Notes under the pieces: generated by a model
What the model was told of the DNA's origin: nothing
What the model saw: only the letters and a program-made list of their open reading frames with translations
Database searches by the model: none
Position numbers and translations under genes: made by a program
DNA from: Candidatus Latescibacterota bacterium
GTDB lineage: Bacteria > Latescibacterota > UBA2968 > GCA-2709665
Length of the DNA stretch: 64,000 bases
Reading direction: 5' to 3'
Assembly (NCBI GenBank): GCA_963667175.2
Contig: CAXXXF010000003.1
Location: forward strand, 480,001 to 544,000
In this document: piece after piece, positions 1-64,000 of the stretch
Position numbering within the stretch: the first letter of the stretch is position 1
How the letters are laid out: every line of letters starts with the position of its first letter

Positions 1-11
1 ACACAGACCGC

Positions 12-1055
12 TCATCCGGCTAAGAACTGCCCGTTACGGGCTTCGTACCTGGTTGGCTTGCCAAGCGTCGGGCCTCCATTCATCACCCAGGCAGCCACCC
101 ATTCCATCATCTCGTCGGACGAGGTCCGGGGCAGTCCCATGAGATCGAACAACGCCCGGGAATTGCCCAGCAGGGCTGTCGGACGCTCCTCGCCCTCAAA
201 TGCCGGCGCCCGCCCCATCAGCGCGCCGAGCTTAAGCGCGACGTCTCGCACCGGCAGCAGATCGGGACCGGTCAGATTGAGCACCCCGGGCGGGGCTCTC
301 GCAGAGCGGAAAGCTCCGTGCAAGATAGGCGTTCGCGTCGCCCTGCCAGATCTGGTTTACATATCCCATGTTCAGGTCGATCGGTTTGTCCGCTCCAAAC
401 CCTCTGGGGCGACGTCCAGAAACACGCCGTAGCGCAACTCCGTTGCGTAGAACAACCGGATAACGGCGAGCGGCGTTCCGTTCCGCTCCGCGTAGTATGC
501 CGCGAGCCGCTCGCCCCCGAGGCGGGACTGAGCGTATTCCCCGATCGGATCCAGCGGCGACGACTCCACGGAGCCGCCCGTGTCAGGAGAGACAAACCGG
601 TAGACGTTCCCCGAGGACACATACACGATCCTGGCGTCCGGAAACCGCTGCATCACCTTTCCGGGAAGCAGTGCGTTCATGGCCCAGGTCAGGGGCTCGT
701 TCCCGGTGGAACCGAATTTGTGTCCCGCCAGCAGGATAATGTGACCCGCGTCGGGCAGACCTCGCAGCGCATCGTCATCAATCAGGTCGCAGCTTACGGT
801 CCGTATGCCGCGGGCTTCCAGGTAGTCCCGATCGGCCGGATTGGAAAAACGCGAAACCCCGATGACGCCGCTGGCGCCCGATCGCGCCAGAAGCTCGCCA
901 AGCGTCAACCCCATCTTGCCGGCAATGCCCAGGATCATCACCTCGCCGTCGATTCCGGATACAGCCTCCTGCACCTCGGGAATCGGTTGCGTCATCCGAT
1001 CGACCAGCGCGGTTTCGTTCTCTATGGGATCAAAGGCAAACTTCGACAATTCCAT
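12..1055 (-). pseudogene. NAD-dependent epimerase/dehydratase family protein, frameshifted near 290-410 (possibly sequencing error)
   Basis: N-terminal Rossmann ILGIAGKMG, VSSGNVY and YAQSR motifs in ORF 372..1133. The C-terminal part continues in other frames (QIWQGDANAY; VLNLTGP...GKPTRYEARNGQF). Confidence 0.75.
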
Positions 1056-1465
1056 CGCCGTTCCCTCAGTTGCTGGACTCCCGCGCACACCGCGTCCGTC
1101 CAATAGACCGGCTACAGGGGACGATGACGACATTTCGCCGACGCCGGTCGCAGTGAACCGCCCTGGCCGTTTCTCGATCCGAAGTCCTTTTTGGCCGCGG
1201 GCAGAAATTCATAAGAATATATTTTAAATCAATACACCATTTTATTAACAAAACTAACGTCTTGTGCGCTAGACCACACAATATAGAGCGTAAGTCCTTC
1301 TCATACAACCGAAATCTGGAGTGCGCATGCAGGGGGAGGCAAAAGAGTTGACTTTGATTCGACAGAATCATACGTTAATCCAATCCCGCGTTCCTGGAAA
1401 GCCGGACCTCGGGTCCGGTTGTGAAGGCAGGAATGCCCGTTTCCCGAGGGGACGGTAAATCAGCT

Positions 1466-3229
1466 ATGGATTTCCTCGTCCGGTTCTACCGCATTCTGGA
1501 AGGCAAACGTCTTCTCGTCGCCCTCACCGTCGCGTGCGGACTCCTGTTTGCCGCCGCCAACCTTCTGCCACCGCTGCTCATCAGAGAACTCATCCGCTGG
1601 CTGACGGAAGGCGCCGCCGGCGCCGATCTGCTTCGGATCAGCCTGCTTCTTGCAGGGGTCTACCTTTTCAGGGGTGCAACCAGATACGGTTATGGATTCT
1701 TTTCCCACATTGCCGCCTATCGCGTGATGCATGATCTGATGGTGAGGATTTACCGACACCTGCAGAACCTTCCCCACCGGTTTTTCAACAAGCAGCGGAC
1801 AGGAAATCTCATCTCAAGATCGATCAACGACGTCGAAGCCCTCGAAGACTTCGTGGCTCACGGCGTCCCTGAGACGGCGCTGGCTGCGATCATACCCCTT
1901 TCAATGACCGTTGTGCTGTTCACCCTGAACCCTGAGCTCGCCCTCATCACCCTCATCCCCATTCCGCTGACAACCTTCCTGGTATACCGATACGTTTCAA
2001 AGGTACGCGCCCTCTGGAGCGCGGTGCGGGCGCACCTGGCCGACCTGATCGCGCTTGTCCAGGACAGCTTCGCCGGCATCCCGGTAATCAAGTCATTCGC
2101 GCAGGAACACCGGCGCGCCCGCCTTGTCGAAGCCCAGAGCCGGAAGTTCAGGGACAGCAGCGTTACTGCCAACCGAATCTCGCTTCTACCCGCCGGCATC
2201 ATCGAGGCCACCGGCGGAATCGGTATCGTTCTGGTGATCTGGAGCGGCGGCGAAATGGCGCTGGAAGGCGTGATTTCTGTTGCGGACCTCTTTGTGTTCA
2301 TCGTCTACATGGGGCATATATATCAGCCATTTCTCCAACTCGCGTCATTCAACGACGTCCTGCAGAAAGCGGCGGCGAGCACCGACCGCGTTACCGAGCT
2401 CCTCGCCGTTGAATCGGACGTCCGTGACGCCCCGGACGCCGTTACGCCGCAAGCCATGTCCTGGGACGTCCGGTTCCTGGACGTCACCTTCGGATACGAT
2501 CCCGGGAATCCCGTGCTCTCCGGCGTCGACTTCCACGCAGACGAGGGTGAAATCATCGCACTTGTCGGGCCCACGGGCGCCGGAAAGACCACCGTTGTCA
2601 ATCTGATCCCTCGCTTTTACGACCCGCAAAGCGGCGGTGTCTTCATCGGAGGGCACGACGTCCGCACCCTTCCACTGGCCTGCCTTCGCTCACGGATCGC
2701 GACCGTGTTTCAGGACGTCTTTCTGTTCCACGCCACCGTGCGCGAGAATCTGCTCTTCGGTCGTCCGGACGCGACGGACCGGCAGGTCCGCGAAGCGGCG
2801 CGTGCGGCCAATGCGGAAGAATTCATCCTGGATCTTCCCGATGGCTACGACACCCTTGTCGGGGAGCGGGGCGTCCGGTTGTCCGGCGGGCAGAAACAGC
2901 GGCTTTCCATCGCCCGTGCCGTACTGAAAGACGCGCCGATCCTGATCCTTGACGAAGCCACGTCCTCTGTGGACGCCGAGACCGAAATCCTCATTCAGGA
3001 AGCCATCGCGCGTCTGACGCGCCACCGCACCACGATTGTGATCGCGCACCGGTTATCGACCGTGCGAAATGCGGACAAGATTCTCGTCTGTGACGGGGGT
3101 CGCATTGTCGAATCCGGCGCCCACGAGAAGCTGATGGACCACGATGGCCACTATGCGCGCATGGTACGGACGCAGGAGATTTCCCGCGGCTGGCGGATTC
3201 CCCAGGCAAGGGAAAACGCGGCCGACTAA
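1466..3229 (+). CDS. ABC exporter, fused permease/ATP-binding (MsbA-like)
   Basis: N-terminal TM domain, Walker A GPTGAGKT, signature LSGGQKQR, Walker B ILILDEATS, IAHRLST. Confidence 0.95.
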   Translation: MDFLVRFYRILEGKRLLVALTVACGLLFAAANLLPPLLIRELIRWLTEGAAGADLLRISLLLAGVYLFRGATRYGYGFFSHIAAYRVMHDLMVRIYRHLQNLPHRFFNKQRTGNLISRSINDVEALEDFVAHGVPETALAAIIPLSMTVVLFTLNPELALITLIPIPLTTFLVYRYVSKVRALWSAVRAHLADLIALVQDSFAGIPVIKSFAQEHRRARLVEAQSRKFRDSSVTANRISLLPAGIIEATGGIGIVLVIWSGGEMALEGVISVADLFVFIVYMGHIYQPFLQLASFNDVLQKAAASTDRVTELLAVESDVRDAPDAVTPQAMSWDVRFLDVTFGYDPGNPVLSGVDFHADEGEIIALVGPTGAGKTTVVNLIPRFYDPQSGGVFIGGHDVRTLPLACLRSRIATVFQDVFLFHATVRENLLFGRPDATDRQVREAARAANAEEFILDLPDGYDTLVGERGVRLSGGQKQRLSIARAVLKDAPILILDEATSSVDAETEILIQEAIARLTRHRTTIVIAHRLSTVRNADKILVCDGGRIVESGAHEKLMDHDGHYARMVRTQEISRGWRIPQARENAAD

Positions 3230-3340
3230 AGCAACGGCCGGAATGTCTATGCAGATCCATAGTCGTGCCTCCAATTGCCGGTGTTTCGCAAACGGCACAA
3301 TATATACACGCGCCGCCACCGGAAAAGCGCAAAATGCCCG

Positions 3341-3369
3341 TTGACATCCCGCCTTCCTTGACCTACATT
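3341..3369 (+). promoter_or_regulatory. sigma70-type promoter upstream of the Gfo/Idh/MocA pair
   Basis: TTGACA-17 bp-TACATT. Confidence 0.6.
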
Positions 3370-3390
3370 GCATCCCGCTCGATTTCTTAT

Positions 3391-3459
3391 CAGTCCGTTG
3401 AAAAAGTCGCTCCGCAGGCGAAGCCGGACGTAACCCGGATGGACTTTTTCATCGGGCTG
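3391..3459. mobile_element. Short MITE-like copy (69 bp)
   Basis: Ends CAGTCCGTTGAAAAAGTC...GACTTTTTCATCGGGCTG are shared with the copies at 11846 and 41606. Confidence 0.7.
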
Positions 3460-3503
3460 CTATGGTCGCGGCCCGCGGGGTTCGGCAAATACAGAGGCGG
3501 TGA

Positions 3504-4646
3504 ATGAAGAAAGGGAAGTTCGGTTTCGGGATTATCGGCTGCGGGGTGATCGCCCCCACACATCGCCAGGCCATCGATGCCTGCGACGCGGCCGAGCTCG
3601 TAGCGGTCTGCGATACCGACGAAAAGCAGATCCGGTCGTTTCTCGCCGGCATGGATGGCGCCGCGACAGAGATTCGCACGTATTCAGACCACAGAGAACT
3701 GGTTCAGGACCGGAACGTGGACGTCGTCAGCGTCTGTACGCCCTCCGGGCTGCACTGGGAAGGCGTGACCGCGGCCGCGAGGGCCGGCAGGCACGTGCTG
3801 TGCGAGAAGCCTCTCGAAATCGACGCCGGCCGCATGACCGACATGACGGTGACCTGCCGCGAAGCCGGGGTGAAGCTCGGATGCGTCTTCCAGAGCCGCG
3901 CCAGTCCGGACATGATGAGGGCACGCAAAGCCATTCAGGACGGCCTGCTGGGTCGGATGATTCTGGCTGACGCCTATCTCAAAGACTATCGGTCTCGCGC
4001 CTACTACCAGAGCGCGGGCTGGAGGGGCACCTGGTCGCTGGACGGCGGCGGCGCTCTCATGAACCAGGGCGTTCACGGCGTCGACCTTCTCCTCTGGCTT
4101 ACGGGAAGCCCGGTTGAATCGGTATTCGCGCGGGCAGAGCATAAGGTGCGCGACATCGAAGTGGAAGACACGGCCGTGGCCAATCTGAAATTTGGAAACG
4201 GCGCGTTCGGTGCCCTCATCGGAACCACGTCGTGCAACCCCGGCGAAGCCCGCCGCATCGAGTTGCACGGAGACCGCGGCACCATCACGGTAAGCGGAAG
4301 TTCGATTTCCCGCTGGGCGAACACCCGGGAAGAAGACGGCCGCGCCGAAGACACCGAACCGCCCAGAGCAATCGAAACCGAGGGCGCCGTGGCCGACCCC
4401 GGTGACATCGGCAGCGCCGGCCACGTCTTCCTGGTGGAAGACCTTGTCCGGGCAATCGAAGAAGACCGCGACCCCTACGTTAGCGGCGAATCCGCCCGCG
4501 GCGCCGTGGACCTTATCCTCGCGGTCTACGAGTCCGCACGAACGGGCGGGGAAGTCGAAGTCCGGCGCCCCGGGCTGATCCATACGGTACCGGCGCGGCA
4601 TGCCGCGTTCCGACACGCGAAAAGGAATGTTGCACAAAATGGCTGA
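3504..4646 (+). CDS. Gfo/Idh/MocA family oxidoreductase
   Basis: GIIGCGVIA, CTPSGLH, LCEKP, GGGALMNQGVHGVDLL. Confidence 0.93.
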   Translation: MKKGKFGFGIIGCGVIAPTHRQAIDACDAAELVAVCDTDEKQIRSFLAGMDGAATEIRTYSDHRELVQDRNVDVVSVCTPSGLHWEGVTAAARAGRHVLCEKPLEIDAGRMTDMTVTCREAGVKLGCVFQSRASPDMMRARKAIQDGLLGRMILADAYLKDYRSRAYYQSAGWRGTWSLDGGGALMNQGVHGVDLLLWLTGSPVESVFARAEHKVRDIEVEDTAVANLKFGNGAFGALIGTTSCNPGEARRIELHGDRGTITVSGSSISRWANTREEDGRAEDTEPPRAIETEGAVADPGDIGSAGHVFLVEDLVRAIEEDRDPYVSGESARGAVDLILAVYESARTGGEVEVRRPGLIHTVPARHAAFRHAKRNVAQNG

Positions 4647-5706
4647 AGACACCAAACTCGGCTGGGGCATCATTGGCGCCGGCATGATCGCGGGGCATTT
4701 CAGGTCGGCAATCGAAGCCTGCCCGAGCGCGGAACTGGTCGCGGTCTGCAACTATAACGAAGACAAGGGAAGGCAGTTCGCAGCCGAGTCCGGCGGCATC
4801 CGATTCTACAAGCATTATCAGGACCTGGTCGCGGATCCGGACGTGCGGATCGCCGGCATCTGTACCCCGTCAGGCATGCACGCGGACAACGTGATTGCGG
4901 CCGCCGGGGCCGGCGTGCATTCCCTGTGCGAGAAACCGCTGGACGTCACGCGTGAGAAAATGGACCGGATGATCGGAGCCTGCCGCGATGCCGGCGTCAA
5001 ACTCGGCTGTATTTTCCAAAGTCGAACCAGCGATGAAGCCATCAAGGTGCGAAACGCCATCAGGAACGGAGATCTGGGCAATCTCGTGCTGGCCGACGCC
5101 CTGTTGAAGAACTATCGCTCACAAGAGTACTACAACAGCGCGGGTTGGCGCGGCACGTGGAAACACGACGGCGGCGGCGCACTGATGAACCAGGGGGTCC
5201 ACGGCGTGGACCTTCTGCTGTGGCTGATCGACGACGACGTGGAATCCGTGTTCGCTCGCGCCGAACACAAGGTGCGCGACATCGAGGTGGAGGACACAGC
5301 CGTCGCCACCATCAAATACAGGAGCGGCGCGTTCGGAACGCTTATCGGCACGACGTCCTGCAACCCGGGAGAGGCGACTCGGCTTGAAATCCACGGTGAC
5401 TCCGGGACCATCACCCTGAGCGGTACCGAAATCACGCGCTGGGCCACCGCCACCGAGGAAGACGGACGCGCCGTCGACGCGTTTCCCCCGAGGCAGATCG
5501 CCGCGGCCGGCAACGTGGGCGCCGCCAGCGCCGTCGCGCCCGGCCACGGCTTTCTGGTAGACGACATCACGCGCGCCGTCCTGGAAGACCGCGAGCCCCA
5601 TATCCCGGGCGAGTCGGCGCGGAAGTCCGTGGACCTGATCCTGGCGATCTACGAATCCGCAAAGACCGGTCGGGAAATTGCCATGGACGCGTGGCAGACG
5701 TCCTGA
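4639..5706 (+). CDS. Gfo/Idh/MocA family oxidoreductase (tandem paralog)
   Basis: GIIGAGMIA, LCEKP, GGGALMNQGVHGVDLL. Very similar to the upstream gene. Start may be 4627. Confidence 0.93.
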   Translation: MAEDTKLGWGIIGAGMIAGHFRSAIEACPSAELVAVCNYNEDKGRQFAAESGGIRFYKHYQDLVADPDVRIAGICTPSGMHADNVIAAAGAGVHSLCEKPLDVTREKMDRMIGACRDAGVKLGCIFQSRTSDEAIKVRNAIRNGDLGNLVLADALLKNYRSQEYYNSAGWRGTWKHDGGGALMNQGVHGVDLLLWLIDDDVESVFARAEHKVRDIEVEDTAVATIKYRSGAFGTLIGTTSCNPGEATRLEIHGDSGTITLSGTEITRWATATEEDGRAVDAFPPRQIAAAGNVGAASAVAPGHGFLVDDITRAVLEDREPHIPGESARKSVDLILAIYESAKTGREIAMDAWQTS

Positions 5707-5806
5707 TCCGGGGCGGAACACTGCGTCACGCAAACACAGCGAAAGGAACAGCCGGTTGCGACACCTGCAACCGGCTGTTCCTTTTCTTTCCTGGTGTACG
5801 GCGGAT

Positions 5807-6880
5807 TCAGGCGCCGGCGTCTCCCAATGCCACGACCCGTCCCGTTTCCGCGGACGCATAGATCGCTTCCACCACTTCCACGGCGCGAAGCCCGTCGATG
5901 CCGGATATCCCAGGAGGTCTCCCGTCCAGAATCGCGTCGACCGTCTCGCTCAGATAGACCCGGCCCGAAACACCGCCGTAGCCCTCTACCGCACCCGAGG
6001 CGACTCTCAACGTCTTCCGCGGTCCACCCGGGAAGTCAGGGTGGTCGCTCACCACGAAGACTTCGTCCGCCGTACCTCCCCAGGCCGGACTCCAGGAAAC
6101 CGTACCCAGGGCGCCTCGAAGGCCAATGAAGAGGTCCCTGCCGGCGGGATAGGCATCCGGTACGGAATAGCTGATGTCCAGCGTGGCTGTTGCGCCCCGG
6201 TTGAATCTTACGATGCCGAAACTGTTGTCTTCAATGTCCAGGTGATGCTGCTGATGGCTCACCATGCCGGTCGCCTGTCCGACTTCGTCCTGAAGGAACC
6301 ACCTGAACAGATCGATCCAATGGGTTCCCAGGTTGTGCATCGGGCCGCCCCCGGCGATCGCCCGCTGATTCAGCCATGGTGAAATTCCGTCATCCAGGTA
6401 CCGGAGGGGGGAGCCCGCGGCGCAACGCCCCTCGAGCGCCACAATCTGCCCCAGAAAGCCGCGGTCGACGAGTTCCTTGATCTTTCTGGATGCCGGATGC
6501 GCGCGCCAGCAGTAGGGCGAGGAGAGCGCCACGTCCGCCGCTTCCGTGGCCGCGATCATGCGCCGGATGCCCCCGGACGTATCGGCCATCGGTTTCTCGA
6601 CAACCACGTGCTTGCCGGCCGCCGCCGCCCGTTCCACCGCGTCGGGGCACTCCGCGTGCGGCAGCAGGATCACCGCGAGGCCGATATCCTCCCGCGCGAG
6701 AAGCCTGTTGTAATCCTCGTACCCTTCGATCCCGGTCTGACCGCACACCCGCTTCAGAACCACCGGATCCGCCTCCGCGACGGACCGCACCTCCGTCCGG
6801 GCGATGGCGTCAAAATGCGGAAGATAGTCCAGGGAATGAAGATGGTGAAATCCGATGATCCCGACCCCGAGCCTCTCCAT
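5807..6880 (-). CDS. Gfo/Idh/MocA family oxidoreductase
   Basis: GVGIIGFHH, HVVVEKP, GGGPMHNLGTHWID. Confidence 0.9.
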   Translation of the reverse strand: MERLGVGIIGFHHLHSLDYLPHFDAIARTEVRSVAEADPVVLKRVCGQTGIEGYEDYNRLLAREDIGLAVILLPHAECPDAVERAAAAGKHVVVEKPMADTSGGIRRMIAATEAADVALSSPYCWRAHPASRKIKELVDRGFLGQIVALEGRCAAGSPLRYLDDGISPWLNQRAIAGGGPMHNLGTHWIDLFRWFLQDEVGQATGMVSHQQHHLDIEDNSFGIVRFNRGATATLDISYSVPDAYPAGRDLFIGLRGALGTVSWSPAWGGTADEVFVVSDHPDFPGGPRKTLRVASGAVEGYGGVSGRVYLSETVDAILDGRPPGISGIDGLRAVEVVEAIYASAETGRVVALGDAGA

Positions 6881-6944
6881 CGAATCGCATTCTCCGTTTC
6901 TGCCGGCCGCGTCTCTTCCGCTCGCGACTTCCGGCGATAAACGT

Positions 6945-8180
6945 TCAGCCGCACCAATCCACGATGGCGCGCGCAAGTACCTCGGCCCCGTCAGCCAGGC
7001 GTTGAACGGGGATCTGCTCCTGGCTGGAGTGGGCTACGCCCAGCGTTCCCGCGCCGATCACCACCGCGGGTACGCCAATCAGATTCGTGTAGAACCACGC
7101 ATCGCACGACGCGGGCATCGCCGCCACCTCGACGGGCTGTCCGCTCGCCAGGCAGGCCCGTTCCAGCGTGCTTACGATGGGATGATCGACAGGGACTTCG
7201 TTGCAGTCGTGCCGGTACATGAACTCCATATCGAAATGGTCCGGGAGCCAGTCGCCACCCTCGGCCTTCAACGCCTCCTCCATCTCGCGCATTACCTCTT
7301 CTTTCGTACGCGTCGGCAGGAATCCGAGAACGCCCTTGAACGTCGCCTTTCTCGGCGCCATTGCCGGCCAGTCCCCTGCCTCCAGCGTGCCAATCGTAAT
7401 GGGCATCGGGTTGTCGTACGCGTCGTAGAGCGGGTGCCCCCTGGATTCCGCCAACAACCTGCCGTGGTATCCCTCCAGAATCTCAATGGCCCGCACGGCC
7501 TCCTTCAGCGCGCTCACCGTTCGCCCCGCCTGACCGCTGTGACCCGCCCTTCCGTAGACGTTAACCGTGAACCATACCGCTCCGCGGACCGACGGAAGGA
7601 TCTTCAATTCGGACGGCTCCAGCACCAGCGCAGCATCGGCGCGGTCGTCGCCGCGCACAAAGGCCAGCGTTCCGTTGCCGCCGCATTCCTCCTCGATCAC
7701 CAGGTGCCCGATCAGATCCCCCTTGAGCTCGATTCCCATCTCTTCGAGGGCGGCGAGCGTCAGATAGAACATGGCGGCCTGACCCTTGCAGTCGCACGCG
7801 CCGCGGCCGAATACGACCCCGTCTTCAACGCGCCCGTCGAACGGCCGGTCCTGGCCCGACGACGCCGGCACGACGTCCAGGTGGGTATTCACGATCAACG
7901 ACCGCCCCCCGCCGGTTCCCTTTCTGCGTACCCTCAGATTCGGGCGATCCGCGTAGGTAATATCCGGCAGCCGGAACGAATAGTCGGGGTCCTCCTGAAT
8001 GGAGTCCGAGACCGGTACCAGTTCGTGTTCGTCCACGACCCCGTTCATCCGCGCGTGCAGCAGGCGCACCGCACGTCCTTCGTCTCCGCGCACGGACGGA
8101 ATGCGAATCAGTTCGCAGAGCAGTCCGACGGCCTCTTCCCTGTGAGTCTCGATTGCCGCTCTCAATTGCCGATTATCCAA
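6945..8180 (-). CDS. M20 family ArgE/DapE-like deacylase
   Basis: NTHLDVVP, GRGACDCKG, EEECGG, EPS, AHS metal ligands. TTG start with GGGGAG RBS; start uncertain. Confidence 0.9.
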   Translation of the reverse strand: MDNRQLRAAIETHREEAVGLLCELIRIPSVRGDEGRAVRLLHARMNGVVDEHELVPVSDSIQEDPDYSFRLPDITYADRPNLRVRRKGTGGGRSLIVNTHLDVVPASSGQDRPFDGRVEDGVVFGRGACDCKGQAAMFYLTLAALEEMGIELKGDLIGHLVIEEECGGNGTLAFVRGDDRADAALVLEPSELKILPSVRGAVWFTVNVYGRAGHSGQAGRTVSALKEAVRAIEILEGYHGRLLAESRGHPLYDAYDNPMPITIGTLEAGDWPAMAPRKATFKGVLGFLPTRTKEEVMREMEEALKAEGGDWLPDHFDMEFMYRHDCNEVPVDHPIVSTLERACLASGQPVEVAAMPASCDAWFYTNLIGVPAVVIGAGTLGVAHSSQEQIPVQRLADGAEVLARAIVDWCG

Positions 8181-8282
8181 GACCGCACTCCCCGGATCCG
8201 GCCCGCGCCTTCCCCCACTCCGGATCCTCAGTTGCCGGGACGGCATGGCCGGTCGTCCCGTTTCCGACACGGTTCCGCCAGG

Positions 8283-9620
8283 TCACCCGGCGACTTCCGC
8301 CAGCGCACGGTCGAGGATGTCGATGCCCATCTCCGCCTCGCTTTCCGAAATCACCAGCGGCGGCGCGATCCGTACGACGTTTCCGTATAACCCGACCTTG
8401 CCGAGTAGAAGGCCGTGCGCTCCCGCCGTGAGCAGCACCTCGGACGTCAGGTCCGGCGCGGGCGTTTTCTCCTCGGGATCCAGTACGAACTCCAGCCCGA
8501 TCACGAGCCCCTGCCCGCGCACGTCGCCCAGAATCTCGTGTTTCGCCATCAGTTCCCTGAACCGTGCCATCATATAGTCGCCCACGCGTTGCGCGTTTTC
8601 CGGCAACGTCTCCTCTTCCATCACGTCCAGGACAGCGTGGGAGGCAGCGCTGGCCAGCGGATTGCCGCCGCAGGTGCTGGACATCTCACCGACCCCCATG
8701 CACTCGAAAATAACGCTCTCGCCGGCAAGCGCGGACGCCGGCATTCCACTGCCGATGCCCTTGCCCAGACAGACCATATTGGGTTGCAGGTCCTCCCACT
8801 CCAGCGCAAACAGCTTTCCGGTGCGCCCGAACGACGATTGCACCTCATCCAGAATGAAGACCATCCCCCGCTCACGCGCCCACGCCTCCAGCCCCTTCAG
8901 CCACCCGGCCGGCGGAAAGATAAAACCCGCGCCGCCCTGATAGGGCTCGGTGATGACGGCGCCCACGTCGCCCGTGGACGTGGAATCGATGATGCGGTCC
9001 AGGTTCTCCAGGCAGCGTTGCGCGCACTCCTCTTCCGTTTCACTATCGTAAAAATCCCGATAGAAGTAGGGAAACGGCGCCAGTATTCCGCCCGGGAGTT
9101 GCGGGCCGAACGCGCGTTTCGTCTTCATATTTCCAGCCACGCTCATCGGTCCGTACGTGCGTCCGTGAAATCCCCCGTAGAACGAAAGCACCTCGTGCTT
9201 GCCCGTGAACCGTTTTGCAATGCGGATCGCCGCCTCCGTCGCCTCGGCGCCCGTCGTAAGCAGGAAGGTCTGATCGATGTTTTCGGGCAACAGGTCGGTC
9301 AGTCGTTTCGACAGCGTCACGCGTTCCGGCGTCGGAAACGAATAACAGTTCATCAGCCGCCCGGCCTGTTCCCGTATGCTCTCCACGTGGCGAGGGTGGG
9401 AGTGCCCCAGATTGGTGACCAGCACGCCGGAGGTGAAGTCGAGAAACCGGTTGCCGTCCACGTCCCACACCCAGACGCCCTCGCCGTGGTCCCACACCAC
9501 CGGCACCTGATCGGCCATGCACGGCGGCTCGTATTCCCTGGAAACGTCGAGCAATTCGGCCGACCGGGGTCCCGGAATCTTCCGCTTCTCCAATGTGATC
9601 GCGTTCGCCGCCCGCGCCAT
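8283..9620 (-). CDS. Class-III PLP aminotransferase (4-aminobutyrate aminotransferase-like)
   Basis: DVDGNRFLDF, TGAEATE, FHGRT, ILDEVQSSFGRTG, LGKGIGSG. Confidence 0.93.
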   Translation of the reverse strand: MARAANAITLEKRKIPGPRSAELLDVSREYEPPCMADQVPVVWDHGEGVWVWDVDGNRFLDFTSGVLVTNLGHSHPRHVESIREQAGRLMNCYSFPTPERVTLSKRLTDLLPENIDQTFLLTTGAEATEAAIRIAKRFTGKHEVLSFYGGFHGRTYGPMSVAGNMKTKRAFGPQLPGGILAPFPYFYRDFYDSETEEECAQRCLENLDRIIDSTSTGDVGAVITEPYQGGAGFIFPPAGWLKGLEAWARERGMVFILDEVQSSFGRTGKLFALEWEDLQPNMVCLGKGIGSGMPASALAGESVIFECMGVGEMSSTCGGNPLASAASHAVLDVMEEETLPENAQRVGDYMMARFRELMAKHEILGDVRGQGLVIGLEFVLDPEEKTPAPDLTSEVLLTAGAHGLLLGKVGLYGNVVRIAPPLVISESEAEMGIDILDRALAEVAG

Positions 9621-9655
9621 ATCAGATCTCCCGACAGGTTGATGCGCCCGTAAGT

Positions 9656-10645
9656 CTATGCCAGTTCCTTGTTGATCAGAAATCGCGGCGGCCGTCCTTC
9701 GATAAACCGCACAAAGTCCTCCATCACCTTCTCGCGCATGCTCCAGTTCGCCTCTTCCGAATACCACGCCAGATGGGGAGCGAGGAGCGCATTCTCCAGA
9801 TTGAACAGGTCCATTTCAGGATCGGGCGGTTCCTGTTCGTACACGTCGATGGCGGCGCCCGCGATCCAACCCTCCCTCAGCGCACGGGCGAGGGCATCCG
9901 CGTCCACCAGACCTCCTCTGGCGGTATTCACCAGATAGGCGTGGGACTTCATCGCCCGAAGTTCCCTTTCACCGATGAGATGATACGAATTTTCGTCGAG
10001 CGACGCGTGAACCGTGATCATGTCCGCTTCTTTGAGCACCGTGTCGAGGTCCACGACCTGCACGTCCAGTTCCTTCAGGCGTTCTGCGGAAAGATACGGA
10101 TCGCACACCAGGACGTTCACGTCGAACCCCGCCAGTTTCCTGAGCGTGAGGCTCCCGATGCGGCCGCATCCGATAATGCCGACGGTCTTTCCCTTGACGG
10201 AATAGACGGGATATACCTCGGTGAAGTCCCATATCCCGTTTCGGCTCGACGCTTCCAGAATTCTCCGTCCCACGTTCAGCTTCCGCCAGCCAGACAGCAT
10301 CAGCGTAATGGCGTGTTCGGCCACCTCGTCCGAACAGTAGTCCGGTTCGTAGGCGACCCGGATTCCCTTTTTCGTCGCCGCGCTCACGTCCACGTTGTCG
10401 TATCCGACGCCGTGCCTCAGGATCAGCCTGCACCTTTCCAGCTGATCGATCACGCTCGCGGTCATCTTTACCATGTTCACCAGAATCATATCCGCGTCGA
10501 CGATCTTTTCGACCAGGTCGGGCTCGGACCTGAACTTCAGCTGATGATATTCGAAGGTGACATGCCCGTATTTGCCGAGTTCTTCCTCTTCCCATTTCAG
10601 ATCGGGCTCGATATAATCGGTGACCACAATCTTGATCGGCTCCAT
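9656..10645 (-). CDS. D-2-hydroxyacid dehydrogenase (CtBP/SerA-like)
   Basis: HGVGYDNVD, GIIGCGRIG, VNTARG, DVYEQEP, PHLAW. Confidence 0.93.
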   Translation of the reverse strand: MEPIKIVVTDYIEPDLKWEEEELGKYGHVTFEYHQLKFRSEPDLVEKIVDADMILVNMVKMTASVIDQLERCRLILRHGVGYDNVDVSAATKKGIRVAYEPDYCSDEVAEHAITLMLSGWRKLNVGRRILEASSRNGIWDFTEVYPVYSVKGKTVGIIGCGRIGSLTLRKLAGFDVNVLVCDPYLSAERLKELDVQVVDLDTVLKEADMITVHASLDENSYHLIGERELRAMKSHAYLVNTARGGLVDADALARALREGWIAGAAIDVYEQEPPDPEMDLFNLENALLAPHLAWYSEEANWSMREKVMEDFVRFIEGRPPRFLINKELA

Positions 10646-10664
10646 AGAACGCTCCTGAGAATAG

Positions 10665-10693
10665 CAGCCCGGATGGACTTTACCAACGGGCTG
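10665..10693. mobile_element. Minimal 29-bp MITE remnant with ATAG target duplication
   Basis: ATAG-CAGCCCGGATGGACTTTACCAACGGGCTG-ATAG matches the right end of the 41606 element. Confidence 0.6.
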
Positions 10694-10707
10694 ATAGAGA
10701 TGCGGGT

Positions 10708-11751
10708 TTACCCGCCAAAAGGCAGCGCCACGGGATTGCCCGTCCTCGCCGATTCGTAAATCGCCAGGATAATTTCGATCGCCCGCTTCGATTCCGGACC
10801 ATCGATTTCCGGCTCGCCGCCATTATTCAGAATACGTACCATCTCCGCTATCTGCGCCTTGTGCCCCTCCGTGCCGAACGTCCTGGAATCCGATGCCGCC
10901 CTGGCGACGTCGGTCGTGTCCGCCGCGGCCTCCTCCACGCTTTCGCCCTCCACGTCCCACCTGGCAATCTGGTCCGCTTCCACCACGACCGTACCCCGAT
11001 CACCGGAAAACTCCATGCGGGCGGGCAACCCGGGATACGCCGCGGAAGACGCTTCGATCACACCCAGCGCTCCGTTTTCGTATTCCAGTGTGGCAACCAC
11101 GGTGTCTTCGACTTCGATATCGTGGACGAACGTGCCCATCCTGGCGTAGACGCGCCTGACCGGTCCCATGATCCACTGGAGCAGGTCCACCGTGTGGCTG
11201 CCCTGGGTCATCAGCGCCCCGCCGCCCTCCATCGCCCAGTTACCCCGCCAATCGTCCGCATCGTAGTAGGCCTGCGGCCGAAACCACTTGATATAGGCGT
11301 CGGCCAGCACCATCCTGCCGAGAGCGCCGGATTGAACCGCGGTTCGCACCCGGTTGACGGCATCCCCGTACCGCAATTGGAATACCCCCATGAGTTTCAC
11401 CCCTGCGTCTCCGGCCGCCGCAATAATGCGATCCATATTCTGAATCGACACATCCAGAGGCTTTTCCACGATCAGATGCTTTCCCGCCGCCGCCGCATCG
11501 GTGACGATCGGAATGCGGACGCCGCTGGGCGTGCATATACAGACCACGTCCACTTCCGGCCGGCGGAGAACGGCTTCGTGGTCGGTAAACCAGGGGACGT
11601 CGTGCGCTTCTCCGGCGGCCCTGGCGCGCGATTCACTGCGGCTGTACACCGCGACAAGCTCCGCTCCTTCGGTGTCCTGCACGGCCCCGACGTGGTAATC
11701 CGCCACGACGCCGCATCCGATCATTGCAAAACCGACGGTCCGATCACCCAT
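10708..11751 (-). CDS. Gfo/Idh/MocA family oxidoreductase
   Basis: AMIGCGVVA, LIVEKP, GGGALMTQGSHTVDLL. Confidence 0.93.
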   Translation of the reverse strand: MGDRTVGFAMIGCGVVADYHVGAVQDTEGAELVAVYSRSESRARAAGEAHDVPWFTDHEAVLRRPEVDVVCICTPSGVRIPIVTDAAAAGKHLIVEKPLDVSIQNMDRIIAAAGDAGVKLMGVFQLRYGDAVNRVRTAVQSGALGRMVLADAYIKWFRPQAYYDADDWRGNWAMEGGGALMTQGSHTVDLLQWIMGPVRRVYARMGTFVHDIEVEDTVVATLEYENGALGVIEASSAAYPGLPARMEFSGDRGTVVVEADQIARWDVEGESVEEAAADTTDVARAASDSRTFGTEGHKAQIAEMVRILNNGGEPEIDGPESKRAIEIILAIYESARTGNPVALPFGG

Positions 11752-11845
11752 AGACGAATCCTCCCGGACGATACGTTCAACATGCGTGGAAAACCCCGAC
11801 GCGACGGCGCGCACCCGGCGGCGATGCGCCGCAGCCGACTCTCAG

Positions 11846-12087
11846 CAGCCCGTTGATAAAGTCCATCCGGGCTATGTCCGGCCCTTGTGACCGAAATACG
11901 GCGTTGCCTGCCTGCAGCAGGCAGGCGCTCCCTCCCCGAATCCAGGGATTCGCGTCGGTCGCCTGCCTGTGCGTGTCCGCCTGCCTGCCGAGCACGTCTC
12001 GGCGCAGGCAGGCACGCAGACAGGCGCGCCTTGTCTTCGGCCACAATGACTCGGCCTCGCCTGCAGAGCGACTTTTTCAACGGACTG
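11846..12087 (-). mobile_element. MITE-like element (242 bp) with nested GCCTGCCTGC hairpins
   Basis: Near-identical inverted copy of 41606..41875, with imperfect terminal inverted repeats CAGCCCGTTGATAAAGTC / GACTTTTTCAACGGACTG. Confidence 0.8.
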
Positions 12088-12113
12088 TTAGGGGCCTGCC
12101 CGAAGGCCGCGCA

Positions 12114-12254
12114 ATGAACCGGCCCACGCTGATCCGATACGCGTATCCGGATGAGGTCGCGCGGGCCGTGCCGTTCTTCGTTTCACCGCTGGCGAGCTTC
12201 GTGAGCGGGCAGATCCTCCGCGTGGACGGCGGCGCGCAGCTTTCGCCGGCGTAG
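12114..12254 (+). pseudogene. C-terminal fragment of an SDR oxidoreductase
   Basis: RYAYPDEVARAVPFFVSPLASFVSGQILRVDGG is a typical SDR tail. No N-terminal part; it abuts the MITE. Confidence 0.7.
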
Positions 12255-12275
12255 TCCGCCCGGCGACGACGCCCG

Positions 12276-12873
12276 TCAGCGCCTGTCCAGTTCCGCCCGG
12301 TATTCCTCCGGCGTATCGATATCCCGCAACACCCCCCCCATCCTCCACCTCGACCTCGAGCGTGTCGTCCGGGTGCCCCCGCATGACGGGTTTCAGCCCG
12401 TCCTCCCCCTTTAGAGATCGGATTTCAGGGAAATAACGACCCAGATCCACCAGGGCCGGATGTCCCCGTCTGCCCCGGTATACAGGAACGACGATCCCTT
12501 CATTTCCGTTTCGATACGCCGCCGCCACCTTCCTGACCACGCTCTCGCGGATATGCGGCTGGTCGCCCAGGGCGATTAACGCCGCATCGGCCGTTTCTTG
12601 CAGGGTGGAAAGCCCGCACATGATACTCGAAAACATCCCCTGACGGTAGTCGGGATTCGTTTGAAACAGGACGGGCCGCTCCGCCAGACTTGCACGTACG
12701 GCATCCGCCTTGTGGCCGAGCACCACAAGGACGTCGTCCAGTTCGGCCTCCAGCAGCGTATCGACTACGGCCTGAAGTACCGTCTTTCCGCCGAACGGCA
12801 ACAGCTGTTTGGGAGACCCCATGCGTGTCGACGTACCCGCGGCCGGCACGAGCGCGCAAATGCGTTTTGTCAT
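12276..12873 (-). CDS. Molybdenum cofactor cytidylyltransferase-like nucleotidyltransferase (MocA/MobA family), with a +1 frameshift in a G8 run near the C-terminus
   Basis: AAGTSTRMGSPKQLL, LGDQP, GHP. Removing one base in the run at 12332-12339 restores VLRDIDTPEEY and a stop at 12276. Confidence 0.85.
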
Positions 12874-13127
12874 CTGGTTATCAAGTATAACATAAAACCG
12901 GCGCGGAGACCACAACTTCTGACCGGCTGCCGGACAGGAAGGGCGCATCCTGCAGATCCGCATTTAAAACAACTACTTAATCGTCACCTTTCAAGGCAGG
13001 TCGCCGGGAGGCCGTTCCGAACCGCAATCCGGCGAATGCGATGACGCCGACGCGGCGCCCTTTCGCGCTTGATCATTCATAAAGATAATAAAAACAATTG
13101 ATTAATTCGTCCATTTCACGCTTTACC

Positions 13128-13155
13128 TTGACTTTTTTCCATTAAATAGTACATT
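13128..13155 (+). promoter_or_regulatory. sigma70-type promoter in an AT-rich intergenic region
   Basis: TTGACT-16 bp-TACATT upstream of 13214. Confidence 0.5.
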
Positions 13156-13213
13156 ACATCCCTTTAAAAGGAACAGGGGGTCGATTTCCGCACGTCCTCA
13201 GCCTCCCGAGAAG

Positions 13214-13468
13214 GTGTTTCAGGTGCTCTGTGAAACGTGTGAAAAGCGTCCCGCCACACGGATCTCCACCCGGATCATCAATGGCGGGAAACAGATCACG
13301 TATCGTTGCGAAGTCTGCGAATCGCTACCGGAAGCCGGGTCGCAACCTCGTCTGGAGCGCCCTTGCGAGCGTTGCAGGAAGGAAGAGGGCGTTGTCAAGC
13401 TCACGCGACTCGCGGAACGATATCGAACCGTAACCTATCTTTGTGAAACCTGCGCGGCCGGGACCTGA
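13214..13468 (+). CDS. Small protein with four CxxC motifs (tandem McsA N-terminal-like zinc fingers)
   Basis: CETC..ATRISTRIINGGKQITYRCEVC, repeated as CERC..GVVKLTRL..TVTYLCETC. Confidence 0.65.
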   Translation: MFQVLCETCEKRPATRISTRIINGGKQITYRCEVCESLPEAGSQPRLERPCERCRKEEGVVKLTRLAERYRTVTYLCETCAAGT

Positions 13469-13537
13469 GTCCCGTCCCGGAAAAATGTCATTCTGCTTCC
13501 CTGCCTGCGCCGCGCCCCTGAGCAACCGGACAGCCGC

Positions 13538-16500
13538 ATGATGGATACCAGCACGTTCCTGAATCCCCCGGCCCCCTATCGAATTCTGCCTACCTGGACG
13601 TGGAACAGCACGATCGAGGAGGGAGAAATCGTGCGTCAGATCCGGGAGATGGGTGAAAAGGGTCTGGGCGGTTTCTGCCTGTCCGCGGGTCCGGGGCTTC
13701 GCATTCCGTACCTTTCCAGAGTCTGGTTTGACCGGGTTCGGGTGGCTGTGGAAACCGCCCGAGAGGTTGGACTTCAGGTCTGGCTGCACGACGATTATCC
13801 CCATCCCCACAGCATCAGCGGCGTCCAGGTGTCGTTAGGCTACCCGCAGTATCGGGCCCAACACCTTACGTTTGACGAAATCACGGTCCAGGGTGGCCAG
13901 CAAGTCGACATGGAGCTTCCATGGGGCGCCGTATTGCGCGCGCTGGCCGTTCCGCTCAAACGCGACCGGTGCCTCTGGGAGGACGTTGCGGATATCGGCG
14001 ACAACATCGGCGCAAACCAACGCCATGAAATATACCGCGAGCACCCGGACGACGCCGTATACCACGACAAACGGTTTCTTGCCCGCCACCTCACGCACCG
14101 CCTCTTCTGGAAGGCGCCGCCGGGACGCTGGAGAGTGCTTGTCTTCATCCAGCGGGAAAACGAAGCGGCGCAGCCCCATGGAATCCACTTCGATCCGTTC
14201 AACGCGGACGCCGTCGCCTGTTTTCTCGAGACCACACACGGACGGTACGCCAGCGGGCTGGCGGACGATTTCGGCCGCGTGATTCAGGGCATTTTTACCA
14301 CCGAGGCGTTTTCCACTCCCGGTAGATGGCCCTGGTCTCCGACGTTGCCCCGGGTATTTCAGGACCGCAACCGGTACGACCTGCTCAAATGCCTACCGGC
14401 ACTGATGACCCATTTCGGCCCGAACACGGCCCGGATCCGGTACGATTACTTCCAGACGCTGAGCGAGATGCTCAGGGACAACTTCCATAGAGCCTTTGAG
14501 ACGTGGTGCGCGAAACGAAACGTGCTGCACGCGGCCGACGTCACCGTCTTCAGAAACGCCCACCGGCGCAACGTACATATTCCCGGTACGTGTGGAGGCG
14601 GCGAAAAGGTTGGCGGGTTCAGAGACGGGGACGCGCACGCCGCATCGTATCGCCGCAACCCCAGGTTCTCTGTTTCGCAGCACGACGGGGATCGCGCGTT
14701 TAACACATGTTTCCAGGATACCGGCTGGTCGCTGACACTCCAGGATATGAAATGGACGATCGACCGGATGGGCGCTCTCGGCGCGAATCTCTTTCATGCA
14801 CGGGGATTGTCTTATACCCTCGACGGACTGCGCAAGCACGACGGTCCGCCCTCCATTTTCCATCAGAACCCGTACTGGAAACATTTCCGGCTTCTGGCGG
14901 ACTACGCCGGCCGCCTCTCCTACGTCCTCAGCCAGGGACGCCGTAAGGCCAATCTGGCGCTTCTGGATCCGGTGACGAGCCTGTGGGCGCACCTGGGCAG
15001 TCCGGGACTCGGATGGGAGTATATCGGTTACGACGAGGATGAGGCCAAGCTGACCCGGCGGCTCGCCGCGGATTGGGCGTACCTGATAGAGTCCCTATGC
15101 CAGATGCAGCGCGATTTCGACTGCCTGGATCCGGAAACCCTCGCGGCGGCGCGCATCGCCGGAAACCGGATGCAGATTGACGGCGCCGGCTACGACGTGC
15201 TCATCCTGCCGCCCATGACAAACCTCGAGCGAGACGCGTTTGAACGCATCAGGCAATTCATCAATGCCGGCGGCATCGTCATCTGTCTCGGCCTGCTTCC
15301 GATCGAAGACATCCAGGAGGGGCCATCCGTTGTCGAGGCTTTCTCCCGCCTGACCGATATGGAGCCCGGCAGAATGAGGCGGGACTATATCGGCCACGAA
15401 CTGGGCGTACATCTCATTCAGCGTGGAAACCTCTACTTCATTCGCACGGGTGGTTCCGTCGAAAAAAACCGCGGCGCCCGTATGCTGGGCGATCTGCTCC
15501 ACCGGATCCTTCCTGCGGACGTCCTTGTCGAGACCGACAAAAAGAACGGTTCGGCGATATTGGCGCAGATACGGGAGACGGCAAACGAAGATCTGTTTTT
15601 CTTTGCCAATACCAACCGAAACGCCTTCACGTCCCGGATCACCCTCGTGGTTCCGCCTCGCAGGCGAAAGGTGGAACGGTGGGACCTGGAAACCGGCAGG
15701 CGCACGCCATTGCCGGTGGAGCGCGATGGCGATCGGGTCAGGCTCAACGTCAACTTCGAACGTTTGCAGTCCCACCTGATTGTCGCGTCAGAAGACAAAC
15801 CGCAGCCTCCCTCCGAATCGGAAACCGCGGCCGTTTTGCGTCCCGACGTGAACGACGCGTGGAAAGTCGATCCCGAAGAGGACAACTGCCTTCGCCTGGA
15901 CCGGTTCCAGATGCAACTCGATCCGCAGAACAAGGGGATCGAACAGGGCTGGCACAGACCGGGCTACCGGGACAATCGCTGGACGTCCGTCACCCCCAAG
16001 CCGGTTGTCGACCAGATCGGAAACCTGCCGTCTCTTTCCGGACTGCCCTTCACGTTCGATAGTGGCGGACCGGGCAAGACTGCCGGTCCCGGTATCGAAT
16101 TTCCCCTGGTCTGCTGGTTCAGAACGGCATTTTCCGCCGACGTCGTGCCGTCCAAACTTTCTCTGGTCATGGACCGCAGCGCCATTTTGGGCAATTACCA
16201 GATCTATCTGAACGGTGTCCGACTGCCTGGCAAGGCTTTTCGTCCCACTTTCAGGTACGACCACAACAACGTCACCTGCGCGGTGGTGCGCCGCGCTACG
16301 ACGGGAAGGAACGTCCTGGCCATCCGCGTGGAGCTGGACGATCTCAATCAGGGCCTCGTCGACGCCTTTTACGTCTTCGGAAAATTCGGCGTGAGGCGCT
16401 GGCTCAACCACTATTTGCGAATGGTTGCCCCGGTCGACCGTGGATTCCCGGGTGAACTCGACGAGCAGAAGATGCCCTACTATGCCGGCACGGTCGTGTA

Positions 16501-16780
16501 CACGAAGGATATGACGTTTATCGAACCTCCCGAGACCGAACAGTTCGTTTTTTCGCTCGAGGAGGAACTCAAGGACGTTTCCGATATCGTAGAGGTGGTC
16601 ATCAACGGCCGCACCCTGGGGACGAGGGCCTGGGCGCCCTACAAGTGGACGGCCAGAACCGAATGGCTGAAACCGGGAAAGAACCGAATCGCGGTCCGGA
16701 TGACCAACACCCTCTCCCGGCTGCTCACCGGCCGTGAATTCGAGGCCCGAACCCACTCCCTGGAGCCGGTCAAACTTTAG
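13538..16780 (+). CDS. GH106 (alpha-L-rhamnosidase)-like large glycoside hydrolase
   Basis: TWTWNSTIEEGEIVRQIREM, PYLS, RIRYDYFQT, PPSIFHQNPYW, C-terminal beta-sandwich ending AWAPY...GKNRIAVRMTNTL. Confidence 0.75.
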   Translation: MMDTSTFLNPPAPYRILPTWTWNSTIEEGEIVRQIREMGEKGLGGFCLSAGPGLRIPYLSRVWFDRVRVAVETAREVGLQVWLHDDYPHPHSISGVQVSLGYPQYRAQHLTFDEITVQGGQQVDMELPWGAVLRALAVPLKRDRCLWEDVADIGDNIGANQRHEIYREHPDDAVYHDKRFLARHLTHRLFWKAPPGRWRVLVFIQRENEAAQPHGIHFDPFNADAVACFLETTHGRYASGLADDFGRVIQGIFTTEAFSTPGRWPWSPTLPRVFQDRNRYDLLKCLPALMTHFGPNTARIRYDYFQTLSEMLRDNFHRAFETWCAKRNVLHAADVTVFRNAHRRNVHIPGTCGGGEKVGGFRDGDAHAASYRRNPRFSVSQHDGDRAFNTCFQDTGWSLTLQDMKWTIDRMGALGANLFHARGLSYTLDGLRKHDGPPSIFHQNPYWKHFRLLADYAGRLSYVLSQGRRKANLALLDPVTSLWAHLGSPGLGWEYIGYDEDEAKLTRRLAADWAYLIESLCQMQRDFDCLDPETLAAARIAGNRMQIDGAGYDVLILPPMTNLERDAFERIRQFINAGGIVICLGLLPIEDIQEGPSVVEAFSRLTDMEPGRMRRDYIGHELGVHLIQRGNLYFIRTGGSVEKNRGARMLGDLLHRILPADVLVETDKKNGSAILAQIRETANEDLFFFANTNRNAFTSRITLVVPPRRRKVERWDLETGRRTPLPVERDGDRVRLNVNFERLQSHLIVASEDKPQPPSESETAAVLRPDVNDAWKVDPEEDNCLRLDRFQMQLDPQNKGIEQGWHRPGYRDNRWTSVTPKPVVDQIGNLPSLSGLPFTFDSGGPGKTAGPGIEFPLVCWFRTAFSADVVPSKLSLVMDRSAILGNYQIYLNGVRLPGKAFRPTFRYDHNNVTCAVVRRATTGRNVLAIRVELDDLNQGLVDAFYVFGKFGVRRWLNHYLRMVAPVDRGFPGELDEQKMPYYAGTVVYTKDMTFIEPPETEQFVFSLEEELKDVSDIVEVVINGRTLGTRAWAPYKWTARTEWLKPGKNRIAVRMTNTLSRLLTGREFEARTHSLEPVKL

Positions 16781-17099
16781 GTAACCGGGGTCGGCCGGCG
16801 CTGACCCACTCCCTGACCGGAGGAACCGGATGCGCCATGGACCCCCGTTGCCGGCGTCATCTACACTGTATCGGTCAATAGAAAAAGCGGCCTCACATCG
16901 AGGTCGCTTTTTCGTATAATACGAAGGGGAGATTCACCGAACGCGATGCGCGGCGGTCGGGAGGAAATACAGGCGGGAGGGTTGTCCTGTCATCCCTTGG
17001 TTCGCTCCGTTCATGCGTGAAGGGAGAACAGGCCGCGTTCAAGGGGCGCCGTTGACCATTACTGGATTCGGCAGAGTATATCTCAATTGGAGACAAACT

Positions 17100-17363
17100 A
17101 TGAAAAAGGGATGGATCGCAGCAGGCGTGGCAGCCGCGCTACAGGGATTTCTTCTGGTGGCGGCGGGCGTCATCTTCGCCGCCCTGTTTCTCATCAAGAT
17201 CCTCTGGGCGTGGACGATTCCCGATCTGTTTCCCGGCGCGGTGGAACAGGGACTCATCGCGGGGGAGATCTCCTGGTTTGCATCCCTCAAGCTCGCGCTG
17301 TTCCTCGGGATCCTGTCGGCGATCATCGGCGGAGGAAACGTGTCAACGTCGGTTTCGAAGTAA
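17100..17363 (+). CDS. Small two-TM membrane protein
   Basis: GGAG RBS. Two hydrophobic helices around WAWTIPDLFPGAVEQG. Confidence 0.75.
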   Translation: MKKGWIAAGVAAALQGFLLVAAGVIFAALFLIKILWAWTIPDLFPGAVEQGLIAGEISWFASLKLALFLGILSAIIGGGNVSTSVSK

Positions 17364-17397
17364 ACAAACGTCACGCAAAGCAGTGATCAGCTAAAGG

Positions 17398-17556
17398 CGG
17401 TTAGACGGGAGACGCAAGACGGGAGAGGATGAGAGTGCCTGTTCGGTATCATCTCTTGCCGCAGGCATAAAGGAGAAACCAATCTGGCAAAGATGTCATC
17501 TACCGTCTAACCTCTACCGTCTCCCCGTTTTCATCTACCGTCTTACGTCTCACCGC
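17398..17556. repeat. Inverted arrays of degenerate 7-mers (AGACGGG.. / ..ACCGTCT)
   Basis: TTAGACGGGAGACGCAAGACGGGAGA on the left and repeated CTACCGTCT/TACGTCT units on the right. Confidence 0.5.
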
Positions 17557-17638
17557 ATTTTGGAGGGGGAGCACAGCGAAATGTCTTCAAATGATTACAG
17601 TATTTGATACGATTGATGATAGGTGATCGGATACTCAG

Positions 17639-18391
17639 ATGAAATTCGACGACGGGTCCTACTACAGGGCGTACGATCACAACTACCGGGTCGCTTATGA
17701 AGAAGGCCTGACGTGCGCTGGCGAAGGCGGATCGCAGAAGGATCTTGAGCGCCTGCGGCGAATGCTCGGACGCATCCCCCACGATCCTCGCAATACCGGG
17801 ATTCTGGACCTGGGATGCGGCGACGGTACGACGGGTCTTTTCCTGGCCGGGCTGGGATATCGGTACCTTGGTATCGACGTTTCGGAGGCCGCCATCGAAC
17901 GTGCGAAGCGACGCTGCGCCGAAGCCGGCACGGATGCGAGATTCGTGGTGGCGAATGCGCTGGATCCCGATGCGTTTCCCGGTGGAGGCTTCGATATCGT
18001 CGTCGACTGCTATTGCTTGAATATGCTGGCTGTCGACGCCCACCGGAAAGCCTATCTCGAAAACGTCTTGAGAGTTACACGAGACGGAGGATTCTTCATC
18101 CTGTTCGGTGCGCGTGACGAGGATGCCTGTGAGGGTCCGGTGAATTCCTTCGCTGAGTTCTGCAGGAAAACCGGCGCGAACACGTCCGGCGTGCCATTCC
18201 AGAAACGTAAGGGAAACGAGTGGCGGAGCGTCGATGGCAAAACGGTATACTTGATGGGCCGCCCAATGAGCCTGAAGGGCTATCGAAAGGAATTGACCGC
18301 GGCGGGTTTCTCGATCCTGCACCGTGCGGCCTATGGTCGAGAACGGCAATACGCGGGCTTCCTGCTGCAAAGGGTACGGCAGGCGTCGTGA
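17639..18391 (+). CDS. Class I SAM-dependent methyltransferase
   Basis: ILDLGCGDG, GIDVSEAAI, FDIVVDCYCL. Confidence 0.9.
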   Translation: MKFDDGSYYRAYDHNYRVAYEEGLTCAGEGGSQKDLERLRRMLGRIPHDPRNTGILDLGCGDGTTGLFLAGLGYRYLGIDVSEAAIERAKRRCAEAGTDARFVVANALDPDAFPGGGFDIVVDCYCLNMLAVDAHRKAYLENVLRVTRDGGFFILFGARDEDACEGPVNSFAEFCRKTGANTSGVPFQKRKGNEWRSVDGKTVYLMGRPMSLKGYRKELTAAGFSILHRAAYGRERQYAGFLLQRVRQAS

Positions 18392-18502
18392 ATGGCAGAT
18401 GGATTCAAGCGGGGTGATTCCATGAGAAATCTCGGCGTCGGCTACTCTCGGTGTTACTTGAGGTAACGCATTCACCTCTTCCTTCAGGTACTGAGGAATG
18501 GC

Positions 18503-18931
18503 ATGCCTGAGCGCGACGACAGTCATACGTGGTACCATGGCTCTCAACAAGCGTTGACGGAACTTCGCGTTGGAAGTTCGATCACGCAGATCCGGGCCTT
18601 GGCGAAGGCGTTCTCACACCGGCCCTCGCTTGTCAGTGTGTCTGACCCGGGCGAGTCGGTTTCCTTCAAGAGTACGGTTAAGCACAACGGCGTCACGCCG
18701 GGTTATCTCTATGCTGTTTCTGAGCAGATCGACCCCGGGGATATCTATCCGCATCCGCACCCGGCGAATGCCGATCGCTGGGAGTGGCTGACCCGGCGGG
18801 AATTGAAGCTGACATTCATCGAAAAGACGATCGTGACGGACCGGGAACGCCTGACCGACGAAGAAATCTCAGTCCTCAGGCGGAAGCAGAAGGAACGTGG
18901 CGAGGAGACGTTCGCGGAGAAGCCTGATTGA
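18503..18931 (+). CDS. Hypothetical protein, possibly ADP-ribosyltransferase fold
   Basis: GAGG RBS. WYHGS...SITQ...AKAFS...GYLY...WEW pattern. Confidence 0.6.
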   Translation: MPERDDSHTWYHGSQQALTELRVGSSITQIRALAKAFSHRPSLVSVSDPGESVSFKSTVKHNGVTPGYLYAVSEQIDPGDIYPHPHPANADRWEWLTRRELKLTFIEKTIVTDRERLTDEEISVLRRKQKERGEETFAEKPD

Positions 18932-19037
18932 AATGGTGCGAAACACGGATTCGGTGCAATTCCCGAGCGCGGCGACGCTGTGCTCAGCCGCAACCAAATA
19001 GGTGGAAGTGAAGGCGCGCGTCCGTTCAACGGTTTAA

Positions 19038-19123
19038 TCACTCCCCCCTTGAGGGGGAGTCGCAGAAGCCGAGCCGATCCCTGAGCTTGTCGAAGGGCTG
19101 GCGATGGCTGATGCGGTGGGGGG
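19038..19123. repeat. REP-like palindrome with a nested second REP
   Basis: ACTCCCCCCTTGAGGGGGAGT hairpin with internal CCCTGAGCTTGTCGAAGGG. Confidence 0.6.
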
Positions 19124-19214
19124 ATTCCAACGCCTTTCGTCGGCTGTCAGCAGGAAAAACATGACCGCACGTTGCGTATAAGTCGAACAGTAAGGTCAAA
19201 CAGCCACGGAGTTC

Positions 19215-19373
19215 GTGCACGCCGTCGATGATCTACTGACCTGGAACTTCAAGCACATCGACAATGCGCTGATCAAGCCGCAGTTTCGGGCAATATGCCT
19301 GAAACACGGTTATCCTAGCCCCGAAATCTGCACCCCCCAGGAGATGGTCGGAGGTCTGCCCGATGAAAGATGA
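19215..19373 (+). pseudogene. C-terminal remnant of a PIN-domain toxin
   Basis: VDDLLTWNFKHIDNA...SPEICTPQEM matches the LLTWNxxHxxN / PxICTPxE tail of a PIN family. The N-terminus is missing. Confidence 0.65.
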
Positions 19374-19545
19374 AGTCATCGTCGCCCTGTGGAAGATCAA
19401 AGAAGAAATCGCACGGGAGCACGAATATGACGTGGACCGTCTGGGCGCAATGGTCCGCGAAAAAGAGCGTGAGTACGCGTACAGAGTCGTAGACCGGGCA
19501 CGTTCGAAGAAATCGGATACCTGCCAGGATTTCGGAGATTCGTAA
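19363..19545 (+). CDS. Small putative antitoxin partner of the PIN toxin
   Basis: MKDEVIVALWKIKEEIAREHEYDVDRL. Overlaps the PIN remnant; GGAGG RBS. Confidence 0.6.
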   Translation: MKDEVIVALWKIKEEIAREHEYDVDRLGAMVREKEREYAYRVVDRARSKKSDTCQDFGDS

Positions 19546-19592
19546 TACAAACGTCACTCATCACGCGATCGCCGTAACAGCGAGGAATTGTC

Positions 19593-20279
19593 ATGTCGTC
19601 CCTTCCTGTTGGTGAGGTCGTACAACCCATCGCACGTGTCGACGCGCCTCGACGGACGGACTACGAAGGCGAGTTCATTACCCTGTCGCCGGTCCGCCCG
19701 GAGGTCGATTCCGCGGAATTGTTCGCAGGCTCTCACGGGTCGGGCTTGAAGGAACAGATATGGACCTACATGGGATACGGCCCCTTCGATAGCGAACACC
19801 AGATGCGAAATTGGCTCGAGGAACGCGCAGGGTCGGACGACCCGCTCTTCCTGACCGTCCGCCACCGCGATTCCGGGCGGCGGGTCGGGATGGCGAGTTT
19901 CCTGAACATCGCTTCAGATATGCTATGTCTCGAACTCGGCCACATCTGGTATTCCCCGGATTCCCAGAGGTCGAACGTAAACACCGAGGCTGTCTATCTG
20001 ATGCTTTGCGAGGCTTTCGACAGGCTGAAATACCGTAGGGTTGAATGGAAGTGCGATTCGCTGAATGAACGTTCACGAAAAGCGGCGATTCGTCTCGGTT
20101 TCAGGTTCGAAGGGATCTTCAGACAGCACATGATCATCAAGGGACGCAATAGGGACACCGCCTGGTACGCACTATTGGATAGCCAGTGGCCGGCGGTAAA
20201 GAAAAACCTGCGGACATGGCTGTATCACAACCCGGACCGGCGGCTGTCATTGACTGAGCTCAACAGCAAAACGCCCTGA
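19593..20279 (+). CDS. RimJ/RimL-type GNAT N-acetyltransferase
   Basis: LELGHIWY, YRRVEWKCDSLNERS, FEGIFRQH, GRNRDTAWY. Confidence 0.92.
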   Translation: MSSLPVGEVVQPIARVDAPRRTDYEGEFITLSPVRPEVDSAELFAGSHGSGLKEQIWTYMGYGPFDSEHQMRNWLEERAGSDDPLFLTVRHRDSGRRVGMASFLNIASDMLCLELGHIWYSPDSQRSNVNTEAVYLMLCEAFDRLKYRRVEWKCDSLNERSRKAAIRLGFRFEGIFRQHMIIKGRNRDTAWYALLDSQWPAVKKNLRTWLYHNPDRRLSLTELNSKTP

Positions 20280-20531
20280 GGCGGGCCAAACGGATGAAAC
20301 GTCCATACCTTGTTTCGGCAGGTGGACAATTCCGCCGAAACACCCTTCGTTTCACAAATGGTACATACGGTTTGCGCAATGGCACTTCCACCGGACAGTC
20401 TTGCAGGCGGAACTCAGTGTGCCACCAGGATCAGTTGGCTTGGAATTTGCCTTGTTGATCCCTGATCGTAAGGGTAAATTTGAATTGTTTCTTACAGATT
20501 CAATTGGATTAAAATCGAAATGGGGCATGAC

Positions 20532-20759
20532 ATGGAAACAAAGGTGGTACAAATTCGTGTTAGCAGTGAAGCAGCTGAGGCCTATCAGACAGCTTACAAA
20601 GCGGAACAACGAAAGATGAATGCCATGCTCAGCCTCAAACTTAGCGAGATCGGACGAGCGAAACGGCCGCTTGAGGTTGTAATGAGCGAGATTGGTCGCA
20701 AGGCGCAAGATCGAGGCATTACGGCGGAGATTCTGGAGTCCATCCTGAATGAACAGTAA
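20532..20759 (+). CDS. Orphan putative antitoxin
   Basis: IRVSSEAAEAY...MSEIGRKAQDRGITAEILESIL resembles antitoxins that usually precede PIN toxins. No toxin follows. Confidence 0.6.
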   Translation: METKVVQIRVSSEAAEAYQTAYKAEQRKMNAMLSLKLSEIGRAKRPLEVVMSEIGRKAQDRGITAEILESILNEQ

Positions 20760-21073
20760 TGCCCGCGCGGCAACGCATGCTCAGGGAGCGGCTCAGGATT
20801 CGAGGTCAATGGTGTGTAATAATGTAGACTGTAGAGTGCTCCGCTTAACCTCAATTCGACAAAAGCAGCAACGCTCCACCGCGACAAGACCTTCCGAATT
20901 GGGCCGAAAAGGTCGTCAGGAAGGACATTTTTTCCGTTTACATCAAGTGACCTGAAGCATCATAGAAATCAGCAGTTAAATCGCCTTTATTCACTTGCAC
21001 AACTTCGAATTAACGTCCCCGAATAATGACGAATCAAGGTTAATGACAAACCAAACCCGGAGGTAAGCGACAT

Positions 21074-21481
21074 ATGACCCCATGGAAGATCAACCTGGAC
21101 GACGTGCCTGAAGAACATCAGGAATGGACGTGGAAGACCGGAAAGTACGAACGCTATCGCCGGCATGTCTCCGTCGCCCTTGGAAACACGCCGGAAACGC
21201 CGCATCCGTTCGACGTGGAACTGACCCGTCTGCCACCGGGCGCGCGTCCCTGTCCGGTGCACTCGCACGACCGTATGTGGGAGTTCTTCATCGTCGTATC
21301 GGGCCGCGCCGTGGTGGACCGCGAAGGGGAATCCACCGAAGCCGTCGCCGGAGACTGCTTCATGCAGCCGGCCTGCACGCGGCACCGGATCCGGAACGCC
21401 AGCGACACGGAAGACCTGGTCTTCTACGTGATCGCGAACGACCCCGGCGTTCCCATCGTGAGCCGCAAATACGAGGTCTGA
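21074..21481 (+). CDS. Cupin domain protein
   Basis: PVHSH..WEFFIVVSG, GDCFMQP..TRHRIRN. GGAGG RBS. Confidence 0.88.
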   Translation: MTPWKINLDDVPEEHQEWTWKTGKYERYRRHVSVALGNTPETPHPFDVELTRLPPGARPCPVHSHDRMWEFFIVVSGRAVVDREGESTEAVAGDCFMQPACTRHRIRNASDTEDLVFYVIANDPGVPIVSRKYEV

Positions 21482-21620
21482 TCGGGCCGACGTAGCGCAC
21501 GGTCCTCCCGCCGCCGCCATCCGTCGCGAACGCCGAGCCCCCCGCACTGCGACGGGCCGGTCGATCGGTCCCCGTTTACTTCCTTGTCGCAGAATCCCCT
21601 CCTCCGCTCGTCTCGGGTAT

Positions 21621-22538
21621 GTGTTTGCATTCTTCGCCTGGGGATCAGAATTGGGGTTTTCCATCTCCGCCGGTGAGGTTTTCGGACTGACGTGCTCGTT
21701 CGTCTGGGCACTGAACAGCCTGATGGTGCGCACGCAGTCTCAGGCCATCCCGCCGGCGATGATGAACGGCATCCGGTGCGCCGTCGCGTCCGTCTTCTTC
21801 TGGGCGCTGCTCCCATTCGGCCCCCCGCTGTCCAGCTACACCCACGTCACCGGCACGGAATGGGCGCTCCTGGTGGGCGGGCTGCTGATCGGCATGGCCA
21901 TGGGCGAAACGATGTACCTGGCGGCGATCAGGGAGATCGGCGTTTCGCGCGCAATGGCGCTGTCGGGGACCTTCCCGCTGTCCACGTTCTTCTTCGAGTG
22001 GGCCCTGCTGCAGAATCCGTTCAGCCGGCGTTTCTTTCTCGGGATCTGCCTCGTGGCGCTGGGTGTGCTCTTTCTGTCGAGCCGGGCACGGCAGCCGGCC
22101 GGCGAGCGGCCCGACCGGCTGGCGCTGGGCGTGTTCCTCGCGCTGTTCGCCTGTCTGTTATGGGGGCTGAGCACGGTCATGCTCAAACCTGCGATTGCCC
22201 ACATGACGTCGGTGCAGGCCAACAGCGTCCGCGTGCCGCTCACCGCCGCGGTGCTCTTCCTGGCCCGGGCATGGGCGGGTCCGGTGATGCGCATCCGGGA
22301 TATCGATCGGCGTGCGCTGTTGATCGTGGCCGCCAGCGGCATCGTCGGCGTAGGCGCCGGATCCCTGTTCTACGTGATGGCGATCGACCGGATCGGACCC
22401 GCGAAGATGGCTACGCTGGCTTCCGTCTCTCCCGTCACAGGGATGTTGATGGCGGTTATCTTTCTCAAGGAAAAGCTGACGCTACGGCTGGTGGGTGGGG
22501 TGGTGCTGTGTGTGGCGGGGGTGTGGATGGTCCTTTAA
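21621..22538 (+). CDS. DMT/EamA family transporter
   Basis: About 10 TM helices in two repeats (AIREIGVSRA; AIDRIGPAK). Confidence 0.88.
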   Translation: MFAFFAWGSELGFSISAGEVFGLTCSFVWALNSLMVRTQSQAIPPAMMNGIRCAVASVFFWALLPFGPPLSSYTHVTGTEWALLVGGLLIGMAMGETMYLAAIREIGVSRAMALSGTFPLSTFFFEWALLQNPFSRRFFLGICLVALGVLFLSSRARQPAGERPDRLALGVFLALFACLLWGLSTVMLKPAIAHMTSVQANSVRVPLTAAVLFLARAWAGPVMRIRDIDRRALLIVAASGIVGVGAGSLFYVMAIDRIGPAKMATLASVSPVTGMLMAVIFLKEKLTLRLVGGVVLCVAGVWMVL

Positions 22539-22651
22539 GGCACGGGGAATGGCATGACCACGCACACTTGTGTGTGGATTGTTCCGCCGGGGACTCGTTT
22601 GCCATGACGGCATGCCTTTCTGTTTCGACTGGAATGGTGAGGAGTGGATCC

Positions 22652-23371
22652 ATGTTTCGCGAAATGATGGACGGTCTGTTTACCCGGGAATTGCTGGACG
22701 CACACACGGATGAATGGGGTATCGCCGGTTATTGCGGCCATCCGACGGCGGTGGGGTACTCGACCACGATCACGCCGGATGTGATTCGGACGGCGATTGA
22801 TCGCGGCGTAGACCTGATTGTCACCCATCACGATGCCTGGGATTTCATGTTCGAGCAGCGCGAGGAGGTAAGCGCTCTGCTGCGCCAGGGCGGGCTAACC
22901 CACGTCTGGGCGCACCTCCCGCTCGACCTGGCGGAATTCGGGACCTCCGCGATGCTGTTGTCGGAGTTGGGTTGCGCGCCTGTGGCGGTTCTGCAACACG
23001 CGGAAGGACGGGTGGGCGAACTTCCCGAACCCGAACCTCTGAACGCGGTGCGCGAGAGACTTTACGGATTGTTATCGGAGGAACCCTGCAGGGTACAGGA
23101 TGCGAATCGGTCCGTGAGGAGGGTAGCCACCGTAACGGGTGCCGGGTTTTATACGGACATCCTGAGAGACGCGCTGCAATACGATATCGACCTGTACGTC
23201 ACGGGGGAGACGAATCTCTATCTGCTGGAGTACGGGAAATACCGGAAGGTGAACGTGCTCGTGTACTCGCATAACTACACGGAGTTACCCGGCGTACGGG
23301 CCTTCGCGGAAAGAATCGCCGGCGCGCTCGGGCTCGAGCTGAAGGGACATCTGGGGGATTCTCATTGGTAG
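22652..23371 (+). CDS. Nif3-like dinuclear metal-centre protein
   Basis: DLIVTHHD, WAHLPLD, VTGAG, YVTGE, SHNYTE. Confidence 0.88.
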   Translation: MFREMMDGLFTRELLDAHTDEWGIAGYCGHPTAVGYSTTITPDVIRTAIDRGVDLIVTHHDAWDFMFEQREEVSALLRQGGLTHVWAHLPLDLAEFGTSAMLLSELGCAPVAVLQHAEGRVGELPEPEPLNAVRERLYGLLSEEPCRVQDANRSVRRVATVTGAGFYTDILRDALQYDIDLYVTGETNLYLLEYGKYRKVNVLVYSHNYTELPGVRAFAERIAGALGLELKGHLGDSHW

Positions 23372-23501
23372 TGGAATGTATTTCGACGACAACTCACGGA
23401 ACTACGGATGAATGATCTTCCGAATCACTGAATCTGCGTACGCCAGTCTATGAAATTTGGGAGACACGCAACCACGGAATTCTATGGACGGAGATTACGC
23501 G

Positions 23502-23762
23502 ATGTCGGATCGAGAGCGAAATACGATAGAATTGGAAAAGGTTGTTTCACGACATCCTGAAATTCACAGTGGAGACCTCGTTTTTGCAGGTACGCGGGTA
23601 CCGGTAGACAGCCTTGCCAATTATCTCAAAGAGGGGTACTCAATCGACGGGTTTCTCGATGATTTCCCTTCAGTGCAGCGATGGCAGATAGAATCATACC
23701 TCGATCTTGCGTCCGAGGGACTGGATTACCTGAGGGCTCAGAACGAGAGTGCTTCGCGTTGA
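23502..23762 (+). CDS. DUF433 family antitoxin (orphan)
   Basis: HPEIHSGDLVFAGTRVPV, FLDDFPSV. Confidence 0.85.
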   Translation: MSDRERNTIELEKVVSRHPEIHSGDLVFAGTRVPVDSLANYLKEGYSIDGFLDDFPSVQRWQIESYLDLASEGLDYLRAQNESASR

Positions 23763-23824
23763 AGATTTGGCGATTGACAGACACAGTCGTAGATGTTTCC
23801 TTTTCTGCTATCCCATTTGCGATC

Positions 23825-24313
23825 ATGGAAATGAGCCTTGCCGTCAAAATTCGGCGCGCCGTCAAGACGGACGTCCCGGCGCTTATTGACCTGGCGCAGC
23901 GGTCCTGGCTCTCCGGAAACTGCGAACTCGCCCCGATCGACGCGGTACAGGACTGGATGGAAACGGACCTCGAGACGAGGCGATATCCGGAGATATGGCC
24001 GAACGTCACGGTTGCGGAGCACCGGTCACGAATCCTGGGCCTCGCGTATGCCGACGGCCGGGAGGTCGCAGAACTGTGGGTTCACCCTTCATTTCAGAGG
24101 CGGAGCATCGGGAGCAGGTTGTTGCAGGCCTGCGAGCAGGAAATGCTCCGCGCGGGTCACGACGCCTCAAGACTGCAGTACTCAGAGTATAACGTGGCCG
24201 CGCCACACTTCTACCGTGCTCGCGGATACGTGGAGGTGAGCAGGTCGCGGGGCAGACTTCCATCCGGAGTGGAACGGGACATCATTGTCATGGAAAAAAT
24301 GCTGAACACCTGA
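23825..24313 (+). CDS. GNAT N-acetyltransferase
   Basis: LWVHPSFQRRSIGSRLL, NVAAPHFYRARGY. Confidence 0.85.
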   Translation: MEMSLAVKIRRAVKTDVPALIDLAQRSWLSGNCELAPIDAVQDWMETDLETRRYPEIWPNVTVAEHRSRILGLAYADGREVAELWVHPSFQRRSIGSRLLQACEQEMLRAGHDASRLQYSEYNVAAPHFYRARGYVEVSRSRGRLPSGVERDIIVMEKMLNT

Positions 24314-24403
24314 AAGACTCACGCGCCGTTCGCGGCCGATTCACCGGCGCTACCGCCCGGATAACGCAGCGCGATTCAACGTCTCGGGAGGAGGGTGCGA
24401 TCC

Positions 24404-24787
24404 GTGAAAGTCAAAGCGATTGACTTCGTGGTTTCCCACGTGACCGATACGAGGGAGGCGGTTCGTTTCTACCGGGACGTGCTCGGGATCGATCAGGACT
24501 TTATCGACGACGGCGGGATTTCCGGGGACGGCTCGAAGGACAGGTGGACGGAGTTCGACACCCGCCCGGTGACCCTGGCGCTTGCCCGGTGGGAAGAACA
24601 CGCGGGGCGTCCGGGGATCGCGCTCGCCGTGGACGACGTGGACGAGGCGGCGGAGGAACTGCGAGGGAAGGGCGTCGAAATCGTGATGGAACCGGCAGAC
24701 AGCGGGAGCTGCCGGATGGCCTGGATCAAGGACCCGTGGGGAAACCTGCTCTGTATCCATCGTCGAGACGACGGTTCGTGCGGATAG
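24404..24787 (+). CDS. VOC/glyoxalase family protein
   Basis: FYRDVLG, ALAVDDVD, IKDPWGN. Strong RBS. Confidence 0.88.
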   Translation: MKVKAIDFVVSHVTDTREAVRFYRDVLGIDQDFIDDGGISGDGSKDRWTEFDTRPVTLALARWEEHAGRPGIALAVDDVDEAAEELRGKGVEIVMEPADSGSCRMAWIKDPWGNLLCIHRRDDGSCG

Positions 24788-24840
24788 GCACGAACGCACT
24801 TTGGGTCGAAGTCCTATAGTCAGACTCTACGACGCGACAA

Positions 24841-25821
24841 ATGCACAGCTACGAACCACGAAAAAGGAGAAACAAGTTGATATATCAACCACCTGCAGAA
24901 TTACGGAGCCGAGCCCTGCAGTTGTTCTTCAAAGACGGTAGATCTGACGGCATGAGGACGGCCGAAATTTTCAATTGGTCCGGCCACGTGCTGATATCAC
25001 CACGCACACGTATCGGTGAAGCCCTGAAACGAACCGAAGCCAGGTATACCGGCGTATACCTTCTAACAGGTGATAAAGACGGTAAAGCATGCGTCTATAT
25101 TGGGGAAGCGATCGAATTGAGCGAGCGCATACGGCAACACGCCAGCAAGAAGGATTGGTGGAATACGGCGGTGATGGTTACAACTAGCGCGAACAATTTG
25201 AATAAAGCCCACGTGATGTTCCTGGAAGCGTGCCTGTTAGAGCAAGCACAGAAAGTAGACGAAGTTATCATTGACAATGACAGAACACCCAATAAACCCG
25301 AACTTTCAGAGCCCGACGAAGCAAACATGAAGGAATTCCTCGATTATACATTTATGGTCCTACCTGCAATAGGAATCGACTGCTTTATTCGGAGGACTCG
25401 GCCGCCGACTAAAGAGACCGGCGGTTCCGGCGGCGAGAACGAAACACAAAAATTCGAGCTATTCAATCGGAAAAACAACATTACTGCATACGCAAGGCTT
25501 GAAAACGGTGAATTTATCGTTGAGACGGGATCCCGCGCGAGATCTTCTTGGGCCAGCCAGCAGTCGGAACATACGTATGCGAGGTTGCACTCACAATTGC
25601 TGCGAACGGGCGTGATTGAGGAAAAGGAAGGCCCAAAATCACGGACTGATCAATCGAGAATCCACGTCTTCAGCGAGGACTGTGTATTCCAGAGTCCGAG
25701 TGCAGCTGCCGCCGTTGTAAACGGACGCCCGGCGAACGGCAGGACGGAATGGAAGATCAGGGGGCAAGACACAACATACGAACAATGGGAGAGGGATCAG
25801 CTTGATTCTCTAGTAATATAG
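24841..25821 (+). CDS. GIY-YIG nuclease family protein with C-terminal DUF4357-like domain
   Basis: GVYLLTG..VYIGEA..RIRQH..KDWW, C-terminal FQSPSAAAAVVNGRPANGRTEWK. Visibly lower GC than its neighbours. Confidence 0.8.
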   Translation: MHSYEPRKRRNKLIYQPPAELRSRALQLFFKDGRSDGMRTAEIFNWSGHVLISPRTRIGEALKRTEARYTGVYLLTGDKDGKACVYIGEAIELSERIRQHASKKDWWNTAVMVTTSANNLNKAHVMFLEACLLEQAQKVDEVIIDNDRTPNKPELSEPDEANMKEFLDYTFMVLPAIGIDCFIRRTRPPTKETGGSGGENETQKFELFNRKNNITAYARLENGEFIVETGSRARSSWASQQSEHTYARLHSQLLRTGVIEEKEGPKSRTDQSRIHVFSEDCVFQSPSAAAAVVNGRPANGRTEWKIRGQDTTYEQWERDQLDSLVI

Positions 25822-26091
25822 AGACCGGTCAAATGTCGTCATCGGCAATCTGTCACGCTATAGGTAGCACACAGAAGCGTAAACTTCGGTACAAATTCCG
25901 TGTCTTGAGTAAGTTGGGGTAATTCGCGGAAGGATGCCATCACCGTAGGCCGGGGTTTGGTCGCAATCTTCCTCAGCGCGATCGTTGCGAGGCCGCCGAA
26001 GAATTCGTGAAGGCAAGGGTACAAACACTTCCTAGGGCTTGCGCACCGAGCGGTTGTTGGGGAAGAGTCGATGGGACGATTCGAGGGCTGC

Positions 26092-26133
26092 AAAACAAAG
26101 CCTGCCAATAGCTATACTGGCAGGCAGGTTTTT
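26092..26133. terminator. Hairpin, probable bidirectional terminator
   Basis: AAAAC..GCCTGCCA-loop-TGGCAGGC..GGTTTT between convergent genes. Confidence 0.45.
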
Positions 26134-26160
26134 GACGAAGCTATGAAGTGCGGTGAATTC

Positions 26161-26391
26161 TTAATCTTTTGTGTCTAACCTTGTTTCGTTTGCGGCGATG
26201 CGTTCCCCGAAAGAATCCAGGCGTTCGTCGATCTTGTCGAGGCGGACTTCGATTCTGTCAAAACGCTTGTCCAGCCGTTTTTCCAAGTCGCTTGTTATAT
26301 AGTATGCAAAACCAAAGTTGGACGCCATTAACGTAGCGACAGCGACAAACATTCGCATGGTCTCGACGGACCAAAACTTCCTTTCTTCCAT
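26161..26391 (-). CDS. Small TM + coiled-coil protein
   Basis: GGAGG RBS. One TM helix followed by heptads RLDKRFDRIEVRLDKIDERLD. Confidence 0.7.
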   Translation of the reverse strand: MEERKFWSVETMRMFVAVATLMASNFGFAYYITSDLEKRLDKRFDRIEVRLDKIDERLDSFGERIAANETRLDTKD

Positions 26392-26592
26392 CGTTAACCT
26401 CCGCAGTTGTCTTTTGCGCAACTCTTACATAAAAGTACGGCAAGGGAGTACTGTTTGTCAAGTGATTTTGCAAAAGTACCAGACTGTACGTTTGGCCGTG
26501 AGTACGTCGAGAATGTCGACCAGAAGCGCGACAATTCTTCCTCTCTAACCACGTCAGTTTCCGATATTCAGCTTTAAACGGGCCGATTTTCC

Positions 26593-27423
26593 ATGGTCGA
26601 CGAAATTTCTTCACGAAGCGACGACGAGACGACGCTCGGCGATGACGTCACAGGCGGTCTCGGCGAATTCCGGCTCATGCATCCGCCGGGGACGACGCCG
26701 GTCACGCCGGCCAGCAAGATTTCCATCGAGGCGATCGGCGCACATGGAGACCTGCTCGAGGGGACCGGCATCGACTGGGGAAGCGGCGGCGGCTGCCTGT
26801 CCATCATGGCCGCGCGGACACCCGGGGTAACCCGCGTTGTGGGCCTCGAAATCGATGAAACAAACGTATCCATAGCGAGGAGGAACGCCAGGTTGAACGG
26901 CGTCGAAGACAAAGTCACCGTCATGCGTTCGGATTCATACACTCCGTTCGCGGAGGGCGACAGGCGGACGCTCGATGCGGTGAAGGGGCGAGCGGATTTC
27001 CTCATCGCGAATCCCGATGCCAGCGACGATGACGACGGATTCGGATACAGGCGGGCCGTGCTTCGCGGCGCCAGGGAATATCTGCGCAACGGCGGCCGGG
27101 TCTTCCTGAGCATATCGTATCAATACGGCCAGACGAGGATTAAGGGGCTGGAGGAGGACGTCCCTGGATTCTACCACGAAGGCGTCCTGGCGAGAAGCGA
27201 GTGCGTCCCTTTCGATCTGGGGCGATCCGACCTGCTGAACTGCCTTAAAGTGTATGCACGGGAGGAATCAACAGGGGGCCTCGAATACGCGTTCTGCAAT
27301 CCCTTGCGACCGTCCCAGACGATGAACGCGCGGGCTTCGCTTGCGTTCTACGAACGGACCGGAAAATGTCCGCTGTCGCAGTGGCAGACGCATCTCTTCA
27401 GGTACTTGCCGGTCCGCCTGTAG
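26593..27423 (+). CDS. SAM-dependent methyltransferase (PrmC/MTS-like)
   Basis: IDWGSGGG, GLEID, ARRNARLNG, LIANP. Confidence 0.8.
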   Translation: MVDEISSRSDDETTLGDDVTGGLGEFRLMHPPGTTPVTPASKISIEAIGAHGDLLEGTGIDWGSGGGCLSIMAARTPGVTRVVGLEIDETNVSIARRNARLNGVEDKVTVMRSDSYTPFAEGDRRTLDAVKGRADFLIANPDASDDDDGFGYRRAVLRGAREYLRNGGRVFLSISYQYGQTRIKGLEEDVPGFYHEGVLARSECVPFDLGRSDLLNCLKVYAREESTGGLEYAFCNPLRPSQTMNARASLAFYERTGKCPLSQWQTHLFRYLPVRL

Positions 27424-27470
27424 CCACCCCTGCAGTGGCTTGTCCGGACATTGAGTGAGCGGACCTGAGG

Positions 27471-27527
27471 GTGGGGCCTGCCTGCAGCGCAGTTCGCTGC
27501 GCAGGCAGGCAGACATTCCTGTCTGCC
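27471..27527. repeat. REP-like palindrome interrupted by a GCCTGCCTGC..GCAGGCAGGC hairpin
   Basis: GTGGG[GCCTGCCTGCAGCGCAGTTCGCTGCGCAGGCAGGC]AGACATTCCTGTCTGCC. Confidence 0.65.
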
Positions 27528-27570
27528 CTTTGCATTCGCGCACGCGGGGAGCACACCTGGGGGCGCGGGA

Positions 27571-28332
27571 TCATCCCGATTTCGCGTCCGATTTGTGTAC
27601 GGCGACGAACTTGTCGATCTGGCGGAAGATCCTGTGCAGGGTCGCGACGTCGCGCCGGTCCATGGACAGGCGGCCGAAGAGGCGCCGTATGGACCGCGGG
27701 AAAGCCCTGGGCATATAGTCGGCCGGGAAGCCCAGCTTGTCCAGGCCGGACGCGATGTGGGCGTATAGGGACTCCATCTCTTCGAAGGACGGGTGATCCA
27801 GTTCCGGTTCTTCGCGGGGATCTGCCGCCGCGCGGTATAGTTCGTACCCGAAGATGAGCACGGCCTGGGAGAGGTTCAGCGAGGGATACCTGTGGGCCGT
27901 GGGGATATTCGCGATGATGCTGCACAGCCGCAATTCATCGTTGGTCAGGCCGTTTTCCTCCCGGCCGAAGACGAGGGCGGCTTCGTTGTCTCCCGGCAGG
28001 GAAACCAGCTTCTCCGCCGCGTGCCGGGGCCCGTACATGACGTCGAAGTGCTCCCGTTTCCTGTGGGTCGTGCCAACGGAGAGCACCGTGCCGGAGAGGG
28101 CTTCTTCGAGCGATTCACAGACGGTGGCGCCATAGAGTACGTCGCCCGAACCGTGCGCCATCTTTCGGGCGTCTCCGCACGTGTGGTCGGGCGGGTCCAC
28201 GAGGTAGAGCCTCGAGAGTCCCATGTTCTTCATAGCGCGTGCCACCGAGCCGACGTTGCCGGGCTCCTTGGCGCCCGTCAGGACAACGCGAACGCGGTCG
28301 AGCGCTTCCGGCGCCGTCGATTGTTGCCGCAT
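27571..28332 (-). CDS. trmJ: tRNA (cytidine/uridine-2'-O)-methyltransferase TrmJ
   Basis: PGNVGSVARAMKNMG, VFGREENGLTNDEL, YPSLNLSQAV. Confidence 0.9.
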   Translation of the reverse strand: MRQQSTAPEALDRVRVVLTGAKEPGNVGSVARAMKNMGLSRLYLVDPPDHTCGDARKMAHGSGDVLYGATVCESLEEALSGTVLSVGTTHRKREHFDVMYGPRHAAEKLVSLPGDNEAALVFGREENGLTNDELRLCSIIANIPTAHRYPSLNLSQAVLIFGYELYRAAADPREEPELDHPSFEEMESLYAHIASGLDKLGFPADYMPRAFPRSIRRLFGRLSMDRRDVATLHRIFRQIDKFVAVHKSDAKSG

Positions 28333-28435
28333 TTGCTGCTCCTTGACTTATTTCGCAGCCGGCGCGCGTTCCCTGAAGGCGCGCTGTGAAGGCCGGTTCC
28401 CGCGCCTCCGTCGCGGCGTCGGGCCCGCCGGTCGG

Positions 28436-29650
28436 CTACTGACTCAACAGGCGTTTCCATCCCCGTGGGACGGCATTGGTTTCCAGCAGCATCAGCACCG
28501 CCTGCCGCTGCGCGGTCTTCAGGCTGTCGTCCCGGGCCTTCCAATAGGCGTCTCCGCGGCGGGTGGCGTTCGGACGCATCGAAAAAGCGTCCCGGCTGAA
28601 GACGGAATCGAGTAGCGCGGGGTTCAGCGAATAGCCGCCAATGCGGGTGGTCTGTTCGGCCACGGCGCCTGTGCCGGTGGTAATGCGCACGGTTTGCAGA
28701 ACCGGCAGCCAGTAACGGTCGTAGTAAAGCGCGTTTTGCTGGTAGGTGCGCAATTCCTCGACGCCGAGCGGTTTTCGCCCCCTCTTGTTCAACCGCAGGT
28801 CGTAGCCCACCAGCGAGAAGTCGTCCGCGGAGATCCAGATCGCCCCTTCAAGTCCGGGGCGCCTCTTCTTACTCGGCTCGACGCGAATCCGGTGCACCGC
28901 CACGTCGCCCATCTGTACGGTTCCGACCAGACGATAGCGGTAATTCTCCCGGGCGTCGGAGGCCAGCGGAAGCGGACCCACGTCGAAATCGCGGCCATTG
29001 AGGCGGCCGCTGCGGATATTGACGATCACGCCGGGATGCATGCCGAACTGCTGCGCAGGCGCCTGTCGCGACCGGTACGCCGTGATGACCTGGACGATCT
29101 CTCCCGGACTCCGATAGTACCCCAAACCATCGAACTCGATGCGAGCGAGGACACTTGAACCGGCGCCGGCGGCGGCGTACAAGGTCTGAGTACCCCGCAA
29201 CGTGAAACGATGCGTTTGGAGATCCGCGTAGCGCGTATGGAAGACGTTCTCGCGGGGTTCCCGGCCTGCTTCGTCGAGGAGCGCCTTGAGGGACGGTCGC
29301 GGAAGGTCGACGTGTGACTTGAGGGGAATGGGAGACGGGGAGAGCAGGATGTCCAGCGGGCTCTCCGGAGCCGCGGCCGAGTCAATCTCCCGCAGTGCGG
29401 TCCGATAGCCCACCAGGGAGACCCGGAGGCGTATCGGGCCCGCGGGCAGGTCGGTGAGCGAGAATCGGCCATGGAGGTCCGTATGGTCTCCCCGCTTGAG
29501 TTCCGGCAGGATGACCGTGGCGTACGGAAGCGGCGCGCGCGTCGCACTGTCTCTCACGGCGCCGGTCAGGGTCGCCGAGCGCGTGGGCGCCTGAAGGAAG
29601 TGCAGCGCGAACAAGCCGGCGATGACGTTAGAAAAATGCCGTGCGGACAT
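28436..29650 (-). CDS. Exported protein with carboxypeptidase-like regulatory domain and DUF5686-like domain
   Basis: Signal peptide, GAVRDSATRAPLPYATV, SLVGY, PLASDARENYRYRL, GAIWI..D, YWLP. Confidence 0.7.
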   Translation of the reverse strand: MSARHFSNVIAGLFALHFLQAPTRSATLTGAVRDSATRAPLPYATVILPELKRGDHTDLHGRFSLTDLPAGPIRLRVSLVGYRTALREIDSAAAPESPLDILLSPSPIPLKSHVDLPRPSLKALLDEAGREPRENVFHTRYADLQTHRFTLRGTQTLYAAAGAGSSVLARIEFDGLGYYRSPGEIVQVITAYRSRQAPAQQFGMHPGVIVNIRSGRLNGRDFDVGPLPLASDARENYRYRLVGTVQMGDVAVHRIRVEPSKKRRPGLEGAIWISADDFSLVGYDLRLNKRGRKPLGVEELRTYQQNALYYDRYWLPVLQTVRITTGTGAVAEQTTRIGGYSLNPALLDSVFSRDAFSMRPNATRRGDAYWKARDDSLKTAQRQAVLMLLETNAVPRGWKRLLSQ

Positions 29651-30812
29651 CGGCCAGTGCCTGAATGAGACGGTTGATATCTTCCTCTGCGTGGTCGGCC
29701 ATGAGCGTGAGGCGAAGACGGCTCTCTCCTTCCGGCACTGTCGGAGGCCGGATGCCGCTGAGGTAGATCCCCTCCTCGAAGAGATGGTCCGAAATCGCCG
29801 TCGTACGCGTCGCGTCGCCGATCAGTACGGGGATGATCTGGGATCGGGAGTCCATGAGATTGAAATCGAGGGCTTTCAGTGCGTTATGGACGGTTCGGAC
29901 GTTTCGCCAGAGTCTGTCTCGCAGGTCCGGACGCGTTTCGATGAGTCCCAGGGCGGCGGAGGCGGCCGCGCAGGCGTCGGGTGGCAGGGCCGAGGTATAG
30001 ATGAAAGCCGGCGCCCGATTGATCAGCAGGTCAATGAGTTCCGCGTTTCCGGCGACGAATCCGCCGTAGGCGCCGAGGGCCTTGCTGCCGGAAGTCGTCA
30101 GAACGTCGATACCCTGTGTGATGCCGAAATGGTCGTGTATGCCCCGGCCGGAAGCGCCCAGGACGCCGGTTCCATGGGCGTCGTCAACCATCAGTATGGC
30201 CTTATGCCGGTTCGCCGCGTCCACAAGATCCGACAGCGGGGCGAGGTCGCCGTCCATACTGAACAGCCCGTCGGTGACGATCAGCCGGCGCCGGTAATCG
30301 ATCCGGGTCCGGAGAAGCTTGTCAAGATGGTCGACGTTTCGGTGGCGATAGACGAAGGTTTCTGCGCGGGAGAGCCGGCAGGCGTCGATGATGCTGCGAT
30401 GGTTCAGGCGGTCGCTGAAAACCGCATCCTCCTCGCCTGCAAGTGCGCTCACCGCTCCCAGGTTCGCCATGTAGCCCGTGGGAAAGCAGAGGGCTGATTC
30501 GGTTCCCAGGAATCGGGCCACCCGGCCTTCCAGCGTCCGATGCGGTTCCATGTTTCCGGAAATCAGGCGGGAGGCCGCCGCGCTCAGCCCGTACGTGCGC
30601 AGGGCGGCGTCCGCGTCTTCCTTAAGGGCAGGGTGATTTGCAAGCCCGAGATAGTTATTGGAGCAGAAGAGGAGACGTTCCTTGCCGTCGATACGGACCC
30701 TGGGACCCTGCGCGCCTTCCACCAGATGGAGGCTGCGATACAGCCCGCGTGATCTCAGATTGTTCAACTCTGTGTCGAGATGAGGAAGCACTGGACGGAC
30801 ACCGATGCGCAA
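29628..30812 (-). CDS. bioF: 8-amino-7-oxononanoate synthase
   Basis: FCSNNYLGLA, TGYMANLG, DRLNHRSIID, FSMDGD, VDDAHG, SKALG, IRPPTVP. Confidence 0.9.
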   Translation of the reverse strand: MRIGVRPVLPHLDTELNNLRSRGLYRSLHLVEGAQGPRVRIDGKERLLFCSNNYLGLANHPALKEDADAALRTYGLSAAASRLISGNMEPHRTLEGRVARFLGTESALCFPTGYMANLGAVSALAGEEDAVFSDRLNHRSIIDACRLSRAETFVYRHRNVDHLDKLLRTRIDYRRRLIVTDGLFSMDGDLAPLSDLVDAANRHKAILMVDDAHGTGVLGASGRGIHDHFGITQGIDVLTTSGSKALGAYGGFVAGNAELIDLLINRAPAFIYTSALPPDACAAASAALGLIETRPDLRDRLWRNVRTVHNALKALDFNLMDSRSQIIPVLIGDATRTTAISDHLFEEGIYLSGIRPPTVPEGESRLRLTLMADHAEEDINRLIQALADVRTAFF

Positions 30813-30843
30813 GGCAGTTCAGGGACACGAAACTCGGACGGAA

Positions 30844-30923
30844 ATTATGGAAATCCCCCGGGATTGTCAAGCCGGTGGCGGGGAGTGGTACCGGTTTGAC
30901 AAAGGGGTTCATTCGCGTATATT
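30844..30923. promoter_or_regulatory. Divergent sigma70-type promoters (bioF / lnt-tatC)
   Basis: Plus strand TTGACA(30896)-16 bp-TATATT; minus strand TTGACA(30870)-15 bp-CATAAT. Confidence 0.55.
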
Positions 30924-31068
30924 CTAATCCGGATTTCAGGGCGGGGTTCAAACGGACCGGTTGGCGGATCTTACTGCTTGCGTCCAACCGGTTTTTCTGT
31001 CCCGCAACCTGAAACAGGAAAACGAGGCCGCCCGGGAAACGGCGGAAGGGGTCGGAGGAACCGGAATC

Positions 31069-33390
31069 ATGACGGAGGCACGGCAAGGCGAAAACTGGAA
31101 ATGGATGGTTTTGTTTCCGGCGGTTTCCGGCCTTGTCCTGGGCGCGGCATTTCCGCCTCTGCCTCTGGGGTTTCTGTCTTATGTCGCGCTGATCCCTCTG
31201 CTGCTTTCGGCTGAGCGGCTACGGGGCCGGGCGGCATTCGGCGCCGGGTTCATTCAGGGGATCTTCTTTTACGGTGTCACGCTATACTGGATCGGAACGA
31301 TCACGCCGCCCGGCATGGCCGGAGCGGTTTTTTATATGTCCCTGTTCCGCGGCCTGTTCACGTTGGGGTTCGCCCGCGTTGTTGCGCGGTATGGCGGCGC
31401 CGGGTTGTGGAGCGCGCCCTTCCTCTGGGTGGGGTTGGAATATTTCAACTCTCTGGGCGATATGGGGTTTCCATGGGTCGTGCTGGGAAATTCGCAGACG
31501 GCCTGGCTGTGGCTGATTCAGTATGCCGAAGTGACGGGGGTGTACGGGGTTTCGTTCTGGATTGTGGTGGTCAACCTGAGCGTGCTGATGCTCTGGAGGC
31601 GCCGGGCGCGGCGCAGGATATGGGTTGCGGTTCTGGCGGCGCTTTTCGCGGGACCGGCGGCAAACGGGTATCTGGCTCTGAAGAACGTTCCAGATGAACA
31701 ACCCGTGACCGTCGGCCTGGTCCAGCCGGATATGCCGCCCGTGGCCAAGGAATACCGGGGATTCGATTACAATTTCGGCAAGCTGAAGCCGATGACCGTC
31801 GAGGCCGCAGGGCAGGGGGCAGGGCTCGTGGTGTGGCCCGAGACGGCCGTGGGCTATCTGAAAGGGGAATTGTACCGGCGCCATCGCGAGCGGGTGCAGG
31901 CAATGGTGGACTCGCTCGGCATCCATCTCTTTACGGGCGCGTACAGACTGGAGGCCGGCGACCCTGTAAAGGTCTTCAACTCCTCGTTTCTGTTCGCGCC
32001 GCGAAGGGGGATCACGGGACACTACGACAAAACGCGCCTCGTGCCGTTCGGCGAACGGGCGCCGTTCCCGGAATTGCTGCCTTTTCTGCGAAAGATCAGG
32101 TTCACGGGCGGCGGGTTCGTGGGTGGCAACTGGGATTCCGGAGAGACCCGGACGGTCTTCGACGGTCCCGAGGGCCGCTTCTCCGCGTTGATCTGTTACG
32201 ATTCGGTTTTTCCCGGATTCGTGCGGGCCTTCGCGGACCAGGGCGCCGAGTTTCTGGTGATCATTACCAATGACGGCTGGTTCGGCAGGACTTCCGGTCC
32301 CTTTCAGCATGCCGAGGCGGCGGTGTTTCGCGCCATCGAGAACCGGCGCGACGTGGTCCGCTGCGCGAATACGGGCGTTTCCACTTTTATCGACGCCTAT
32401 GGACGGAAATCGGGGACGACAGGGATCTTCCATCCCGCGGTGGTGACGCAGGGGGTGACGCCGCGGACCGCAAAGACGTTCTATACCAGGTACGGAGACG
32501 TGTTCGGCCAGCTTTGCCTGGTTCTGGGCGTGGTTCTGGTGTTGTTGTCCTTCCGCCATCACACGATGGATGCATCCCATTCCATTCTGCCCCCGGACGT
32601 CGAATCGTCAGCCGCTCAGGCGCCCGAACCGGCTTCGGGCGCCGACGACCGGGCGATGCCCTTTCTGGACCATCTGGAGGAACTCCGGTGGCGCCTGTTG
32701 AAGGGACTGGCGGCCCTCGCGGTCGGCGCCGTGATCTGCGGGATTTCTGCGGACAATATCCTCGGTTGGCTCACGTTGCCCGTCCGGGAGGCGACCCCCG
32801 TCATGAAGCTGCTGGGCGTGGCGCCCGTCGAGCCGTCGGTCAAGCTGATTTATTTGAAACCGATGGGGATGTTTCTCGTTAAACTTCAAATTGCCCTGGT
32901 CGGCGGCGCGGTACTCGCGTTGCCGGTGCTCCTGTATCAGCTGTGGGGCTTCGTCGCGCCGGGTCTGTTGACAACCGAACGGCGGTACGTATCTTTCATT
33001 GTATTTTCATCGTCGGTCTGTTTTGTTCTCGGAGGCGCCATCGCTTACGTGAGCGTGGTGCCGCTGTCGTTTCGATTCCTTATCCTGATCGGCGAAGGGA
33101 CCGGGGTCGACCCCCAGTTCGATATCGGCTTCTACATCGGTTTCGTGCTGAGGCTGCTGGTTGCCTTCGGGGTTGTCTTCGAGCTTCCGGTGGCGGCGTA
33201 CTTCCTGAGCCGGATCGGTCTGCTGACCGCGGAACGGATGCGCTGGGGAAGGCGGTACGCGGTGGTGATCGGCTTTGTGCTGGCCGCGCTGCTGACGCCG
33301 CCGGACCCGATCTCCCAGCTGATGATGGCGCTCCCGCTGGTGCTGCTCTATGAATTCAGCATCTGGGTGGCGCGTGTTGCCGGCAGATGA
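31069..33390 (+). CDS. lnt-tatC: Apolipoprotein N-acyltransferase fused to twin-arginine translocase subunit TatC
   Basis: Lnt triad WPETA / YDKTRLVPFGE / ICYDS plus TNDGWFG and ANTGVS. After a linker, TatC motifs MPFLDHLEELR, YQLWGFVAPGL, FELPV, LTPPDPISQ. One ORF with GGAGG RBS. Confidence 0.9.
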   Translation: MTEARQGENWKWMVLFPAVSGLVLGAAFPPLPLGFLSYVALIPLLLSAERLRGRAAFGAGFIQGIFFYGVTLYWIGTITPPGMAGAVFYMSLFRGLFTLGFARVVARYGGAGLWSAPFLWVGLEYFNSLGDMGFPWVVLGNSQTAWLWLIQYAEVTGVYGVSFWIVVVNLSVLMLWRRRARRRIWVAVLAALFAGPAANGYLALKNVPDEQPVTVGLVQPDMPPVAKEYRGFDYNFGKLKPMTVEAAGQGAGLVVWPETAVGYLKGELYRRHRERVQAMVDSLGIHLFTGAYRLEAGDPVKVFNSSFLFAPRRGITGHYDKTRLVPFGERAPFPELLPFLRKIRFTGGGFVGGNWDSGETRTVFDGPEGRFSALICYDSVFPGFVRAFADQGAEFLVIITNDGWFGRTSGPFQHAEAAVFRAIENRRDVVRCANTGVSTFIDAYGRKSGTTGIFHPAVVTQGVTPRTAKTFYTRYGDVFGQLCLVLGVVLVLLSFRHHTMDASHSILPPDVESSAAQAPEPASGADDRAMPFLDHLEELRWRLLKGLAALAVGAVICGISADNILGWLTLPVREATPVMKLLGVAPVEPSVKLIYLKPMGMFLVKLQIALVGGAVLALPVLLYQLWGFVAPGLLTTERRYVSFIVFSSSVCFVLGGAIAYVSVVPLSFRFLILIGEGTGVDPQFDIGFYIGFVLRLLVAFGVVFELPVAAYFLSRIGLLTAERMRWGRRYAVVIGFVLAALLTPPDPISQLMMALPLVLLYEFSIWVARVAGR

Positions 33391-33477
33391 GCCGGGCGCG
33401 CGCTTCGGGCCCTCCGTTGCGCGCCGTTATTTCATTGCGATCCAATGTATGGGTAACTTAACAAGGGCTTGTTTTTA

Positions 33478-34455
33478 ATGAGTATACCGGTTGCACTAGC
33501 GGTTCTGGCAGTCTGTTTCGCGGTGCTTGCCAAATGCGCGTCGTGGTTTGTGGACGGAGCGGTGGGGATTGCCGAGTATCTGAACGTGCCCAAGATGCTG
33601 ATCGGGATCGTGCTGGTGAGTCTGGCAACGACGTCGCCGGAACTTGCCGTGTCCGTGCTGGCCGCGTTCGAAGGGCACCCGGAGATGGCGCTGGGCAACG
33701 CCATCGGGTCGGTGATTGTGGACGATGGCGTCGCGCTGGCGCTGGGCGTTCTCGTGGCCGGATCGCCGATTCTCATCAATCCGTACCTGCTGCGGACAAC
33801 GGGAATCTTCCTGATCGTCGTGGATCTGGCGGCGTACGCGATGGCGTTCGACGGAACGCTTGACCGGATCGAGGGCGTCGTACTGCTCCTCCTCTTCGTG
33901 GCATACACGGTCTTTACGTACGTCACACGCCGTCGTTCATCCGAGGCCGAGGGAAATCGGATGGAGGAACTGAAGGAGATCGAGGCTTCCATCGAGGGAC
34001 GAGGTCTCGGGACGTTGATGCTGTGGTTCTGCGTGGGGCTGGTCGGGGTGTTGATCTCCAGTCATTTTATCGTGGATTCCGCCGTGGTCATCGCCAAGGC
34101 ATTGGCAGTCAGCGAAGCGGTGATCGCGCTTACGGTGATCGCCATCGGCACGTCGTTGCCGGAGATCGCGACAGGCGTGACGGCCGCCCGCAGAGGACAC
34201 GGTGAGATTGTCGTCGGCAATATTCTTGGCGCGGACATCCTGAATATCTGCTGGATCGCGGGCGCGTCCGCGGTGGTCAATCCGCTCGTGGTGACGCCCA
34301 AAGTGATCCATTTTTCGTTTCCCGCCATGCTGGTGATCGTATTTGCGATGCTCCTCATGATGCGCACAGGCTACCGCCTGACGCGAATCGAGGGTTTCGT
34401 GCTGCTGGCGATATACGGGATATATCTGGCGTTGACGGGAATCATGTTTTTTTAG
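33478..34455 (+). CDS. Calcium/sodium antiporter (YrbG family)
   Basis: Two alpha repeats: ATTSPEL..GNAIGS and GTSLPEI..GNILGA. Confidence 0.92.
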   Translation: MSIPVALAVLAVCFAVLAKCASWFVDGAVGIAEYLNVPKMLIGIVLVSLATTSPELAVSVLAAFEGHPEMALGNAIGSVIVDDGVALALGVLVAGSPILINPYLLRTTGIFLIVVDLAAYAMAFDGTLDRIEGVVLLLLFVAYTVFTYVTRRRSSEAEGNRMEELKEIEASIEGRGLGTLMLWFCVGLVGVLISSHFIVDSAVVIAKALAVSEAVIALTVIAIGTSLPEIATGVTAARRGHGEIVVGNILGADILNICWIAGASAVVNPLVVTPKVIHFSFPAMLVIVFAMLLMMRTGYRLTRIEGFVLLAIYGIYLALTGIMFF

Positions 34456-34464
34456 GGGACCACA

Positions 34465-35499
34465 TTGGGCGGGATATTCGTGACCGGAGGCGCCGGGTTC
34501 ATCGGCTCGAACTTCGTTCGGTACTGGCTGTCCAGATATCCGGACGACAATGTCATAAACTACGATCTGCTCACGTACGCCGGGAATCCGGACAACCTGA
34601 CCGACGTGGTCGCGACGTATCCCGGCCGGTACGAGTTCGTTCAGGGTGACATCGGCAACTATCAGTTGACCAGGGAACTTCTGGAACGGCGCCGGCCGGA
34701 CTGTGTCGTCAACTTCGCCGCCGAGTCGCACAACAGCCGCGCCGTTGTCAATCCCGACGTCTTCTTCGAGACCAACGTGCTGGGAACACAGCGACTGTTG
34801 CAGGCGGCGCACGACGCCGGCGTGCCCAGGGTTCACCATATTTCCACCTGTGAGGTCTACGGGGACCTGCCGCTCGATTCGGAGGAGAGCTTTTCGGAAA
34901 CCGACCCGTATCAGCCGCGAACGCCGTACAACGCATCCAAAGCGGCCGCCGACCTGGCGGTCCGGGCGTACCATCTGACGTTCGGTCTGCCGGTTACGAT
35001 TTCCAATTGCGCAAACAACTACGGAGCGTACCAGTTTCCCGAAAAGGTGATCCCTCTGTTTGTCACCCAGCTCCTCAACGGGAAGAAGATGACGCTCTAC
35101 AAGAGCAGCCGGAACAAACGGGAGTGGCTCCACGTGGATGACCACTGCCGGGCGATCGATCTCATCCTGAAGCGGGGTAAGATCGGGGAGACGTACAACG
35201 TCGGCAGCGGCGTTGAAGTGGACGTCGAGACGGTCGCGGACACGATTCTGGACGTGCTCGGGCTGGATGGATCGTACAAGGTTTACGTTCCGGACCGTCC
35301 CGGACACGACCGCAGATATCTTCTGGATTCGAGCAAGCTGCGGACCGGACTCGGCTGGCGCCCCGAAGTTTCCTTCGAGCACGGGTTCAGGGAGACAGTA
35401 CTCTGGTACACCGACAACCGGGCCTGGTGGGAACCTCTCCTGCAACGTCTCGACGTGGACGAGGAAGCCTGGACGCAGGCGTCGACTCGCCGGTCCTGA
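34465..35499 (+). CDS. rfbB: dTDP-glucose 4,6-dehydratase
   Basis: VTGGAGFIGSN, LTYAGN, FAAESH, PYNASKAA, FPEKVIP, DRPGHDRRY. Confidence 0.93.
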   Translation: MGGIFVTGGAGFIGSNFVRYWLSRYPDDNVINYDLLTYAGNPDNLTDVVATYPGRYEFVQGDIGNYQLTRELLERRRPDCVVNFAAESHNSRAVVNPDVFFETNVLGTQRLLQAAHDAGVPRVHHISTCEVYGDLPLDSEESFSETDPYQPRTPYNASKAAADLAVRAYHLTFGLPVTISNCANNYGAYQFPEKVIPLFVTQLLNGKKMTLYKSSRNKREWLHVDDHCRAIDLILKRGKIGETYNVGSGVEVDVETVADTILDVLGLDGSYKVYVPDRPGHDRRYLLDSSKLRTGLGWRPEVSFEHGFRETVLWYTDNRAWWEPLLQRLDVDEEAWTQASTRRS

Positions 35500-35538
35500 T
35501 CCGAGACACGTGTCCATGTCTCCTTGAAAGGGCGTTGA

Positions 35539-36111
35539 ATGCCGTTCCGGTTTCAAAAATTGAGAATACCCGGACTCGTTCTCGTCGAGCCCCGTGTTTT
35601 TGGAGACAGTCGCGGGTTTCTGATGGAGTCCTACAAGAGGTCGGATTTCGAAGCGGATGGAATCTTCGCCGAGTTTGTGCAGGATATCCATTCCCACTCG
35701 GTCAGGGGCGTCCTGAGGGGAATGCACTTTCAGCTGCGCCCAGCGGCGCAGGCCAAGCTGGTGAGGGTTGTGAAGGGCGAGGTGTTCGACGTGGCGGTGG
35801 ATATCCGCAGGAATGCCCCCACCTTCGGACAGTGGGAAGGGGTGGTGCTGTCTGACGAAAACCACAGGATGTTCTACGTTCCGGAGGGATTTGCGCACGG
35901 GTTCTGCGTGCTGAGCGACGAGGCCGAGTTCGTCTACAAGGTCACCGCGGAGTTCGCGCCGGACCTCGACCGGGGCATCCTGTGGAACGATCCGGCCGTC
36001 GGCATCGACTGGCCGGTTTCCAATCCCGTCCTGTCCGCGAAGGACCTGGCGCTGCCCCCGCTGGCCGACGCCGAAAATAACTTCGTCTACGACACGGGCA
36101 CGGGTGGCTGA
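35539..36111 (+). CDS. rfbC: dTDP-4-dehydrorhamnose 3,5-epimerase
   Basis: FGDSRG, GVLRGMHFQ, DVAVDIR, GFAHGF, WNDP. Confidence 0.95.
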   Translation: MPFRFQKLRIPGLVLVEPRVFGDSRGFLMESYKRSDFEADGIFAEFVQDIHSHSVRGVLRGMHFQLRPAAQAKLVRVVKGEVFDVAVDIRRNAPTFGQWEGVVLSDENHRMFYVPEGFAHGFCVLSDEAEFVYKVTAEFAPDLDRGILWNDPAVGIDWPVSNPVLSAKDLALPPLADAENNFVYDTGTGG

Positions 36112-36192
36112 AATTGATAGGGAATTCGACGAAATTCGGGGAGGCGACGCGGTCACGGACGTGGTACCGGGGTTGTCGGATCCGGACTGATC

Positions 36193-36834
36193 CTATCCAA
36201 GCGGGCTGCCGCCGCCGAAGAGGTCTTCTCCTTCTTCGGCGGTTTCTTCTTTGTTGGAGATGCCCCAGATCAGGCCGTGGGGATCCAGTTCGTTCAAAGG
36301 GGGGCTGTCGTAGTCCGGTTGGAGTTCGCTGCCGCAGATGGGACAGCACGCATAGGAGGGATGATACAGGACGCCGTTGTTGCAGGTCTTGCAGGATTTC
36401 ACCATCGTATCCAGCTTGTCGCCGCATCGCACACAGTGCTGAAAGTAGCCGTCGTAGGGCGTGCTCTCCCCGCACCCGGAACATTTCACCACGTCGTGCA
36501 TGCCCAGTTTGTCGGCCGGCGGCTGCTCGAGCGAGATCGCCTGTCGGTCCGGCACGGAGACGTATTCGGCCTTGAACGTCTGGAATTTTTCGCGGATCTG
36601 GCTGGTCTGCACGCCCAGGTATTTTTCCGATATCGTGATCGTGAAGACCAGATTGGGCGAAATGCCCAGGAAGTGGATGAGGTCACGCGTATTCCAGTCC
36701 CGCTGTTCCACGATGGTGGCCTTGTGGGTTTCGCACAGGCTGAGGAAGTCCTGGATTTTCTTTCGGTTCTCCCGCCGCCGGCTGTTGTCTTCACGTTCAA
36801 ACTCGTACAGGGTGCCGAAGTCGACGCGGATCAT
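36193..36834 (-). CDS. Hypothetical protein with C-terminal double zinc ribbon
   Basis: CSGC, CVRC, CKTC, CPIC. Start overlaps the uvrA stop (ATGA). Confidence 0.7.
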   Translation of the reverse strand: MIRVDFGTLYEFEREDNSRRRENRKKIQDFLSLCETHKATIVEQRDWNTRDLIHFLGISPNLVFTITISEKYLGVQTSQIREKFQTFKAEYVSVPDRQAISLEQPPADKLGMHDVVKCSGCGESTPYDGYFQHCVRCGDKLDTMVKSCKTCNNGVLYHPSYACCPICGSELQPDYDSPPLNELDPHGLIWGISNKEETAEEGEDLFGGGSPLG

Positions 36835-39602
36835 GGTTCGATCACCTCTTTGAGAAAGCGGCCGGTGTGTGAGGCCGGCGCGGCGGAAACGCGTTCCGGG
36901 GGCCCCTCCGCGACGACCCTCCCGCCGGAATCGCCGCCGCCGGGACCGAGATCGACGATCCAGTCCGCCCGTTTCACCACGTCCAGGTTGTGTTCGATCA
37001 CAATGACGGTGTTGCCCTTGTCCACCAGCCGATCCAGAACCGAAACGAGCGTCCGGATGTCCTCGAAGTGCAGCCCGGTCGTCGGCTCGTCCAGAATATA
37101 CATGGTTTTACCTGTTGCCACACGCGAAAGTTCGGCGGCCAGTTTGATGCGTTGCGCTTCGCCTCCGGAGAGGGCCGTCGCCGGCTGCCCCAGCCGGATA
37201 TAACCCAGGCCGACGTCCGCGAGGGTTTCCAGCTTCCTCCGCGCGCCGGGTATATCCCGAAAGAACGTGAGCGCCCTCTCGGTGGTCATCTTCAGGACGT
37301 CCGCGATCGAACAGCCCTTGTAGCGGATTTCCAGGGTCTCCCTGTTGTAACGGCTTCCGCCACAGGCATCGCAGGTCACGTAGACGTCGGGAAGGAAGTC
37401 CATTTCGATCCGTTTGAGGCCGTCGCCCTGACAGGGCTCGCAGCGTCCCCCCTTCCGATTGAAGCTGAATCGACCGGGCGTATATCCCCGGACCCTGGAC
37501 TCGGGCAGTTGCGCGTAGAGATCTCGAATGTCCGTAAAGACGTCGGTGTAGGTGGCCGCATTTGATCGCGGTGTCCGACCGATAGGCGCCTGATCGATCC
37601 GGATGATCTTGTCGATCCGGGAAAGTCCCTCGATGCCGTCGTGCCCAAGCGGTACGGCCGTGGCGTTGTGCAGCCTGTTCGCCAGCGCCGGATAGAGTGT
37701 CCCGTTGATCAGAGTGCTCTTTCCGGACCCGGACACACCGGTAACGCAGACAAGGACGCCCAGCGGCAGCGTGACGTCAACGGACTTGAGATTGTGTCCT
37801 CGGGCGCCCTTCAATACGATCCGGCCGGTGGGTTGTCTGCTGTCGGGGGGCTGGGGGATGGATTTCCGCCCGGAGAGGTAAGCGCCCGTGAGGCATTCGC
37901 GGGCGGCCATAATATCCTCAACGCTACCCTGCGCGATCAGTTCGCCGCCCTGCTCGCCCGCTCCGGGCCCGAGGTCGATCAGATGGTCGGCGGCCATCAT
38001 GGTCTCCCGGTCGTGTTCCACCACCAGAACCGTATTGCCGAGGTCCCGGAGCGTTTCCAGCGTGTCGATGAGCTTGCGGTTGTCCCCGGGGTGCAATCCG
38101 ACACTGGGTTCGTCGAGGACGTAGAGCACTCCCGAAAGGCGCGTGCCGATCTGCGTGGCCATGCGGATCCGCTGCGTTTCGCCGCCAGAGAGGGAGGCCA
38201 CGCTGCGTTCCAGCGTGAGATAACCCACACCCACGTCCCTCAGGAAGACGAGCCTGTTGCGGATTTCATCCAGAATCGTGTCGACGACCTCCCGGGGACC
38301 CAGTCTTCCCTTCAGGCGATCCATGAAATCGATGGCCCGGTCGATGCCCATCGCCGATACCTGCCCGATATTGCTGCCGTCAATGGTGACCGCCAGGGCC
38401 TCCTTTCGCAACCTGGCGCCGGCACAGTCCGAGCAGACAACGGTACGGACGTACGGTTCCGGGGCGGACCCGGCTTCATCGGATGCGGCATCCGCAACCC
38501 GCCGGTTGAGGGACGGGATCACGCCGTCGAAGCCGAGGGATTCGTCGCCCCACAGAATGGCCTCCTTCGCGCTGGTTGGAAGCGAACCGAACGGCGCGGC
38601 GACGTCGAACCCATACCGGTCCGCGAGGCGCCTGAGAAGGTCGAGCTTCGCGCGGCCCCTGGGGACGCCCCAGGGTGCGATTGCGCCCTCGGCTATGGAG
38701 CGCCCCGCGTCCGGAACGACGCAGTCAGGGTCTATTTCCGTCCTCTCGCCCATTCCATTGCAGGCGGGACAGGCGCCGTGCGGGTTGTTGAACGAGAAAA
38801 GACGGGGCGTCAGTTCTTCGAGGGCGGCGTCGCAGTTTCTGCAGATCAACCGGGTGGAAAAGCTCAACTCACGGCCTTCGAGTACATCCAGAAGGACGAT
38901 GCCGCCGGACAGGGCGAGCGCGGTTTCGAGCGAGTCGGCCAGCCGCCGTTCCATTTGCGGGCGGACGACCAGGCGGTCGATGACCGCGTCGACGGTATGC
39001 GGTCTCTTCGGGTCCAGGCGAATCTCCTCTTCCAGCGCCCGATCGCGGCCGTCGATCCGCACGCGCACGAATCCATCGCGCCGCAGGCGTTCCAGTTCCC
39101 GGTCCAGGCGACCTTTCCGGTTTCGTATCCATGGCGCCAGAATTCGGAGGCGGGCGCCCGCCGGCATCTCAAGCACCGTGTCGACGATTTCGCCAACGGT
39201 CTGGCAGGAGATGGGACTCCCGCAATGCGGGCAATGCGGCAGACCGGCCCGCGCGAAGAGGACCCTGAGATGGTCGTGGATTTCCGTGAGGGTGCCAACC
39301 GTCGACCTGGAATTTCCCGCGGCACGACGCTGTTGAATCGCTACGGCGGGGGAGAGGCCGTCGATGCTGTCGACGTCGGGTCTCTCCATCACCTCCAGGA
39401 AACGGCGCGTATGAGCGGACGTCGCCTCCACGTACCTGCGCTGTCCTTCGGCATAGATGGTGTCGAAGGCCAGCGAGGATTTCCCCGAGCCCGACGGCCC
39501 CGTGATGACGACAAACCGGTTCTTGGGGACGTCGAGATCGAGACCCCGCAGGTTGTGCTGGCGGGCGCCGCGTATTCGGATGGCGTCGTTTGCAGGTGGC
39601 AT
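36831..39602 (-). CDS. uvrA: Excinuclease ABC subunit A
   Basis: GARQHNL, GPSGSGKSSLAFDTIYAEGQRRY, second Walker A GVSGSGKS, two LSGGE signatures, Zn fingers. Confidence 0.97.
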   Translation of the reverse strand: MPPANDAIRIRGARQHNLRGLDLDVPKNRFVVITGPSGSGKSSLAFDTIYAEGQRRYVEATSAHTRRFLEVMERPDVDSIDGLSPAVAIQQRRAAGNSRSTVGTLTEIHDHLRVLFARAGLPHCPHCGSPISCQTVGEIVDTVLEMPAGARLRILAPWIRNRKGRLDRELERLRRDGFVRVRIDGRDRALEEEIRLDPKRPHTVDAVIDRLVVRPQMERRLADSLETALALSGGIVLLDVLEGRELSFSTRLICRNCDAALEELTPRLFSFNNPHGACPACNGMGERTEIDPDCVVPDAGRSIAEGAIAPWGVPRGRAKLDLLRRLADRYGFDVAAPFGSLPTSAKEAILWGDESLGFDGVIPSLNRRVADAASDEAGSAPEPYVRTVVCSDCAGARLRKEALAVTIDGSNIGQVSAMGIDRAIDFMDRLKGRLGPREVVDTILDEIRNRLVFLRDVGVGYLTLERSVASLSGGETQRIRMATQIGTRLSGVLYVLDEPSVGLHPGDNRKLIDTLETLRDLGNTVLVVEHDRETMMAADHLIDLGPGAGEQGGELIAQGSVEDIMAARECLTGAYLSGRKSIPQPPDSRQPTGRIVLKGARGHNLKSVDVTLPLGVLVCVTGVSGSGKSTLINGTLYPALANRLHNATAVPLGHDGIEGLSRIDKIIRIDQAPIGRTPRSNAATYTDVFTDIRDLYAQLPESRVRGYTPGRFSFNRKGGRCEPCQGDGLKRIEMDFLPDVYVTCDACGGSRYNRETLEIRYKGCSIADVLKMTTERALTFFRDIPGARRKLETLADVGLGYIRLGQPATALSGGEAQRIKLAAELSRVATGKTMYILDEPTTGLHFEDIRTLVSVLDRLVDKGNTVIVIEHNLDVVKRADWIVDLGPGGGDSGGRVVAEGPPERVSAAPASHTGRFLKEVIEP

Positions 39603-39618
39603 GCGGGATTGGCGAGGC

Positions 39619-39646
39619 AAAACCCCGATCGGGCGACCGGGGTTTT
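39619..39646. terminator. Rho-independent terminator downstream of the tRNA-like gene
   Basis: AAAACCCCG-ATCGGGCGAC-CGGGGTTTT hairpin. Confidence 0.7.
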
Positions 39647-39649
39647 GGA

Positions 39650-39717
39650 TGGCGCGGCAGAGAGGACTCGAACCTCCAACCATCCGGTCCGAAGCCGGAT
39701 GCTTGAACCGCTGCCGC
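39650..39717 (-). tRNA. tRNA-Arg(TCG)-like gene lacking the D-arm (68 nt)
   Basis: GCGGCAG/CTGCCGC acceptor stem, TCCGG-CTTCGGA-CCGGA anticodon arm, GGAGG-TTCGAGT-CCTCT T-arm, G-CCA end. Only 11 nt (CGGTTCAAGCA) where the D-arm should be. Confidence 0.8.
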
Positions 39718-39731
39718 GGAGGCGTTGGATA

Positions 39732-39759
39732 AATATACGCACCGCCGGCGCCGTTGCAA
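39732..39759 (-). promoter_or_regulatory. sigma70-type promoter of the tRNA-like gene
   Basis: Minus strand TTGCAA-16 bp-TATATT, 14 nt upstream of the acceptor stem. Confidence 0.6.
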
Positions 39760-39863
39760 GCCCAAAAATCGCCACTTGACAATGGCGGACGAAATGGGAA
39801 AATTAGGGACTTGCCGCAGCTGAGCTGAAATCCGAAAGCGGCCGTTGTGTCAGGGGGTATGTT

Positions 39864-41153
39864 GTGAACAACCGTTCGGCAGCGTTATTCGAAGCGGCGC
39901 AGCGGGTGATTCCGGGCGGCGTGAACAGCCCGGCGCGTGCTTTCGGCCCCGTAGGCGGCCAGCCGCTGTTCATAACGCGAGGAAGCGGGTCGAAAGTTTT
40001 CGATGCGGACGGGCGGGAGTTTGTCGACTACGTCTGTTCGTGGGGACCGCTGGTTCTGGGCCACGCGCCGCCAGGCGTGGTAGAAGCGCTCAAGCGGACC
40101 TGCGAGCAGGGTACGAGTTTCGGGGCGCCCACTGAGACAGAGGTTGAAATGGCCCGGCTGGTCACCGAACGCGTGCCCGGTGTGGAAATGGTGCGCATGG
40201 TGAACTCGGGTACCGAGGCCACGATGTCAGCCGTGCGTCTGGCCAGGGGGGTTACGGGACGCGAGAAGGTGATCAAGTTCGAGGGCTGCTGGCACGGGCA
40301 CGCCGACAGCTTTCTGATTCAGGCCGGGTCGTCGGCGCTCACCACGGGCGTGCCCAGCAGCCCCGGCGTGACCGCGGGCACGGCGGCTGGCACCCTCACC
40401 GCGCCCTACAACGACCTCGAGGCGGTTGAGCGGATCGTGGCGGAGAACCCGGACGAGATCGCGGCGGTCATCGTGGAGCCGGTGGCAGGCAATATGGGTG
40501 TGATTCCGCCGGCGGACGGATTCCTGGAAGGATTGCGGGAACTCACCGCGGATTCGGAGATTGTGCTCATATTCGACGAAGTAATCACCGGATTCAGGGT
40601 TCATCCGGGCGGCGCCCAGGCGTTATACGGGGTCACGCCCGATCTGACCACGCTCGGCAAAATTATCGGCGGCGGGCTGCCGGTGGGCGCCTTCGGCGGC
40701 AGGCGGGAGATCATGTCGCATATTTCGCCGCTCGGCAAAGGGGTATCGCAGGCCGGGACGCTATCGGGAAATCCCCTCGCGATGACGGCGGGCCGCGAGA
40801 CGCTCAGGCAACTCCGGGAACCCGGCGCGTATGAATCGCTGGAAGCCAAAGCCGCCGCCCTGGAGGCCGGCTTCCGGGAAAACCTGAGGTCGCTCGGATT
40901 GCCGTTTCAACTGAACCGGGTCGGGTCCATGATGACCCTGTTCTTTACGGACCGTCCCGTGACGCGATACGCGGCCGCCGTCGCGTGCGACCAGGAGGTT
41001 TTCGCGCGTTACTTCCGGCTGATGCTGGAACAGGGCGTCTATCTGGCGCCTTCCCAGTTCGAAGCGACCTTTGTCTCGCTGGCGCATACGGACGCGGATA
41101 TCGACCGGACCGTGGAAGCGCAGTACAAAGCCTTGAAATCATGCGCAGTCTGA
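39864..41153 (+). CDS. hemL: Glutamate-1-semialdehyde 2,1-aminomutase
   Basis: [51 protein letters not shown]. Confidence 0.96.
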
Positions 41154-41605
41154 GAGTCATTCTCCTCCTGTCGCTCGGGGCGCCGGGATGCGGCGGCGAA
41201 AGCGATCACTTTACCCGGCTCCGTTCCGGCACGCCGCAAGAGCGCGAGGATGCGGCGGCGTATCTCGGCGCCCGCCGGATTCCCGGATCGGCGCCCTATT
41301 TGCGACAGGCGCTGAGGGATACGGTTCCGGAGGTGCGCGCCAAGGCGATCTGGGCGCTGGGGATGCTGGGCGCCGTCGAAGCGCTTCCCGATCTGGCGCC
41401 ATTCCTTACGGCCAACAGCCGCCGGTTGCGCCAGCAGGCCGCCGTCGCGATGATGCACATCGAACAGCCCGAGGCGATCGCCGTTCTTGAGCTGGCGATG
41501 CAGACGGAGAGAGACCCGTGGGTCAGAAGCGATCTGGCGAGGGCGATAGCGCACCTCAAGCAGTTCGTGGGAGAATCCGACGTCGCGGAGGGCACGTTCC
41601 GTTAG
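41141..41605 (+). CDS. HEAT-repeat (lipo)protein
   Basis: Signal with Cys (LGAPGC). HEAT repeats [28 protein letters not shown]. Confidence 0.75.
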
Positions 41606-41875
41606 CAGTCCGTTGAAAAAGTCGCTCTGCAGGCGAGACCGAGTCATTGTGGCCGAAGACAAGGCGCGCCTGTCTGCGTGCCTGCCTGCGCCGAGACGTG
41701 CTCGGCAGGCAGGCGGACACGCACAGGCAGGCGACCGACGCGAATGCCTGGATTCGGGGAGGGAGCGCCTGCCTGCCGCAGGCAGGCAACGCCGTATTTC
41801 GGTCACAAGGGCCGGACGCCTGTCTGCGTGCGAACGCACAGGCAGGCAGCCCGGATGGACTTTATCAACGGGCTG
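41606..41875 (+). mobile_element. MITE-like element (270 bp) with TTAG target-site duplication and four nested hairpins
   Basis: TTAG-CAGTCCGTTGAAAAAGTC...GACTTTATCAACGGGCTG-TTAG, near-identical to 11846..12087. Confidence 0.85.
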
Positions 41876-41934
41876 TTAGGCGGTTTCGGCCTTGCCCTTT
41901 TTCAGGGACATGACATTACGGGGGCATTTCACTT

Positions 41935-44109
41935 ATGAATCGATGGTTTGAACCTCGCATTCTCACGGCCTTCCTCATCGGCGTCCTGCCGATGGGTTCG
42001 CCGACGTCCGCTGCCGCCTCGGATTGGACGCACTGGCGCGGACCGATGCAATCCGGCGCTTCACCGGAGATGGGTCTGATTTCCAGATGGTCTCCCGAAG
42101 GTGAAAACCTGGTCTGGCGCGCGGCGTTCATCGGCCGGTCCACGCCGGTCATTCTGAACGGGCGGGTCTATGTGATCGGACGTGCGGGGGACGGGGTCAC
42201 CAGGCAGGAACACGTCGCCTGTTTCGACGCGGAGAACGGACGGCTGGTATGGGAGCGCAAGTTCAACGTGTGGCATTCCACCATCACGTTCAACCGTCTG
42301 GGCTGGGCGAATCCGGGCGCCGACGTGGAAACCGGAAACGTGTACGCGCACCTGGTGAACGGTCTGCTGCTGTGTTTCGACCGCGACGGCCGGATTCTCT
42401 GGACCCGGTCGCTGACCGAGGAGTTCAACAGGTTTTCGGGCTACGGAGGCAGGCTGCATACGCCCGTCGTCGAAGGAGACCTGGTCGTGATCAGCATGGG
42501 CAACAGGGGCTGGGCGGATCGCCCGCCCTCCCACCGGTACATGGCGTTCGACAAGCGGACCGGAGAGACCGTCTGGATGGCGCGGCCGGGTGGAGGCGGG
42601 CAGGCCGACCTGACCGTTTATTCCACCCCGGTGGCGGCGACCGTCGACGGCCGGCGGTTGCTGATCGCGGGCAACGGAAACGGTGGCATCTTCGCATTCA
42701 AGGCCGGGACAGGCGAGGTCGTGTGGGGCTTCCCGTTGAGCAGGCGGGGCATCAACACCTCTCCGGTTGCGGCTGACAATCGCGTGTACGCGACCCACAG
42801 CGAAGAGAACTTGGACAATACCACGATGGGTCGGGTGGTATGCCTCGACGCGGGTACGGGCAAAGAGATCTGGCGCCAGGACGGAATCGCGGCAGGGTAT
42901 GCTTCTCCGGCGCTTCACGCCGGGCGTCTGTACGTCATCGACAATTCGGCGAACGTGCACTGCCTGGACGCAAAGAGCGGGCAGAAGTACTGGGAGCACA
43001 ATGTCGGCACGGTGGGCAAGGGCTCACCCACGTGGGCCGACGGGAAACTGTACGTGACGGAGGTCAACGGCGGATTCCGCGTTCTCAGAGTGGACGACGA
43101 AGGCGCACAGGTCCTGGAGGAAGAACAGATCAGCATGCCGGGCGGGAGGCCCGCGGAAATCTACGGTTCGGTCGCCGTCGCGTACGGCCGGATTTACTTC
43201 GCAACCGAAGCCGGACTCTTCTGCCTGGGCGACCGGGACTCGCCCATCTCGCCCGCGACCACGCCCATTCCCGATCATCCGCGGGCGCCGTCGGACGCCG
43301 AACCCGCCTCGCTGCTGGTCTTCCCGGCCGAGAAAACGCTGACCTGGGACGAAGCGTTGCCATTGAGCGTCCGGGCGTACGACGAGCGGGGCCGGAAGAT
43401 CGGCAAAGTCGATGCCGAATGGTCCCTGGAAGGACTGGACGGCCGCGTCGACAACGGTCGGTTTACTCCGGCAGAACGCGGACAGGCAGGGTGGGTGGTC
43501 GCCAATTCAGGCGGGCTGACCGCGCGGGCATGGGTCCGCGTGGTTCCCAGTCCGCCCTGGACCGAAGACTTCGAGGGGATTCCGGCGGGCAGGAATCCGC
43601 GCCACTGGGTGTGGGGCGGGCGGGGGTTCCGGGTCGAGGAAAAGGATGGAAACAACGTGCTGGTGAAGCCGCCCGCGGCGCGCGGACTGGACCGTTCCAA
43701 TCTCTACATAGGTCCGCCCGGCATGAGGGGATATACTGTCCAGGCCGATCTGATGGGCGGCACGCGCCGGCGCTGGCGTCCGGATATGGGCCTTATCGCG
43801 CACCGATACATCCTGGATCTGCAAAGCGCCTATCAGCGCCTGGAAGTCCGCTCGTGGTCCTCGGATCTGAGGATGGTCCATCGCGTGCCCTTCGAATGGG
43901 CCCCCGACGTTTGGTATACGATGAAGTTGAGGGTGGATATCGAGGGCGATCGGGCCGTTGTCCGGGGAAAGGTCTGGAAGCGGGGCGACGCGGAACCCGG
44001 CGCCTGGACGATCGAGGCGGAGGATCCGCTTCCCATAAGGGAAGGCAGCCCCGGACTCTACGGCTACTCACCGGCGAACGTCTACTACGACAACGTAAGC
44101 GTATATTGA
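41935..44109 (+). CDS. Secreted PQQ-like beta-propeller protein with C-terminal jelly-roll-like domain
   Basis: Signal peptide, DWTHWRGP, repeated CxDAxxGxxxW motifs. Confidence 0.85.
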   Translation: MNRWFEPRILTAFLIGVLPMGSPTSAAASDWTHWRGPMQSGASPEMGLISRWSPEGENLVWRAAFIGRSTPVILNGRVYVIGRAGDGVTRQEHVACFDAENGRLVWERKFNVWHSTITFNRLGWANPGADVETGNVYAHLVNGLLLCFDRDGRILWTRSLTEEFNRFSGYGGRLHTPVVEGDLVVISMGNRGWADRPPSHRYMAFDKRTGETVWMARPGGGGQADLTVYSTPVAATVDGRRLLIAGNGNGGIFAFKAGTGEVVWGFPLSRRGINTSPVAADNRVYATHSEENLDNTTMGRVVCLDAGTGKEIWRQDGIAAGYASPALHAGRLYVIDNSANVHCLDAKSGQKYWEHNVGTVGKGSPTWADGKLYVTEVNGGFRVLRVDDEGAQVLEEEQISMPGGRPAEIYGSVAVAYGRIYFATEAGLFCLGDRDSPISPATTPIPDHPRAPSDAEPASLLVFPAEKTLTWDEALPLSVRAYDERGRKIGKVDAEWSLEGLDGRVDNGRFTPAERGQAGWVVANSGGLTARAWVRVVPSPPWTEDFEGIPAGRNPRHWVWGGRGFRVEEKDGNNVLVKPPAARGLDRSNLYIGPPGMRGYTVQADLMGGTRRRWRPDMGLIAHRYILDLQSAYQRLEVRSWSSDLRMVHRVPFEWAPDVWYTMKLRVDIEGDRAVVRGKVWKRGDAEPGAWTIEAEDPLPIREGSPGLYGYSPANVYYDNVSVY

Positions 44110-44217
44110 CCGGCCTCGAGTCACTCATGCGCCGGAATTCGCTTGTGTGCAGGATGCCTGAGTAAGCATCGAAAAAGTGTGTATTGAAGTCATGAATTCA
44201 TATAGAGAAAGGCACAC

Positions 44218-45645
44218 ATGAAATCGAAATGGATATTGAGCTGCATCGTGATTCTCTTCCGGTCGGCGTCGGGCGCGGGCGCGGAGGAGACCTCGATGTG
44301 GGGATTCACGCCCTCGCGGAACCTCGTGTCGGACGAAAGGAACCTGCCGATCGATTGGAATACGGCCACCGGCCAGAACATCAGGTGGAAGGCCGACCTC
44401 GGCTCCCAGTCCTATGCCGGACCGGTCATGCTGGGCGGCAAGGTGTTTATGGGGACGAACAACCACGCCGAACGGAATCCCGACGTCAAGGGCGACCGCG
44501 GCGTGGTGATGGCGTTCCGGGTATCGGACGGAGAATTCCTGTGGCAGTCCGCCCATCCGAAGCTGCCCGCGGGAAGGGTGAACGACTGGCCGCTGCAGGG
44601 GGTCTGCTCCACGCCGTACGTCCAGGGCGATCGTCTGTACTACGTTTCCAACCAGGGGCGCGTGGTCTGCGCGGACACGGAGGGTTTCCTGGACTCGGAA
44701 AACGACGGGCCGTATCGGGACGAAGACGTCACCGCCGCCATCGGCGCGGATATCGTCTGGGAATACGATATGATGAGCGAGCTGGACGTGTTCCCGCACA
44801 ATCTGGCCACCTGTTCGCCCGTGGGAGCGGACGGCATGCTGTTCATCATTACCAGTAATGGCGTGGACGAAGGCCACGTGGCCATTCCGTCCCCGTTTGC
44901 GCCCAGCTTTATCGCCCTCAGTCTGAAGTCCGGTGAACTCGTCTGGGAGACGGCCTATCCCGGCACGAATATCCTGCATGGGCAGTGGTCGAACCCTGCC
45001 TACGGCACGATTAACGGAAAACCCCAGGTCATCCTTCCGGGCGGGGACGGGTGGGTCTACGCCGTCGCGCCAAAAACGGGCGAACTGATCTGGAAGTTCG
45101 ATTGCAATCCGAAGGATTCCGTGTGGGAGCTTGGCGGACGGGGCACCCGGAACGCGATCATCGCCACGCCCGTGATCTACGACAACAAGGTCTTCATCGG
45201 TGTGGGACAGGATCCCGAACACGGCGAAGGGGTGGGCCATCTCTGGGCGATCGACGCCACGGGAAAGGGCGACGTTACGGACACTCACGCGGTCTGGCAT
45301 CTGGGAGGCAAGGATTTCAACCGGACGATGTCCACTGTCGCCATCCACGACGGCCTGCTGTACGCGGCGGACCTGAGCGGATTCGTCTACTGTCTGGATC
45401 TGAAGAAGGGCAAGCCGCACTGGACCTACGATGCCTACGCCGCCATCTGGGGGTCGCCGTTCGTGGCCGACGGAAAGGTCTACATCGGCGACGAAGACGG
45501 TGACGTGATGATCTTCAAGGCATCGGCTAAGCTCGAGAAGATCAACGAAATCAACATGGGCAGCGCGGTATATACAACGCCCATTGCGAAAGACGGGGTG
45601 CTGTACATCGGGACCCGCAATACGCTGTACGCAATCGGGAAATAG
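44218..45645 (+). CDS. Secreted PQQ-like beta-propeller protein
   Basis: Signal peptide, WKADLGSQSY, repeated xxGELxW motifs, WGSPFVADGKVYIG. Confidence 0.85.
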   Translation: MKSKWILSCIVILFRSASGAGAEETSMWGFTPSRNLVSDERNLPIDWNTATGQNIRWKADLGSQSYAGPVMLGGKVFMGTNNHAERNPDVKGDRGVVMAFRVSDGEFLWQSAHPKLPAGRVNDWPLQGVCSTPYVQGDRLYYVSNQGRVVCADTEGFLDSENDGPYRDEDVTAAIGADIVWEYDMMSELDVFPHNLATCSPVGADGMLFIITSNGVDEGHVAIPSPFAPSFIALSLKSGELVWETAYPGTNILHGQWSNPAYGTINGKPQVILPGGDGWVYAVAPKTGELIWKFDCNPKDSVWELGGRGTRNAIIATPVIYDNKVFIGVGQDPEHGEGVGHLWAIDATGKGDVTDTHAVWHLGGKDFNRTMSTVAIHDGLLYAADLSGFVYCLDLKKGKPHWTYDAYAAIWGSPFVADGKVYIGDEDGDVMIFKASAKLEKINEINMGSAVYTTPIAKDGVLYIGTRNTLYAIGK

Positions 45646-45738
45646 GACGCGACGGACAGCGGAACACGGCCGGCCGATCGGGGATGTCGTTGTCCTGCAG
45701 CCGAATTCGATCAACCCACTTCCGGGACAGGACACAGG

Positions 45739-46473
45739 ATGCCGCTGGAAAACAAGGTGATTCTTGTAACCGGGGGGGCCTCGGGTATCGGACGAGCCGC
45801 GTCGATGTGTTGCGCGCGGGCCGGCGCCCGCGTGGCGGTGACGGACTGCGATCGGGACGGCGTTGCGGCAACCGTTCGCGAAATCGAAGGTTCCGGCGGC
45901 GAAGCCCGGGGTTTCCGGGTCGACGTTCGCGACGAAGCCGGCGTCCGGACGATGGTGAAGGACGTGGTCCGGGCGTTCGGTCGGATCGACGGTCTGATTC
46001 ATTCCGCGGGGATCCTGGACGGCGCGCTGGTGCCCGTCGATCTGTTCGAAGCGGACACGTGGGACCGGGTGGTCGACGTCAACCTGAAGGGCAGTTTTCT
46101 GCTGTGCAAACACGTGGCCCCGGTCATCGAGCGGTCCGGCGGCGGCGTGCTCGTGCTGGTATCTTCCGGCGCCGGGGTGCGGGGAGGCAGTTCGTCGGCG
46201 GCATACGGATCGAGCAAAGGCGGCGTGCACGGGCTCTCTCTGGTGCTCGCGCCGCAACTGGGGCCCAGGGGAATCCGGGTACACGCGCTGTGTCCCGGGA
46301 GCCTCGACACGCCGTTGAAGATCGTCGCGCTGAGGAAACAGGCTGAAGCGGAGGGGCGATCGCTGGAGGCGTTGAGATCGGGACTGGGCGATCCCGAAGG
46401 CGTGGGCAAGGTGCTGGCGTTTCTGGTTTCGGACGATGCGGACTACGTGAGGGGGACGGTCCATACGAGGTGA
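45739..46473 (+). CDS. SDR family oxidoreductase
   Basis: TGGASGIG, VNLKG, YGSSK. Confidence 0.92.
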   Translation: MPLENKVILVTGGASGIGRAASMCCARAGARVAVTDCDRDGVAATVREIEGSGGEARGFRVDVRDEAGVRTMVKDVVRAFGRIDGLIHSAGILDGALVPVDLFEADTWDRVVDVNLKGSFLLCKHVAPVIERSGGGVLVLVSSGAGVRGGSSSAAYGSSKGGVHGLSLVLAPQLGPRGIRVHALCPGSLDTPLKIVALRKQAEAEGRSLEALRSGLGDPEGVGKVLAFLVSDDADYVRGTVHTR

Positions 46474-46557
46474 GGCGGATCGGACGTCCGGTTCGGCTGC
46501 CCGGTCGTCGGGACCGGCCGCGTGCGAACGGGCTGATAGGGGAAAGGGAGGTAGAGA

Positions 46558-46743
46558 ATGCAGCGCACGATGAAAATCGCGCTGATCGGCGCGGGGATGT
46601 TCGGCGGCGACGTACACGCCAGGGCGTTCGCCGATTTGCAGCGGATGGGAATCAGTGGAAATCTGGGGCGGGTCGGGCTGGACCGGTGGGCGCGTGACCT
46701 GGCGGACGTGCGGTTCGATCTGGTGGCCGTGGCCACGCGGTCC
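46558..46743 (+). pseudogene. N-terminal fragment of a Gfo/Idh/MocA-type oxidoreductase
   Basis: MKIALIGAGMFGGDVH...LVAVATRS Rossmann start, then an abrupt switch to an unrelated fold. Confidence 0.65.
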
Positions 46744-47373
46744 ATCATGGACTACGAGACGGCGGAGAACATGATCCGCGCCGCCGAGCTCTCCGGCACC
46801 ACGCCCATCGTCCGCATCGGCATGAACGACCAGCAACACATCCAACGCTACCTCGAAGGCGGCGCGCAAGGCGTGATGATCCCGCTAATCAACGATGGAG
46901 AGCAAGGTCGTCGCGTCGTAGATTCCGTCAAGTATCCGCCCGTCGGCAAACGCGGCGGTTTCTCCGGGCGCAGCGCGATGTTCGGCATCCAAGACCAGGC
47001 CGAATACGTCAAGCAGGCGAACGAAGAGACCTTTGTGTGCCTGCAGATCGAGACGCCCGAAAGCGTCGAAAACGCCGACGAGATAATCGCCGTAGAAGGC
47101 GCCGACTGCATCTTCATGGGTCCCGGCGACCTTTCGCTCAACATGGGCTACCCCGGGCAGATTTCGCATCCCGAAGTCGTATCTGCAATCGAAACCCTCG
47201 TCAAGAAAACGCACGACGCCGGCAAAATATCCGGCACCTTGGGCGTCACCGTCGAACAGGCGCAGTTCTGGCACGAACGCGGCGTCCAATGGATCGTCAG
47301 CGGCGCATCCCGCTTCCTGCTAGCCGAAGCCCGCGCCTATCTGGACGAGACACGCAGCTCGGGGATCGGATAA
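46741..47373 (+). pseudogene. HpcH/HpaI aldolase lacking its N-terminus (joined in frame to the Gfo fragment)
   Basis: SIMDYETAENMIRAAE, PIVR, GVMIP, KYPPVGKRG, QIET, FMGPGDLS. The N-terminal part including the D-x-E-H motif is missing. Confidence 0.75.
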
Positions 47374-47456
47374 AATCGCAAACAACGCATTCGAATTCAC
47401 AAGTCTCGTCTTGATCGTATTCGTTTGAGTTAGCATAGATGTCACGGAGGTCAACC

Positions 47457-47654
47457 ATGCAGACTAAGGACCTAGAGAAAGACGCCCTGACCGAATCATT
47501 CGTCGAGAACGAAGCTGGTGTCGCCGACATGATCGAGCTGTACGAGCGCATCGAGAGTGTCTATGTCAAAGCCTCTGAAGCAGTTTACGATGCGCCGGTT
47601 ACGTACACCTCAGACTCGACTAACATAACCTCGCCACATGCCCACTTGGGGTGA
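47457..47654 (+). CDS. Small acidic hypothetical protein coupled to the SDH protease
   Basis: GGAGG RBS. Overlaps the start of 47638. Confidence 0.6.
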   Translation: MQTKDLEKDALTESFVENEAGVADMIELYERIESVYVKASEAVYDAPVTYTSDSTNITSPHAHLG

Positions 47655-48672
47655 AATTCTCACCGAACTGAGTCAAACTAACCCTCCCGATTTCGACGGG
47701 GTTCGTCGCAAATACCTCCGACAACTCCACGCGGTGACCGGCAGGGCTGTGATTCTTTACGCCTCTGCTTGGTTCGAGTCGCGTCCGATCCCGCCAGCGG
47801 ATTTGCAGGTATCCAATACCGATGTAGGCGGCTTTATGGAAGCGGTTTCCAACATACACGAAGATGAGCTCGACTTAATCGTGCACAGTCCTGGCGGATC
47901 GGCAGAAGCTGCCGAATCGATCGTCGAATATTTGAGGTGCCGCTTCAAGAAAATCAGGGTGATCGTTCCCGTTTCCGCGATGTCGGCCGCGACCATGATC
48001 GCTCTTTCTGCGGACGAAATAGTAATGGGCCAACATTCCCAACTCGGTCCGATTGATCCCCAGTTCATTATCTCGACCCCTGAAGGACCCAGAACGGCAC
48101 CTGCAAAGGCGATTTTGAACCAATTCGAACTTGCCAAAAAGGAATGTCGGTCTCCCGAAAATCTTGCTGCGTGGATGCCGATACTGCGGACATACGCTCC
48201 GGGCTTGCTTACCCAGTGTGAGGATTCGACAAGGCTGGCGTCAGATATGGTCGCCGGTTGGTTGAAAAGGTACATGCACAAGAAAAACGAAGCAAAGGCG
48301 GCGAAAATCGCCAAATGGTTCGCGGACTATGAATCGTTCCGTTCGCACGGGCGCCGGGTAGGAAGAGATCAAGCTCGCGATGTTGGCGTCACAATCGCGG
48401 ACTTGGAGGGCGACCATAAGATCCAAGATGCGGTTTTGTCGGTGCACCACGCCACGATGCACACCTTCGCATCGACAGCTGCCGCCAAAATCATCGAAAA
48501 CCACCACGGCAGGGCTTGGGTTCGCCATAATTCCGCAGGCATGCCTGTGCCCGTACCCATACCAGTACCAGCCATTCCTGTCGAACCGACTGAAACGCAG
48601 GAGCAGGGCGTTCGCCGATTGCCACGATCTGAGCGACGCCGTCTCGAGCGAGAACAGCGGAAAAGGAAGTGA
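47638..48672 (+). CDS. SDH family Clp-fold serine protease
   Basis: LIVHSPGGS, AMSAATMIALS, LGPIDPQ, SHGR. Confidence 0.88.
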   Translation: MPTWGEILTELSQTNPPDFDGVRRKYLRQLHAVTGRAVILYASAWFESRPIPPADLQVSNTDVGGFMEAVSNIHEDELDLIVHSPGGSAEAAESIVEYLRCRFKKIRVIVPVSAMSAATMIALSADEIVMGQHSQLGPIDPQFIISTPEGPRTAPAKAILNQFELAKKECRSPENLAAWMPILRTYAPGLLTQCEDSTRLASDMVAGWLKRYMHKKNEAKAAKIAKWFADYESFRSHGRRVGRDQARDVGVTIADLEGDHKIQDAVLSVHHATMHTFASTAAAKIIENHHGRAWVRHNSAGMPVPVPIPVPAIPVEPTETQEQGVRRLPRSERRRLEREQRKRK

Positions 48673-48759
48673 CCCAGAGAACCGCTCGTAGTTTCCAGTT
48701 GTTGTCGCACGCTAGTTTGACGGATGCCGCGCCCACCGAACGCCCCTGAAGACCGCCGC

Positions 48760-49704
48760 ATGAACCGGCGACAGACCAATCCTTTGCCCCAACCGGATCA
48801 CGCCGTTGTAACTGGTGCCTTTAGCTACACCGGCGGTTACATCGCGGAGCGATTGCTTCGTTCGGGCGTCGAAGTCACGACGCTGACTCGCCATCCTGAT
48901 CTGCAAAACCGATTTCGCGGTGAGGTCGGCGTCGCGCCGCTGAATTTTTCGGACCGAGGTCGGCTGACCGAATCGATGCGCGGAGCGGATGTTCTGTTCA
49001 ATACTTACTGGATACGGTTTGAACGAGGGGAAACCACCTTTGATGGCGCCGTGGAGAACTCCAAGACGCTATTCGAAGCCGCAATCGACGCGGGGGTCTC
49101 CAAGATTGTCCACATATCGGTCTCGAACCCGTCACCCGATTCTCGACTGCCTTATTTTTCCGGCAAATGGCGAGTAGAAGAAGCGCTGAAAGGTTACGGG
49201 ATTCCCTACGCCATCATCCGCCCTACTCTAGTCTTCGGCAAAGATGACCTCCTCCTCAACAACATCGCATGGGCTCTCAGACGCTTCCCGTTCTTCCCGA
49301 TATACGGCGACGGCAACTACAAAGTGCAACCGATCTTCGCTGAAGACCTCGGCGAACTGGCGGTCCAAGCGGCGAACGCGGTCGAAAACTTCACCGCCGA
49401 CGCCGCGGGTCCGGACACTCTGTCCTTTGATGCACTGCTCCGCCTGATGACATCGAAAATGCGCGTGTCCTGCGGTATATTGCGCACACCGCCGAGCATC
49501 GGACTCGCACTGACCAGCGTGATCGGACTATTGATGCGCGACGTAATCCTCACCCGCGATGAAGTCGATGGGCTGATGTCCGACTTGCTCGTATCCGATG
49601 CGCCACCCACCGGCACAACCCGTTTCGCCGACTGGTTAACCCGAAATGCAGACGATCTGGGTCGCAACTACCAATCCGAACTCGCTCGCAACTTTCGGCT
49701 TTAA
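48760..49704 (+). CDS. NAD(P)-binding epimerase-like protein (NDUFA9-like atypical SDR)
   Basis: VTGAFSYTG, YFSGK, IIRPTLVFG. Confidence 0.85.
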   Translation: MNRRQTNPLPQPDHAVVTGAFSYTGGYIAERLLRSGVEVTTLTRHPDLQNRFRGEVGVAPLNFSDRGRLTESMRGADVLFNTYWIRFERGETTFDGAVENSKTLFEAAIDAGVSKIVHISVSNPSPDSRLPYFSGKWRVEEALKGYGIPYAIIRPTLVFGKDDLLLNNIAWALRRFPFFPIYGDGNYKVQPIFAEDLGELAVQAANAVENFTADAAGPDTLSFDALLRLMTSKMRVSCGILRTPPSIGLALTSVIGLLMRDVILTRDEVDGLMSDLLVSDAPPTGTTRFADWLTRNADDLGRNYQSELARNFRL

Positions 49705-49724
49705 CATTTTGGGGCAGCCAGCGA

Positions 49725-50606
49725 TCAACCACCGACCTCAATCACAAGTCTGCAATGGTCGCTCGTTCCCCACTCTGAGACACAACTGAGTGCGCGCGTG
49801 GAAATGCTCTCATGTAAACCCCGAGACGCGAAAACGTGATCCAGTTGCAGCTGTGCAGTGGTGGGCGACATTGAGTTGGACTTAAACGTCGGCACGTTCT
49901 TCGTGTCTTCTGGCAGATGTTCCGGCCGTGGGTCCGCCATTCGCCCGTTTGGGTACTGAGGACCCAGCCACTCAAACCCCATCACGCTAAATCTATCCCA
50001 GACTAGCTGTGCCCTTTTTCCGGTCCAACTGACTTTGTCATCTCGCCATCCTTAATCGAGATTGATATCGCCGGCTGCCAACACTCGGTGCGTGAACGGA
50101 TCCTCGCGGCCGACAAAAAGCGATAATAGATCGGAGATGATTCGATGCACCGACGTGTCTGGCATTCCCGTCCACCGTTTCCTTCCTGGTGGCGGATGCG
50201 ACCCCATCCAACGTCCGTACATCGAGACCACAGTGAACGGATCTATGTCTTTGTCTTTCGGTTTCACTTTCGCAGCGGCGATCGTGCCGATCCCGCTGAC
50301 AGGTATGGTGCCGTCGGGCGGGTCGGCAACCGTTGGAAACTGCGTCAACCACTCAACGTCGACTCGATCGGACAGCTTGACGACGCGGCACCACCGGTCA
50401 TAGAGATTCGACCAGTAGCGCCGGTGAGAACTCGAATATACCGCGTGCGAATCGTAGTGACCCCACGGACCGTACTCCACCGAATCCTTGAGATCCCACG
50501 GAGGGTCGACCGATTCTTGCAACAACGCGACATCCGCATCCATCTCCAACAGATCCCGCCACGGCTGCCTCCGTTTAGCAATGTTCCAACTCACGATCTT
50601 GATCAT
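49725..50606 (-). pseudogene. Endonuclease/exonuclease/phosphatase family protein with an in-frame TAA at 50052-50054
   Basis: IVSWNI, ALLQE, AGDIN before the stop; QLDHVF and SDH after it in the same frame. Confidence 0.85.
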
Positions 50607-50758
50607 CCTGCACTCCTTTAGCATCAATCCGCGTTTGACATCTCGGCCTAAATCGATATCCGAGCCGATTCCCAAACATCTGCATTGAATCCGAATGTTG
50701 CGGTCATCTCTCACTCCCTACTTGACGACTCAGTTTCTTGTCCGAGACGATCAAACAC

Positions 50759-51277
50759 CTACGTTGCAGTGCTATCACCAAATATTCTCCGCATCTCCAT
50801 CCCTTCGCGCCAATCGCTCACGATCCGATCATCATGCTCAAACGCCAACTTCGGCATCGCATCCAACTCGAAAATCCGCGCTTCCGCCGTCTCATCTCCA
50901 GCCACCAACTGACCTGAAACCACATCCGCGTGATACACGACCAGTACCACTGCCTGACCCTCTTCGCTGTAAACACCGACAAGCTGTTTTACGGTCACCA
51001 CCAGACCGCACTCTTCGAAAACCTCGCGCTCCAGCGCGCGCTCGAGCTTTTCGCCCCTATCCACGTACCCAGACGGGAAACTCCACTCGCCGATCTGCGG
51101 TTCTATCGCACGTTTCAGCAACACAATCCCATCGCCCATCGGGATGATCGCCGCCACCGCGACTTTCGGATCCGAGTAGATGATCCGATCACACTGCACG
51201 CACCGATGATGTCCACCGGCGACCGGTGTCAACGCGGGCAGTTCCGGATGATGGCCGGTCGTGTCGATCCCTTCCAT
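50759..51277 (-). CDS. NUDIX hydrolase
   Basis: CVQC, DPKVAVA, GYVDRGEKLERALEREVFEECG Nudix box, LAF. Confidence 0.92.
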   Translation of the reverse strand: MEGIDTTGHHPELPALTPVAGGHHRCVQCDRIIYSDPKVAVAAIIPMGDGIVLLKRAIEPQIGEWSFPSGYVDRGEKLERALEREVFEECGLVVTVKQLVGVYSEEGQAVVLVVYHADVVSGQLVAGDETAEARIFELDAMPKLAFEHDDRIVSDWREGMEMRRIFGDSTAT

Positions 51278-51326
51278 CGCGATCCACATATCTGGATTGC
51301 TGAATGTCAATTGCCGGCTGTGGTAT

Positions 51327-51716
51327 TCACTGTTCGACCACCAGTTTTCCGCTGAGGCTCAACCGGTAGATGCGACTTGGTTCGGCGTTGGTTTGTTCAG
51401 CGATTTCCGGCCAGGCCTTGATCAATTTCCAAGCGACATCCCAGTACGGCATACTATTCCACGCTCGGTTCAGGATCACCCAGGTCAGATTTGGTTGGCT
51501 GAGAATATCCGCCTCACTCCGCATCTTATCGCGAGTGAGAATCGACCAATTTTCGTTACTCTGCGCCAACCGACTGATCCACTGACGATCACTGTAACCT
51601 GACCACTTGCTGTCTCGCACGCTTACCACCTGACTCCCTGGATTGTCACGAGCGTGCAGGGCACTGATCGCGACTGCCAACCGATGCGGTAGATTCTCGT
51701 CCAATAGGTAGTTCAT
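51327..51716 (-). CDS. PIN-like toxin (VapC45/DUF5615 type)
   Basis: YLLDENL, SDRQWI, ILTRD. Confidence 0.8.
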   Translation of the reverse strand: MNYLLDENLPHRLAVAISALHARDNPGSQVVSVRDSKWSGYSDRQWISRLAQSNENWSILTRDKMRSEADILSQPNLTWVILNRAWNSMPYWDVAWKLIKAWPEIAEQTNAEPSRIYRLSLSGKLVVEQ

Positions 51717-52516
51717 GCCTCGACAAGGGCGAGTCGCCGTTCCTTTTCGCGCTCAAATTCAAGCGCAATATTCACGGCTTCGGTGGAAACATCGTAGGTT
51801 AATGCCGCCGCCTGCAAGTCTCGCCCCTCGGCAAAGAAAGAATCTCTCAAGGTTTCGGTTCGAACGCGGTGCTTTGTCAAAATCGGGGACCCGAAAGCGT
51901 ACGCCGGGTCAAGACAGATGTATCTAGGATCGAACCGCAACCCCCATTCGCCTATGGGGTACCATCGGATAGGTTCGTAACGATCGTAATCGATCGGTTC
52001 AAAAAGCGAAGGGTCGACCACCTCCTCGAACCCCCATCGTTTGCGATGTGAAACATTCTCGAAACCGATAGCAGTGTCGACGAACCCATCGTTGTCTTTG
52101 GAGACGATTCGCGGGTACGGGATGTCGTTGACGCTGATCGTAGCATCAGCCAAAATTCCTTTTCCGTCAATCTCGGACCATCCATCAGAATGATTCTCGA
52201 TCCCGATACGGGTTTCGGCAAAAACCTCTGCCCCTTCGGTCAGGAACCGTCGGTCTGAGAATGGGTAATTGGTGTCGAAGCGCGTCCGCGCACGGCGAGC
52301 GGTTTCGGCGAGCACCGACAACTGAACTCCGGATTGATGGAACGAGTGGATGTTGCGGATCTCGAGCAGGTCTCCGAAAGACAGCACGTAGAACCTGCCA
52401 GTGCGCAGATCGCCGTTGGACGCTCTGGTTCCGCTACCCAATATCCGCTTGATCACCGCATAAACGAATTGCTTTTTCGCGCCGACCATGGCGCAGACTT
52501 CACTCGTCCGGTACAT
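51713..52516 (-). CDS. VapB45/DUF433-type antitoxin
   Basis: N-terminal HTH (MYRTSEV, LSFGDLLE), YPF, C-terminal DPAYAFGSPI..RVRTE. ATGA overlap with the toxin. Confidence 0.8.
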   Translation of the reverse strand: MYRTSEVCAMVGAKKQFVYAVIKRILGSGTRASNGDLRTGRFYVLSFGDLLEIRNIHSFHQSGVQLSVLAETARRARTRFDTNYPFSDRRFLTEGAEVFAETRIGIENHSDGWSEIDGKGILADATISVNDIPYPRIVSKDNDGFVDTAIGFENVSHRKRWGFEEVVDPSLFEPIDYDRYEPIRWYPIGEWGLRFDPRYICLDPAYAFGSPILTKHRVRTETLRDSFFAEGRDLQAAALTYDVSTEAVNIALEFEREKERRLALVEA

Positions 52517-52862
52517 ACCACTTTGTATACGCTCAATCGACAGGTCTCACCCTCCGACTTCTTTTTTGAGACGATCTGATCCACGTCGTAAACGATATCA
52601 GACATCGTTACCCGACAGCTTGCCAGATAGCCAAAGCAGTGTTTTGGTGTTCAAACTGTGAAACCTCGGGGTTGGAACGAACGTCATGTCTCCAGCTGGC
52701 CGTTTGATTATCGCTAGACAGAATCCCGTTTCCTCGATGCACTAACAAATGCCAAACTACCATCACGGCGCGAACGACGCATGAGGGACGATGCACACAC
52801 GCGCTTAGACTCGTTTCGCTTCTCGCAACCAGTTTGGCGGATCTGACTGGCCCGAGCGCGAT

Positions 52863-54176
52863 TCAAACCATCTCCGCGAAGACTGGCTTGAGTTTTGCAC
52901 GTGCGGCGGTTTCTTTCTCGCCGTCCTGCGACTCGAATATGGGCATCTCTTCGTCCAAGTCTGCGTTCAGGTTATACAACTCGCCAGTTTCGTACAGCTT
53001 CCAGTCGTGATCGCGAACCATTCGGATGCGTCCTAGATCGGTACGATTCGCGGTCATCGGGTCGTAATGGAAGAAGATCCACTCTTTCGGGTCGCCTTTT
53101 TCGCCCTTGAGCTGCGCGTAGAACGATCGACCGTCGATCACATAGCTTTCCGGAGGTTCTGCGCCCGCGGCGTCCAACATCGTCGGGAGAAAGTCGGTTA
53201 CGTCGATCAAGTCGGAGTTCACCACGCCGGCGGGCACAGTCCCCGGCATCTGAGCGATCAAAGGCACGTGCGTGCCGTGGTCGTTCGTCGTGCTTTTGCC
53301 GCCGCAAATCTCGTTGTGGCGGTGGACGATTGAGCAGACCTCTTGAGGTGAGCCGTTGTCGCCCGTGTAGATGACGAGCGTCTCTTCGCTCAATCCCTGT
53401 TCCGCCAGATAGTCCAGAAGCCTCCCGATCACTTTGTCGTGGTACTCCACCATGTCTTTGTAATAACGAGGATGCGCATCATCGCCGTCGTCTCGGAGTT
53501 CACCCCAAGTCCGCCCGCCGAAATTCTTGTTCGACTGCGGTTCGAATCCCTCCCATTCAGGGCTGTCCGGTGTCGGCTCGAACGGTCCGTGCGTCAACGC
53601 CATTGGCCAATAGACGAAAAACGGGTTGTCGTCGTCCTTTTTGCGCTCGATGAAATCGATGATGTAGTCGCAGAATAGATCGTCGCCGTACTCGTCTTTC
53701 GTGTCATCCCGATATGAGCCGTTCTCGTAGATGACGGGATCCTTGTACCGCGATCCTTTGTGTTCGGTGTGATGAGCGTGCCAGACACAAAACTCATCGA
53801 AACCGGCATCCTCAATCTTCTGACCCTTGTTCCGCATCTCCGGCATCACATCGGGCGGATTGTAGGAATACAGCTGCCACTTACCGGAAATGCAGGTGTT
53901 GTACCCAGCCTCGGTGAAGAGGTGCCCGAATCCCACTTCATCGGGTGGAAGCAATCCGAATCCGATGTAGTTGCGGAAGTTGTGCTTGCCCGTCATCAGC
54001 GCTACCCGTGACGGTGTGCACAACGGCAGCACGTGTCCTTGGTCGAACCGCATGCCGTTCGCCGCCATCTCATCCAGGCGCGGCGTCGCATACGAGGTTC
54101 CGCCATTGACTCCGATGCACTCGTACCCGAGGTCATCGGACATGATCATGATGATGTTCGGACGTTTCGAGGGCAT
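52863..54176 (-). CDS. Formylglycine-dependent sulfatase
   Basis: RPNII..DDLG, CTPSR..LMTG, GKW, GDNG. Confidence 0.93.
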   Translation of the reverse strand: MPSKRPNIIMIMSDDLGYECIGVNGGTSYATPRLDEMAANGMRFDQGHVLPLCTPSRVALMTGKHNFRNYIGFGLLPPDEVGFGHLFTEAGYNTCISGKWQLYSYNPPDVMPEMRNKGQKIEDAGFDEFCVWHAHHTEHKGSRYKDPVIYENGSYRDDTKDEYGDDLFCDYIIDFIERKKDDDNPFFVYWPMALTHGPFEPTPDSPEWEGFEPQSNKNFGGRTWGELRDDGDDAHPRYYKDMVEYHDKVIGRLLDYLAEQGLSEETLVIYTGDNGSPQEVCSIVHRHNEICGGKSTTNDHGTHVPLIAQMPGTVPAGVVNSDLIDVTDFLPTMLDAAGAEPPESYVIDGRSFYAQLKGEKGDPKEWIFFHYDPMTANRTDLGRIRMVRDHDWKLYETGELYNLNADLDEEMPIFESQDGEKETAARAKLKPVFAEMV

Positions 54177-54192
54177 GTTGTTCGTTCCTGCT

Positions 54193-55503
54193 TCAGACCA
54201 TCTCCGCGAAGATGGGGTTGAGTTTCGCGCGCGCTGCTGCTTCATTCTCGCCGTCTTGGGATTCGTAGATCGGTATCTCCTCGTCCAAGTCGGCGTTTAG
54301 GTCGTAGAGCTCGCCAGTTTCGTACAGCTTCCAGTTGCGGTCCCGGACGAATCTGATACACCGCGCCGTGTTGCGTGCGCTCATCGGCTCAAAGTGGAAG
54401 AAGATCCAATCTTTCGGGTCGCCCTGTTCGCCCTGTAGCTGCGGGTAGAACGATTCGCCGTCGATGAAATATCCATCCGGGGCATCAACGCCGGCCGCGT
54501 CTAGCATCGTCGGCAAGAAGTCCGTCACATCGATCAGATCGTCGTTCACTGCCCCGGCGGGAATGGTGCCCGGCATCTGCGCGATCAAAGGCACGTGAGT
54601 CCCGCGGTCGTTGGTCTTGCCCTTGCCGCCGCAGATCTCGTTGTGCTGGTGTTGCATCGAACACACATCGTGCGGCGAACCGTTGTCGCCGGTATAGATC
54701 ACTAGGGTGTCCTCGCTCAACCCTTGCGCCTCAAGGTGATCCAACAGCCGACCGATTACCTTGTCGTGATACTCGACCATGTCCTTGTAGAAGCGCGGAT
54801 CGTCCGCGAAAGCGCCATCCTCTAGTTCCGCCCAAGTTCGGCCGCCGCGCGTCCGGTTTGTGGGCGGATCGAAATCGGCGAACTCCGGGCTGTCTGGCGA
54901 TGGCTCGTGCGGCTTGTGCGTCAACGCCATCGGCCAATATACGAAGAACGGGTTGTCGTCGTCCTTTTTGCGGTCGATGAAGTCGATGATGTAGTTGCAG
55001 AACTCGTCATCGCCGTACTTGCCGTCGGTGTCGTCGCGATACTTCCCGTTCTGGTAGATGATCGGATCCTTGTAACGGGAACCCTTCTCCTCGGTCTGGT
55101 GCGCGTGCCAGACGCAGAATTCATCGAAACCCGCGTCCTCGATCTGCTGCCCTTTATTCCGCATCTCCGGCATCTCGTCTGGCGGGTTGTAGGAATAAAG
55201 CTGCCACTTGCCAGAGATGCAGGTGTTGTAACCGGCGTCTGAGAAGATGTGCCCGAACGTCACCTCATCGGGCGCGATCAGACCGAATCCGATGTAGTTG
55301 CGGAAATTGTGCTTGCCCGTCATCAACGCGACCCGCGTCGGTGTGCAAAGCGGCAACACATGCCCCTCGTCGAAGCGCATCCCATTCGCTGCCATCTCGT
55401 CGAGGCGAGGCGTCGCGTAGGATGTACCACCGTTGACGCCGATGCATTCGTAGCCGAGATCATCGGACATGATCATGATGATGTTTGGTCGTTTTTCTGA
55501 CAT
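54193..55503 (-). CDS. Formylglycine-dependent sulfatase (tandem paralog)
   Basis: RPNII..DDLG, CTPTR..LMTG, GKW, GDNG. Confidence 0.93.
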   Translation of the reverse strand: MSEKRPNIIMIMSDDLGYECIGVNGGTSYATPRLDEMAANGMRFDEGHVLPLCTPTRVALMTGKHNFRNYIGFGLIAPDEVTFGHIFSDAGYNTCISGKWQLYSYNPPDEMPEMRNKGQQIEDAGFDEFCVWHAHQTEEKGSRYKDPIIYQNGKYRDDTDGKYGDDEFCNYIIDFIDRKKDDDNPFFVYWPMALTHKPHEPSPDSPEFADFDPPTNRTRGGRTWAELEDGAFADDPRFYKDMVEYHDKVIGRLLDHLEAQGLSEDTLVIYTGDNGSPHDVCSMQHQHNEICGGKGKTNDRGTHVPLIAQMPGTIPAGAVNDDLIDVTDFLPTMLDAAGVDAPDGYFIDGESFYPQLQGEQGDPKDWIFFHFEPMSARNTARCIRFVRDRNWKLYETGELYDLNADLDEEIPIYESQDGENEAAARAKLNPIFAEMV

Positions 55504-55619
55504 AGCGTTTCTCCCCTGTCAAACAATAACACTACCGACGCCAAAGGCGCGATTTGCTCGGCGTGTCTCTATACAATCGCAAACAATGTCCAGACATATC
55601 TCGGCGAAGCAGGAAAACC

Positions 55620-56474
55620 ATGACTAACCGAACTCCAGTAATCGATGTCCAAGTCCACGCCTACGAGCGCGATCGACCCGAACGCCCTTGGCACGACGTC
55701 CTCGCCGGTCCCGAAGAGGTGACCGGTGATGACATGGTAGCGGCGATGGCAGACGTCGGAGTCGACGGCGCGCTCCTCGTTTCGCCGTTCTCGATGTACC
55801 AGTACGACGCGAGCTACGCGCTGGAGGTCTACGAAAAGCATCCCGGCAGTTTTGGTCTGATCCGACCGTTCGATCCCGATTCCGACACGATCGAGGCAGA
55901 GATGGAGGATTGGACGAGCCGGCCCGGTGTCGTCGGCGCGCGCATCATGCTCGCTCGAATCGAGATCGAGGCGAATCACCCCGGCGTCAATCGTATCCTC
56001 ACCGCCGGCGCCAAGGCAGACGTACCGATCAACGTCATGTGCTCCGGGAAGTTGGGCATCTTTCGCGAGATGGCGCGCAACCATCCGAACACCCAACTGG
56101 TCATCGACCATCTTGGACTTGCCCAGCCGTACGAACCACCGGCGCCCGACGATGCATGGTCCGACCTGCCCGAAGTTCTAGCGTTGGCTGAATTCGACAA
56201 CGTCGCGATCAAGATTTCCGGTGCATGCACCCTTTCGAAGGAACCGTTCCCCTATCCCGACATCTGGGAACCGCTAGGGCAACTCTTCCGCGTCTACGGT
56301 TTCGACCGATGCATGTGGGGAACCGACTGGACGCGAGCCGTCAACCTGCTCACCTACCAACAAGGCGTAGAAGCCTTCCGTGTGACCGACGAACTCAGCG
56401 ACGCCGAACGTGCGACTTTGATGGGCGGCTCCCTCCAAAACATCTACAAATGGTCACCGGCTACCGCGAGTTAA
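55620..56474 (+). CDS. Amidohydrolase family protein (Amidohydro_2)
   Basis: IDVQVH, IDHLG, KISG, MWGTDW. Confidence 0.88.
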   Translation: MTNRTPVIDVQVHAYERDRPERPWHDVLAGPEEVTGDDMVAAMADVGVDGALLVSPFSMYQYDASYALEVYEKHPGSFGLIRPFDPDSDTIEAEMEDWTSRPGVVGARIMLARIEIEANHPGVNRILTAGAKADVPINVMCSGKLGIFREMARNHPNTQLVIDHLGLAQPYEPPAPDDAWSDLPEVLALAEFDNVAIKISGACTLSKEPFPYPDIWEPLGQLFRVYGFDRCMWGTDWTRAVNLLTYQQGVEAFRVTDELSDAERATLMGGSLQNIYKWSPATAS

Positions 56475-56517
56475 CTACGCTTCCGAGCGGTCATTCTCCG
56501 TTTAGACGGGTCTAGAG

Positions 56518-57297
56518 ATGCCGAAAACCGCGTTGATAATCCGCCACGACGAATTTGAGACGCTCGGTGGCAACTTCACGACGGTATTGGAAGAGCGCGG
56601 ATTCGAGATGAGGGAATTGAACGTTTTCGAATCCGCTCCTACATTCGACGAATTTCGACCTCCGCCGACGAGTGACCTAGACCTCATCATCGCTCTCGGC
56701 GGCGCGCTGTCTGCCAACGACGACTACCCAGCGATCCATGCCGAACGCGACTTTTTCGCTGACGCGATGGCGTCCGAGATACCGGTTTTCGGCGTGTGTC
56801 TCGGCGCGCAGATCATGTCTCGAGCGCTTGGTGGCAAAGTTCAGCCGACTGGGGGCTACGAATTTGGGCTAAGGAAAATCTGGATCACGGAGCAAGGTGC
56901 AGCAGATCCGGTTTTCGGCAAAATCCGCGTTCCATTGGTGCCGATGCTTCACGGCGAGTGCTTCATTGTGCCGAGCGGTGCCGTTGAACTCGCATTCGGC
57001 TACATGTTGTGTCGCGACGGCACATTCAGGCGACAGAGCCTCGCGTTCCGATACCGCGACTCGTATGCGTTCCAGTTCGAACCGCAACTCACGCTCGAGG
57101 AGTTGCGAGTTTGGAATCGTGAGCTAGCCGGCGATTACGAACTGATGGGCCCGCAGTTCGACGCGGAATCTGAAGCCGCGACGCATCTTCGCGAGTTCAC
57201 CAACTACGCGCCGATCTATGAGGCTCAATCGCGAGAGATGCTGATCGCATTTCTCGAGAATGCGGGGCTAGTTCAAGACGGGCGCGCTGGCGAGTAG
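56518..57297 (+). CDS. Type 1 glutamine amidotransferase-like protein
   Basis: LGGALS, GVCLGAQ nucleophile elbow. QFEPQ in place of QFHPE. Confidence 0.85.
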   Translation: MPKTALIIRHDEFETLGGNFTTVLEERGFEMRELNVFESAPTFDEFRPPPTSDLDLIIALGGALSANDDYPAIHAERDFFADAMASEIPVFGVCLGAQIMSRALGGKVQPTGGYEFGLRKIWITEQGAADPVFGKIRVPLVPMLHGECFIVPSGAVELAFGYMLCRDGTFRRQSLAFRYRDSYAFQFEPQLTLEELRVWNRELAGDYELMGPQFDAESEAATHLREFTNYAPIYEAQSREMLIAFLENAGLVQDGRAGE

Positions 57298-57596
57298 TCT
57301 ACGCCTCGCTTGACGATTTCGTCCATCGTCGAGGGTTCGATGAGGACGGTGGTCTTGACGGCGGCGGTGCCCGCGGCGGAAATTCGCAAGGATACTGCCC
57401 CAGCTGCCACCTCGTCCGGGAGTTCGGCGATGATGTATGCATCGTCACCTCCGAACGCGTAGTAGAAGGACTCCAACTCGCCGCCAACACTAGACAACAG
57501 CTCTCTGACCGCTTGTTCGCGATGCGATCCGCCTACCTGCAACAGGCCGTTCACGCCTTCGTTGGTGTAGGACACGTCAAACTTGTACTTCGGCAT
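57273..57596 (-). CDS. GYD domain protein
   Basis: SYTNEG, GGELESFYYAFGGDD..IAELPD. Confidence 0.85.
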   Translation of the reverse strand: MPKYKFDVSYTNEGVNGLLQVGGSHREQAVRELLSSVGGELESFYYAFGGDDAYIIAELPDEVAAGAVSLRISAAGTAAVKTTVLIEPSTMDEIVKRGVDYSPARPS

Positions 57597-57737
57597 TGTC
57601 TCTCCCTTCGCAACACCAGTCATGACAACCAGCATCAGCATTTATCTGGATACGAAATACCATTCTAAATCCGGGACGTTCCAGCAATTGCTCGCATGGA
57701 GCGGAAGGTTAGGCTTAAGTATGCCTCGCGGCGGCGA

Positions 57738-58712
57738 CTACTCGTACCATCCCGATCCGAATATCAGCCCGTCATGAAGCACGACCCACGTATGCTTTTG
57801 CTCGAACTCCCCCGTCTCTGGATTGATCCGTACGTAGTTCACCCAGGTGCCACTATCGGTGGCCGCCATCAGGTCGGGCCCGTACAGCCTTCCCTCAGGG
57901 TCAGTCAGGGTGCTGACATCGAGCCCTAGACGTTGAGGGTCGTAGTGAGCCGCCATGCGACCGTCATGGCCGACGATGAATATATACCACTGCCCATCTG
58001 CACTTACCTTGGAGTTGTAATAGGCGAGCGTGTCCTCACGCCCGATGGCATCGTATAGGTCAATGGCTCTGGCTACAAAATTCTTCGTATATCCCGGGGC
58101 ATCCGACTTCTGGATTCCGCGCTCATACCAACCCGAGCCGAAGGTCAGACCATCGTATTCAACCGACCAAGAATGTTTCGCTTCGACTATCCCGGATACT
58201 GGATTAGGAAACTCGAAACTGAACCAGGCTCCATCCTCATCGGCAACCGACACGATAGCCTCTCCAGCGGGGTAGTTATTTTGGGCTACAGCCTCCGATG
58301 CTGGGCGTCCAACGAGGGCCGGAATGACAGCGTGCGCCAGCATTATATCGTTCTGATCCAGAATGAAAACGTACCACTGACCATCAACACTCTCCTTGCT
58401 GTTGTAGTAGTCGATAGCGGCATCGAGACCTTCTGAGTCATATCTGCGGATCGCCTCCTTCACGAAGTACTGGGTGTACTCGTCGGGTTCCCACTTGGGT
58501 GGAACGGGCTCCAACTCTTCCTGCATACCCGCGATTAAAGCCTCGATCATCGCATCATCGATAGCCATAGACTCTCCGGCGGGACCTGGTGGACCAGCAG
58601 GTCCGGTCGGGCCAGCCGGACCCTGCGGACCGGGCGGACCAGTCTCACCTTGGCAAGCGGCCATCGACATAATCAAAACGGCGGCAAGAATAGCCACTAT
58701 CGATGTGAGCAT
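57738..58712 (-). CDS. Lipoprotein with collagen-like stalk and two Cache-like sensor domains
   Basis: Lipobox MAAC, (GPx)n repeat, two repeats of AI..Y...DGQWYxFI....AH...K(H)xW...DGLxFGSGWYE. Confidence 0.8.
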   Translation of the reverse strand: MLTSIVAILAAVLIMSMAACQGETGPPGPQGPAGPTGPAGPPGPAGESMAIDDAMIEALIAGMQEELEPVPPKWEPDEYTQYFVKEAIRRYDSEGLDAAIDYYNSKESVDGQWYVFILDQNDIMLAHAVIPALVGRPASEAVAQNNYPAGEAIVSVADEDGAWFSFEFPNPVSGIVEAKHSWSVEYDGLTFGSGWYERGIQKSDAPGYTKNFVARAIDLYDAIGREDTLAYYNSKVSADGQWYIFIVGHDGRMAAHYDPQRLGLDVSTLTDPEGRLYGPDLMAATDSGTWVNYVRINPETGEFEQKHTWVVLHDGLIFGSGWYE

Positions 58713-58896
58713 CTTCAATCTTCCATTCGGGTTTATCAGTTGTAATTTTGGCCGCGCTTCGCGTCGAAACATAACTGATAGATTCTATGCTTCGCGCTTA
58801 TTTCAGACGGAGTGTGCATTCGAGACTCCGGCAAAGCCACAGTCATTAACGCGCAGGCAACACGAGCGAACGTCCGCAGGAGAAGGAGGAAAAAGA

Positions 58897-58973
58897 TGGT
58901 GGGCCCGGACGGATTCGAACCATCGACCTCTACTTTATCAGAGTAGCGCTCTAACCGACTGAGCTACGGGCCC
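58897..58973 (-). tRNA. tRNA-Ile(GAT)
   Basis: Full cloverleaf GGGCCCG-TAGCTCAGTCGGTTAGAGC..CTACT-CTGATAA-AGTAG..TTCGAAT..CGGGCCC-ACCA. Confidence 0.97.
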
Positions 58974-59115
58974 ACGTGCCACCTGACGTGCATCAGGCAA
59001 CATACCGACAATTCTAACTGATGGAAAACCGTGGCTTCCTTGTCGAACCATCACTGGGGCATCTGCCTCACGTCGGAGCGGGATGACCCAATCGATCGCG
59101 TGGTACCCTAACCCA

Positions 59116-60399
59116 ATGCAAACCACAAAACCGCGTTCATTGCTCTCAACCGCATCCTGGGCGATCTACGACTTCTCGGACACCATCTTTTCGGCGTCGA
59201 TCCTGACGTTTTACTTCCCGCTGTGGGTGACGGAGGACAAAGGCGGCACCGACACTCATCTCGGACTCGCGCTGTCGGCGTCGATGTTGATCGTCGCGCT
59301 GACCGGACCGTTTCTTGGCACGCTATCTGACCGTCTCAATCGGCGCGTACCACTGCTCGCGATGAGCGTCGTTTTTTGTGCCGTATTCACCGCGCTGATC
59401 GGCGCCTTTGGCGGCTTGACCACCGGTTTGCTGCTGTTCATCGCGGCAAACTTCATGTACCAGACTGGCATCATCTTCTACAACTCGCTCATCATCAACG
59501 TCAGCTCCGAAGGCGGGCGCGGCATCGTTTCTGGCATTGGAATCGGTGCCGGATACATCGGCTTGATAGCCGCGTTCCTAATCATGCGACCGATCGTCGA
59601 TGACTATGGCAACCAAGCCGCATTCCTTCCGACCGCCGGGCTGTTCGTCCTTTTCGCCTTGCCGTTGATACTCATCGTCAAGGAACCCGGAGCACGCGGG
59701 CACGTAGACAAAACCCTTTTCCAGAACTCCTACCGCCAGCTCTACGAAACCTTCCACCGAGCTCGCGAGCACGTCAACCTGTTCCGATTCCTTGTTGCTC
59801 GTTTCCTGTACATGGAAGCGATAAACACCGTGACTTCGTTCTACGTCTTGTACTTGATCAACGTCGGCGGATTCGACGACACCGAGGCGCAGACCATGAT
59901 CATCGCTGTCGTGGTCATCGCCATCTTCGCGTCTTGGGCGACCGGCTTCCTAGTTTCCAAATTCGGCCCGAAACGCGTTCTGACCACCGCGCTAATTGGA
60001 TGGAGCGCGCTCGCGGTCGTAGCCGTCGTCGCCGATGCCAAATGGACCTTCTGGACGATCGCAATCATCATGGGCGTCTTCTGGGCCGGACCTCAAATCT
60101 CCGATCGCGTGCTGCTCACCTATCTCTCGCCAAACGGGCAAGTCGGCGAGTTCTTTGGACTGTTTCAGATGTCGGGGCGTCTCTCCGCCGTAATCGGCCC
60201 CGCGCTTTGGGGGTTGACGATCTGGGCGCTGTCCGAAACGGGCGAACTCGCCTACCGAGTGGCACTCGCCACCCTCGCAATCTTCCTGATCCTAGGCTTG
60301 CTCGTGCTACGCGGCGTCAAGGTGACCCGCGAGGATTCCGACCTAGACGTGATCGAGCCGGGGGAGGTTGTGGAAATACACGATTCCAGCCCAACGTGA
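59116..60399 (+). CDS. MFS transporter (UMF1/Atg22-like)
   Basis: SWAIYDF, PFLGTLSDR, FYNSL, GEFFGLF. About 12 TM. Confidence 0.9.
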   Translation: MQTTKPRSLLSTASWAIYDFSDTIFSASILTFYFPLWVTEDKGGTDTHLGLALSASMLIVALTGPFLGTLSDRLNRRVPLLAMSVVFCAVFTALIGAFGGLTTGLLLFIAANFMYQTGIIFYNSLIINVSSEGGRGIVSGIGIGAGYIGLIAAFLIMRPIVDDYGNQAAFLPTAGLFVLFALPLILIVKEPGARGHVDKTLFQNSYRQLYETFHRAREHVNLFRFLVARFLYMEAINTVTSFYVLYLINVGGFDDTEAQTMIIAVVVIAIFASWATGFLVSKFGPKRVLTTALIGWSALAVVAVVADAKWTFWTIAIIMGVFWAGPQISDRVLLTYLSPNGQVGEFFGLFQMSGRLSAVIGPALWGLTIWALSETGELAYRVALATLAIFLILGLLVLRGVKVTREDSDLDVIEPGEVVEIHDSSPT

Positions 60400-60510
60400 T
60401 GAACGCGCAAGCGAAACCACCTGATTTGCGAGCGATATCCGTACCCGCGGATAGCAGGGTCGTTCATGAGGGGCAACGTCAACCACCAGCTGCAACGACA
60501 ACCGTGAACT

Positions 60511-60547
60511 GCAACGTCATTCCGGCGGAAGCCGGAATCCATAGGGG
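60511..60547 (+). repeat. REP-like palindrome, left inverted repeat of the GIY-YIG cassette
   Basis: GCAACGTCATTCCGGCGGAAGCCGGAATCCATAGGGG. Confidence 0.85.
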
Positions 60548-60592
60548 ATTGAGTCGGATCTCGGAATAGGTTTGAAACTGGAAATTTATCTC

Positions 60593-60880
60593 ATGCGACC
60601 GAGTTACGTCTACATGCTCGCTTCCAAACGCAACGGCACTTTGTATATCGGGGTAACTTCCGATTTAGTTCAACGGATTTGGCAACACAAAAACGACGTG
60701 GTCGAGGGATTCACCAAACGGTACCGCGTCCATACTCTGGTTTGGTACGAAGAGCATGGGTCAATCCAAGACGCGATTCAGCGCGAGAAAAACATCAAAG
60801 AGTGGAAACGCGCTTGGAAGATCGAACTCATCCAGCAATCGAATCCGTCTTGGCGCGATCTATATTCGGACATCATTTGA
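60593..60880 (+). CDS. Small GIY-YIG nuclease (UPF0213-like)
   Basis: YVYMLAS..GTLYIGVT..RIWQH, FTKRY, AIQREKNIKEWKRAWK. Confidence 0.92.
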   Translation: MRPSYVYMLASKRNGTLYIGVTSDLVQRIWQHKNDVVEGFTKRYRVHTLVWYEEHGSIQDAIQREKNIKEWKRAWKIELIQQSNPSWRDLYSDII

Positions 60881-60934
60881 TGTCTAGCCCTGACGCGCAA
60901 CGGCGTTACCAAGATTAGCTACTGCCGTTCCTCG

Positions 60935-60971
60935 CCCCTCTGGATTCCGGCTTCCGCCGGAATGACGTTGC
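60935..60971 (-). repeat. REP-like palindrome, right inverted repeat of the GIY-YIG cassette
   Basis: Reverse complement of 60511..60547 with one mismatch. Confidence 0.85.
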
Positions 60972-60992
60972 CTGTACCCGCAATAACACGTC

Positions 60993-62132
60993 TCAATAAA
61001 TCCCCGGGAACAGCCGGTACTTCACTCGCTGTTTGTACTCGTTCCACTTCTCGGTCCCGTACTTCTCCTCGCACACCTTGTCGTCGTCGAATTGGCGCCA
61101 GGTGAACAGTGACACGATGAAGATCATGTACGTCCATGCCCACAAGTTTGTGGGGTAGCCGAACACCAAGGCGACCGACAACGCGAGGAATCCCTCGCCC
61201 ATGTAGTTGAAGTGCCGGGCGACGCCCCAGATGCCGCTGTACAGAATCTTGCGGTCGCCGGCGACGATGTATTTTTGCTCGATGATGCCCAAGAACTTGC
61301 GATCGGGCCACCGCTTGAACCAGTACTTCTGCAAGTTGCCGGCGCGCGAGATGCTCCATCCGAACAGGAACAGCACAATCATCGCGCCGAGCAGGATGTT
61401 CGAGACCATCGGCGAATAATCGGGGGCGGGATGCACCGCCATCCCCCACATCGGCAGGATGTACAGCCAGCCGTAGATGATGAGACCGCCCCAGATCAGC
61501 TTGAAGCCGAGATTCTCGTGGATCAGGTCGTAGGTGTAGAGCTGGACGCGCTCAAATATGAAGTAGTCGAAGATGTAGAAGGTGAAGAACGCGGCGTAGA
61601 CGTAAACGCCGAGGTTGGCGTTGTCGCCGTGAAGATCGTGATGGTACGCCGCGCCGGACAGCGCGTTCAGCACCAGCATCGTACCGCCAACGACGTAAAG
61701 ATACATCTTGAAGTCGACGCGGTTGTTGATGAATGAGTGCTCTAACGCCCGGCCGTGCCACCAAGCCAGAAACCAGTTCTTCTCCTCGCCTTGCGGCTGG
61801 CTCCAGAACGCGATGGTCGCAAAGATGGCGCACAGGACCGTTCCGCCGGCAACCGCGTACACCGAAGACTTGTAGAACCATTCGCGCTCCAATCCGAACG
61901 GCTCAATCGCCCACACGGCGATCGCGATCAAAAATATCACCAAACCGTTGAGGCGATAGTCCCTAGGTGCGCCAGTTTTCGCGTCGATGACGTAACCGGG
62001 CACCCGCCTCGCCGGGATGACCAGCTGCGCCACGAAAAACGCGATAAAGACCGCCAACGGGGTGAGGAACCCGGCGATCGCTCCCATTGCGGAAAGCTCG
62101 AATAGATGACTGATACCAAGCCATTCAATCAC
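60993..62132 (-). CDS. ERG4/ERG24 family sterol reductase-like membrane protein
   Basis: YRLNG, TYDLIHENLGFKLIWG, NLQKYWF, SGIWGVARHFNYMGE, DDKVCEEKYG, YRLFPGIY. Confidence 0.88.
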   Translation of the reverse strand: MIEWLGISHLFELSAMGAIAGFLTPLAVFIAFFVAQLVIPARRVPGYVIDAKTGAPRDYRLNGLVIFLIAIAVWAIEPFGLEREWFYKSSVYAVAGGTVLCAIFATIAFWSQPQGEEKNWFLAWWHGRALEHSFINNRVDFKMYLYVVGGTMLVLNALSGAAYHHDLHGDNANLGVYVYAAFFTFYIFDYFIFERVQLYTYDLIHENLGFKLIWGGLIIYGWLYILPMWGMAVHPAPDYSPMVSNILLGAMIVLFLFGWSISRAGNLQKYWFKRWPDRKFLGIIEQKYIVAGDRKILYSGIWGVARHFNYMGEGFLALSVALVFGYPTNLWAWTYMIFIVSLFTWRQFDDDKVCEEKYGTEKWNEYKQRVKYRLFPGIY

Positions 62133-62257
62133 GACGATTTCACCTTTCTCCAGAGACGCAGTCTCCAACGCGCCCATTGGTCAGGCTACAGAATAACCCA
62201 TCCGCGACTGCGCGCAGCGTAAGCAGGAGCCGCTCCGTCAACTGACTGATTACCTCA

Positions 62258-63400
62258 TCAGTAAATCCCGGGGATGATGCGGTACTTGACCTTTGCCTGG
62301 TACTCAGCCCATTTTTCATCGCCGTACTTCTCGGCGCAGAGCCGATCATCGTCGCGTTGCCGCCAGGTGAAGAGCACGAGAACGTAGATGACGTAGAGCC
62401 ACGCCCACATGTTGGTGAAGAAGTAGCCGAATGCCAAAGCCATCGCGACGGCGTAAAACAACTCTCCGAGATAGTTGAGATGCCGGGCGAGCCCCCACAT
62501 TCCGCTGTGCAAGATCTTCCGATCCCCGGCTTGAATGTACCGCGGCTCGATCAAACCCAAAAACTTACGATCTGGCCAACGCTTGAACGTGTACTTCTGC
62601 ATGTTGGCGCCACGCGAGATGATCCAACCCATCAGATACAGCGCTGGCGTGCCGATCAGCAAGACGTACGTCCACAGGTCCGAGAGGTCTGGAGCCGGAT
62701 GCGCCGCCATTCCCCACAGCGGGATGATGAACAGCCAACCGTAGACCATCAGTCCGCCCCAGAACATCTTGAAGCCCAAGTTTTCGTGAATCACGTCGTA
62801 CGTGTAGAGCTGCACCCGCTCGAAGATGTAGTAATCCACTACGTACCACGTCCAGAACGCGGCGTACAAGATGACGCCGGGGTTGAAATCATCACCGTAC
62901 TGTTTGTAGTTGTACGCCGCGCCGGACATTGCGTTGAGGGACAACATCGTCCCTCCCACGACATAGAACCACATCTTGATGTCGACCCGCTCGTTGAAGA
63001 ACGATATCTCCCGAACTCGTCCGTGCCAAAGCGCTAAGAAACGGTTCTTGACCTCGCCTTCTGGGTACCGGAACACGGCAATCAACGAGAAGATGAAAGT
63101 GAAGACCGTACCGCCAGCCACTGCGTACAGCGACGATCGGTAGAACCAGTCGCGCGGCATACCGGTCAACTCGAACCACCAGACCAAGACGGCGATCGCA
63201 AAGACCAGAATCCCGTTCAAGCGGTAGTTTCGTGGCTCGCCCGTCGCCGGATTGATCACGTAACCCGGCACCCGTATCGCCGGCAGGACCGCTTGCGCCA
63301 CGAAGAACACCACGAAGATCGCCAACGGCGTGAAAAACGCCGCGGTGGCTTCCATTGCCGATAGCTCTGTCAGGTGCTCAATGCCGAGCCACTCGATCAT
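62258..63400 (-). CDS. ERG4/ERG24 family sterol reductase-like membrane protein (tandem paralog)
   Basis: YRLNG, YDVIHENLGFKMFWG, GMWGLARHLNYLGE, DDRLCAEKYG, YRIIPGIY. Confidence 0.88.
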   Translation of the reverse strand: MIEWLGIEHLTELSAMEATAAFFTPLAIFVVFFVAQAVLPAIRVPGYVINPATGEPRNYRLNGILVFAIAVLVWWFELTGMPRDWFYRSSLYAVAGGTVFTFIFSLIAVFRYPEGEVKNRFLALWHGRVREISFFNERVDIKMWFYVVGGTMLSLNAMSGAAYNYKQYGDDFNPGVILYAAFWTWYVVDYYIFERVQLYTYDVIHENLGFKMFWGGLMVYGWLFIIPLWGMAAHPAPDLSDLWTYVLLIGTPALYLMGWIISRGANMQKYTFKRWPDRKFLGLIEPRYIQAGDRKILHSGMWGLARHLNYLGELFYAVAMALAFGYFFTNMWAWLYVIYVLVLFTWRQRDDDRLCAEKYGDEKWAEYQAKVKYRIIPGIY

Positions 63401-63565
63401 GGCGGGGTGCCCCTTGCGTTGAAATCATTGAAACGTCGGACATGGGCAAAGACTAACTCAATCATGCGACACCCGTTGACTCAAGAGCGGACCTGCTCCG
63501 CTTTGGAGTACCTCGCGAACCGACCTCTCAATCAAATCTCGAGGGACTTCACCCTTGTTGCGACT

Positions 63566-64000
63566 CTATCCAACCTTGACCACAACGGTATCGAACATCC
63601 GGTCATGCCATCCCCTACCACGATCATCCATCGCCATCCATACATGATTCGCTAGCGTCAAAACCGCCGCAACTCCCCATCCCCAGATCAACCAAAAGAC
63701 TTGCACCGTGCCAAGCAAGTTCGAGTTAAGCATTCCGGCAACAACGAACAGGAACGGCACCGGCAAAAAGATCGCAAACAGCAAAGGGCTACCCAAAAAC
63801 AGCCTCGCCAACGCGCGGACCCTACCGATCCGGTTCCCATCGGTAGCCACTATTCGCAGCCCAAACAGACGATGTCCAAACGTGTCCCCTTTCGACGAAA
63901 CCCTGATCCCCGTTGCTACATGCCCAAAAATCATGACCACGACCGCCACTGGCAACCCGAAGTAAACGAGCCCTGCCGTGAAATTCACTTGAAACGAATA
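63566..64000 (-). CDS. RDD family membrane protein (probably partial at window edge)
   Basis: GDTFGHRLFGLRIV, RALAR, RGWHDRMFDTVVV. Confidence 0.8.
   Translation of the reverse strand, partial: YSFQVNFTAGLVYFGLPVAVVVMIFGHVATGIRVSSKGDTFGHRLFGLRIVATDGNRIGRVRALARLFLGSPLLFAIFLPVPFLFVVAGMLNSNLLGTVQVFWLIWGWGVAAVLTLANHVWMAMDDRGRGWHDRMFDTVVVKVG

What the first reader, a model, noticed from the sequence alone, without database searches (positions are those of the whole stretch)
31069..33390. Lnt-TatC fusion: lipoprotein N-acyltransferase covalently joined to the Tat receptor
Seen: one ORF holds a complete Lnt (E-K-C triad in WPETA, YDK..LVPFGE, ICYD), a linker of about 35 aa rich in Pro/Ala/Ser, and a complete TatC. 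The linker (32551-32658) has no stop codon in any plus-strand frame, so a single indel cannot explain the join. Neither internal ATG (32566, 32656) has an evident RBS. Established: Lnt ends in the cytoplasm and TatC starts there, so the topology is compatible. The Lnt fusion I know of is mycobacterial Lnt-Ppm1, not TatC. No tatA or tatB is adjacent. Inference: a translocase that couples export of folded twin-arginine lipoproteins to their final N-acylation.
Basis: partly seen in the sequence, partly recalled or inferred. Interest (0 to 1): 0.82.

Follow-up and report, generated by a model that had tools for sequence, protein, structure and literature searches.

The report
Natural Lnt–TatC fusion gene in Latescibacterota
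One gene in this uncultured marine bacterium really does join the enzyme that finishes lipoproteins (Lnt) to the receptor of the Tat protein-export system (TatC), and its relatives show the join arose several times from an overlapping gene pair, though nothing yet shows the two halves work together.

Summary
Window 31069-33390 (+) is one 773-aa ORF with a complete Lnt (triad E258/K321/C376), a 32-aa acidic linker and a complete TatC. It holds the genome's only lnt and only tatC; tatA, lgt and lspA lie on other contigs. It is not an artefact: an independent ~97%-identical contig spans the junction without gaps or stops, and TatC sits in a long open frame in 53 of 53 genomes of the window's order (Latescibacterota). 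Part of a second family is also fused.

In split relatives of the same class, lnt lies directly upstream of tatC. In 18 of 23 such loci an in-frame tatC ATG overlaps or abuts the lnt stop. The linker is therefore TatC's own acidic N-terminal tail, and fusion needs only a one-base change. The gene tree needs at least 4 fused/split changes, and AU tests reject a single fused clade.

A crude census gives about 134 Sec-type lipobox proteins, about 100 RR proteins and only 6 with both, none a typical Tat substrate. The best reading is a bifunctional housekeeping protein that hard-wires the co-expression already present in relatives. No description was found in print.

The parts
30896..30923 (+). 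Sigma-70-like promoter match (TTGACA, 16 nt spacer, TATATT; 11 of 12) upstream of the fusion gene
   Evidence: a consensus scan only. 3 sites were found in the region against 0.8 expected. No such site lies in the linker or in the 3' end of the Lnt part.
31054..31059 (+). Shine-Dalgarno-like GGAGGA, 9 nt before ATG 31069
   Evidence: Read. It supports 31069 rather than TTG 30961 as the start.
31069..33390 (+). Lnt-TatC fusion ORF: 773 codons plus stop
31126..31578 (+). Lnt N-terminal membrane domain (Pfam LNT_N, residues 20-170)
   Evidence: E 1.2e-31. One search gives the alignment to solved Lnt.
31711..32406 (+). Periplasmic nitrilase-like (CN_hydrolase) domain of Lnt, residues 215-446. Catalytic E258 is at 31840-31842, K321 at 32029-32031 and C376 at 32194-32196.
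   Evidence: The triad is invariant in 109 of 109 sequences. Codons were read.
32497..32559 (+). Last transmembrane helix of Lnt (residues 477-497), which returns the chain to the cytoplasm
   Evidence: Hydropathy peak of 2.28. It lies within the end-to-end alignment to solved Lnt. The cytoplasmic location of the Lnt C-terminus is established knowledge, recalled here.
32560..32655 (+). Acidic, Pro/Ala-rich linker (residues 498-529). It is homologous to the N-terminal tail of TatC in split relatives. It contains M500 (ATG 32566-32568), which is probably the relic of the old coupled tatC start.
   Evidence: M500 is not conserved in group A (Val in P0009).
32656..33387 (+). TatC moiety (residues 530-773, six-TM receptor core). 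M530 (32656-32658) aligns with Met1 of Aquifex TatC. E538 is at 32680-32682 and E637 at 32977-32979.
   Evidence: M530 is Met in 109 of 109 fused proteins. E637 is invariant and E538 is at least 90% conserved.

Best explanation
The ORF encodes one bifunctional inner-membrane protein. Its parts are a complete, catalytically intact Lnt, a cytoplasmic disordered acidic tether, and a complete TatC that works with the single unlinked TatA.

It evolved from a translationally coupled lnt-tatC gene pair that is typical of this class of Latescibacterota. In that pair the tatC start overlapped or abutted the lnt stop, and TatC already carried an acidic N-terminal tail. Loss of the stop, or a 1-nt frame change, turned that tail into the linker. 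This happened several times independently and became fixed in the window's whole order.

Both halves do their ordinary housekeeping jobs: N-acylation of all lipoproteins, and reception of all twin-arginine substrates. What the fusion adds (inferred, not shown) is obligatory 1:1 co-synthesis and co-insertion, and so proximity. It hardens the coupling already present in relatives and is not a new dedicated pathway.
For: **Both halves are complete and conserved.** The triad and the TatC motifs are invariant in 109 of 109 sequences. Mean column identity within group A is 0.70 for Lnt, 0.75 for TatC and 0.36 for the linker.

**Only copy in the genome.** There is one tatC and one bona fide lnt, both in this ORF. 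tatA, lgt and lspA are each single and unlinked.

**The fusion is real and maintained.**
- An independent contig spans the junction.
- In all 53 genomes of the order, TatC lies in an open frame of 713-841 aa. The one exception is 506 aa, cut by a contig end.
- I confirmed Lnt and TatC in the same frame in every locus of that order that I fetched.
- The linker has at least 10 different lengths in that order, all in frame. 23 of its 29 distinct loci carry stops in the +2 frame and none carries one in frame.

**Origin from a coupled pair.**
- 23 distinct split loci have lnt immediately upstream of tatC on the same strand.
- 18 of those 23 have an in-frame tatC ATG within -10 to +15 nt of the lnt stop. 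Six are ATGA overlaps and four are ATGnnTGA.
- This gives TatC a 16-40 aa acidic tail.
- No lnt lies beside tatC in 9 loci from other classes of the phylum or in 59 loci from other phyla.

**Recurrence.**
- The tree needs at least 4 fused/split changes, forced by well-supported branches.
- AU tests reject all fused rows as one clade (p 2e-8) and the f4 fused rows as one clade (p 2.9e-6).

**Housekeeping rather than dedicated role.** This rests on the census.
Against: **No direct protein evidence.**
- Nothing shows that the full-length 85-kDa protein accumulates. There are no proteomics data, and the RNA contigs do not bridge the linker.

**M530 is unusually well kept.**
- M530, which aligns with Met1 of Aquifex TatC, is Met in 109 of 109 fused proteins. 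The codon is ATG in 28 of 29 unbiased fused loci.
- The relic start M500 has meanwhile decayed.
- This could mean that a separate TatC is also made from an internal start.

**Selection for association is possible.**
- Recurrent fusion, together with conserved coupling across a whole class, can also be read as selection for physical association of the two proteins. My reading treats that as unproven.

**The census is rough.**
- It rests on a home-made gene caller and regular expressions, not on TatP or SignalP, and it covers only one genome.

**No neutral benchmark.**
- I have no expected rate of neutral fusion to compare with the four events.
Confidence: 0.6

Rival explanations
1. This is the coupled-machine reading, close to the first reader's. 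Lnt and TatC form a physical complex, already in the split, translationally coupled relatives. The Tat receptor and the last step of lipoprotein maturation then act in one place, for instance on Tat-exported lipoproteins or through a structural role of Lnt in the receptor complex.
For: - lnt-tatC adjacency with start/stop overlap is conserved across a class: 23 split and 44 fused distinct loci.
- Fusion arose at least 3-4 times and is fixed in 53 of 53 genomes of one order.
- The published parallel, Lnt-Ppm1, is also fused in some species and an adjacent gene pair in others (passages of PMC3850990).
- The termini make a compatible topology (plus established topology, recalled).
Against: - Only 6 of about 140 lipobox proteins carry an RR motif, and none looks like a cofactor-bearing Tat substrate.
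- The sole Lnt and the sole TatC must serve mostly non-overlapping clients.
- Lgt and LspA, which act before Lnt, are unlinked.
- The linker is 18-95 aa, disordered and poorly conserved.
- TatA-family copy number is one in almost every genome of the phylum, fused or not. Lnt therefore does not stand in for a lost TatB.
- No interface test was possible.
Confidence: 0.17
2. The fusion exists on paper only. The ORF is continuous, but the working proteins are separate. TatC would be made from an internal start at M530, or the linker would be cut after synthesis. The join would then be a tolerated read-through with no consequence.
For: - M530 is Met in 109 of 109 fused proteins, although the surrounding linker is hypervariable.
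- It equals Met1 of Aquifex TatC.
- The organism uses SD sequences only moderately: 38% of called starts against 18.5% of internal controls reach -6 kcal/mol. A missing SD therefore does not exclude a start.
- Within genera g25 and g31, fused and split forms are sister clades, so the two states seem easily exchanged.
Against: - The frame stays open through the linker in 53 of 53 genomes of the order despite many indels, while stops are common in the off frames. That is expected only if translation through the linker matters.
- SD-like pairing before M530 is at background level in fused loci: 4 of 28 rows reach -6, median -2.75.
- One fused genome has ATA (Ile) at that codon (L120).
- In the split relatives the start is most likely the upstream ATG at the lnt stop, so M530 is internal there too.
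- One locus from another class has Leu at that position, with a Met 8 codons upstream (L112).
- No promoter-like site lies before the TatC part (consensus scan only).
Confidence: 0.15
3. The fusion is an assembly, binning or base-calling artefact, or a recent pseudogene-like accident in this one genome.
For: The genome is a MAG with 18 contigs, 95% completeness and 4.75% contamination.
Against: - Independent contigs from other runs span the junction.
- 113 of the 120 listed database homologues carry all three domains.
- TatC lies in a long open frame in 53 of 53 genomes of the order, many of them single-contig assemblies.
- Purifying selection is visible: 17 of the 22 listed X1 substitutions fall on third codon positions (my count).
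Confidence: 0.01

Closest known systems
Mycobacterial Lnt-Ppm1 (Rv2051c / BCG_2070c), the known natural Lnt fusion
   Same: - Lnt is the N-terminal moiety, with a second membrane-associated function joined at its cytoplasmic C-terminus.
- It is fused in some species and encoded as adjacent separate genes in others: M. smegmatis MSMEG_3860/3859 and C. glutamicum ppm2/ppm1 (passages of PMC3850990).
- Here too there are fused and adjacent-split relatives.
   Different: - The partner here is TatC, a six-TM translocase receptor, not a polyprenol-phosphate-mannose synthase.
- The lineage is Latescibacterota, not Actinobacteria.
- The join arose several times, from an overlapping start/stop.
Stand-alone Lnt of Proteobacteria (solved structures such as 5n6h, 5vrg, 5xhq)
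   Same: - Residues 16-504 align end to end with solved Lnt.
- The lnt equivalog HMM scores above its cut-off.
- The E-K-C triad is conserved.
   Different: The chain carries a further 276 residues (linker plus TatC) after the last TM helix.
Stand-alone TatC (Aquifex aeolicus structures 4b4a, 4hts) in a minimal TatAC-type system
   Same: - Residues 530-772 align to residues 1-231 of Aquifex TatC.
- The tatC equivalog scores above its cut-off.
- The genome has a single TatA-family gene, as in nearly the whole phylum.
   Different: - The N-terminus is not free. It continues upstream into an acidic tail and Lnt.
- TatAC systems without TatB are best known from Gram-positive bacteria and archaea (recalled, and in part the review PMC6098224, passages).
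   Same: Lnt is joined to an unrelated domain in one ORF: Lnt+SNase (P0189), PAP2+Lnt (P0199), Lnt+LEA_2 (P0162).
   Different: - None of them contains TatC.
- Each was seen here only as a single cluster representative. I did not study their distribution.

Membership tests
Apolipoprotein N-acyltransferase (Lnt; NCBIfam TIGR00546, Pfam LNT_N + CN_hydrolase) | Full-length match to the equivalog model above its curated cut-off | tested here: met
   328.7 bits against a cut-off of 132.9, covering model positions 2-394 of 395. Pfam LNT_N and CN_hydrolase are both present.
Apolipoprotein N-acyltransferase (Lnt; NCBIfam TIGR00546, Pfam LNT_N + CN_hydrolase) | Glu-Lys-Cys catalytic triad of the nitrilase fold | tested here: met
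   E258, K321 and C376 are invariant in 109 of 109 fused homologues. The correspondence to E. coli E267/K335/C387 is recalled, not computed.
Apolipoprotein N-acyltransferase (Lnt; NCBIfam TIGR00546, Pfam LNT_N + CN_hydrolase) | Membrane domain including the C-terminal helix after the periplasmic domain | tested here: met
   Residues 16-504 align to residues 22-518 of a 522-aa solved Lnt. A hydropathy peak lies at 477-495.
Apolipoprotein N-acyltransferase (Lnt; NCBIfam TIGR00546, Pfam LNT_N + CN_hydrolase) | N-acylation of apolipoproteins | not testable with these tools
   This needs complementation of an lnt depletion strain or mass spectrometry of lipoproteins. lgt and lspA are present in the genome.
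TatC (NCBIfam TIGR00945, Pfam PF00902) | Full-length match above the curated cut-off | tested here: met
   Pfam covers profile positions 1-208 of 208 at 226 bits. TIGR00945 scores 202.3 bits against a cut-off of 132.7.
TatC (NCBIfam TIGR00945, Pfam PF00902) | Six-TM core co-linear with solved TatC | tested here: met
   Residues 530-772 align to residues 1-231 of Aquifex TatC. Hydropathy peaks fall in the expected places.
TatC (NCBIfam TIGR00945, Pfam PF00902) | Conserved cytoplasmic-face glutamates of the twin-arginine binding site | tested here: met
   E637 is invariant and E538 is at least 90% conserved. Their equivalence to E. coli E103 and E15 is recalled.
TatC (NCBIfam TIGR00945, Pfam PF00902) | Partner TatA and candidate substrates in the same genome | tested here: met
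   There is one TatA_B_E gene. A crude regular-expression scan finds about 100 RR-motif proteins with an h-region.
   6 candidates among 3,860 called genes, against about 134 Sec-type lipobox proteins. None is a typical Tat substrate and one is a cytoplasmic false positive. The method is crude.
   lgt and lspA lie on contigs C15 and C6, while the fusion is on C3.
About 109 sequences are too few for covariation analysis.

The most novel reading that the evidence does not exclude
Lnt and TatC are physical partners in this class of Latescibacterota. The translational coupling in split species, and the repeated and then fixed fusions, would record selection for a joint complex in which the Tat receptor is assembled on, or regulated by, the lipoprotein N-acyltransferase. 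If so, these natural fusions reveal a link between Tat transport and lipoprotein or phospholipid acyl-transfer chemistry that has not been described in model bacteria.
Probability: 0.15. Interest if true: 0.75.

Novelty: new variant of a known kind. Interest (0 to 1): 0.5.

Why it matters
**Annotation.** Public records name these proteins only "apolipoprotein N-acyltransferase" or "hypothetical protein". Automated pathway calls can therefore score TatC, and with it the Tat pathway, as missing in a whole order of Latescibacterota.

**Evolution.** The locus shows all stages of a membrane-protein gene fusion, and the fusion step was taken several times independently:
- unlinked genes in other classes and phyla;
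- an adjacent pair with overlapping stop and start;
- a pair separated by an in-frame stop;
- a fused gene, fixed in one order.

**Mechanism.** A fusion of two unrelated envelope-biogenesis proteins, fixed over long divergence, is a classic hint of association. It gives Tat and lipoprotein researchers a concrete and cheap hypothesis to test, and a natural single-chain construct with TatC tethered at its N-terminus.

If the two halves turn out to work independently, the finding stays a tidy example of fusion by loss of a coupled stop codon.

Tried and rejected
**Lnt as a replacement for TatB: rejected.** The TatA_B_E family has one copy in almost all of the 159 genomes (of 168) that show a match, whether fused or not.

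**Shine-Dalgarno analysis of an internal start at M530: inconclusive.**
- Fused loci: 4 of 28 rows at or below -6 kcal/mol. Split loci: 8 of 15, or 8 of 23 in the larger set.
- The upstream coupled ATG in split loci is also weak, 3 of 21.
- Acidic and Gly codons are purine-rich and mimic SD sequences.
- Genome-wide SD use is only moderate.

**Met conservation (111 of 111 ATG): partly circular.** Loci L018-L096 were found with a peptide pattern that contains that Met. I re-counted on unbiased loci.

**"No in-frame stop in 44 fused loci": circular as a statistic.** That property defines the class. I use only the order-level version, where membership is set by taxonomy.

**RNA evidence.** Contigs of run X7, an RNA library holding a relative at 90-95% identity, cover 32200-32420 and 32653-32897 but not the linker. 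They show neither a joint transcript nor its absence.

**Run X2.** Nothing was laid, and the tool warns this can be false.

**Hydropathy scan.** It is too crude to count the weaker Lnt helices. Topology rests on alignment to solved structures instead.

**Literature.** Seven full-text searches and passages of PMC6098224, PMC13721041 and PMC5449189 gave no mention of an Lnt-TatC fusion. Supplements are closed and subscription journals are not covered.

- The search of earlier findings.
- Complex prediction.
- Structure prediction.
- No fold, interface or earlier-findings check was therefore possible.

**RR-lipobox counts in fused versus split sister genomes.** This could not be done. Only the window's own genome can be laid in the script box.
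Full report
**What is there.**

Window 31069-33390 (+) is a single 773-codon ORF. Pfam finds LNT_N (20-170), CN_hydrolase (215-446) and a complete TatC (534-756, profile positions 1-208 of 208). The NCBIfam equivalogs for lnt and tatC both score well above their cut-offs. Against solved structures, residues 16-504 align end to end with Lnt, including its last helix. Residues 530-772 align with residues 1-231 of Aquifex TatC, so M530 corresponds to Met1 of that TatC.

Between the last Lnt helix (477-497) and M530 lie 32 residues rich in Pro, Ala, Ser, Asp and Glu, with net charge -5. A GGAGGA sits 9 nt before ATG 31069, and a promoter-like site lies at 30896-30923.

**It is real, and it is the only copy.**

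The genome (5.52 Mb, 18 contigs, 95% complete) has one TatC match and one true lnt, both in this ORF. It has one TatA-family gene, one lgt and one lspA, all on other contigs.

Public runs were laid over 32200-33000:
- A 2,034-nt DNA contig of run X1, about 97% identical, covers the whole stretch with 26 substitutions and no gaps. Run X3 covers up to 32682.
- The two differences in or near the linker are a synonymous change (32526) and Ala>Thr (32572).
- By my count, 17 of the 22 listed X1 substitutions fall on third codon positions.

**Who has it.**

The record titles of related loci place the organism in Latescibacterota. Of the 19 loci there that matched both halves, 13 are titled Latescibacterota or Latescibacteria, 4 carry Gemmatimonadota-type names and 2 are "uncultured bacterium". 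In the gene tree all of them fall among genomes of the window's phylum.

- **Window's order (families f1 and f2).** All 53 genomes have TatC inside an open frame of 713-841 aa. The one exception is cut by the end of a 1.8-kb contig. Every locus of that order that I fetched has Lnt and TatC in one frame.
- **Family f4.** About 31 of the 73 genomes with a TatC match show open frames of 800 aa or more, in genera g25, g30 and g31.
- **Family f3 and the other classes.** These show open frames of about 250-300 aa.
- **5.8-billion-protein collection.** 325 proteins of 425-1,353 aa match the TatC part. Of the best 120, 113 carry all three domains, 5 are N-terminally short forms and 2 have TatC only.
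- **Exhaustive search of 1.84 billion cluster representatives.** Only two representatives match both halves (P0027 and P0108). Everything else in the top 150 is Lnt alone.

The architecture is therefore confined to this lineage.

**Where it came from.**

With my own HMMs of the two halves I classified 151 fetched loci. After removing 8 duplicates there are 44 distinct fused loci and 23 distinct split loci in which lnt lies directly upstream of tatC on the same strand. Of the split loci, 6 have a single in-frame stop and 17 are in another frame. Two more loci have lnt 1.5-1.9 kb upstream. None of the 9 loci from other classes of the phylum, and none of the 59 loci from other phyla, has lnt beside tatC.

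In the split loci the tatC frame stays open upstream of the MPFLDHLEELR motif. In 21 of 23 it contains an ATG. In 18 of 23 that ATG lies within -10 to +15 nt of the lnt stop, with six ATGA overlaps and four ATGnnTGA. TatC in this class therefore starts at the lnt stop and carries a 16-40 aa acidic tail beginning MTDE, MSDH, MDDE or similar. Short tails also occur before the motif in other classes.

The fusion linker is this tail. In 109 fused proteins it is 18-95 aa long (median 38, 42 distinct lengths), with 27.5% Asp+Glu, 16% Pro and only 9% large hydrophobic residues. In the window's gene, M500 (ATG 32566, "HHTMDAS") looks like the relic of the coupled start. It is not conserved among close relatives.

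**It happened more than once.**

A maximum-likelihood tree of concatenated Lnt and TatC domains was built from 69 rows. The window's own locus entered twice, and L007 was left out as too short. The tree needs at least 4 fused/split changes, all forced by branches with SH-aLRT of at least 95. The fused clades are:
- the order f1+f2 (29 rows), sister to split f3;
- genus g30;
- part of g31, sister to split g31;
- part of g25, sister to a g25 clade with an in-frame stop.

AU tests reject all 44 fused rows as one clade (delta lnL 579, p 2e-8). They also reject the 15 f4 fused rows as one clade (delta lnL 385, p 2.9e-6). Because the split-adjacent state is basal and widespread, and the outgroups lack adjacency, independent gains are the more parsimonious direction. 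The tree itself cannot tell gain from loss.

**Is the full-length protein the working form?**

Evidence that it is:
- In the order f1+f2 the linker has at least 10 lengths, all in frame. There is no in-frame stop in 29 distinct loci, while 23 of the 29 have stops in the +2 frame. That is what selection for translation through the linker would give.
- SD-like pairing before M530 is at background level in fused loci.
- One fused genome has ATA at that codon.

Evidence that leaves room for an internal start:
- M530 is Met in 109 of 109 fused proteins, and the codon is ATG in 28 of 29 unbiased fused loci.
- It is equally kept in split loci (19 of 19), where it is probably internal. That points to a structural constraint or a secondary start.

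I put the internal-start or cleavage rival at 0.15.

**Does the fusion couple Tat export to N-acylation?**

I found no support for this.
- A crude census used my own gene caller (3,860 genes) and regular expressions. It gives about 134 Sec-type lipobox proteins, about 100 RR-motif proteins and 6 with both.
- Pfam shows those 6 to be a BamD-like TPR protein, an M10 protease with a propeller, an HlyD adaptor, an SBP_bac_5 protein, one protein without a hit, and a cytoplasmic radical-SAM protein that is a false positive.
- Because this ORF is the only Lnt and the only TatC, each half must mostly serve clients that the other never sees.
- TatA-family copy number does not differ between fused and unfused genomes.
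- Whether the two halves touch could not be tested.

**Comparison with what is known.**

The closest precedent is mycobacterial Lnt-Ppm1. It is fused in M. tuberculosis and BCG and encoded by adjacent genes in M. smegmatis and C. glutamicum (passages of PMC3850990). Other Lnt fusions turned up in passing: with SNase, PAP2 and LEA_2 domains. Seven full-text searches found no description of an Lnt-TatC fusion.

**Verdict.**

This is a genuine, lineage-specific and recurrent fusion of two well-known envelope-biogenesis proteins, so it is a new domain architecture of known parts. It is well explained as the hardening of a translationally coupled gene pair. The attractive functional reading is unproven and gets no help from the substrate census. 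Interest is 0.5.

Noticed in passing
Proteins P0189, P0199, P0162, P0165 and P0174 (one search hits): Other natural Lnt fusions exist in metagenomic data: Lnt+SNase (688 aa), PAP2+Lnt (735 aa) and Lnt+LEA_2 (622 aa). Two further Lnt proteins carry about 340 extra C-terminal residues with no Pfam match.
   Followed up: partly
Alignment A1 columns about 801-870; loci of family f4 (for example L027, L121): TatC of family f4, fused or split, carries an insertion of about 40-60 aa in the first periplasmic loop. The window's order lacks it (the TatC matches are longer).
   Followed up: no
Whole phylum; G000:C16:455017-455160: Nearly every Latescibacterota genome with a match has a single TatA-family gene. 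That implies a TatAC-type system without a separate TatB. In family f4 the tatA gene lies roughly 7-14 kb from tatC (compare the coordinates for G167, G166, G164, G098, G121). In the window's genome it is on another contig.
   Followed up: partly
P0104, P0105; family f10 loci L115, L116: Some TatC genes lie in open frames of 406-464 aa, or are called as 428-431 aa proteins with an N-terminal extension of about 150 aa that has no Pfam match. These may be over-called starts in GC-rich DNA or a different N-terminal extension.
   Followed up: partly
Database names: The fused proteins are named only "apolipoprotein N-acyltransferase" or "hypothetical protein" by their sources. The TatC half is therefore invisible in name-based pathway reconstructions.
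   Followed up: no
Linkers of fused g25 and g31 loci (L125, L126, L027, L121-L124): Linkers in family f4 contain short acidic low-complexity repeats (DHDPE/ADLD-like in g25; Gly/Pro/Glu/Ala-rich in g31). These expand and contract between close relatives (69-267 nt).
   Followed up: no
window 28436-30812 (-) and 33469-36111 (+): Neighbouring genes are unrelated to Tat or lipoprotein maturation. Upstream, on the opposite strand, lie a CarboxypepD_reg/DUF5686 protein and a class I/II aminotransferase (BioF/Kbl-like). Downstream lie a Na/Ca exchanger, a dTDP-glucose 4,6-dehydratase-like gene and a dTDP-4-dehydrorhamnose 3,5-epimerase.
   Followed up: partly
Runs X1, X3-X5: Most of the public runs that hold near-identical sequence are labelled sponge metagenome. 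Shares are 0.22-0.51, and only X1 and X3 of these were laid.
   Followed up: partly

Follow-up and report, generated by a model that had tools for sequence, protein, structure and literature searches.

The window, by which we mean the whole 64,000-nt stretch of DNA analysed, holds a tRNA-like gene between two divergent protein-coding genes. On the minus strand lies uvrA (36831..39602; 923 aa by translation; NCBIfam NF001503, 1334 bits), and its divergent neighbour on the plus strand is hemL, encoding glutamate-1-semialdehyde 2,1-aminomutase (39864..41153; NCBIfam TIGR00713, 617 bits). The tRNA-like gene, defined by ARAGORN, Rfam RF00005 and aligned orthologues, is a tRNA-Arg(UCG)-like sequence of 68 nt from which the D-arm has been deleted (39650..39717, minus strand); it is termed the remnant below. 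Its 3′ end is 47 nt upstream of the uvrA ATG at 39602, on the same strand.

A promoter scan over 39300-40000 found two promoter-like sites, against a mean of 0.0 in shuffled sequences. The single site on the minus strand is a sigma-70-type promoter, TTGCAA-16-TATATT (39732..39759). Both of its hexamers are kept across the genus (15 of 15 genomes) and its spacer is variable, so the sequence-only reading was right to assign the tRNA-like gene its own −35/−10 promoter. The divergent hemL promoter, TTGACA-16-GAAAAT with TG (39776..39803, plus strand), was found by the same means and is conserved in the genus. Between the remnant and uvrA, folding gave a G+C-rich hairpin with a flanking A-run and a run of four T (39619..39646, stem 39642-39623, minus strand), the T-run being separated from the ATG by 16 nt. 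The hairpin is kept across the genus. Being followed by four T only, it was not scored as a terminator by the consensus scan, and the terminator that had been proposed before uvrA was thus not upheld; the hairpin may be a weak terminator or a 5′ stabiliser.

ARAGORN called the remnant as tRNA-Arg(tcg), and Rfam RF00005 scored it at 42.3 bits, above the gathering score of 29, although none of the other tRNA matches in the window's genome (G000; 45 in total) scores lower. Read along the minus strand, the 5′ acceptor strand (39717-39711) is followed by an 11-nt linker in place of the D-arm (39700..39710), the anticodon arm (39699-39683, anticodon 39692-39690), a 5-nt variable region (39682-39678), the T arm (39677-39661), the 3′ acceptor strand (39660-39654), a G discriminator (39653) and an encoded CCA (39652-39650). 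The acceptor stem has 7 bp, every pair standard. The 5-bp anticodon stem carries the loop CTTCGGA, i.e. CU-UCG-GA, and the 5-bp T stem, which includes one G-U, carries the loop TTCGAGT; all 17 stem pairs are standard. The features of a canonical tRNA that are present are therefore a 7-nt anticodon loop with U33, a T loop of the TTCRA type and the CCA, and the anatomy given in the sequence-only reading, a 68-nt D-armless tRNA-Arg(UCG), is borne out by both programs and by inspection of the sequence.

What the window copy lacks is a D-arm, that is, a stem of 3–4 bp and a loop with G18 and G19. Only 11 nt (CGGTTCAAGCA) lie between the acceptor and anticodon stems, compared with 20 nt in the tRNA-Ile of the window, a spacing that had been reported correctly. 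The RF00005 alignment places a 3-bp D stem around a 2-nt loop here, a fold that cannot form. Judged by the intact orthologues L005 and L006, the linker is the remainder of U8, A9 and the 5′ D-stem strand, plus the end of the 3′ strand; the missing ∼9–11 nt are the D-loop and the 3′ D-stem strand, including G18, G19 and A20. The slip deletion between CAG repeats that had been put forward is not what the intact orthologues show. In E. coli-type systems arginine identity depends mainly on A20, which the deletion has removed. Over the last 50 nt at the 3′ end the window copy (L001) differs from the intact gene at five positions, and two of the changes strengthen pairs: a U-A of the anticodon stem has become C-G, and a G-U of the T stem has become A-U. 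Single-sequence minimum free energy folds disagreed between species and settled nothing.

An assembly or sequencing artefact, in which the true gene has a normal D-arm, is refuted and its probability is negligible. DNA contigs from two runs of two different studies (X1 and X2) cover 39450-40040 and 39453-40442 with no gaps and no inserted letters over the site, and the assemblies of 11 other species, several of them single-contig, share the window's truncation.

The genus consists of uncultured, sponge-associated Candidatus Latescibacterota, and 15 of its genomes were compared at the hemL-tRNA-uvrA locus. The truncation is present in 12 of them, with a linker of 9–11 nt, which disposes of strain-specific decay. 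Two (L005 and L006) carry an intact 77-nt tRNA-Arg(UCG), and in the last (G007) the tRNA is split by a 166-nt MITE in the D-loop; matches of this MITE family number at least 38 and at least 40 in two relatives, and 10 in the window's genome. Outside the genus, the tRNA is intact at all four of the loci examined from other genera of the family and at one from the sister family. UvrA is encoded beside the tRNA at all five of these loci and HemL at three (L016, L017 and L019); the sequences of L018 and L020 start within 150 nt of the tRNA on the HemL side. The intact copies (G013, G011 and the neighbouring genera) share locus, promoter, acceptor stem, anticodon loop, T arm and CCA with the remnant. 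Thus, the remnant is what is left of a tRNA-Arg(UCG) gene that used to be normal and, like a tRNA pseudogene, descends from a functional tRNA by a disabling lesion, the D-loop deletion having removed the elbow nucleotides. A metagenome scan with the conserved promoter block returned four loci, of which the one relevant locus was a repeat of L010, and so added no new sequences.

In the uvrA tree, 11 of the truncated genomes form one clade (support 88/85). The arm was lost by the ancestor that most species of the genus share. Monophyly of the truncated allele was rejected on both flanking genes by AU tests carried out once the tree was known (p = 0.0001 and 0.003). The exception is G002 (L004), in which a truncated allele sits between flanks of the intact type, a pattern that a simple relic story does not explain; its allele may have come by a short conversion patch or by a second deletion. 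The truncation is older than the split of lineages that differ at ∼42% of 4-fold sites, and the suggestion of a recent pseudo-tRNA is not supported. Three kinds of lesion occur in the genus (one deletion shared by the clade of 11 genomes, another in G002, and the MITE of G007), which is what a dispensable gene would be expected to show.

Decoding of the CGN arginine codons is indeed redundant. The complete genome G009 has 45 tRNAs, with the arginine anticodons tct, cct, ccg and acg and no tcg; its remnant scores 26.2 bits, under the RF00005 threshold. Both tRNA-Arg(ACG) and tRNA-Arg(CCG) were found in relatives, and the window's genome encodes TadA (NF008113, 165 bits versus a cut-off of 150), in agreement with the earlier statement that tRNA-Arg(ICG) is able to read CGA. 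tRNA-Arg(UCG) is dispensable in this genus, and its codons do not depend solely or mainly on the remnant, as they would on a D-armless tRNA of the mitochondrial type. CGA makes up a similar share of arginine codons in truncated genomes (0.105–0.131), intact genomes (0.116) and the MITE genome (0.119), and is therefore uninformative on lost decoding. The 30-kb region around tRNA-Arg(ACG) and tRNA-Glu(CTC) has no counterpart in the window's 95%-complete assembly. The idea that this genome is without tRNA-Arg(ACG), and hence might need the stump, was rejected because tRNA-Arg(ACG), with tRNA-Glu(CTC) 10 kb away, exists in G009 and G013.

The truncated copies form a series of falling RF00005 scores. 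Both intact genes score 68.1 bits; five remnants, including the window copy, score 47.3, 46.7, 44.8, 42.3 and 38.7 bits, two score 26.2 and 24.7, and five more are unreported at E ≤ 1, so that 5 of 12 pass the threshold and 7 of 12 fall below it. The UCG anticodon is retained in 10 of 12 (altered in L003 and L008). The T-loop is altered in three (L009, L012 and L014), with the change at T54 or T55 in L009 and L012. L012 also has a broken acceptor stem, and L011 and L013 have a 7:66 mismatch. Substitutions per 50 nt number 0–1 in intact copies versus 2–8 in truncated ones. Across the truncated orthologues, 19 of 204 stem cells are unpaired, and an excess of pair-keeping change was not found: 90.7% of cells are paired versus 90.4% in shuffles, and 206 of 500 shuffles reach the observed value. 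There are only two double changes. RNAalifold, applied to the full-length leaders of the 12 truncated loci, recovered the acceptor stem and the hairpin together with an alternative helix that pairs the anticodon region with the T arm; the covariation term was −0.16, which gives no support. Of the D-armless form with covarying stems that the sequence-only reading had proposed to test for in relatives, the truncated form is thus conserved in 12 of 15 genomes and the excess covariation is absent. A few changes recur: several lineages have C in place of U8, L003, L009 and L010 all have U for G at the final position of the 5′ anticodon-stem strand, and one C-G pair is common to G002 and the main clade. 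These parallel changes are few, and could be due to chance or to a short gene-conversion patch.

Rates of change were expressed as tree lengths on one fixed 11-taxon tree under the JC model. The arms, acceptor and CCA have a tree length of 0.73 (57 columns), compared with 2.16 for the linker (11 columns), 2.06 for the promoter spacer and leader (31 columns) and 1.62 for uvrA 4-fold sites (195 sites). The arms therefore change at ∼0.45 of the 4-fold (synonymous) rate, a ratio that depends on 57 columns and the JC model, and the linker changes at the neutral rate. The anticodon arm (0.78) and the T arm (0.76) are equally slow. Parsimony gave 40 steps over the 57 arm columns where ∼80 are predicted from the 4-fold rate, 33 of 68 columns are invariant in the 12 species, and the CCA is invariant in 15 of 15 genomes. 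Since linker and arms share one history, the slowness of the arms does not come from young age. The arms do not evolve at the neutral rate of a tRNA pseudogene and, to judge from these alignments, they and the CCA appear to be under relaxed purifying selection. The RNA under selection that the sequence-only reading had envisaged survives in this weak form, with the arms slowed to less than half of the synonymous rate, whereas compensatory change shows no excess and the majority of copies are sub-threshold.

The scan found no promoter-like site between the tRNA promoter and the uvrA ATG, including inside the remnant, so an internal uvrA promoter within the remnant was rejected. A protein-coding upstream extension of the uvrA frame (ORF 36831..39782) was also rejected, because orthologues differ inside it by 1- and 2-nt indels. 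In genus g5 a strong terminator and a separate TTGACA promoter precede uvrA; both are absent in the present genus. The tRNA promoter drives the tRNA-like gene and, we infer, uvrA. Metatranscriptome contigs from runs X19 and X20 join uvrA, hairpin and remnant (39493-39688 and 39425-39688); they come from one study, were assembled at a depth of 3–5 from a relative ∼93% identical, and could reflect DNA carry-over. In the same runs the promoter region 39715-39836 is uncovered, and hemL is covered from 39872 and 39882. The contigs hint at the co-transcription of remnant and uvrA that we infer, and by bridging the two they suggest that at least part of the uvrA message is uncut after the CCA. Most likely, then, the transcription unit includes uvrA. 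The intact transcription unit first described for the tRNA-like gene holds as regards its conserved promoter; the poor terminator, the lack of a uvrA promoter and the bridging contigs speak against its being closed before uvrA.

We favour the reading, at a probability of about one half, that the remnant is a non-decoding tRNA relic retained as a promoter-proximal, tRNA-like leader of uvrA. It builds on the established anatomy, ancestry, distribution, redundancy and rate pattern of the sequence. The proposed course of events is that tRNA-Arg(ACG) with TadA would read CGU, CGC and CGA, and tRNA-Arg(CCG) would read CGG, so that, tRNA-Arg(UCG) being redundant, a deletion of ∼10 nt covering the D-loop and half of the D-stem could be fixed. 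With uvrA read from the tRNA promoter through the weak hairpin, the remnant would no longer decode, and its 68 nt would be transcribed at the very start of the uvrA transcript. Placed there, the tRNA-like fold might still be handled by RNase P at its 5′ end and by 3′ trimming after the CCA or, alternatively, might protect the 5′ end of uvrA mRNA. Processing or 5′ protection would most likely be the reason that the arms are kept, a situation similar to that of plant-mitochondrial t-elements. Several points tell against the leader reading: recognition by RNase P alone would let the anticodon arm drift, and the anticodon arm is slow; stem changes are disruptive as often as compensatory, which is unexpected of an RNA whose fold is being preserved; the bridging contigs suggest some message left uncut after the CCA; and the G002 allele between flanks of the intact type does not fit a simple relic.

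A second reading is that of a plain, functionless tRNA pseudogene in free decay, whose apparent conservation would come from its position between a needed promoter and uvrA or from an overestimated neutral rate. The falling score series, the disrupted stems, loops and anticodons, the missing covariation signal and the three kinds of lesion within one genus all fit such a gene. Nevertheless, we regard free decay as doubtful, given how far the arms lag behind the linker, the spacer and leader and the 4-fold sites, the halved number of parsimony steps, the invariant columns and CCA, and the shared history of linker and arms, which leaves no room for an explanation by young age. Constrained arms, including the anticodon loop, around a free linker are also the pattern of D-armless mitochondrial tRNAs, and this favours a functional D-armless tRNA-Arg(UCG) that is processed, receives arginine from ArgRS and reads CGA and CGG on the ribosome. 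The three perfect stems, CU-UCG-GA loop, canonical T-loop and encoded CCA of the window copy, its two pair-improving changes, the retention of UCG in 10 of 12 copies and the undepleted CGA of the truncated genomes are in line with this, and decay in some species would follow if the isoacceptor were redundant and weakly selected. Such a tRNA is, however, not needed, since one complete relative has no UCG tRNA and another a MITE-split gene. The changed anticodons, T54/T55 changes and acceptor faults listed above, the seven copies under the Rfam threshold, the lack of excess covariation, the rise in substitutions after truncation and the loss of A20 also count against it. In addition, an engineered D-armless tRNA in E. 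coli is reported to have needed a PNPase mutation against degradation (PMC11551756). We therefore consider a working tRNA unlikely, and find it hard to credit that the window's genome and the four other threshold-passing species harbour a natural D-armless tRNA-Arg that is charged and used by ArgRS, EF-Tu and the ribosome. A new trans-acting role apart from uvrA, as a tRNA mimic or decoy for an enzyme or nuclease or as a non-ribosomal aminoacyl donor, would account for constraint on all arms including the anticodon loop, for the recurring parallel changes and for the allele between foreign flanks in G002. A partner gene was not found, though, and a strongly selected role is hard to reconcile with the decay seen in 7 of 12 species, which makes this role very improbable.

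A similar tRNA-like fold joined to an mRNA is mascRNA, at the end of MALAT1; the Rfam mascRNA-menRNA model is sub-threshold on the remnant (18.8 bits versus 42.5). Set against a canonical tRNA-Arg(UCG), the remnant has lost the D-loop and the 3′ D-stem strand and scores 42.3 rather than 68.1 bits. Its layout is that of a D-armless tRNA, with a short connector for the D-arm and the remaining arms kept. The D-armless mitochondrial tRNAs, such as mammalian mt-tRNA-Ser(AGY) and nematode mt-tRNA-Ser, likewise have a short unpaired connector and three kept arms (reviewed in PMC4013460 and PMC7609411), and in them too the connector is free and the arms are constrained. These mitochondrial tRNAs are the only readers of their codons and function with co-adapted synthetases and factors, whereas the remnant is redundant, mostly decaying and bacterial. 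Plant-mitochondrial t-elements (Forner et al. 2007; PMC1920247) are non-decoding tRNA-derived folds joined to mRNA and cut by tRNA-processing enzymes, which creates the end of the mRNA. The remnant shares with them a tRNA-like acceptor/T-arm fold joined to a same-strand mRNA and would be cut in a similar way; it differs in lying on a bacterial chromosome and in having a visible, extant and dated tRNA orthologue, which is unusual for t-elements. Edelmann et al. (2024; PMC11551756) describe an engineered D-armless 'mini HisT' that was charged and used by the unadapted E. coli translation apparatus. Unlike the natural remnant, mini HisT was artificial and laboratory-selected, has its histidine identity at the acceptor end and needed a pnp mutation to accumulate (PMC11551756). 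Our literature search on D-arm-lacking bacterial tRNAs, tRNA-like leaders, tRNAs of Latescibacteria and bacterial tRNA pseudogenes turned up no description of this locus, nor of a D-armless tRNA occurring naturally in bacteria.

One genus thus holds side by side an intact tRNA, its D-arm-deleted form in 12 species and further decayed copies. For annotation pipelines this means that tRNA-Arg(UCG) is listed in some species and missed in others, which distorts tRNA inventories. According to PMC11551756, every bacterial tRNA known so far is a cloverleaf; in the D-armless sequence described here the arms are still measurably constrained. If the remnant is charged, it would be a natural test bed for the tolerance of bacterial translation to loss of the tRNA elbow, and a working D-armless tRNA would be the first non-cloverleaf tRNA to function in a bacterial cell, beside its intact ancestor and its dead descendants. 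If instead it is a leader element only, it would show clearly, in a bacterium, that a tRNA gene no longer needed can be kept for the effect of its fold on a neighbouring mRNA, would parallel the organellar t-elements, and would account for the expression of uvrA in this uncultured phylum.

ARAGORN calls a 68-nt tRNA-Arg(tcg) on the minus strand at 39717..39650, between genes whose products are confirmed by NCBIfam as HemL and UvrA. As read from the sequence, its acceptor stem has 7 bp, and an 11-nt linker joins this to the 5-bp anticodon stem, whose loop is CTTCGGA. A variable region of 5 nt leads on to the 5-bp T stem (loop TTCGAGT), and both the discriminator, a G, and the CCA are encoded. 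The sequence-only reading had described the same three stems, loop and CCA, with 11 nt between acceptor and anticodon stems against 20 nt in the window's tRNA-Ile, and this anatomy stands. The Rfam tRNA model scores the gene at 42.3 bits (threshold 29), the lowest of 45 tRNA matches in the 5.5-Mb assembly of the window's genome (G000). Since the covariance model fits merely a 3-bp stem on a 2-nt loop at the D-arm position, the gene lacks a D-arm. The tRNA-Ile(GAU) (58897-58973) is solitary, with no rRNA detected by Rfam within the window; a second copy lies beside tRNA-Ala(UGC) on contig C7, as in an rRNA operon spacer.

The promoter claimed for the gene was recovered by the promoter scan as a sigma-70-type TTGCAA-16-TATATT (39759..39732, minus strand), and a divergent hemL promoter lies at 39776..39803 on the plus strand. 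Downstream, a G+C-rich hairpin (39642-39623, minus strand) is followed by four T, and the uvrA ATG (39602, minus strand) lies 16 nt beyond this T-run. An 18-nt inverted repeat at 39770-39787, between the two promoters and overlapping the hemL -35, sits in a block that is invariant between two deep subclades except for one base in G007; it may act as an operator through which a regulator controls hemL, the tRNA-uvrA unit or both.

The truncation is no artefact. DNA contigs from two runs of two studies, one of which may be the source sample, span the site (39450-40040 and 39453-40442) with neither gaps nor inserted letters against the window; both spans include 39695-39712, the interval where a check of read support had been proposed. 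Most runs that contain this sequence carry the label sponge metagenome.

A 181-nt query covering the locus matched 39 of 40 related genomes. Each of the 14 other genus genomes keeps the whole locus at 79-90% identity, and outside the genus matches are restricted to the 3' two-thirds of the tRNA. Typing by ARAGORN and alignment found an intact 77-nt tRNA-Arg(UCG) at this locus in two genus genomes (G013 and G011), an intact gene interrupted in the D-loop by a 166-nt insert with inverted ends in G007, and, in 12 genomes including G000, a D region cut from 20 nt to 9-11 nt. ARAGORN calls a normal tRNA-Arg(UCG) in all four loci examined from the family's other genera and in one sister-family locus. 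UvrA adjoins the tRNA in all five and HemL in three (L016, L017 and L019), and the sequence of the other two begins within 150 nt of the tRNA on the hemL side. Thus, an intact tRNA beside uvrA is the ancestral state. The inverted ends of the G007 insert and its multi-copy family (at least 38 matches in G007, at least 40 in G013 and 10 in G000) identify it as a MITE. The family is ∼164 nt long, with the G007 copy at L015:1326-1491 and G000 examples at C3:74393-74554 and C16:52287-52477; one G000 copy directly adjoins a tRNA-Arg(CCT) (C16:52194-52268).

A tree built from the 5' 1.5 kb of uvrA groups 11 truncated genomes in one clade (support 88/85) and places the truncated G002 as sister to the intact G011 (95/100), a pairing repeated in the hemL tree (99/99). 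Monophyly of all truncated genomes is rejected (AU p 0.0001 and 0.003, for a group chosen post hoc from the tree). The G002 remnant is identical to the expected early allele of the main clade, with the linker of G001 and the same anticodon-stem C-G pair, and its promoter spacer, leader and hairpin are those of the intact-type lineage. These sequences suggest one of two histories: transfer of a patch that is shorter than the tRNA, or a deletion plus three substitutions that arose twice. Within the main clade, linker substitutions are common to sister species (G014 and G010; G000 and G012), so the truncation is older than those splits. In G006, seven in-frame stops interrupt the first 1494 nt of uvrA, which points to an assembly frameshift or a broken uvrA; its locus sequence (L010) recurs in metagenome record L112.

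tRNA-Arg(UCG) is dispensable. The complete single-contig genome G009, from which all 45 tRNA matches were retrieved, has Arg anticodons tct, cct, ccg and acg and no tcg, and ARAGORN makes no call on its remnant. A34-to-I editing lets the ACG tRNA read CGA, and CGG is read by the CCG tRNA, so the UCG isoacceptor is redundant. TadA, part of the inventory proposed from the sequence alone, is present in G000 (165 bits; NCBI equivalog cut-off 150). Neither ARAGORN nor Rfam finds tRNA-Arg(ACG) in G000, and tRNA-Glu(CTC), which lies 10 kb from tRNA-Arg(ACG) in G009 and G013, is likewise missing. The 30 kb around both tRNAs in G009 (C1:530000-560000; L107, L108) has no orthologous match in G000, so the G000 region is simply unassembled; by this comparison, a block of at least 30 kb is absent from the 95%-complete assembly. 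The CGA share of Arg codons (0.105-0.131 in three truncated genomes, 0.116 in one intact genome and 0.119 in the MITE genome) gives no sign of decoding trouble and has no power to separate the readings. Seven over-long or odd ARAGORN calls in G000 are probably false positives, none being matched by the Rfam tRNA model: Arg-tct of 91 and 81 nt (C6:528073-528163, C18:248993-249073), His of 102 nt (C16:36547-36648), Val of 92 nt (C17:32226-32317), two Pro-ggg of 81 nt (C13:52656-52736, 71681-71761) and Gln-ctg of 77 nt (C15:832564-832640). G000 also has a tRNA-Sec (tca) gene (C6:264737-264834), so the organism probably makes selenoproteins.

The remnants show both decay and constraint. Both intact genes score 68.1 bits with Rfam; truncated copies score 47.3, 46.7, 44.8, 42.3 (the window) and 38.7, with two at 26.2 and 24.7 and five unreported at E ≤ 1. 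Measured against the intact gene, each truncated copy has 2-8 changes in its 3' 50 nt; the two intact copies and that of the MITE genome have 0, 0 and 1. The anticodon is altered in two of the 12 (L003, L008) and the T-loop in three (L009, L012, L014); three acceptor-stem pairs are lost in L012, and L011 and L013 are mismatched at 7:66. On a D-less cloverleaf, 90.7% of 204 stem cells pair, against 90.4% with shuffled partners (206 of 500 shuffles reach the observed value), only two double changes occur in the stems, and folding the whole leader with RNAalifold gives no further covariation. A D-armless form, whose conservation among relatives the sequence-only reading had proposed to test, is shared by 12 genus genomes including G000; for the covarying stems to be tested with it, pairing shows no excess. 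This pattern looks like that of a relaxed gene rather than a tRNA in service.

Between two deep subclades, the 3' 50 nt of the remnant differ at 15% of sites and uvrA 4-fold sites at 42%. On one fixed 11-taxon topology (JC model), tree lengths were 1.62 for uvrA 4-fold sites (195 columns), 2.06 for promoter spacer plus pre-tRNA leader (31) and 2.16 for the D-linker (11), and 0.78 for the anticodon arm (17), 0.76 for the T arm (17), 0.48 for the 5' acceptor strand (7), 0.61 for the 3' acceptor strand with discriminator and CCA (11) and 0.73 for everything except the linker (57). Those 57 columns required 40 parsimony steps, where ∼80 are predicted from the 4-fold rate. Linker and arms have a common history, so young age does not explain the contrast. 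CCA is unchanged in all 15 genus genomes, 33 of 68 columns are invariant across the 12 truncated copies, and the column profile shows the remnant conserved like both promoters and the hairpin, with variable stretches between. On these substitution rates, the remnant appears not to be neutral.

The earlier claim of a terminator before uvrA did not hold up: the hairpin has only four T and is not terminator-like by the consensus scan. Its gap to uvrA is 16 nt in all 15 genus genomes, and on the minus strand from the tRNA promoter to the uvrA ATG the scan finds nothing promoter-like in the genus. In genus g5, a strong terminator with a long T-run comes after the tRNA, and uvrA has its own TTGACA promoter and a ∼70-nt leader. 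In genus g2 (L018, L019), an intact tRNA-Arg(UCG) precedes a long hairpin (∼20 nt per arm, imperfect mid-stem), with uvrA, apparently starting at TTG, within ∼30 nt and again lacking a visible promoter; the tRNA-uvrA operon may therefore predate the window's genus. Metatranscriptome contigs link the uvrA interior to the remnant across the hairpin (39493-39688 and 39425-39688, with ∼17-20 further letters unaligned); they are low-depth assemblies from two runs of one study, from a relative ∼93% identical, and may reflect DNA carry-over. Coverage of hemL in these runs begins at 39872 and 39882, and both leave uncovered the promoter region 39715-39836, which DNA runs cover. The bridging contigs fit a transcript from the tRNA promoter into uvrA, as a hint only.

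We give a probability of roughly 0.5 to the remnant being the stump of a redundant tRNA gene within the uvrA transcription unit, loosely held as a tRNA-like message head. The promoter would be retained because uvrA depends on it, and the arms and CCA because a tRNA-like fold at the message head still matters. The most plausible reasons for retention are that RNase P and the 3' tRNA-trimming enzymes may act on the remnant, releasing or defining the uvrA mRNA, or that it may be a structured 5' cap protecting against decay. The acceptor/T-arm helix and RCCA end are features on which RNase P relies, which fits the invariant CCA and the acceptor strands being most conserved. Less easily accommodated are the equally constrained anticodon arm, the absence of compensatory change and the bridging contigs. 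Decay free of any function is an unlikely account, conflicting as it does with the rate contrast.

That the five species with a clean copy, including the window's, still use a working D-armless tRNA is more doubtful. The isoacceptor is redundant, the anticodon is changed in some copies, 7 of 12 truncated copies are decayed and A20, an arginine identity element, is lost. In its favour, E. coli HisRS, EF-Tu and ribosomes tolerate a D-armless tRNA when PNPase is weakened, according to PMC11551756, which describes all known bacterial tRNAs as cloverleaf. A new trans-acting role is very improbable, its sole support being parallel changes: U8 became C in eight of the 12 remnants, scattered across the tree, and the last base of the 5' anticodon-stem strand became U in three non-sister species (L003, L009, L010), which moves the hairpin two positions and lengthens its stem. 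These changes, and the main-clade allele in foreign flanks in G002, keep the bolder readings alive.

No paper in our literature search described either this locus or a natural D-armless tRNA in bacteria. mascRNA and the plant mitochondrial t-elements (PMC1920247) are the closest analogues of the remnant. We class it as a tRNA-derived element or pseudo-tRNA that runs through the lineage, is under constraint and is linked to uvrA.
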